This document shows positions 1 to 32,000 of a DNA stretch of 32,000 bases, piece after piece; positions within the stretch are counted from its first letter, which is position 1; each line of letters opens with the position of its first letter. Both the position numbers and the translations under genes were made by a program. This stretch comes from Pasteurella multocida (GTDB lineage Bacteria; Pseudomonadota; Gammaproteobacteria; Enterobacterales; Pasteurellaceae): positions 900,001-932,000 of the forward strand of contig NZ_LT906458.1 of assembly GCF_900187275.1 (NCBI RefSeq). Direction: 5' to 3'. The notes below the pieces were generated by a model. That model saw only the letters and a program-made list of their open reading frames with translations. It was not told the DNA's origin and did no database searches.

Positions 1-2082
1 GATATTGATGCTCAACAAGTCACCTCTCAGTTAAAAGCGCAGATAGGGAGTATAAACTCACACTCAACTTCCCCCTTACCACCAATTGATTTTTCTATTC
101 CATTCGTTAACCAATGGCGCGTTGCAGGTATTTCTGAAAAAGGTACCTATATTCCCACACTTGAATTAAGCTTTTTTGAAAAATTTACAGAGCAAAATAC
201 CCTCGCTGCATATAAACAAGACTTGATTCAACAAATCCTGATTCGTCTGATAAATTTACGTTTACAAGATTGGGAACAAGTCAAACAGCAAAAAGTTGAA
301 TCAGCAAATTTTTACCGCACCCATTTAGGAAAAGAAACGCTACAAAATATTTTCTTGCTACAACTTTTTGATACTGACTACCAAAAAGCCACACAATCCT
401 TATTCCAATTTATCGCAGAAATTCAGCAACACGGCTTTTCTGCGCAAGAATTTCAACAAGAAAAAGCGCGGTTAGTCCAATTAAATGAAAAACAACGCAG
501 TCTCAAAGCTGGGAGTTTAAAAATCGCAGATGATCTCGTTATTTCTGCGGCAAATCAGCAAGTCGTGATAAGTCAACAAGATCGATATCGACTCAATCAA
601 CGCTTTTTGCAAGAAATCCGTTTAGAAGAACTGAATCAGGCATTTCAACATCTCATTACTATTCAAGCCAAACTCCTGTTAGTTACTCAACCTTATCCCG
701 CGACACCATTGACGTTAACGGTAAATAAAGTGGCACAGTTGTGGCAAGAAACACAGCATACTGCGCAACATACTTGGCATACACCTAGAACCTCTGGAAA
801 AATGCCTGCATTGTCCTTCCCTAAAGGGCAAATCAAACAAAGCAAACATTGGAAAAAAGGCGATATTACGGAATATCAATTAAGCAATGGAAGCAAATTG
901 ATTTACCATTATAGCGATAAAACACCCAATCAAGTGTATTTTAAAGCTGTTACAGCGGGAGGATTACGTTCTGTAGCCCCTAGTGATTACCATCGCTTTA
1001 AAAGTGCGGTGACATTAACTGATGATTCTGGTATTGGTCCATTAAGCTTGTCGGAAATCAATGATTTATTTCGCCAGCATCCTATCGCATTGGCGACTGT
1101 AGTTGATGACTATAAACAAGGTTTTACCGCAGTAGGAAAACCCGAACAAATGGCTGATTTACTCAAATTATTTCGCTTGAAATTACAAGGAACAGCAATT
1201 AGCGAACCCGTTTTTGAACGTTACCAAAAAGAAACTCAAGATTATTTCCGTCAAGTAGATAAAGAAACGGAATTTATGCAAAAATTATCACGTTTACGTT
1301 ATCCCAACATGGCCACAGTGTATAGCCAAAATAAAAAAGAAGCCTTATCGTTTTCTCGTCAGGAACTCACCCAATTCTATGACTCGGTGATGTTAGATAA
1401 AACGGATTTCACATATTTTCTTATTGGCGATCTCCCTCAACAAGAGGCAGAAAAGCTGGCACAAACGTATTTAGCCTCAGTAGAGATCAAACACTCACCT
1501 CGTCATTATTACGATAGTTCGCCTATCACACCCGCCAATCATTTTGTCATGCATGGCTTAGATGAACCACGTGCTGATGTCGAGATTTATTTCAGTACAC
1601 CGAATCAATGGACACCTGAACTACAATATCAGTTAGATCTCTTAGCAGATGTACTGCAAGAAGTGCTTCGCTTAACACTGCGAGAACAATCATCAGGTAT
1701 CTATGCTGTGAATAGTTGGTTTAATCAAGAAAAATCACATGCGCGCCTAGAGGGGAAAATTGAATTCAGTTGCGCCCCTGATCGCGTGGCAGAACTGACC
1801 GCACAAACGTACCATATTTTAGATGAAATCATGCAAAAAGGCGTTTCCGCCAGCTTATTAGAAAAGAAACGAAGTGAGAAACAAACACAAATCAAATTCC
1901 AATTTGATTCATTAGTGTCTATTGCCATGCTAATTGAACAAAGCTTTTGGCATACTCAAAGTCCAGATGAAATTTATCTGTATCAAAGACTCGAAGACAT
2001 TGGACAAAAAAAATACATAGATAATCTCGCAAGAAAAATATTTCAGCCAAATGCACGTTTTCAAGCCATCTTGCAGCCTTAA
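1..2082 (+). CDS. M16-family zinc protease, PqqL-like; C-terminal ~693 codons, 5' end lies upstream of the window
   Basis: Frame 1 is open from nt 1 (DIDAQQVTSQLKAQIG...), so the track's start at 223 (a TTG) is internal. Stop is TAA at 2080-2082. Blocks parallel the C-terminal half of E. coli PqqL as I recall it: YQLSNGSKLI vs WTLSNGARVV, RLTLREQSSGIYAVNS vs RVNIREQASGAYSVSS, FSCAPDRVAELT vs FTCQPERHDELL. Confidence 0.7.
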   Translation, partial: DIDAQQVTSQLKAQIGSINSHSTSPLPPIDFSIPFVNQWRVAGISEKGTYIPTLELSFFEKFTEQNTLAAYKQDLIQQILIRLINLRLQDWEQVKQQKVESANFYRTHLGKETLQNIFLLQLFDTDYQKATQSLFQFIAEIQQHGFSAQEFQQEKARLVQLNEKQRSLKAGSLKIADDLVISAANQQVVISQQDRYRLNQRFLQEIRLEELNQAFQHLITIQAKLLLVTQPYPATPLTLTVNKVAQLWQETQHTAQHTWHTPRTSGKMPALSFPKGQIKQSKHWKKGDITEYQLSNGSKLIYHYSDKTPNQVYFKAVTAGGLRSVAPSDYHRFKSAVTLTDDSGIGPLSLSEINDLFRQHPIALATVVDDYKQGFTAVGKPEQMADLLKLFRLKLQGTAISEPVFERYQKETQDYFRQVDKETEFMQKLSRLRYPNMATVYSQNKKEALSFSRQELTQFYDSVMLDKTDFTYFLIGDLPQQEAEKLAQTYLASVEIKHSPRHYYDSSPITPANHFVMHGLDEPRADVEIYFSTPNQWTPELQYQLDLLADVLQEVLRLTLREQSSGIYAVNSWFNQEKSHARLEGKIEFSCAPDRVAELTAQTYHILDEIMQKGVSASLLEKKRSEKQTQIKFQFDSLVSIAMLIEQSFWHTQSPDEIYLYQRLEDIGQKKYIDNLARKIFQPNARFQAILQP
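1002..1010 (+). repeat. Uptake signal sequence core (AAGTGCGGT), intragenic
   Basis: Exact 9-mer match. Confidence 0.8.
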
Positions 2083-2238
2083 TAATATTTAAACGCTATT
2101 TTAATATGTTTATTTATGTTAAGATCATCCTGACTTATTTTCTTGTATAACAAAATTTTTAATTAAATATATTTAATTAAAAATAAAATTAATAAAATGT
2201 TAATAAATTTAAAATATGGTTAAATTATAAACAAAAAC

Positions 2239-2254
2239 TGTGATGGATATCACA
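2239..2254. promoter_or_regulatory. CRP-binding site candidate upstream of the speF leader
   Basis: TGTGAtggataTCACA matches both half-sites of the TGTGA-N6-TCACA consensus exactly. It lies ~105-120 nt upstream of the leader ATG at 2360. Confidence 0.5.
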
Positions 2255-2265
2255 AATAAAAAAAT

Positions 2266-2282
2266 TTATCTTGAAAAGATAA
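2266..2282. promoter_or_regulatory. 7-bp perfect inverted repeat (TTATCTT gaa AAGATAA) overlapping a TTGAAA -35-like hexamer
   Basis: Read directly from the sequence. It sits between the CRP site and the leader ORF. Function is unknown, and chance is possible in this AT-rich DNA. Confidence 0.25.
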
Positions 2283-2359
2283 GGGAAATTAGCGAGACTA
2301 ATGACTAAATGAAAGTAAGGCAATCTAATGTTAAATAAATAATACACTTGGAGAGTTTT

Positions 2360-2521
2360 ATGTTAATACACGACTACTACAAAGAATATCATCCTGATAA
2401 AGGACGTTCCATTATGGCACATATTCGTAGAACAAGACATATTATGATGCCTTCGTATCGCTCTTGTTTTTCTTATTCAATCTTCAATTCCCAAATATCC
2501 TCATCTCATTACGCTCGCTGA
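2360..2521 (+). CDS. speFL: SpeFL-like leader (arrest) peptide of the speF-potE operon, 53 aa (35 aa if started at ATG 2414)
   Basis: Too short to appear in the ORF track. Sequence: MLIHDYYKEYHPDKGRSIMAHIRRTRHIMMPSYRSCFSYSIFNSQISSSHYAR*. GGAGAG lies 4 nt upstream of ATG 2360. It aligns without gaps to E. coli SpeFL (recalled as MENNSRTMPHIRRTTHIMKFAHRNSFDFHFFNAR) across M-x-HIRRTxHIM....R..F....FN. It contains the HIRRxxH motif, ends in Ala-Arg-stop, and lies 285 nt upstream of speF. Confidence 0.75.
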   Translation: MLIHDYYKEYHPDKGRSIMAHIRRTRHIMMPSYRSCFSYSIFNSQISSSHYAR

Positions 2522-2524
2522 GTG

Positions 2525-2576
2525 TAGCATCTAGAACTATCCTGCACCCTTTCGTACAGGCGAGTTGCTATTTTTT
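2525..2576 (+). terminator. Possible attenuator/terminator structure just after the leader stop
   Basis: TAGCATCT (2525-2532) can pair with AGTTGCTA (2563-2570) with one mismatch. The loop encloses a CCTG/CAGG mini-stem, and TTTTTT follows at 2571-2576. The large loop makes this a weak call. Confidence 0.2.
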
Positions 2577-2805
2577 AAATATAACTTGGCGTTTAAGAAT
2601 TTATTATTATTTTCTTATGCTTTTCTGTTGTATTTAAAATCACACATTATCATTAAAAAATAATTAATATATTTTTTAGTCCAACTCTTATTATCTAAAT
2701 ATAAATAATAAGAACTGAATTAATCAAAATATTAATTAAAATCCTGATCCGCCATTTAATAATAGCGGAGGGAATTTTATTACTTAAATAAACAAGGAGT
2801 CATCT

Positions 2806-4968
2806 ATGCTAAATTTAAAAATTGCATATAGCCCATTAATTCGACCTTATTTTCATACAAATAGAGAACTCGTTTCTGTTCAAGAAACAGATTTCACCGA
2901 CATTGGTGCAATTATCCTGAGTTCTGAAGATATTGAAGATTATATTGATAGTATACAAGCAACTGAATTTAATATTCCGGTCTTTGTTGCTGTCATTGAA
3001 GGTCAATTTTTAGATCCTCAATTCTTTGACAAAGTCTATCACGTTCAAGATCTCAACAACTACGACATCAACCTATACAGTCGCCAAATTGAAACTGCGG
3101 CGCGGTTTTACGAAGAAAAAATCCTCCCACCTTTCTTTAAAATGCTAAGTGAATATGTGGAAATGGGGAATTCTGCTTTTGATTGTCCAGGACACCAAGG
3201 TGGACAATATTTCCGTAAACATCCTGCAGGACGTTATCTCTATGATTTCTACGGTGAAAATATTTTCCGCTCAGATATCTGTAATGCCGATGTAAAATTA
3301 GGCGATTTGCTAATCCATGAAGGAGCCGCTTGTGATGCTCAAAAACACGCTGCTCAAGTCTTTAATGCTGATAAAACCTACTTCGTCTTAAATGGGACAT
3401 CTTCTGCAAATAAAGTCGTCACCAATGCGTTACTCACACCGGGTGATCTTGTGCTCTTTGATCGTAACAATCACAAATCTATCCATCATGGTGCATTAAT
3501 TCAAGCTGGTGCTACGCCTGTTTATTTGGAAACTGCGCGTAATCCATTTGGTTTTATCGGCGGGATCGATAGCCATTGTTTTGATGAAGATTATTTGAAA
3601 TCTTTAATTAAAGATGTTGCGCCTGAAAAATTAACACAAGCACGTCCTTTCCGTTTAGCCGTCATTCAGCTCGGCACTTATGACGGAACCATCTATAATG
3701 CGCGCCAAGTCGTAGATAAAATTGGTCATTTATGTGACTACATCTTGTTTGATTCTGCGTGGGTAGGTTATGAACAATTCATTCCAATGATGAAAGATTG
3801 CTCACCGCTCTTGCTTGAATTAAATGAAAATGATCCCGGCATCATCGTGACACAATCAGTACACAAACAACAAGCCGGCTTCTCACAAGCTTCACAAATT
3901 CATAAAAAAGACAAGCACATTAAAGGTCAACAGCGCTACTGTAATCATAAACGCTTTAATAATGCATTCATGTTACACGCCTCCACCAGCCCATTCTACC
4001 CTCTTTTTGCCACACTTGATGTCAATGCAAAAATTCAAGGTACCCCTGCGGGTATTCGTTTATGGCATGACTGTGTCAAAATCGGGATAGAAGCACGTAA
4101 AATGGTGCTGAATAGTTGTGATCTGATCAAACCGTTTATTCCGCCTTATGTCAATGGCAAAAAATGGCAAGACTACGATACAGAAGAAATGGCAAATGAT
4201 TTAACATTCTTCAAATTCCATGCTGATGATAAATGGCATCAATTTGAAGGTTATGTAGATAACCAATATTTTGTTGATCCATGTAAATTCATGCTAACGA
4301 CGCCGGGTATTGATATTGAAACAGGTGAATACGAAGACTTCGGTGTCCCTGCTACGATTCTTGCTAATTATTTACGTGAAAACGGCATTATTCCGGAAAA
4401 ATGTGACTTAAACTCAATTCTCTTCTTATTAACGCCAGCAGAAACCCTCACCAAAATGCAAAGTTTGGTTGCACAAATTGCGGCATTTGAACAACACATC
4501 AAAAAAGATTCCTTGTTAAAAGAAGTCTTACCAAGTGTTTATTACAACAATGAAAAACGCTATGAAGGTTATACCATCCGTCGTCTTTGCCAAGAAATGC
4601 ATGATTTGTATGTCAGCCGTAACGTGAAAACTTTACAACGCAACTTATTCAGAAAAGCAACCTTGCCTGAATATGTGATGAATCCACATCAAGCTAATCT
4701 TGAATTTGTTCGTAATCGTGTAGAACTGGTTCCACTAACCGAAATCGTTAATCGCATTGCGGCAGAAGGAGCACTTCCTTATCCACCGGGTGTGCTTTGT
4801 GTCGTACCGGGTGAAAAATGGAGTCAGACTGCACAGGAATATTTCTTAGCACTCGAAGAAGGCATCAATTTATTACCAGGTTTCGCACCAGAAATTCAAG
4901 GGGTATATCTACAACAAGATGCAGATGGACGTATTCGTGCTTATGGCTACGTATTAACTGAAAACTAA
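2806..4968 (+). CDS. speF: Inducible ornithine decarboxylase (PLP-dependent, fold-type I Orn/Lys/Arg decarboxylase)
   Basis: 720 aa, nearly colinear with E. coli SpeF, e.g. FDCPGHQGG, KTYFVLNGTSSANKVV, FDRNNHKS, and QSVHKQQAGFSQ carrying the PLP lysine. AAGGAG lies 6 nt upstream of the ATG, and potE follows directly. Confidence 0.97.
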   Translation: MLNLKIAYSPLIRPYFHTNRELVSVQETDFTDIGAIILSSEDIEDYIDSIQATEFNIPVFVAVIEGQFLDPQFFDKVYHVQDLNNYDINLYSRQIETAARFYEEKILPPFFKMLSEYVEMGNSAFDCPGHQGGQYFRKHPAGRYLYDFYGENIFRSDICNADVKLGDLLIHEGAACDAQKHAAQVFNADKTYFVLNGTSSANKVVTNALLTPGDLVLFDRNNHKSIHHGALIQAGATPVYLETARNPFGFIGGIDSHCFDEDYLKSLIKDVAPEKLTQARPFRLAVIQLGTYDGTIYNARQVVDKIGHLCDYILFDSAWVGYEQFIPMMKDCSPLLLELNENDPGIIVTQSVHKQQAGFSQASQIHKKDKHIKGQQRYCNHKRFNNAFMLHASTSPFYPLFATLDVNAKIQGTPAGIRLWHDCVKIGIEARKMVLNSCDLIKPFIPPYVNGKKWQDYDTEEMANDLTFFKFHADDKWHQFEGYVDNQYFVDPCKFMLTTPGIDIETGEYEDFGVPATILANYLRENGIIPEKCDLNSILFLLTPAETLTKMQSLVAQIAAFEQHIKKDSLLKEVLPSVYYNNEKRYEGYTIRRLCQEMHDLYVSRNVKTLQRNLFRKATLPEYVMNPHQANLEFVRNRVELVPLTEIVNRIAAEGALPYPPGVLCVVPGEKWSQTAQEYFLALEEGINLLPGFAPEIQGVYLQQDADGRIRAYGYVLTEN

Positions 4969-4980
4969 ATCATTAACTAA

Positions 4981-5010
4981 AAAAGTACAGTATGCATTTA
5001 CTGTACTTTT
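4981..5010 (+). other. Perfect 10-bp stem / 10-nt loop hairpin in the speF-potE intercistronic spacer
   Basis: AAAAGTACAG tatgcattta CTGTACTTTT. The T-run is part of the stem, and the potE SD (GAGGA 5013-5017) follows immediately. Confidence 0.5.
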
Positions 5011-5024
5011 ATGAGGATACAATT

Positions 5025-6338
5025 ATGAGTGCAAGAAATAATAAAATTGGTGTTGTTCAACTCACTATTCTTACTATGGTTAACATGATGGGCTCAGGCA
5101 TCATTATGTTACCCACAAAATTGGCAGAAATTGGTACCATTTCAATCTTATCGTGGTTAGTAACTGCCGTTGGTTCTACTGCACTGGCTTATGCCTTCGC
5201 ACAATGTGGTATGTTTAGCAAAAAATCCGGTGGTATGGGTGGCTATGCCGAATATGCTTTCGGTAAAGCAGGGAATTTCATGGCGAACTATACTTATGGT
5301 GTTTCATTGGTCATTGCTAACACAGCCATTGCGATTTCCGCAGTAGGTTATGGTTCCGAATTACTTGAGGTAAGCCTCTCCCCTGTTGCGATCGCTGGCT
5401 GGACAATTATCACTTTATGGCTTGCGACGTCCCTTAACTTTGGGGGAGCTCGTATTACAGGTAATATTAGTTCATTTACCATTTGGGGTGTCATTATTCC
5501 GGTGGTTGGTTTATGCATTATTGGCTGGAAATGGTTTGATGCCGACATGTATATCAATGCTTGGAACCCACATCATGTGCCGACGTTTGAAGCAATTGGG
5601 GTGTCTATTTCCATGACATTATGGGCATTCCTTGGCTTAGAATCTGCCTGTGCAAATACCGATGTGGTCGAAAATCCAGAACGTAACGTACCCATTGCGG
5701 TACTCGGCGGCACCTTAGGCGCAGCCGCGATCTATATCGTGTCAACCAATGTGATTGCCGGTATTGTACCGAATATGGATTTGGCTAATTCAACCGCGCC
5801 TTTCGGATTAGCTTTTGCTCATATGTTTAATGAAACAACGGGTAAAATTGTGATGGGCTTGATGGTACTCTCTTGCTTTGGTTCACTCCTCGGCTGGCAG
5901 TTCACCATTGCTCAAGTCTTCAGAAGCTCTGCTGAAGAAGGCTATTTCCCTGCCTTTTTCAAGAAAGTAACAAGCAAAGATGCACCAATCATCGGCATGG
6001 TGACAATTACAGTGATTCAAAGCTTGTTATCCTTAATGACGATCAGTCCATCCTTAAACAAACAATTTAATGTATTAGTGGATCTTGCCGTCGTCACGAA
6101 CGTTATCCCTTATATTCTTTCGATGGCTGCATTAATGGTGTTACAAAAAGTGGAAAAAGTCCCGGCACAGAAAGCAAAAATCACGACATTTGTCGCCTTT
6201 ATTGGCTCCGTGTACAGTATTTATGCACTCTATGCGGCAGGACAAGAACCGATGTTATATGGTTCAATTGCCACCTTTATTGGTTGGACACTATATGGTT
6301 TTGTGTCAGATAAATTTGATATAAAAGCCAAAGTCTAG
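5025..6338 (+). CDS. potE: Putrescine/ornithine antiporter (APC superfamily)
   Basis: MSARNNKIGVVQLTILTMVNMMGSGIIMLPTKLAE... is nearly identical in pattern to E. coli PotE. I moved the start from the track's 4992 to ATG 5025, which has GAGGA 7 nt upstream and matches the E. coli N-terminus. Confidence 0.95.
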   Translation: MSARNNKIGVVQLTILTMVNMMGSGIIMLPTKLAEIGTISILSWLVTAVGSTALAYAFAQCGMFSKKSGGMGGYAEYAFGKAGNFMANYTYGVSLVIANTAIAISAVGYGSELLEVSLSPVAIAGWTIITLWLATSLNFGGARITGNISSFTIWGVIIPVVGLCIIGWKWFDADMYINAWNPHHVPTFEAIGVSISMTLWAFLGLESACANTDVVENPERNVPIAVLGGTLGAAAIYIVSTNVIAGIVPNMDLANSTAPFGLAFAHMFNETTGKIVMGLMVLSCFGSLLGWQFTIAQVFRSSAEEGYFPAFFKKVTSKDAPIIGMVTITVIQSLLSLMTISPSLNKQFNVLVDLAVVTNVIPYILSMAALMVLQKVEKVPAQKAKITTFVAFIGSVYSIYALYAAGQEPMLYGSIATFIGWTLYGFVSDKFDIKAKV

Positions 6339-6361
6339 TTCCGCAGATAAGCTATTCTCTC

Positions 6362-6396
6362 AAAGTGCGATTTATTTCTTAAATCGCACTTTTTTA
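6362..6396 (+). terminator. Rho-independent terminator of speF-potE
   Basis: AAAGTGCGATTT (6362-6373) pairs with AAATCGCACTTT (6381-6392), followed by a T-run. The stem arm is a one-mismatch USS variant. Confidence 0.8.
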
Positions 6397-6463
6397 TAGC
6401 AATTCAATCTATCAAAGCAATTTCTCCTAGCCTTTTAATATAATTAAGGTATAATTTTCGATC

Positions 6464-6479
6464 GCGTAAACGTTTGCTC
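6464..6479. promoter_or_regulatory. LacI-family (PurR-like) operator candidate in the OTC 5' region
   Basis: gcGTAAACGTTTGCtc has one core mismatch to the GCAAACGTTTGC palindrome found upstream of purC in this window. It lies just downstream of a TATAAT hexamer at 6450-6455. Confidence 0.3.
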
Positions 6480-6520
6480 AAAATCCTACTATAAATTATC
6501 AATTCAAATGAGGAGAATAT

Positions 6521-7525
6521 ATGCCACTCAATTTACGTCATCGTCATTTCTTGCGTTTAATGGATTTCACGCCAACCGAAATTCAATTCCTACTCGACCT
6601 CTCTGCCAACTTAAAAAAAGCAAAATATACCGGAACAGAACAACCTCGTTTGAAAGGGAAAAATATTGCCTTAATTTTTGAGAAAACGTCAACACGCACG
6701 CGCTGTTCATTTGAAGTGGCAGCGTATGATCAAGGGGCAAATGTCACTTATATCGGTCCAAGTGGTTCACAAATTGGTCATAAAGAATCAATGAAAGACA
6801 CGGCTCGAGTTTTAGGCCGTATGTATGACGGAATTCAATATCGTGGTTATGGACAGGAATTAGTCGAGATTCTCGCACAGTACTCAGGCGTTCCTGTTTG
6901 GAATGGGTTAACTGATGATTTTCATCCAACACAAATTCTTGCTGATTTTCTGACAATGTTAGAACACGGTGAAGGCAAACGTCTTAATCAAATGAAAATG
7001 GCCTATTTGGGTGATGCCAGAAATAACATGGGAAATTCTTTTGTTGAAGGTGCGGCATTAATGGGCATGGATCTCCGTTTAGTCGCGCCTAAAGCCTATT
7101 GGCCAGAACAAAAACTGCTTGATGAGGTCGCAGAAATGGCGAAGAAAACTGGCGCAAAAATTACCTGTACAGAAAACGTAGAGGAAGGGGTGAAAGGTGT
7201 TGATTTCCTTTACACCGATATTTGGGTCTCCATGGGCGAGCCTGAAGAAGCCTGGGAACAGCGCATTAACTTAATGAAACCATACCAAGTCAACAAGGCG
7301 TTACTTGAAAAAACAGGTAATCCAAAAGTGAAATTTATGCACTGTTTGCCTGCTTTCCACGATGAAAATACAACGGTCGGTAAAGAAATGGCGCAAAAAT
7401 ATGGTATGAACGGTCTTGAAGTCACCGATGAGGTATTTGAATCAGATGCCTCCATCGTGTTTGATGAAGCAGAAAACCGTATGCATACAATTAAAGCAGT
7501 GATGGTGGCAACGTTAGGTCAGTAA
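6521..7525 (+). CDS. argF: Ornithine carbamoyltransferase
   Basis: 334 aa with the canonical [21 protein letters not shown] and HCLPAFH motifs. It is nearly colinear with E. coli ArgI/ArgF. GAGGAG lies upstream of the ATG. Confidence 0.95.
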
Positions 7526-7544
7526 GACGTTGTTCTTCTCATAA

Positions 7545-7585
7545 AAAATCCCCAAAAATGCACCGCACTTTTGGGGTTTTATTTT
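7545..7585. terminator. Bidirectional terminator between convergent OTC and DUF535 genes; contains a USS (ACCGCACTT 7562-7570)
   Basis: AAAATCCCCAAAA pairs with TTTTGGGGTTTT, with T-runs on both sides. Confidence 0.7.
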
Positions 7586-7594
7586 TAGTATCGG

Positions 7595-8467
7595 CTATGA
7601 AAGCTGTGTTGTGATTTGTTCCAACGCGTTATCAAACATCTCATAGCGTTTTCGATACATAGAACGTTTTTTACTTTGAATGTCTTCTAGCGGTTTTCGT
7701 TCAACATCAGCAGGAAGACACCAATATTCACCTTGTTTTACCGCATCATTTTCTTGCCAAAACTCATCGTAATTAAATAATAACCGCTCCGAATCATTCC
7801 AACGGTATTTTGCTTGCTGACGATGCGGAATCCCTAGTAATTGACAATCGAGTTGTTGAGCAAGAAAACGAAATCCATTCACGAGCATAAACATTGGGCG
7901 AACACCGTGTAGTTGCTTGGTTCCTACACGCACAATCTCTTGTGCATGTTCCCCTTTTGGTCCCTGAATAGAAGCGATTAATAGCTGCTTCTCTGACAAA
8001 AACGTAAACGAGGCATCATAAACACTTTGCTTTGTTTCTGTATTTTGGATATTTAAAGAGAAAAAGCCTTCAAAGGGATCAATCGTATTAATATTCAAAT
8101 TTAAGCTGAGTGAATCAGTGAGCGTAGCGAGTGTAAGCGTGCCTTTTGCCAATAAATGCTGACAACGTTCAACACCGAACTTCGCTGTCGCAACCATTAA
8201 ATTTGTTGTGATCGCCTGAAGTCGCTGTGAGCCTCCCCAGCGGCGATTACAATAGGTTGATAGTAAACCATTGACACGATAAGGATGCTGTTGAAATAGC
8301 GGTATCCAAAGGGGATGTTGATTTAAAAACTGATCAAACTGCCCACATTGTTTATGATAAAGTCGATACGCATATTGATAACGTAAATATTCTCTAAAAC
8401 GCTTTAATTTACGTTTTTCATGAGGGTACATTTGACTAAAATTGGGAAAAGAAAAAGCAGGTTGCAT
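7595..8467 (-). CDS. DUF535 / VirK / YbjX-family protein (function unknown)
   Basis: 290 aa. The block LLIASIQGPKGEHAQEIVRVGTKQLHGVRPMFMLV resembles the I-x-x-x-QG...TK..HG.RP core I recall for the VirK/YbjX family. This assignment rests on memory. Confidence 0.55.
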   Translation of the reverse strand: MQPAFSFPNFSQMYPHEKRKLKRFREYLRYQYAYRLYHKQCGQFDQFLNQHPLWIPLFQQHPYRVNGLLSTYCNRRWGGSQRLQAITTNLMVATAKFGVERCQHLLAKGTLTLATLTDSLSLNLNINTIDPFEGFFSLNIQNTETKQSVYDASFTFLSEKQLLIASIQGPKGEHAQEIVRVGTKQLHGVRPMFMLVNGFRFLAQQLDCQLLGIPHRQQAKYRWNDSERLLFNYDEFWQENDAVKQGEYWCLPADVERKPLEDIQSKKRSMYRKRYEMFDNALEQITTQLS

Positions 8468-8557
8468 AACAATATCGCTACGTGAGATGAATTTATGGCG
8501 GGCGATCTTAACAAAAAGCCCTTATCCTTTCAATAAATAAGGTCATATTCCCCATTT

Positions 8558-8591
8558 GAAAAGAAAACAGCGAGACTATTCTCGCTGTTTT
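8558..8591 (-). terminator. Terminator of the tpl-tyrP operon
   Basis: AAAACAGCGAG (8564-8574) pairs with CTCGCTGTTTT (8581-8591). On the minus strand TTTTCTTTT follows. Confidence 0.75.
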
Positions 8592-8608
8592 CAGCATAAT
8601 AAACTCAC

Positions 8609-9823
8609 TTATCCCACGACAGCAGGTAAATAACCTGCTTTAATCGCAAATGGGATCGAGGTAATGATCACACCTAATACCGCCGAAATGACCAGTAATG
8701 CTGAACCACCCGATACACGATAAGGGAGATTTGGATGCAATTTTCTCACTTTCCACACTAATGCTGCAGGTAATACTACCGCATAAAAAGCAAACATTTG
8801 TCCTGCATACCCTAAGGCTAGAATAAACCCTTTTGGATAAAATAAAGCAAATAATAATGGTGGAATAAAAGTCAGTAGCCCAAGTGTAATACGACCTGCT
8901 TTAAATTTAAAGACGCGGCTTAACAAGTCTTCAATACACTCAAAAAGCCCTAAAGCAACCCCTAAGAAGGAAGTAATTAAAGCCAAAGCTGAGAATAATT
9001 TCACAGCACCAGAAATGACACTGCTTCCCGTCACTTGTTTGGTAGCGGCTACCAGCCCGTTCAAAGTAGGTTCATCTTGTAAAATCTGTAAGAAAACAGA
9101 TTGTGTTAACACCCCATGCGTACCAAATTGCCATAAAATATAGCCACACAGTGTAATGAATGAACCGACTAAAATCGAAATACGTAATGCCTTAATATTC
9201 CCACCCAGGTATTTATTCAAGCTAGGTATTGAGCCATGAAAACCAAAGGAAGTAAAAAAGACCGGACTGGCAGAAATCAGCAGGGCTTTATCAATTGGCA
9301 TCGCCATTAAATTATCCATTTTTACTTCAGGCACTAACAAAAATAATACAGCACCCAATGCAACTAACATGGTAAAAAATAAAAGACGATTTAGTCCATC
9401 AACTGTTTGCGTACCAATGATAATGAAAGCACCAAAAACAGTCGTGAAAATGACAATAGAAATGTGAGAGGTTGTTTCGGCTGATTGAATTGTTGGTAGA
9501 ATAGAAGACAATAAACCACCACCGCCCGTCACATACGCGGCTAACAAGGCATATAAAAAGATCAATAATGCTGCTGTAGAAATAAATCGACCAAAACCAC
9601 CAAAATAGACCGCACTCAGAGAACCAATCCCCGCATCACTTTCTACGGTTTGATACGCTTCAACAAATAACAATGCACTGTATGTCAATAAGAACCAAAG
9701 GACAAGTAACAGAACTACGGTAAAGGTGAAACCAATTCCCGCAGACGTTAAGGGCATCGCTAACATCCCTGCGCCGATCATGGTACCTGAAACAAGCAAA
9801 GTACTTCCCAATGTTTTATTCAT
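8609..9823 (-). CDS. tyrP: Tyrosine-specific permease (HAAAP family, TyrP/TutB-like)
   Basis: 404 aa, colinear with E. coli TyrP: LGS..V.GT.IGAGMLAMP, FTSFGFHGS.PS, ATSFLGVALGLF. AAGGAG lies 7 nt upstream of the ATG, directly downstream of tpl. Confidence 0.85.
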   Translation of the reverse strand: MNKTLGSTLLVSGTMIGAGMLAMPLTSAGIGFTFTVVLLLVLWFLLTYSALLFVEAYQTVESDAGIGSLSAVYFGGFGRFISTAALLIFLYALLAAYVTGGGGLLSSILPTIQSAETTSHISIVIFTTVFGAFIIIGTQTVDGLNRLLFFTMLVALGAVLFLLVPEVKMDNLMAMPIDKALLISASPVFFTSFGFHGSIPSLNKYLGGNIKALRISILVGSFITLCGYILWQFGTHGVLTQSVFLQILQDEPTLNGLVAATKQVTGSSVISGAVKLFSALALITSFLGVALGLFECIEDLLSRVFKFKAGRITLGLLTFIPPLLFALFYPKGFILALGYAGQMFAFYAVVLPAALVWKVRKLHPNLPYRVSGGSALLVISAVLGVIITSIPFAIKAGYLPAVVG

Positions 9824-9883
9824 AATATATCTCCTTTTTGTCTATCCCATAATAATGAAAACAGCAGACATATTGAATAAGTA

Positions 9884-9907
9884 GGACATTGCTTTTCAGC
9901 AATGCCC
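9884..9907 (-). other. Intercistronic hairpin between tpl and tyrP
   Basis: On the minus strand GGGCATTGC tgaaaa GCAATGTCC forms 9 bp including one G-U pair. No U-run follows, so it is more likely an mRNA processing or stability element than a terminator. Confidence 0.4.
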
Positions 9908-9917
9908 TAATGAGAAA

Positions 9918-11375
<1,458 letters not shown>

Positions 11376-11409
11376 TTACCACTAACAACCCTTACTTCTT
11401 CAAATGGAT

Positions 11410-11427
11410 TGTAAATTATTATTTACA
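11410..11427. promoter_or_regulatory. TyrR box (perfect TGTAAA-N6-TTTACA)
   Basis: TGTAAAttattaTTTACA lies 116-133 nt upstream of the tpl ATG. tpl is TyrR-controlled in Citrobacter and Erwinia, and H. influenzae is known to encode a TyrR. Confidence 0.6.
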
Positions 11428-11454
11428 CTTTTCTCAATATAAAATTGTTCATTT

Positions 11455-11470
11455 TTTGAACGCGATCTCA
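11455..11470. promoter_or_regulatory. CRP-like site upstream of tpl (one mismatch per half-site)
   Basis: TTTGAacgcgaTCTCA compared with TGTGA-N6-TCACA. It is adjacent to the TyrR box. Confidence 0.25.
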
Positions 11471-11649
11471 AAAATAAAAAAATTTTTTTCATCATCTTGA
11501 AAGCGGTGGACAAACTTGCTATTTTGGTGCGTCTTAATATAGGGTAAATAAAAACAAGAACAATTCTTAACAAAGAAAAAATCATCACATCATCTAACTA
11601 GAGAGCCTAAATATAACAATGAAATAGCTATTTTTTATGCCGTTATTTC

Positions 11650-11762
11650 AGGTCGTCGTGGAGAAGGGAAAACAGGAAGCATGAAGGAGCAAGGATTAAC
11701 TCCTTTTGATATGTTAGTTGGGAATTTAACGCATAGAGGCGGCTAACCCGCCCCTTTTCTTT
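11650..11762 (+). ncRNA. Candidate small RNA: GGA-rich purine tract plus intrinsic terminator (5' end undefined)
   Basis: Six GGA triplets occur in 11660-11723. A hairpin AAGGAG/CTCCTT (11684-11689/11700-11705) displays one GGA in its loop. A GGCGG/CCGCC stem (11738-11752) followed by TTTTCTTT ends the tract, and there is no plus-strand CDS upstream for it to terminate. A possible promoter is TTGAAA (11497-11502)-N17-TATTTT (11520-11525). There is no homology evidence. Confidence 0.2.
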
Positions 11763-11774
11763 CCAGCCTAGTAA

Positions 11775-11906
11775 TTAGGCATGCTTGACTTGTGCACTTA
11801 CTGTTGCTTCTGTATGCAGTGCGGCTTTCTGTTCTGAACGATCAAACACCACTAATGCAGCAAGAAACGCAACAATCACACCGACTTTGATAATATTTAT
11901 CATCAT
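11775..11906 (-). CDS. Small hydrophobic protein, 42-43 aa, unannotated
   Basis: M(M)INIIKVGVIVAFLAALVVFDRSEQKAALHTEATVSAQVKHA*. AAGAGG (11915-11910) lies 3 or 6 nt upstream of the tandem ATGs. A near-consensus sigma70 promoter lies upstream. It has one predicted TM helix and a polar tail. Confidence 0.45.
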   Translation of the reverse strand: MMINIIKVGVIVAFLAALVVFDRSEQKAALHTEATVSAQVKHA

Positions 11907-11941
11907 TTACCTCTTAAATCATCAGTCCGAAAAAAGCGCGA

Positions 11942-11970
11942 ATTATAACCAATGAAAAATAAGATGTCTA
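11942..11970 (-). promoter_or_regulatory. Sigma70 promoter for the small ORF
   Basis: On the minus strand: TAGACA (11970-11965), 17 nt spacer, TATAAT (11947-11942). Confidence 0.5.
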
Positions 11971-12024
11971 TATTTTGTGCTGTAGAAAAATAAAAAAGGT
12001 AGTTCAGAAAGTCTGTAAAAAAAT

Positions 12025-12068
12025 ACCGCACTTTTCAGCGCCAATTGGGCAAAGTGCGGTCTATTTTT
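12025..12068. terminator. USS inverted pair acting as the argG terminator
   Basis: ACCGCACTTT (12025-12034) pairs with AAAGTGCGGT (12051-12060), with A/T runs on both flanks. Confidence 0.8.
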
Positions 12069-12095
12069 TAAAACTTTCTCAGCACAAAAAAGGCA

Positions 12096-13442
<1,347 letters not shown>

Positions 13443-13460
13443 TTATTTAAAATAATTACG

Positions 13461-13487
13461 CAAAAAAAGTGATTAAATAATCACTTT
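13461..13487 (-). terminator. Hairpin plus U-run 2 nt after the yeeZ-like stop; the palindrome is also ARG-box-like
   Basis: AAAGTGATTA aa TAATCACTTT (13466-13487) is followed on the minus strand by TTTTTTT. The core TGATTaaatAATCA differs from TGAAT-N4-ATTCA by one symmetric change. Confidence 0.5.
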
Positions 13488-13488
13488 A

Positions 13489-14349
13489 TTATTTCAAAAA
13501 CCCATCGGAAAGTCCACCGCTCTTTTCCTCATTTGGTAACATCAAATAAGGATCGGGATATTGGTAAACAAAATCAATCTCCTGACAAATCTTATCAGAC
13601 ACAATAATTCTGACAGGATCTTGTTCCGAACAGATGAAGTGCGGTGTGGCTACACCGAGTTTTTCCGCCATCGCAGAATAATATTCTGCTTTAGTTGGAT
13701 GCTTAGGCGCCACCACATGATATAAGCGCTGATGGCTAGGCGTGTCAAGTAATAATTGAATTGCTCTAGCACAATCATCAAAATGCACTAAATTCACCGG
13801 TGAATTACCAGCTTTGACGTCTTTACCTGCCAATGAATAAACGGGATGACGATCATCACCAATCAAACCACCAAAACGAATAATATCGCAATCAATATTT
13901 TTCAATTGGAACAGCCACTCCTCGACTTCCACTAAGGCTTTTGCTATTTCAGATTGAGGCTGAGGTGAGCAAGATTCGTCGAAGTACCCAGAATGTTCCG
14001 GAAAAACAGAAGTGGAACTAATAAAAATGAGATGACTCACACCATGTAGCAACGCTTCGTTGACTAAGTGTTGAATGCCTTGTACATAATGTTGCGGATC
14101 GAAAAAATATTGGCTTGGTGGAATGTTGATTACCAATGAATCCACTGACAACAACAACGTTAAATCATCAGGATCGGCATTAATTTCAGGGGTAAGCTCT
14201 AAAGGGTATGCTTCCAAACGAACCAAGCGCATTTGCTCCGCCCCTTCGTGCGTGCGTTTACTGCCTTTGACTTCCCAACCTAAATTTTTCAAATGACGAG
14301 CTAAAGGTAAGCCAAGCCAACCTAATCCCACAATTGAAACCGATTTCAT
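13489..14349 (-). CDS. NAD(P)-binding Rossmann-fold protein, epimerase/dehydratase (YeeZ-like) family
   Basis: It has the N-terminal VSIVGLGWLGLPLA dinucleotide-binding motif and is ~286 aa. The start is set at ATG 14349 (GAGGAG 4 nt upstream) rather than 14361. Confidence 0.6.
   Translation of the reverse strand: MKSVSIVGLGWLGLPLARHLKNLGWEVKGSKRTHEGAEQMRLVRLEAYPLELTPEINADPDDLTLLLSVDSLVINIPPSQYFFDPQHYVQGIQHLVNEALLHGVSHLIFISSTSVFPEHSGYFDESCSPQPQSEIAKALVEVEEWLFQLKNIDCDIIRFGGLIGDDRHPVYSLAGKDVKAGNSPVNLVHFDDCARAIQLLLDTPSHQRLYHVVAPKHPTKAEYYSAMAEKLGVATPHFICSEQDPVRIIVSDKICQEIDFVYQYPDPYLMLPNEEKSGGLSDGFLK
13637..13645 (+). repeat. USS core, intragenic
   Basis: Exact AAGTGCGGT. Confidence 0.8.
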
Positions 14350-14374
14350 AATTCTCCTCATGAATGTTGCTGTT

Positions 14375-14409
14375 GAAAAAAAGCTTTCTCCCCGCCAAGG
14401 GAAGAAAGC
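14375..14409 (-). terminator. purC terminator
   Basis: On the minus strand GCTTTCTTCCC ttggc GGGGAGAAAGC forms an 11-bp stem with one mismatch, followed by TTTTTTTT. Confidence 0.7.
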
Positions 14410-14420
14410 CCATTTTCACT

Positions 14421-15281
14421 TTATTTTGTTAATAAATCCAAAGCCTCTTGGTATTTATTAACGGTTTTTTCAATCACCTCCGCAGGCACTTTCGGTGCGG
14501 GAGGTTGTTTATTCCAACCGCTCGTTTCTAACCAATCACGAATAAATTGTTTATCAAACGACGGTGGATTAATGCCTTCTCGATACGTCTCAACAGACCA
14601 AAAACGGCTTGAATCTGGCGTCAACACTTCATCCATTAAAGTGAGTGTACCATTTTCATCTAAACCAAACTCAAATTTCGTATCACAAATAATAATGCCC
14701 TTGCTTAGTGCATATTCTGCAGCGGCTTGATAAAGCGCGATCGCTTTTTCTTTGACTTGTGCCGCTAGTTCTGCACCAATTAATTGCTCACATTCGGCAT
14801 AACTAATATTCACATCATGATCGCCGACCTCAGCTTTACTGGAAGGCGTAAAAATAGGTTCTGGTAATTTGCTGGCTTCGACTAGCCCTTCTGGTAATGC
14901 TAAACCACAAATTGTGCCTGTTTTTTGATAATCTTTTAAACCACTACCAGTTAAATAACCGCGTACAATAGATTCAATTTTAATTGGGGTCAAACGTTTG
15001 CAGACAACAGCCCGATCTTTTACCTTATCCGCCTCTTCTTTTGGTAACACACCATACACGGTGTCACCAGTAAAATGATTCGGCATAATATGGGCGAGTT
15101 GATTAAACCAAAAATTCGAAATTTGCGTCAAAATTTCCCCTTTACGAGGAATCGGATCGTCCAAAATCACATCAAAGGCTGATAAACGATCAGTCGCCAC
15201 CATGAGCATACGTTTATCATCAATTTCATAAAGATCACGCACTTTACCTGAGTAGATTTTTTTAAGACTAAGCTGTGTCAT
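14421..15281 (-). CDS. purC: Phosphoribosylaminoimidazole-succinocarboxamide (SAICAR) synthase
   Basis: 286 aa with GKVRDLYEI, the DTKFEFG motif and the overall SAICAR synthetase pattern. Confidence 0.95.
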
Positions 15282-15328
15282 CTGTTTGCACCTTTATATT
15301 TTGTATTATAAAAATCGGTTCATATTGT

Positions 15329-15337
15329 ACCGCACTT
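15329..15337 (-). repeat. USS core in the purC promoter region
   Basis: Exact ACCGCACTT. Confidence 0.8.
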
Positions 15338-15350
15338 TATGTAGAAAGAT

Positions 15351-15366
15351 AAGCAAACGTTTGCAT
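15351..15366. promoter_or_regulatory. PurR box upstream of purC
   Basis: AAGCAAACGTTTGCAT compared with the E. coli consensus ACGCAAACGTTTGCGT. It lies 70-85 nt upstream of the purC ATG, next to a TACAAT -10 on the minus strand. Confidence 0.65.
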
Positions 15367-15381
15367 TTTTTGTTGACTATG

Positions 15382-16962
15382 TCATTTTTTAGCCGAGTCT
15401 TTTGGTAAAGAATCAAAAATAATATAGTTTTCCCAATCAAAAACTATAGTTGGTTTTTTATCTACATCATTGGAAAAGAAAAGATAAGGTAATTTTAATG
15501 ACTCCTCATCAATTCCCAACCATTCCGAGAAAGCATTAAGAAAAAACATACCACTTCTTCTAGCATCTATCTTAATTTGTTTCAAATCATCACTTGATAT
15601 TTTAACTAAAGGAACTGAAAAACTTTCTTGATACTCATTGCCTACATGAAGAGATAATTTATCTTTCCTTGTATTATAATGCTGTAGCCCGTGATCTGAA
15701 AAATAAATAACCGAATAGCTTCCTAATTTTTCTAATCTAGCAATTAATCTCTCAAGGAATAAATCTGTTTGCTTAAATGTTTCTAAATAACATGTCATAT
15801 CTTGATTAATGAAGTATATCTCAGGTAAAGAGTTCAAACGCATACAAAAACTAGGATGAGATCCCATTAAATGAAAAACAAATAAATTTTTTTTACTATT
15901 GTCTATTTCTAATAGATATTCATCAAAATATTCTAATAACTTAAGATCTCGAGTTTCAGAGTCATCATATCCCCCTTTTTTAGTAAATATATGATGTTTT
16001 GCAAGGAAACCTATTCTAGATGCAACAGTATCATGATTACCTAATACTCCTTGATTAGATATCCAATATGTATCAAATCCTGCACTATTAGCCAAATTAA
16101 TAATATTATTATTTGGTTTAATTTCATAATTATTCTTATCATAAAATGAATGAAGTAAAGATGGTTGAGTATTAGGTGCTGAAGAAATATAATTAGTAAA
16201 AACAATCCCTCTTGTTCTTTTCAAAAATGGCGTTGTTTCAATAGGATATCCGTATAATGACATATAGTCAGCCCTCATACTCTCTCCAATAACTAAAACA
16301 TAATTATCATATTTTGAATTAACAGATTGGATTTTCCAATCCGGCTCAATATTTATACCATACTCTAACATTTCTTTCTGATTAAAATAAGAAAATGTAA
16401 GATAATATATATTACTAACAAGTTGTATAGGGTAAACTCTAATATTTAAGACAGAGAAACCACTCCCTTTTACATATTCCTTCACTGGTTTATAAAAAGT
16501 AACTAATAATAAAAATAACAACAATAGTAAAATATTTTTAAATTCTTTATTCTTATTTCCTAATTTACTATATAAAACCAATCTATATAAAATAAAAAAA
16601 CCAAAAGAAAAATAAACAAATATAGAGATAAATTGATAATAAGAAATCGTAGAAATATACTCTATACTTTCACTTAAATTACTTTCAAAAATCGAAGCAA
16701 TAATACTTAAGTTAATCCCTTTATATAAGTATAAGGGAATCATCATCCCGACAAGTAATGTATAAAAACAAAACAATAATATAAATAATCTTAATGATAA
16801 GTGATATATAAAAATCCAAAAAATAAAACTTCCGAGCAGACTTAAGAAAGTTAAGGAAAGACATAAAATAAAGTGAGAAACAAAAACATACACTCCAAGT
16901 AAGCAAAACAAAAAATATTCTTCTTTGCTTATCCTTGAGAAGATGAAATCCAATTTCATCAT
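15382..16962 (-). CDS. Phosphoethanolamine transferase (membrane-anchored sulfatase/alkaline-phosphatase superfamily; LPS/OPG-modifying type)
   Basis: The N-terminus is multi-TM. The periplasmic domain has VIGESMRADYMSLYGYPIETTPFL, SSAPNTQPSL (Thr nucleophile context), FHLMGSHPSF and YFSDHG. The start is set at ATG 16962 (AGGAG 5 nt upstream). The gene is strikingly AT-rich. Confidence 0.8.
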   Translation of the reverse strand: MMKLDFIFSRISKEEYFLFCLLGVYVFVSHFILCLSLTFLSLLGSFIFWIFIYHLSLRLFILLFCFYTLLVGMMIPLYLYKGINLSIIASIFESNLSESIEYISTISYYQFISIFVYFSFGFFILYRLVLYSKLGNKNKEFKNILLLLLFLLLVTFYKPVKEYVKGSGFSVLNIRVYPIQLVSNIYYLTFSYFNQKEMLEYGINIEPDWKIQSVNSKYDNYVLVIGESMRADYMSLYGYPIETTPFLKRTRGIVFTNYISSAPNTQPSLLHSFYDKNNYEIKPNNNIINLANSAGFDTYWISNQGVLGNHDTVASRIGFLAKHHIFTKKGGYDDSETRDLKLLEYFDEYLLEIDNSKKNLFVFHLMGSHPSFCMRLNSLPEIYFINQDMTCYLETFKQTDLFLERLIARLEKLGSYSVIYFSDHGLQHYNTRKDKLSLHVGNEYQESFSVPLVKISSDDLKQIKIDARRSGMFFLNAFSEWLGIDEESLKLPYLFFSNDVDKKPTIVFDWENYIIFDSLPKDSAKK

Positions 16963-17069
16963 GATAGCTCCTATGCGCATTTCTAAATGTTTTTAGATGA
17001 GTGGTATATCGTTACATTTTATGCGAAAATAATAAACTTTCAACATTAATCGTATAAATAATACTTAAA

Positions 17070-18650
17070 ATGAGTTATCCACAACAAGTAAACAAACGTC
17101 GCACCTTTGCGATTATTTCTCACCCCGATGCGGGTAAAACCACCATCACTGAAAAAGTCTTACTGTACGGACAAGCGATTCAAACCGCGGGATCGGTGAA
17201 AGGAAAAGGGTCTAGTACTCATGCCAAATCCGACTGGATGGAAATGGAAAAACAACGGGGTATTTCGATTACCACATCAGTAATGCAATTCCCTTATAAC
17301 GATTGTCTCGTGAATCTTCTGGATACTCCAGGACACGAAGACTTCTCAGAAGATACCTACCGCACGTTAACCGCTGTTGATAGCTGTTTAATGGTGATCG
17401 ACAGTGCCAAAGGGGTGGAAGAACGCACGATTAAATTAATGGAAGTTACTCGCTTGCGTGATACCCCTATTTTGACTTTTATGAACAAATTGGACCGTGA
17501 TATTCGTGATCCAATGGAATTGTTAGATGAAGTAGAAAACGTATTAAATATCCACTGTGCACCGATCACATGGCCAATTGGGTGTGGCAAATTATTCAAA
17601 GGGGTTTACCACTTATATAAAGACGAAACCTATTTATACCAAACGGGTCAAGGACATACGATCCAAGAAAAACGTGTGATTAAAGGGTTAGATAACCCAG
17701 AACTTGATGCTGCTGTTGGTGATGATTTAGCTCAACAGTTACGTGATGAATTAGAACTTGTACAAGGCGCATCTAACGAATTCGATTTAGACGCATTTTT
17801 ACAAGGTGAATTAACCCCTGTGTTCTTTGGAACAGCATTAGGTAACTTTGGTGTGGATCATTTCTTAGATGGCTTAACCCAATGGGCACCCTCGCCACAA
17901 TCACGTCAAGCAGATAGCCGTGCAGTAGAAAGTAGCGAACAAAAACTCACCGGTTTCGTGTTTAAAATCCAAGCCAATATGGACCCAAAACACCGTGATC
18001 GTGTGGCATTTATGCGCGTTGTATCTGGCAAATATGAAAAAGGCATGAAACTACGCCATGTAAGACTAGGGAAAGATGTGGTCATTTCCGATGCCTTAAC
18101 TTTTATGGCGGGAGATCGTTCTCATGCTGAAGAGGCTTATGCGGGCGATATTATTGGTTTACACAATCACGGTACGATCCAAATTGGTGATACCTTCACG
18201 CAAGGCGAAGAATTAAAATTCACTGGGATCCCAAACTTTGCGCCTGAATTGTTCCGTCGCATTCGTTTAAAAGATCCACTCAAACAAAAACAATTATTAA
18301 AAGGCTTAGTGCAACTTTCAGAAGAAGGTGCGGTGCAAGTTTTCCGACCTCTCATGAATAACGATCTCATCGTAGGTGCGGTGGGTGTACTTCAGTTTGA
18401 TGTGGTGGTTTCACGTTTAAAATCAGAATATAACGTAGAAGCGATTTATGAAAACATCAATGTGGCGACGGCACGCTGGGTTGAATGTAGCGATGCGAAG
18501 AAATTCGACGAATTTAAGCGTAAAAATGAGCAAAACCTAGCGTTAGATGGTGGCGATAATCTGACTTATATTGCGCCAACCATGGTGAACTTAAATCTGG
18601 CACAAGAACGTTATCCTGACGTCAAATTCTTTAAAACCAGAGAACATTAA
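17070..18650 (+). CDS. prfC: Peptide chain release factor 3
   Basis: 526 aa. It has the GTPase motifs [20 protein letters not shown] and NKLDR, and is colinear with E. coli RF3. Confidence 0.97.
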
Positions 18651-18660
18651 TAAATAAATA

Positions 18661-18694
18661 AAAGTGCGGTCGAATGTTGAGACCGCACTTTTTG
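18661..18694 (+). terminator. USS inverted pair acting as the prfC terminator
   Basis: AAAGTGCGGTC gaatgttga GACCGCACTTT, followed by TTT. Confidence 0.85.
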
Positions 18695-18872
18695 CACATA
18701 ATAACCTTTCAAAAATCAGGTATTCATTTATATTACCTATCAAATTTATTATCACGAACAATTTCCTTTCTTTGCTGATTAAGCGTATGATATACCCATA
18801 CACGCCATTCATAAGTTTTATTTGAATGACATCTGAGATTACCTAAAATAACTAACTATTGGAGGAATAACG

Positions 18873-19352
18873 ATGGCAACAGCAATCGGTTTATGTGCAG
18901 CTTCATCAGAAAAACTGGCAAAAGAACTTAATAACTTACTCGCAAACTATCAAGTATTTTATACTAACGTACGCGGCTATCACTGGAATATTAAAGGGGT
19001 CAATTTCTTTGAATTACACGCAAAATTTGAAGAAATTTATGACGATTTAGTGGTGAAAGTTGATGAAATCGCAGAACGTATTTTAACCTTAGGTCACACG
19101 CCAAATAACGCATACAGCCAATACCTCAGCGTTTCAACAATCAAAGAAGATATTGGTGTGAGCACCGCAAAAGAATGCTTAAAAGGCACTTTAGAAGGTT
19201 TCAAAGTGTTATTAAAACAACAACGTGAAATTTTATCGCTTGCAGGCGATGCAGACGACGAAGGTACTGCTTCACAAATGAGCGACTACATCAAAGAACA
19301 AGAAAAATTAATTTGGATGTTTACTGCAGCTTGCGAAAGTTGTAACGCATAA
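18873..19352 (+). CDS. dps: Dps-family DNA-binding ferritin-like protein
   Basis: 159 aa. VFYTNVRGYHWNIKGVNFFELHAKFEEIYD matches the Dps ferroxidase-site pattern. GGAGGA lies upstream of the ATG. Confidence 0.9.
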   Translation: MATAIGLCAASSEKLAKELNNLLANYQVFYTNVRGYHWNIKGVNFFELHAKFEEIYDDLVVKVDEIAERILTLGHTPNNAYSQYLSVSTIKEDIGVSTAKECLKGTLEGFKVLLKQQREILSLAGDADDEGTASQMSDYIKEQEKLIWMFTAACESCNA

Positions 19353-19370
19353 TCCAATTAATGCTTAATA

Positions 19371-19406
19371 AAAAATGCGATGAATGTCATGTTCATCGCA
19401 TTTTTT
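19371..19406 (+). terminator. dps terminator
   Basis: ATGCGATGAA tgtcatg TTCATCGCAT, followed by TTTTT. Confidence 0.85.
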
Positions 19407-19440
19407 ATGGCCATTTCAGGAGTACTCGCTAAGGAGCAAA

Positions 19441-19470
19441 ATAAAGGGCAAATAAATTTGCCCTTATTTA
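19441..19470 (-). terminator. valS terminator
   Basis: AAGGGCAAA taaa TTTGCCCTT with AT-rich flanks, 10 nt past the valS stop. Confidence 0.7.
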
Positions 19471-19479
19471 TGATTAACG

Positions 19480-22344
19480 CTACAACGCCTCAATCGCCAA
19501 ATACTGCTGTTTGAGTTTATTTAACCCTTCTGCGTATTCCGCCATTTTGGCTCGTTCTTTTTCAATCACTGCCGGTGGGGCTTTCGCCACGAAAGCCTCG
19601 TTTGCGAGTTTGTTTTCAATACGTTGGATTTCGCCTTGGTATTTTTCAATCTCTTTATTCAACCGCGCAAGTTCTGCTTCTTTATTGACAAAGCCTGCCA
19701 TTGGTACAAGTAATTCTGCGTTGTTGACCAATTTTGCCACTGAAAGTGGGGCATCTTCCCCAGCCTCAAGCACACGGATAGCATCTAATTTTGCCATCGC
19801 TTGGATTAAAGTGCGGTTGTTTTCCAGTGCGTTTTGATCCGCTTCTGACAGATTACGCAATAATAAATCTAAGCCTTTACTTGGTGGAATGTTGCTTTCT
19901 GCGCGGATATTACGCACCGCAACAATTACTTCTTTCATCCAGTTGATTTCCGCTTCGGCTTGATAATCCAAGGCACTTTGCTCAAATTGAGGGAAAGCTT
20001 GGAGCATAATGGTATCGCCACTTACTCCCGCAAACGCTTTCACTTTATGCCAAATTTCTTCCGTGATAAATGGCATCACTGGGTGTGTTAAACGCAATAA
20101 TTTTTCTAGCACGTTGATCAAAGTTTGGCTCGCCCCACGTTTTTGCGCTACGCTACCATTAGCAAAAACAGGTTTCGTCAATTCCAAATACCAGTCACAG
20201 AATTGGTTCCAGGTGAACTCATACAAGGCGGTTGCACATAAATCAAAACGGAACTGCGCTAAGGCATTGCGGAAGGCTTCTACCGTACGATTAAATTCGG
20301 ACTGAATCCAACGATCTGCTACAGAATATTCCACGCTGCCTTCGCTGAGATCTAATTTATCATTGGTTAACACAAAACGGCTTGCATTCCATAATTTGTT
20401 ACAGAAATTGCGATAGCCTTCTAAACGTTTCATGTCCCAGTTAATGTCACGCCCGTTTGTCGCTAACGCCGTCAAAGTGAAACGCAAGGCGTCTGTACCG
20501 TGTTCCGCGATACCTTCTGGGAAGGCTTTGATAGTTGCTTTGGCAATTTTTTCCGCCAATTGCGGCTGCATCATGTTGCCAGTGCGTTTTTCTAGCAAGC
20601 TTTCCAGATCAATACCGTCAATCATATCTAATGGATCAATGACGTTGCCTTTTGATTTGGACATTTTTTGTCCTTGCTCATCACGAATCAAGCCAGTGAC
20701 ATACACGGTTTTGAATGGTACTTGTGGTTTGCCGTTTTCATCTTTCACAAAATGCATGGTGAACATGATCATACGTGCCACCCAGAAGAAAATGATATCA
20801 AAGCCAGTGATCAACACATCTGTTGAGTGGAACATTTTCAGATCTGGGGTTTGTTTTGGCCAACCGAGGGTAGAGAACGTCCATAAACCGGATGAGAACC
20901 ACGTATCTAACACATCTTCATCTTGTTTTAATGGCAAATCCGCAGGCAAGTTGTGTTTTGCTCGCACTTCCGCTTCATCTCGTGCCACATACACATTACC
21001 CTGCTCGTCATACCACGCAGGGATACGGTGTCCCCACCAAAGTTGGCGAGAAATACACCAGTCTTGAATATCACGCATCCAAGAGAAATACAGATTTTCA
21101 TATTGTTTTGGTACGAATTGGATTTCGCCGTCTTCCACCGCTTTCACTGCCACTTCGGCAAGCGGTTTCACGCTCACATACCATTGGTCAGTGAGCATTG
21201 GCTCAATTGGCACGCCACCACGATCGCCGTAAGGCACTTTCAAATCGTGCGGTTTAATTTCGTCTAGTAAACCCAATTCCTCAAAATCCGCCACGATTTG
21301 TTTACGTGCGGCAAAACGCTCCATTCCTTGATATTTGGTTGGAATAAGTGCGGTGTAATTTTCAAGAATTTTGCTGTCTGACCCGATGATTTCCGCTTCG
21401 GCACGAATATCCGCATTTAGGGTCATCACGTTCACCATTGGTAATTGGTGACGTTTACCTACTTCGTAGTCGTTGAAATCATGTGCTGGAGTAATTTTTA
21501 CCACGCCTGTACCAAATTCACGATCAACATAATCATCAGCAATAATTGGAATCTCACGATTGGCTAAAGGTAAAACAACCGTTTTGCCGATAAGCGATTG
21601 ATAGCGTTCATCTTCAGGGTGCACCGCTACCGCTGTATCACCTAACATGGTTTCTGGACGGGTGGTTGCTACCACTAAATAATCCTTCCCATCTGCCGTT
21701 TTCGCCCCATTGGCTAATGGATACCGGAAATGCCAAAGTGAGCCTTTGCTTTCTTTGTTTTCTACTTCGAGATCAGAAATCGCGGTGTGTAATTTTGGAT
21801 CCCAGTTCACCAAACGTTTACCGCGATAGATCAAACCTTCTTCGTGTAAACGCACAAACACTTCTTTTACCGCATCAGACAAGCCCTCATCCATGGTGAA
21901 ACGCTCACGATCCCAGTCGATTGAGTTACCTAAACGGCGCATTTGTTGGCTAATTGTGCCACCTGAATAGGCTTTCCAATCCCAAATTTTATCAATGAAG
22001 GCTTCACGCCCGTAATCATGGCGAGTTTTGCCTTCTTCTGCCGCGATTTTACGCTCCACCACCATTTGGGTCGCAATCCCCGCGTGGTCAGTACCTGTTT
22101 GCCATAAGGTGTTGTGCTCTTCCATACGATTGAAACGGATTAAAATATCCATCAAGGTTTGTTGGAAAGCGTGTCCCATGTGCAAGCTCCCCGTGACGTT
22201 CGGCGGAGGAATGGCAATCGAATAACTTGGTTTTGAAGTATCTTCTGACGGTTTAAAATAACCGCTTTCTTCCCAGTGTTTATACAGGGCTTGTTCCACT
22301 GCAGATGGCGTAAAACGATCTGCCATTTCGAAGTTTTGTGTCAT
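19480..22344 (-). CDS. valS: Valyl-tRNA synthetase
   Basis: It has the class I HIGH (SLHMGHAF) and KMSKS (QKMSKSKGN) motifs and the C-terminal coiled coil. The start is set at [11 protein letters not shown] (22344) because that matches the Haemophilus ValS N-terminus as I recall it. ATG 22326 (MADRF) is an alternative, and the track's 22389 adds 15 unsupported residues. Confidence 0.95.
19809..19817 (+). repeat. USS core, intragenic
   Basis: Exact AAGTGCGGT. Confidence 0.8.
21346..21354 (+). repeat. USS core, intragenic
   Basis: Exact AAGTGCGGT. Confidence 0.8.
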
Positions 22345-22404
22345 TGTTTTTTCTCTTTTATCTCTCAATTTTATTGAATCGCTTGGCATACAATGCCTTA
22401 ATAC

Positions 22405-22923
22405 TTATTTATTCTCTTCAACGATGTTCTTTTTTATCTCATCGACGTGATATCTTACCCAAGTGTTTTCAGGGATCTGGTGTGTTTCTCGAATAATCCG
22501 GTTCGGCAAAGTAAATCGAATGCTTTGCTGATTTTTATCCTGCCAATACCACAATAAATAAACTGGCGAGGTACGTTCTTTTAGCCATTTATCCAAAATC
22601 CCTGCGTAATCCTCCACCTGTTGTGATCTTTTGTGTGCTAGCTGCTTTTCTTTATCATGCAAACGACGTTGAATAGCAGGTTCACTTAATCCTTTACGAC
22701 GCCATTTTTTAATAGTTTGTGCGAGCAAATTTTGATCGGCTTCTACATGATCTGTATTTTGAATTATGCCACAAGCGCACATCCCATTGCTGATGTCATA
22801 ACAAATCAGATTTTGTTGACTCTCATCAAAAACAATATCTGTTGCAATCTTGAGATGAAATTGCCGTAAACTACCTAATATTGCGGCTGTTTTTTCAGTA
22901 ACACATAATAAACGCCAACACAT
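22405..22923 (-). CDS. Hypothetical protein, 172 aa, no family recognised
   Basis: The ORF ends 60 nt upstream of valS with no terminator between them. G+C looks similar to neighbours by eye. An in-frame stop lies 10 codons upstream of the only plausible ATG. The SD is weak (GGGA). Confidence 0.5.
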   Translation of the reverse strand: MCWRLLCVTEKTAAILGSLRQFHLKIATDIVFDESQQNLICYDISNGMCACGIIQNTDHVEADQNLLAQTIKKWRRKGLSEPAIQRRLHDKEKQLAHKRSQQVEDYAGILDKWLKERTSPVYLLWYWQDKNQQSIRFTLPNRIIRETHQIPENTWVRYHVDEIKKNIVEENK

Positions 22924-22984
22924 ATCCCATGCCCAGCAAAATAATATATTAAATTAAAATTACTAAATGGTGTCAGACGATTAC

Positions 22985-23018
22985 GAAAAACATCAAAAGC
23001 GACAATCAATGTCGCTTT
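22985..23018 (-). terminator. tpx terminator
   Basis: AAAGCGACA (22996-23004) pairs with TGTCGCTTT (23010-23018). A T-rich run follows on the minus strand. Confidence 0.65.
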
Positions 23019-23052
23019 GATTTATCCTTTGATTTCAAAAGGAAAAATAAAA

Positions 23053-23550
23053 TTAAAGCACCGCTAAGGCTGCGTCGTAATTTGGTTCTTGTTTGATTTC
23101 TGGTACTAACTCACTGTGTAATACACGGTTATTTTCATCTAATACGATTACTGCACGGGCGGTTAAACCAGCTAATGGACCTTCAACAATATCCACACCT
23201 AATTGTTTGTGGACATCTTTATTGCGGAAAGTGGATACCGTGAAGACATTTTCTAGACCTTCTGCGCCACAGAAACGTGCTTGTGCAAAAGGTAAATCCG
23301 CTGAAAGACATAATACTGCGGTATTCGCTAATTTTGCTGCTTGTTCATTGAATTTGCGTACAGATGTCGCACAAATCCCCGTATCAATACTTGGGAAAAT
23401 ATTTAAAATTTTACGCTTACCCGCGAAATTGGCTAAAGTCGTATCTTCTAATTTTGCACTCACCGTAGTGAAATCTGTAACTACATCGCCAACTTGCGGA
23501 AATACACCTGAAACTTCAATTTCTGTGCCTGCTAATGTAATTTTACTCAT
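23053..23550 (-). CDS. tpx: Thiol peroxidase (atypical 2-Cys peroxiredoxin)
   Basis: [37 protein letters not shown] and the C-terminal [10 protein letters not shown] are colinear with E. coli Tpx. The start is set at ATG 23550 (AGAGGA 7 nt upstream). Confidence 0.93.
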
Positions 23551-23749
23551 AATCATGTCCTCTTTTATTCATCAGATTAAATCCCCTATCCCACCCATTT
23601 TTACTCAGATCAACACGGGGTTGTTACAGTACACTGTTTTTGTACGATTTCACTTGTACGGAGCAGAAGTTGTTCAGAAAAATGAACGGCTCTTCGTTCC
23701 CATAAGTGTGTTTTTGTGTTCGCCTCTGACTAAAAATACCTAAAAATTG

Positions 23750-23758
23750 ACCGCACTT
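23750..23758 (-). repeat. USS core just downstream of the DIP1984-like gene
   Basis: Exact ACCGCACTT. Confidence 0.8.
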
Positions 23759-23759
23759 T

Positions 23760-24215
23760 CTACAAATCGTATTGCCAATTTGCTTGTTGAATAAACACAT
23801 CAAGCTCACGATGCGCTTTGGCGACTTGATCTGCTTGTTGACGAATCGCTTTAATATCTACCGCAGAAAGCATTTTAATTTCACTACGACTATAACGATC
23901 TTGCTCCGGTAACGCAGCATCCGCCAATTTCATTAAAGTAGCATGTTCCTCTTTTAAACGATCACGCTTCGCCAACGCTTCAACCATGTTCATGCCATTG
24001 GCTAAGCAAATTTGATGATTGGCTTGATTAATCTCTACCACTAATTTCTCTAATTGATCCGCCACGCTTTGATATTCAAGCAATAAATCCGCGGGATGCT
24101 CTGCTGGCTTTTCGCCTTCTTGATATTTTGCATTTTGCTGTAAACGCTGATTCAGTTGCGCCAAACGGCGTTGGGCATCTGCACGTTGCATGAGGGCTTC
24201 AGCTAATTTCATCAT
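23760..24215 (-). CDS. DIP1984-family coiled-coil protein (sometimes auto-annotated as septicolysin); function unknown
   Basis: MKLAEAL..RAD..RRL..L..RL..NA..QEGE.P.E.P at the N-terminus, and DRYSRSEIK...NW near the C-terminus, match my recollection of this ~150-aa family. Its SD (GGGGAG) overlaps the holC stop. Confidence 0.5.
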   Translation of the reverse strand: MMKLAEALMQRADAQRRLAQLNQRLQQNAKYQEGEKPAEHPADLLLEYQSVADQLEKLVVEINQANHQICLANGMNMVEALAKRDRLKEEHATLMKLADAALPEQDRYSRSEIKMLSAVDIKAIRQQADQVAKAHRELDVFIQQANWQYDL

Positions 24216-24221
24216 CTCCCC

Positions 24222-24650
24222 TTACTTGATTTGCTCTGTTGATAATTGCCAGCCAAGTTGTCGTAATTGTTTATAACGCTCTCTGGCTAGCACTTTTAAA
24301 TGCTCTTCCACTGGCACAAAATCAATCACCTGTGTAAAACTGCTGACATAATCTGGTACCTCTGCCTGTAAATTAATCAAGAGATCTCGGCGTTGCGCAT
24401 TACGCTTACCTTTCCAGCTCACCTCAATCGGTGTAGCATACGTCGTCACTTCACCTGATAAATTATGTGGCACAAACTCATCTGCCTCTCTTGCCCATAA
24501 GGCTTCATCAATATCCAACGCTTGTTGTTCAGTTTCGCAAGCAATTAACACGCGCTTACCAAGACGCCACGCGGATGCGGCAAAATCACAAGCCATTTTT
24601 TCCATTTGTGCTTGCTCGCTTAACAAATAAAATTGCGCGTGTTTAGACAT
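24222..24650 (-). CDS. holC: DNA polymerase III chi subunit
   Basis: 142 aa. FYLL, GKRVLIACE...DEALWAR..FVPHNL, DFVP and LARERYK are colinear with E. coli HolC. Confidence 0.9.
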   Translation of the reverse strand: MSKHAQFYLLSEQAQMEKMACDFAASAWRLGKRVLIACETEQQALDIDEALWAREADEFVPHNLSGEVTTYATPIEVSWKGKRNAQRRDLLINLQAEVPDYVSSFTQVIDFVPVEEHLKVLARERYKQLRQLGWQLSTEQIK

Positions 24651-24776
24651 CGATCACTTAGCTCCTGAGTCAAAGGTATAACTTGATGATTTTATCGAAA
24701 AAGTCACAGAAGATAAAATACTAATTCGCAGATTTAGGATTTTCTTTTGTGTTTCAGATTACACGTCAGAAAATAG

Positions 24777-24785
24777 ACCGCACTT
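24777..24785 (-). repeat. USS core in the holC/fumC divergent region
   Basis: Exact ACCGCACTT. Confidence 0.8.
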
Positions 24786-24801
24786 TATGATCTAAATCAC
24801 A
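24786..24801. promoter_or_regulatory. CRP-like site upstream of fumC (one mismatch)
   Basis: TATGAtctaaaTCACA lies ~50-65 nt upstream of a TAGAAT -10-like hexamer at 24852-24857. Confidence 0.3.
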
Positions 24802-24900
24802 AAACTCAGTTTTGCCGCTTGGGATTGATTCCACATCTAACCCGCAAGTGTTAGAATCTTCCCATTCATTTTCTTCATATTTAAACAAAGAGGTAACACT

Positions 24901-26295
24901 ATGACATTTCGTATCGAAAAAGACACTATGGGTGAAGTACAAGTTCCTGCCGATAAATATTGGGCAGCGCAGACTGAACGCTCACGCAATAATTTCAAAA
25001 TTGGACCTGAAGCCTCTATGCCAAAAGAGATTATTGAAGCCTTTGGTTATTTAAAAAAAGCAGCCGCTTATGCTAACCATGATTTAGGTGTATTACCAGT
25101 GGAAAAACGGGATTTAATTGCACAGGCTTGTGATGAGATCCTCGCCAATAAATTAGATGATCAATTTCCTCTCGTCATTTGGCAAACCGGTTCCGGTACA
25201 CAATCCAATATGAACCTTAACGAAGTCATTTCAAACCGTGCCCATGTTTTAAATGGTGGTAAATTAGGTGAAAAATCCATTATCCATCCAAATGACGATG
25301 TGAACAAATCTCAATCTTCAAACGATACTTACCCAACAGCAATGCACATCGCGGCGTATAAAAAAGTCGTTGAAGTCACTATTCCTTGTGTAGAACGTTT
25401 ACAAAAAACCTTAGCGCAAAAAGCAGACGCCTTTAAAGATGTGGTGAAAATTGGGCGTACTCACTTAATGGACGCGACACCATTAACCTTAGGTCAAGAA
25501 TTCTCTGCTTATGCTGCCCAATTAGATTTTGGCTTACGCGCATTGAAAAACACGCTGCCACATTTAGCACAATTAGCGCTAGGCGGTACTGCAGTGGGTA
25601 CAGGTTTAAATACACCGAAAGGTTATGATGTGAAAGTGGCAGACTACATTGCAAAATTTACAGGCTTGCCATTTATCACCGCTGAAAATAAATTTGAAGC
25701 GTTAGCCACCCATGATGCCGTTGTGGAAACGCACGGCGCATTAAAACAATTAGCGGTATCCTTATACAAAATCGCAAATGATATCCGTTTATTAGCCTCT
25801 GGACCACGTTCTGGTATTGGTGAAATTTTAATTCCTGAAAATGAGCCGGGCTCTTCTATCATGCCAGGTAAAGTTAACCCAACCCAATGTGAAGCCATGA
25901 CGATGGTATGCGCGCAAGTACTCGGTAATGACACCACCATTTCCTTTGCAGGTACACAAGGTCATTTCCAATTGAACGTATTTAAACCAGTGATGGCGGC
26001 TAACTTCTTACAATCTGCTCAATTATTGGCGGATGCTTGTGTGTCCTTCGATGAACATTGTGCAGTCGGTATTGAACCAAACTTCCCTCGCATCAAAAAA
26101 CAACTTGATGATTCATTAATGTTAGTGACCGCCTTAAATACACATATCGGTTACGAAAATGCGGCGAAAATCGCGAAAACCGCACACAAAAATGGGACAA
26201 CATTAAAAGAAGAAGCAATCAACTTAGGCTTAGTTACAGCTGAACAATTTGATGAATGGGTACGTCCAGAAGATATGGTTGGTAGCTTAAAGTAA
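24901..26295 (+). CDS. fumC: Class II fumarate hydratase
   Basis: 464 aa with the [15 protein letters not shown] signature, colinear with E. coli FumC. Confidence 0.97.
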
Positions 26296-26312
26296 TTTAA
26301 GTAAAACACAGC

Positions 26313-26342
26313 AAGGCGAACGTAAAGTTCGCCTTTTTTTTC
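26313..26342 (+). terminator. fumC terminator
   Basis: AAGGCGAAC gtaaa GTTCGCCTT, followed by TTTTTT. Confidence 0.85.
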
Positions 26343-26387
26343 TTTGTTTTGTTATAATCAGCACCATCAACTTTTTGTAATAGGTTT

Positions 26388-26999
26388 ATGATGAAAATTA
26401 ACACATTTCTATTTTCACTATTCTGTTTATTTTCTAGCACACTTTCTGCCCAATGGTTAAACGTCGGTAAAGCAGATTATAACTGGGGGCCTTTCCATGT
26501 TTATACAATCAGTCTTTATACTGAAACAGGGAAGTATGAAGAAAATATTCGCCCTTTAATGCTGACTTTTACTTATGCTAAGCCTATTGAAGGTAAAAAT
26601 TTTGCCATCAGCTTAATTAAAGAAATTGAAAATCTGAAACTGAAAGAGATTGATACTAAACATTATCTCAACGCCTTAAAAGCGCTTTTCCCAGATATTT
26701 CACCGAATGATGTACTGAATTATATTGCGCTCGAAGAACGAGGCTACTTTGTATTAAATGATACGATTTTAGATCAAGAGTTTGATGCCACTTTTACACA
26801 AGCATTAATTAGCATCTGGCTCTCGCCTAATACGAATTTTCCCAAATTACAACCTAAATTATTAGGTGATGAAAAACCAGAAAAAGAAGAGAAATTCCAA
26901 AATACTACGCCGAAAATCGCGCCTTTGACGGAAGATTCAACAAATCCAGAATTGCCCCCCAATTACCCATTAGATAATCGGGAAAATGAGGTGTCATAA
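26388..26999 (+). CDS. Secreted chalcone-isomerase-like family protein with an acidic/Pro-rich C-terminal tail
   Basis: It has a signal peptide, MMKINTFLFSLFCLFSSTLSA|QW. WGPFHVYTISLY and the C-terminal F..ALISIWLS.....KL.PKLLG resemble the bacterial chalcone-isomerase-like domain as I recall it. Confidence 0.5.
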   Translation: MMKINTFLFSLFCLFSSTLSAQWLNVGKADYNWGPFHVYTISLYTETGKYEENIRPLMLTFTYAKPIEGKNFAISLIKEIENLKLKEIDTKHYLNALKALFPDISPNDVLNYIALEERGYFVLNDTILDQEFDATFTQALISIWLSPNTNFPKLQPKLLGDEKPEKEEKFQNTTPKIAPLTEDSTNPELPPNYPLDNRENEVS

Positions 27000-27003
27000 A
27001 CGC

Positions 27004-27032
27004 AAAAGACGACATTTTCTGTCGTCTTTTTT
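27004..27032. terminator. Bidirectional terminator between the CHI-like gene and ycfP
   Basis: AAAAGACGACA ttttc TGTCGTCTTTT. Confidence 0.8.
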
Positions 27033-27035
27033 CTT

Positions 27036-27575
27036 TTAACTTTGTTTAAAGGCTTTAATACGTTGTAAATGGTGGGAAATTTTTTTGAATTTATGAGTTT
27101 CAACATCATCCCAAACTATCTCATAAAATGGCGACAAGAGCGCTGCACTCCGTTGAGAATCGAGTATCCCATCTTCTTTAGAAAGAAAAACTAAGCATTT
27201 TCCCTTATTTTTTTCTCGGAAATTTTCTACACATTTTGTTTCAATATCTTTATATTCTTCAGGACGATCAATTTTCCCTGCCATATTTTCATAAGGGAAA
27301 AGATTCGGATTAAAAATTGCCTGTTTGATACCACACAAGAAACCAATCCGTTCAGACCAATAGCCACCTAGTCCCACACCACAAATTAAAGGCGCAGGAT
27401 CCTTACTTTCCGAAACCAATTTATGTACTTCGTTCAAAAGAAATTGCATGTCATGACGTGGATGCAACGTACTGTAATTAACAAAACGGACATCCTCATC
27501 AATAAATTTCAGTTGCATCACTTTTTCATGATTGCCTGGGCTACTTGAATCAAACCCATGTAAATAAATAATCAT
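27036..27575 (-). CDS. ycfP: UPF0227 alpha/beta-hydrolase-fold protein YcfP
   Basis: [19 protein letters not shown]..., [41 protein letters not shown] and HLQRIKAFK are almost colinear with E. coli YcfP. Confidence 0.85.
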
Positions 27576-27590
27576 TTATGACTCCTCAAT

Positions 27591-28517
27591 TTAAACGATT
27601 GTCTTTGTGACATTTTGCAATGCCTGATATTTTTTCTCAAGGTGTACGATCATTTGCAATGCAATATCAATACCGCTGGTTTTTTCAATCATCTCTAAAC
27701 CCGGACTGGCGTTTACTTCAAGGACTAACGTCCCCCGTTTAGCACGAATGAGATCCACTCCCGCGACATCTAATCCTAAGGCTTTTGTTGCCTTGACCGC
27801 CATCGTTTTTTCCGCTTCAGATAAACTCACTTTTTCCGCCAAACCACCACGATGAAAATTAGCGCGAAATTCGCCATTCTGACTTATCCGTTGCATACTG
27901 GCGACAACTCGCTCACCAATTACAAAACAACGTAGATCTGCCCCATTCGCTTCTTCAATGAATTCTTGTGCAAGCACTGACACGTCTGCCTGCTTTAATG
28001 TTTCTAAAATACTGACCGCACTTTGCCTCTTCTCAGCCAAAATCACACCAATACCTTGCGCCCCAGACAACGTTTTTAAAATAGTCGGCGATTGCACATA
28101 TTGCATAGTACTCGGTGCCTGAAATTCGGGTCCGGCTAACAGCGAATGAGGTATCGCGATGCCTTGTGCCATCAACATTTGTAAGCTTTGCCATTTATCG
28201 CGAGCTTGTAAAAATGCTGTGGCAGAATTCAAACAAGGGACATTTTGTGCTTCAAAATGGCGTAAAACTGCACAGCCCATTTTGGTGCTTTGAGAACCAA
28301 AACGCGGAATAACAGCATCGTAATTTGACAAGCGGCTAGGCTCGTGCTCCATTGTAGCTTGATAGATAAGCTCAAAGTGCGGTGAATTTTCAGAAAGTTT
28401 CAACAAGCAACGATTGGGATCAAGAATATCCATTTGGTGTCCACTATTTTCGGCAGCTTCTTTTAAACGTTGACAGCTATATAATCGTGGCTCACGACAT
28501 AACATTAATAATTTCAT
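27591..28517 (-). CDS. rimK: Ribosomal protein S6 L-glutamate ligase (ATP-grasp)
   Basis: [44 protein letters not shown] and [17 protein letters not shown] are colinear with E. coli RimK. Confidence 0.9.
28015..28023 (-). repeat. USS core, intragenic
   Basis: Exact ACCGCACTT. Confidence 0.8.
28375..28383 (+). repeat. USS core, intragenic
   Basis: Exact AAGTGCGGT. Confidence 0.8.
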
Positions 28518-28630
28518 AACTATTCACGAGGAAACAAAAACAGATAATAAGTGATTATATTACACTAAGCGAAGTCAGGCTGAAAAATACTTTATTCTTT
28601 TTCTTTGTATGAGGTAAAATGTGTTCCGTT

Positions 28631-28647
28631 TTGATCGCTATCAGATC
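28631..28647. promoter_or_regulatory. Inverted repeat TGATC-N7-GATCA carrying two GATC sites in the grxA 5' region
   Basis: TGATCgctatcaGATCA lies 30-46 nt upstream of the grxA ATG, just downstream of a TAAAAT hexamer at 28615-28620. Confidence 0.25.
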
Positions 28648-28676
28648 ATTTTTTTCATTCAAACAAGGAAATATGT

Positions 28677-28940
28677 ATGTTCGTCGTCATCTTTGGGCGC
28701 GCAGGTTGCCCGTATTGTGTACGTGCTAAAAACTTAGCCGACAAATTAAAACAAAGCTTACCAGATTTCGATTATCGCTATGTCGATATCGTTGCAGAAG
28801 GCATTTCTAAAGCGGATTTATCCAAATCAGTTGGGAAACCCGTTGAAACTGTACCACAAATTTTTATTGATGAAAAACCGATTGGTGGCTGTACAGATTT
28901 TGAAGCCTTAATGAAGGCACAATTCAATATTGTTGCGTAA
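28677..28940 (+). CDS. grxA: Glutaredoxin 1
   Basis: 87 aa. VIFGR.GCPYCVRAK.LA.KL and GKPVETVPQIFID are colinear with E. coli GrxA. It is divergent from rimK, as in E. coli. Confidence 0.93.
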   Translation: MFVVIFGRAGCPYCVRAKNLADKLKQSLPDFDYRYVDIVAEGISKADLSKSVGKPVETVPQIFIDEKPIGGCTDFEALMKAQFNIVA

Positions 28941-28949
28941 TGCAACGCC

Positions 28950-28984
28950 AAAAATGCGATGAACACCTCATCGCATTTTTTATT
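28950..28984 (+). terminator. grxA terminator
   Basis: AAAATGCGATGA acacc TCATCGCATTTT, followed by TT. Confidence 0.85.
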
Positions 28985-29014
28985 GCACCAAAATTCTGCT
29001 TGCATAAGATAATA

Positions 29015-29053
29015 AATGAATATAAATTCAGTGAAAACGAATAAGTATTAAAG
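29015..29053. promoter_or_regulatory. Tandem ARG boxes (ArgR operator) at the argA promoter
   Basis: Box 1 is aaTGAATataaATTCAgt (29015-29032), with a perfect TGAAT-N4-ATTCA core. Box 2 is aaCGAATaagtATTAAag (29036-29053), exactly 21 bp downstream, matching the 18+3 bp spacing of E. coli ARG box pairs. They overlap a TTGCAC-N16-TAAGAT promoter-like element and the SD. Confidence 0.6.
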
Positions 29054-29062
29054 GAGTTACCG

Positions 29063-30385
29063 ATGCGCAGTACAGAATTAGTTCATTGGTTTAGACAATC
29101 AACCCCTTATGTCAATATGCATAGAGGCAAAACTTTTGTCATTATGCTTGATGGGGACACTATTGCTTGTCCAAATTTTGTTAATATTATCAATGATATC
29201 AGCCTGCTACATAGTTTAGGCATTAAGTTAGTTTTAGTGTTTGGTGCACGTTATCAAATCAATGAGCTGTTACAGCAACATCAGATTGAATCGGTCTATC
29301 ATAAAAATATTCGTATTACTGACTTAACCAGTTTAGAACTGGTGAAACAAGCTGTGGGTAAGCTCAATTACGATATTGCTTCACGCTTATCACTACGTCT
29401 CCCTCATTCTCCTTTAATTGATGTGGTCAGCGGCAACTTCGTATTAGCACAACCTATTGGCGTAGATGACGGCATCGATTATCAATTAAGTGGCAAAATT
29501 CGCCGTATTAATACAGAAAGTATCCAGCAACAATTAGATCGTGATGCGATTGTCTTAATTGGACCAATTGCACCTTCTGTTACTGGAGAAAGCTTTAATT
29601 TGCCTTTCGAAGAAATTGCTTCACAGCTTGCTATTAAGTTAAAAGCTGAAAAATTGATAGGCTTTTCCGCAACACAAGGCATCTTAGATGAAAACAACCA
29701 AACAATCAGTGATCTGTTGCCGCAAGATGCCGAGCTTTACTTAGCTAAACTGATACAACAAAACCAATATCACAGCTCTCAAGCTCGCTTTTTACAAGCA
29801 GCTATTGAGGCTTGCCGATTTGGCATAAAGCGTTCACATTTGATCAGTTATGAAGAAGATGGCTCACTGTTGCAGGAATTATTTACGCGTGACGGGGTTG
29901 GTACTCAGCTATCCATGGAACATTCCGAAACCATTCGCTTAGCGACGGTCAGTGATATTCCCGCGTTACTCGAATTGATTCGTCCACTTGAACAGCAAGG
30001 AATTTTAGTCAAACGCTCGCGCGAACAATTAGAAATGGAAATTAGCCAATATACGATTATCGATCGCGATGGTGTGATTATTGCTTGTGCTGCCTTAAAT
30101 TGCTATGCCGATGAGAAAATGGCAGAAATGGCTTGTGTGGCGGTTCACCCAGATTACCGTAATTCTTCGCGTGGCGATATTTTATTAGAAGCTATCCAAA
30201 AACGGGCTAAACAACTGGGAATTGAAAAGCTGTTTGTTCTCACAACGCGTACAGTACATTGGTTCCAAGAAAGAGGTTTTCAACTCGCAGAGATCGCAGA
30301 TTTACCAGACAAAAAACGTCAACATTATAATTATCAACGTCGTTCCAAAATCTTGATTCAAGCGCTACAAAATAAAAAAGGCTAA
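29063..30385 (+). CDS. argA: N-acetylglutamate synthase (amino-acid kinase fold plus GNAT domain)
   Basis: 440 aa. [62 protein letters not shown] and [14 protein letters not shown] are colinear with E. coli ArgA. Confidence 0.95.
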
Positions 30386-30403
30386 CTACGTTAGCCTTTT
30401 TCT
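30374..30403. terminator. Bidirectional terminator between argA and manA; the stem includes the argA stop codon
   Basis: AAAAAGGCTAAC tac GTTAGCCTTTTT. Confidence 0.8.
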
Positions 30404-30419
30404 CTTTTCGCTTCTTTAC

Positions 30420-31622
30420 TTAAGGCAGTGCAGAAATGACACAGTAGCCCTCTTCCAAACCTGTGATTTGATAGCCAGTTTCACTCTCAATAAAAGCTGA
30501 TTCACCCTGTTTTAATTCAAGTACCTGCGTGCCTTGAGAAAGGGTAAGCTTTCCTTTCATCACTAACAAAATTTGTGCACTTTGCGCCTGGCAGGACTGT
30601 GTTTGTCCTTGACAATAGTTAAATCGAGTAAGCGCAAAATCTTTAGCAGGAGTATGGTAAGTAAAATAAGCCTGTTGTGCTGGTGCCACTGGAATAATCT
30701 CAGGTACCACTTCACGACAATCAATAATCGCTAGCAAGGCTTGGATATCCACATGTTTTGGGGTTAACCCACCACGAATCACATTATCTGAACACGCCAT
30801 TAATTCAATATTTTGTCCACGTAAATACGCATGAGGAATACCCGCATCTTGGAAAATGCCCTCGCCTTCGCGTAAGTGCACAATATTAAATAAATAAAAG
30901 CAAACAAGACCTGCATCCAATTTTGACGGTGCAATCGCCATCGCCTCCATCGTATAAAGAACCCAATAATCTGGATTGCTCAGCTCAAGTTGATTCGCGG
31001 CATATTTCGCTTTATTTTCTTCTATAATCGGCAATAACCATTGAGATAACTGTTCTTGATCTGCTTGCATAATGTCAGCATAAAAAGCATGCATATCTTG
31101 TTGTACAAGCTTCGTTGCCAGTCCTTGTAAAGAAGGACGTGCATTTAAGGTTGCAAGCATAGCCTGTTTCGTTTTAAACCCATGTAATAACCAAAAATCG
31201 GATAATGCAATCATCATTTCTGGCTTGTGATTATTGTCTTTATAAGTACGAATAGGACTTGTTAAGGCAATGCCTTGCGCATTCTCTTGCGCAAATCCAA
31301 TCTCTGCCTGTTTTTTTGTCGGATGTAATTGAATAGACAAGGGTTTTGCCACATCTAAAATCTTTAATAAATAAGGCAATTCTGAACCAAACTGGGACAG
31401 GCTCTTGTCGCCAAGTGCGGTTGGTTTTTGAGCTAAAAATGTAGCTAACGACGTTTCTTTGCCCTCAACATCAAGCATAGACGGTGCTGACACATGTGCA
31501 CCTAACCACCACTCTGCATAATACTGTTCTGTTTCTTTTTTCATCCCAAGTAAGGCAGGTAAATAGTCTTTCCCGCCCCAAACGTAATGCTGTAAACGAC
31601 CTGTTAATTGATAAATTCCCAT
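30420..31622 (-). CDS. manA: Mannose-6-phosphate isomerase, class I
   Basis: 400 aa with YVWGG, LSIQLHPTK, KPEMMIALS and PHAYL.G...E.MA.SDNV.R.GLTPK, the PMI type I signatures. Confidence 0.92.
   Translation of the reverse strand: MGIYQLTGRLQHYVWGGKDYLPALLGMKKETEQYYAEWWLGAHVSAPSMLDVEGKETSLATFLAQKPTALGDKSLSQFGSELPYLLKILDVAKPLSIQLHPTKKQAEIGFAQENAQGIALTSPIRTYKDNNHKPEMMIALSDFWLLHGFKTKQAMLATLNARPSLQGLATKLVQQDMHAFYADIMQADQEQLSQWLLPIIEENKAKYAANQLELSNPDYWVLYTMEAMAIAPSKLDAGLVCFYLFNIVHLREGEGIFQDAGIPHAYLRGQNIELMACSDNVIRGGLTPKHVDIQALLAIIDCREVVPEIIPVAPAQQAYFTYHTPAKDFALTRFNYCQGQTQSCQAQSAQILLVMKGKLTLSQGTQVLELKQGESAFIESETGYQITGLEEGYCVISALP
31413..31421 (+). repeat. USS core, intragenic
   Basis: Exact AAGTGCGGT. 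Confidence 0.8.
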
Positions 31623-31633
31623 ATATTCCCCTG

Positions 31634-32000
31634 TTATTTATAACCACCAAAAAATTGAATAACCTGTTCACGATCTTGATCTGTCAACAAATGCACTAAC
31701 AAACGTTTCCCATTTTTCATGTCAATCACAAGAATATTATTCTCTGCCAAATTCACCTGATGAATATCAGCATATTGAAAATAAATATTACCGAAGAAAA
31801 ACCCTTTCTCTTTTAAGAGTAACATGGGGGCGCGAATAAACGCCGCATACACACTCAGTAAAATTAAAGCAGTTAATAAGTACAGAGTGGCCGACGAAAG
31901 ATTGGTATAGGTTTGGTAAATGATAATGCCTATTAATAGACTAAAAATTAACGCATCCTTTTGTCCCTGCTTTTTCAGATGTACCTTAAGTAAGGTTTTT
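31634..32000 (-). CDS. yobD: UPF0266/DUF986 inner-membrane protein YobD-like; 5' end outside the window
   Basis: The reading frame stays open from 31852 to the window edge (...LIFSLLIGIIIYQTYTNLSSATLYLLTALILLSVYAAFIR...), so the track's GTG start is internal. KEKGFFFGNIYFQYADIHQVNLAENNILVIDMKNGKRLLVHL parallels E. coli YobD [41 protein letters not shown]. Its stop is 11 nt before the manA start. Confidence 0.75.
   Translation of the reverse strand, partial: KTLLKVHLKKQGQKDALIFSLLIGIIIYQTYTNLSSATLYLLTALILLSVYAAFIRAPMLLLKEKGFFFGNIYFQYADIHQVNLAENNILVIDMKNGKRLLVHLLTDQDREQVIQFFGGYK

Follow-up and report, generated by a model that had tools for sequence, protein, structure and literature searches.

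SpeFL is among the few cases in which the ribosome itself serves as the sensor of a small molecule, and the speF-potE genes that it precedes have been linked to virulence and acid stress. To our knowledge, SpeFL has been studied only in its 34-residue Escherichia coli form. In the stretch of Pasteurella multocida DNA analysed here (32,000 nt of contig NZ_LT906458.1, positions 900,001 to 932,000; hereafter the window), the corresponding reading frame runs on for eight codons beyond the point at which the E. coli peptide ends. The locus raises the question of where a ribosome translating this longer leader would stall in response to ornithine, and how such a stall would be passed on to speF.

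The leader ORF and its family

The ORF lies on the + strand at positions 2360–2521, with its ATG at 2360, its TGA at 2519–2521 and 53 codons that translate to the 53-aa peptide MLIHDYYKEYHPDKGRSIMAHIRRTRHIMMPSYRSCFSYSIFNSQISSSHYAR. A Shine-Dalgarno sequence, GGAGAG (2350–2355), ends 4 nt before the ATG, and an in-frame internal ATG (M19, 2414–2416) offers an alternative start that would give 35 aa; an earlier note on this DNA had described these elements, and they are read in the sequence as it gave them. The 35-aa version beginning at M19 also occurs in public annotations (P0042). A pN/pS of 0.21 for codons 1–13 (four Pasteurella-group loci), together with the conservation of GGAGA followed by ATG in the loci of P. 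canis, Bisgaard taxon 45 and Conservatibacter, supports 2360 as the true start. Initiation at 2414 is disfavoured, because the Pfam profile described below includes residues 14–18, because residues 1–13 are under purifying selection, and also because E. coli SpeFL lacking residues 1–7 no longer arrests (10.1101/604074). With a start at 2360, 20 residues lie ahead of H21, as the N-terminal sensor hairpin requires; a start at 2414 would leave too few.

The earlier note had presented the ORF as absent from the ORF track. This is right for the first-stage track, but as a claim of novelty it was overstated, since public annotation already names the ORF SpeFL and the peptide lies well within the Pfam model. 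The identical 53-aa protein is listed as "MULTISPECIES: leader peptide SpeFL [Pasteurella]" (UniProt Q9CML4, Q9CML4_PASMU) and is found on at least 1000 contigs. The speFL ORF at 2360–2521 is thus already known and annotated, and is no discovery. A literature search found no paper linking SpeFL with Pasteurell*, and the two papers found to name both SpeFL and Haemophilus deal, by title and abstract, with other subjects.

The peptide matches the Pfam family PF10940 ("Leader peptide SpeFL") at 102.2 bits (E 1.3e-29, cut-off 25), with residues 14–53, tail included, filling profile positions 1–40 of 40. E. coli SpeFL pairs with profile positions 6–31 only and, at 23.8 bits against the 102 of the window peptide, falls under the cut-off. 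Evidently the long form, with its tail, served as the basis of the model, given that the window peptide spans it entirely and the E. coli peptide only in part. PF10940 was formerly DUF2618. Both founding SpeFL papers equate the family with DUF2618 and describe it as conserved in gamma-proteobacteria (10.1101/604074; PMC6386406). No NCBIfam model matched the peptide, the lone hit being a spurious relaxase match (E 0.17).

The E. coli sequence given in the earlier note is correct: MG1655 b4803 translates to MENNSRTMPHIRRTTHIMKFAHRNSFDFHFFNAR, and the SpeFL chain in PDB 6TBV/6TC3 has 34 residues. The gap-free alignment claimed with it holds in two programs, phmmer pairing chain residues 6–33 with window residues 17–44 (E 8e-4) and MAFFT returning the same register for 17 homologues. 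With E. coli SpeFL (b4803; PDB 6TBV/6TC3) and Salmonella orf34 the P. multocida peptide shares the Pfam family, the HIRRxxH motif, the phenylalanine F37 (E. coli F26), the sensor-effector spacing without gaps, a place upstream of speF-potE, consecutive Arg codons, a CU-rich stretch before the stop and a stop codon within a hairpin. It differs from E. coli SpeFL in its length (53 vs 34 aa), in 11 extra N-terminal residues that include a conserved Y-x-P-x-K-G-R-S block, in eight additional codons, not conserved, that separate the last conserved residue from the stop, in a Gln at the position of the terminal E. coli Arg and an Ile at that of F30, and in a much weaker stop hairpin (-7.2 vs -15.2 kcal/mol). 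The Haemophilus influenzae peptide (64 aa, P0019, annotated 'leader peptide SpeFL') has the same core, KGRS[IL]MAHIRRTRHIMMPS[YH]RSCFSYSxF, a +8 tail, a stop in a hairpin and the same place upstream of speF, whereas its tail sequence (NKPSNTAL vs ISSSHYAR in the window), its N-terminal extension and its far stronger hairpin (16 bp) set it apart.

Conservation was assessed in 80 speF loci, one genome per species. An ORF with HIRRxxH lies upstream of speF at 31 Pasteurellaceae loci (31 of the 33 with enough upstream sequence) and at 32 Enterobacterales/Aeromonas/Plesiomonas loci, and an alignment-based profile search gathered 230 proteins. Within 900 nt upstream of speF, no HIRRxxH ORF was found in Pasteurella sp. 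PK-2025, at the Firmicutes speF copies (Propionispira, Selenomonadaceae, Neobacillus, Clostridiaceae) or at several Yersinia/Serratia loci that are seemingly second copies; the loci without one include L037–L039, L055 and L069 and, among those of Yersinia/Serratia, L041, L043, L048 and L051. The Pfam match, the HIRRTRH motif, the position and the conservation in Pasteurellaceae all bear out the earlier identification of a SpeFL-type leader of speF-potE, and, judged by its sequence, 2360–2521 is the P. multocida speFL, a member of the SpeFL family. The contrary reading, a functionless chance ORF in AT-rich intergenic DNA, has nothing in its favour except the small size of the frame and deserves next to no credence; it is refuted by the Pfam E-value of 1.3e-29, by a pN/pS of 0.12 across genera and by the fixed place upstream of speF.

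Core, tail and selection

The ornithine-recognition motif, HIRRTRH, has a role known from E. coli and occupies codons H21–H27 (2420–2440). In the alignment of 17 representatives M19, H21, I22, R23, R24, H27, R34 and F37 are invariant. The codons of R24 and R26 are AGA, which accounts for 10% of the Arg codons in the window. The equivalent of the effector domain, codons I28–Q45 (2441–2494), corresponds without gaps to E. coli residues 17–34. Within it F37 (E. coli F26) is invariant, Y39 takes the place of F28 and F42 that of F31; I41, at the position of F30, is hydrophobic and non-aromatic, a partial departure from the aromatic effector core. The E. coli counterparts of Y39, I41 and F42 (F28, F30 and F31) make stacking contacts with U2586, G2505 and A2062 (10.1101/604074).

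Selection was estimated by the Nei-Gojobori method, with pairwise counts among ten Pasteurellaceae loci whose tails are +8 codons long. The core K14–Q45 has a pN/pS of 0.12 (pS 0.66, with synonymous sites near saturation) and the motif H21–H27 one of 0.08. By these counts, purifying selection is strong up to Q45, the equivalent of the last E. coli residue. The continuation of the frame for eight codons past the E. coli end, as the earlier note had it, is confirmed; this tail, ISSSHYAR (codons 46–53, 2495–2518), is translated and weakly constrained, its pN/pS of 0.66 being close to neutral vs the 0.12 of the core.

The P. multocida frame spans 102 nt (33 residues) from its motif His codon through the stop, against 78 nt in the E. 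coli-type geometry. A distance of exactly 78 nt, His codon through stop, is found at all 32 Enterobacterales/Aeromonas/Plesiomonas loci, and in 38 protein clusters the stop comes directly after 25 residues from the motif His. This geometry, which characterises the Enterobacterales-type subgroup but is no property of the Pfam family as such, is the only feature of the E. coli subgroup that the window peptide lacks. Tail lengths among Pasteurellaceae are -1 (Seminibacterium), +3 (an Actinobacillus MAG), +6 (A. delphinicola), +7, +8, +9, +11 and +15 codons (a Mannheimia), with a mode of +8; on this comparison a tail is usual for the family and not peculiar to the window. V. cholerae has a tail of +4 vs 0 in V. 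mimicus, the peptides being otherwise near-identical, and a Shewanella has one of +5. Downstream of each of these two tailed genes, in V. cholerae and in the Shewanella, comes an ornithine decarboxylase of 720 aa.

From genus to genus the tails show no relationship in sequence. Ala-Arg-stop is the ending of P. multocida and P. canis alone, and elsewhere the tails end in SH, VS, IV, FI, AL, FS, LI and others. The earlier note had remarked that the frame again ends in Ala-Arg-stop, as it does in E. coli; the ending is indeed present, but as a signal it fails, being common to P. canis only. Because the tails of other genera end differently, this second Ala-Arg-stop looks coincidental and carries no weight. 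The first tail codon, I46, is ATA (2495–2497), which makes up 6% of the Ile codons in the window and would stand in the A site if Q45 is in the P site; it is also ATA in P. canis, and this codon is absent there in other genera.

Public assemblies hold frameshifted or stop-loss variants of speFL as well. These are P0003, P0008 and P0033–P0039 in P. multocida, with further such variants, probably of Enterobacter type, in P0076, P0083 and P0092. In stop-loss clusters of 4–10 members the stop has become Gln (…FNARQSFDF…) and the ORF is lengthened by ~40–50 residues. Such variants may be natural stop-to-sense experiments or sequencing errors.

Where the ribosome would stall

In E. coli, the sensor of SpeFL binds ornithine in a fixed rRNA pocket, and ornithine-dependent toeprints are seen with codon 33 and with codon 34 in the P site (10.1101/604074). 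The two toeprints place a block of peptide-bond formation, as well as a block of release, within the known behaviour of the family. Ornithine-dependent, puromycin-resistant arrest has been shown only for E. coli SpeFL (10.1101/604074). For P. multocida the earlier note had left two options, an arrest point moved to a sense codon or a distance from sensor to peptidyl-transferase centre that is longer by eight residues, and the comparative data favour the first. The predicted arrest site comprises codons S44, Q45 and I46 (2489–2497), the equivalents of E. coli codons 33, 34 and stop; ornithine would most likely arrest elongation when residue 44 or 45 occupies the P site and the A site holds a sense codon. 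We infer this from the gap-free spacing of sensor and effector, the end of selection at Q45 and the free length of the tail. In Seminibacterium, the stop takes the position of residue 34, which fits a stall while residue 33 occupies the P site.

The explanation that we favour overall, with moderate confidence, joins an ornithine stall at S44/Q45 to attenuation that is probably Rho-dependent. Nascent SpeFL in the exit tunnel would capture L-ornithine via HIRRTRH and so stall its own ribosome. The stalled ribosome and any queued behind it would cover the C/U-rich, G-free 3' half of speFL, whereby transcription termination in the 284-nt leader would be prevented and speF-potE expressed. Without ornithine, the tail would be translated and the hairpin at the stop codon opened, and termination followed by departure of the ribosome would expose the Rho loading region.

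The hairpin that contains the TGA has 8 bp (2509–2527, -7.2 kcal/mol, z -2.2), and 5 of 200 shuffles fold as well. A hairpin enclosing the stop is present in most Pasteurellaceae, in a Shewanella and in E. coli; it is very strong in Haemophilus (16 bp, z -6 to -9), and the E. coli hairpin, which begins at codon 33, has a z of -4.7. The weakness of the P. multocida hairpin beside these counts against the explanation favoured above. The position of the hairpin shifts together with the stop codon rather than with the peptide core. The idea that the tail parks the hairpin beyond the leading edge of a ribosome at codon 45 was rejected, the distance from core to hairpin ranging from ~5 to 29 nt across species; what is conserved is only that the stop codon lies inside a hairpin, not the distance of that hairpin from the core.

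Two further points speak against a stall at codon 44/45: the hairpin tracks the stop, and the +8 length is modal in several genera, so that tail length may be under some constraint. The stop-codon hairpin of E. coli is occupied by the stalled ribosome, and a hairpin that moves with the stop would therefore fit arrest at the stop itself. Arrest at the TGA as in E. coli would put 33 instead of 25 residues between the His and the peptidyl-transferase centre, with sensor and effector in another register or more compacted, and it would block the action of the release factor. The retention of a stop-enclosing hairpin, shifted along with the stop, is the main point for it, to which the +8 tail in most Pasteurellaceae genera and the recurrence of the Ala-Arg ending in P. 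multocida and P. canis may be added. We nevertheless consider it rather unlikely, as tails vary from -1 to +15 within one family and from 0 to +4 between two Vibrio species, the tail is near neutral (pN/pS 0.66) with unconserved terminal residues, and sensor and effector are spaced as in E. coli. That the long form is arrested at its TGA, which would require a nascent-chain fold, and perhaps an ornithine pocket, unlike those of E. coli, is disfavoured and seems unlikely to us.

A different doubt concerns ornithine itself. The long-tailed peptides might no longer be stalled by it, and might act instead through ordinary coupling of translation and transcription or through arginine sensing at the consecutive Arg codons, a mode suggested by the documented regulation of Salmonella orf34 via codons 12–13 (PMC6386406), by the conservation of R23–R24 and by the use of the minor codon AGA for R24. 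Purifying selection, however, acts on the whole 32-residue core and on every residue of the E. coli ornithine arrest, well beyond the Arg pair, and a mechanism based on Arg codons would have no need for a conserved Phe/Tyr effector core, which makes this reading improbable.

A stall at the end of the core would have a precedent in the tryptophan-sensing leader TnaC, a family in which arrest at a stop codon and arrest at a sense codon both occur, as seen when the Proteus vulgaris and E. coli forms are compared. The sense-codon arrest of P. vulgaris TnaC is given here after the account in PMC3902921, which cites Cruz-Vera et al. (2009, J Bacteriol 191:7001). By analogy, both TnaC and SpeFL would control Rho-dependent attenuation. 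TnaC has no sequence relationship with SpeFL and responds to another ligand; the analogy is one of mode, not of membership. Another relevant case is Salmonella orf34W35, in which the stop is changed to Trp and 23 codons are added, so that a sense codon follows residue 34, formally as in the natural tailed forms. In this mutant, basal expression of speF is raised and control by arginine abolished (PMC6386406). These data cover arginine, with no ornithine response in Table 4, and hence do not settle whether arrest occurs without a stop (PMC6386406).

Proposed attenuation, the operon and its control

The candidate Rho loading (rut-like) region is a G-free, C/U-rich stretch of 46 nt at 2467–2512 (codons 37–51), the second-longest G-free run within 2340–2806, and its base composition is consistent with Rho loading. 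Counted from the His codon, the 60 nt between +40 and +100 contain 18 C and 4 G, and a bias of C over G is common to all 11 other Pasteurellaceae loci profiled. In Salmonella, a CU-rich stretch ahead of the stop has been proposed as the site for Rho (PMC6386406). Base composition and the analogy with E. coli and Salmonella suggest that termination in the P. multocida leader, too, is probably Rho-dependent.

The stall could also act as proposed while attenuation depends on a weak intrinsic terminator and not on Rho. A second weak hairpin (2535–2566, -8.7 kcal/mol, z -1.8) is followed by TTTTTT (2571–2576), and a small hairpin with a T-rich stretch 15–60 nt past the stop occurs in the window and, by eye, in several other Pasteurellaceae leaders. 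The T-run starts 4 nt past the weak stem, however, the element is not conserved in sequence, and a terminator scan found no intrinsic terminator on the + strand. T-rich runs are to be expected in a leader of 71% A+T, the 2535–2566 hairpin would be out of reach of a ribosome stalled at codon 45 or 53, and the comparison revealed no alternative pairing that is conserved, so that we regard an intrinsic terminator as unlikely. A large long-range terminator formed by GCUCGC (2513–2518) and GCGAGU (2561–2566), which a ribosome standing at the stop would break up, was discarded, as this pairing is not the predicted minimum-energy fold and the partner is absent in P. canis. An Rfam search of 2050–2850 in E-value mode matched no family, and an alignment of the leaders of five genera showed little conservation except in the ribosome-binding region of speF, with no attenuator structure derivable from it.

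Another element, a hairpin or DNA palindrome with -11.9 kcal/mol and a z of -2.8, lies at 2742–2773, ~20 nt before the Shine-Dalgarno sequence of speF. Compensatory changes are seen in five of its six consensus pairs among 15 Pasteurellaceae, with a weak consensus energy. It could be an RNA element that acts on the translation or stability of speF, or an operator.

The inducible ornithine decarboxylase gene speF (2806–4968, + strand; TIGR04301, 1376 bits vs a cut-off of 1310) has the Shine-Dalgarno sequence AAGGAG at 2794–2799. The spacer between speFL and speF measures 284 nt vs 257 nt in E. coli; the arrangement described in the earlier note stands, and its figure of 285 nt is corrected by one. 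The putrescine-ornithine antiporter gene potE follows at 4992–6338 on the + strand (NF007938, 796 bits). The ORF listed from 4992 is matched by the PotE profile from residue 12 onwards, and the real start of potE is probably the ATG at 5025 (MSARNNK…). On the same strand after potE lies an ornithine carbamoyltransferase gene (6521–7525; NF003286, 567 bits), which brings three ornithine-handling genes next to one another.

Upstream, a perfect palindrome of CRP/FNR type, TGTGATGGATATCACA (2240–2255), is found ~105 nt before the speFL ATG and is likely to be an activator site of the speFL-speF-potE promoter. At nine of 12 other Pasteurellaceae loci there are near-matches with 1–2 mismatches, 170–245 nt before the His codon, and these sites of the relatives are FNR/CRP-hybrid versions (TTTGATAATGATCACA and similar). 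The exact TGTGA-N6-TCACA did not recur at the homologous place in the other loci.

Three relatives carry tetranucleotide repeats right after the Shine-Dalgarno-preceded ATG of speFL, namely Avibacterium volantium with (CAAA)x19, A. paragallinarum with (CAAA)x8 and Rodentibacter pneumotropicus with (CATA)x17 (tracts at L005:2077-2160, L033:2163-2202 and L035:2041-2117). In each of the three genomes, this ATG and the HIRR core lie in different frames. The arrangement looks like slipped-strand phase variation of leader translation, and hence of speF-potE expression. The speFL of P. multocida is without a tetranucleotide tract.

Only the Enterobacterales/Aeromonas/Plesiomonas type of SpeFL has its stop codon at a constant position, and Pasteurellaceae, V. 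cholerae and a Shewanella carry 3–15 unconstrained codons after the core. If the stall were at the TGA, sensor and effector would have to work with eight more residues (-1 to +15 in the relatives) before the peptidyl-transferase centre. If, as we favour, the stall comes at the end of the core, SpeFL would, like TnaC, span termination arrest and elongation arrest, and the tails would make up a natural length series with which to dissect how the catalytic centre is made unresponsive to release factors as well as aminoacyl-tRNA by a compacted peptide. Arrest by SpeFL would bear on the control of speF-potE in both Pasteurella and Haemophilus.
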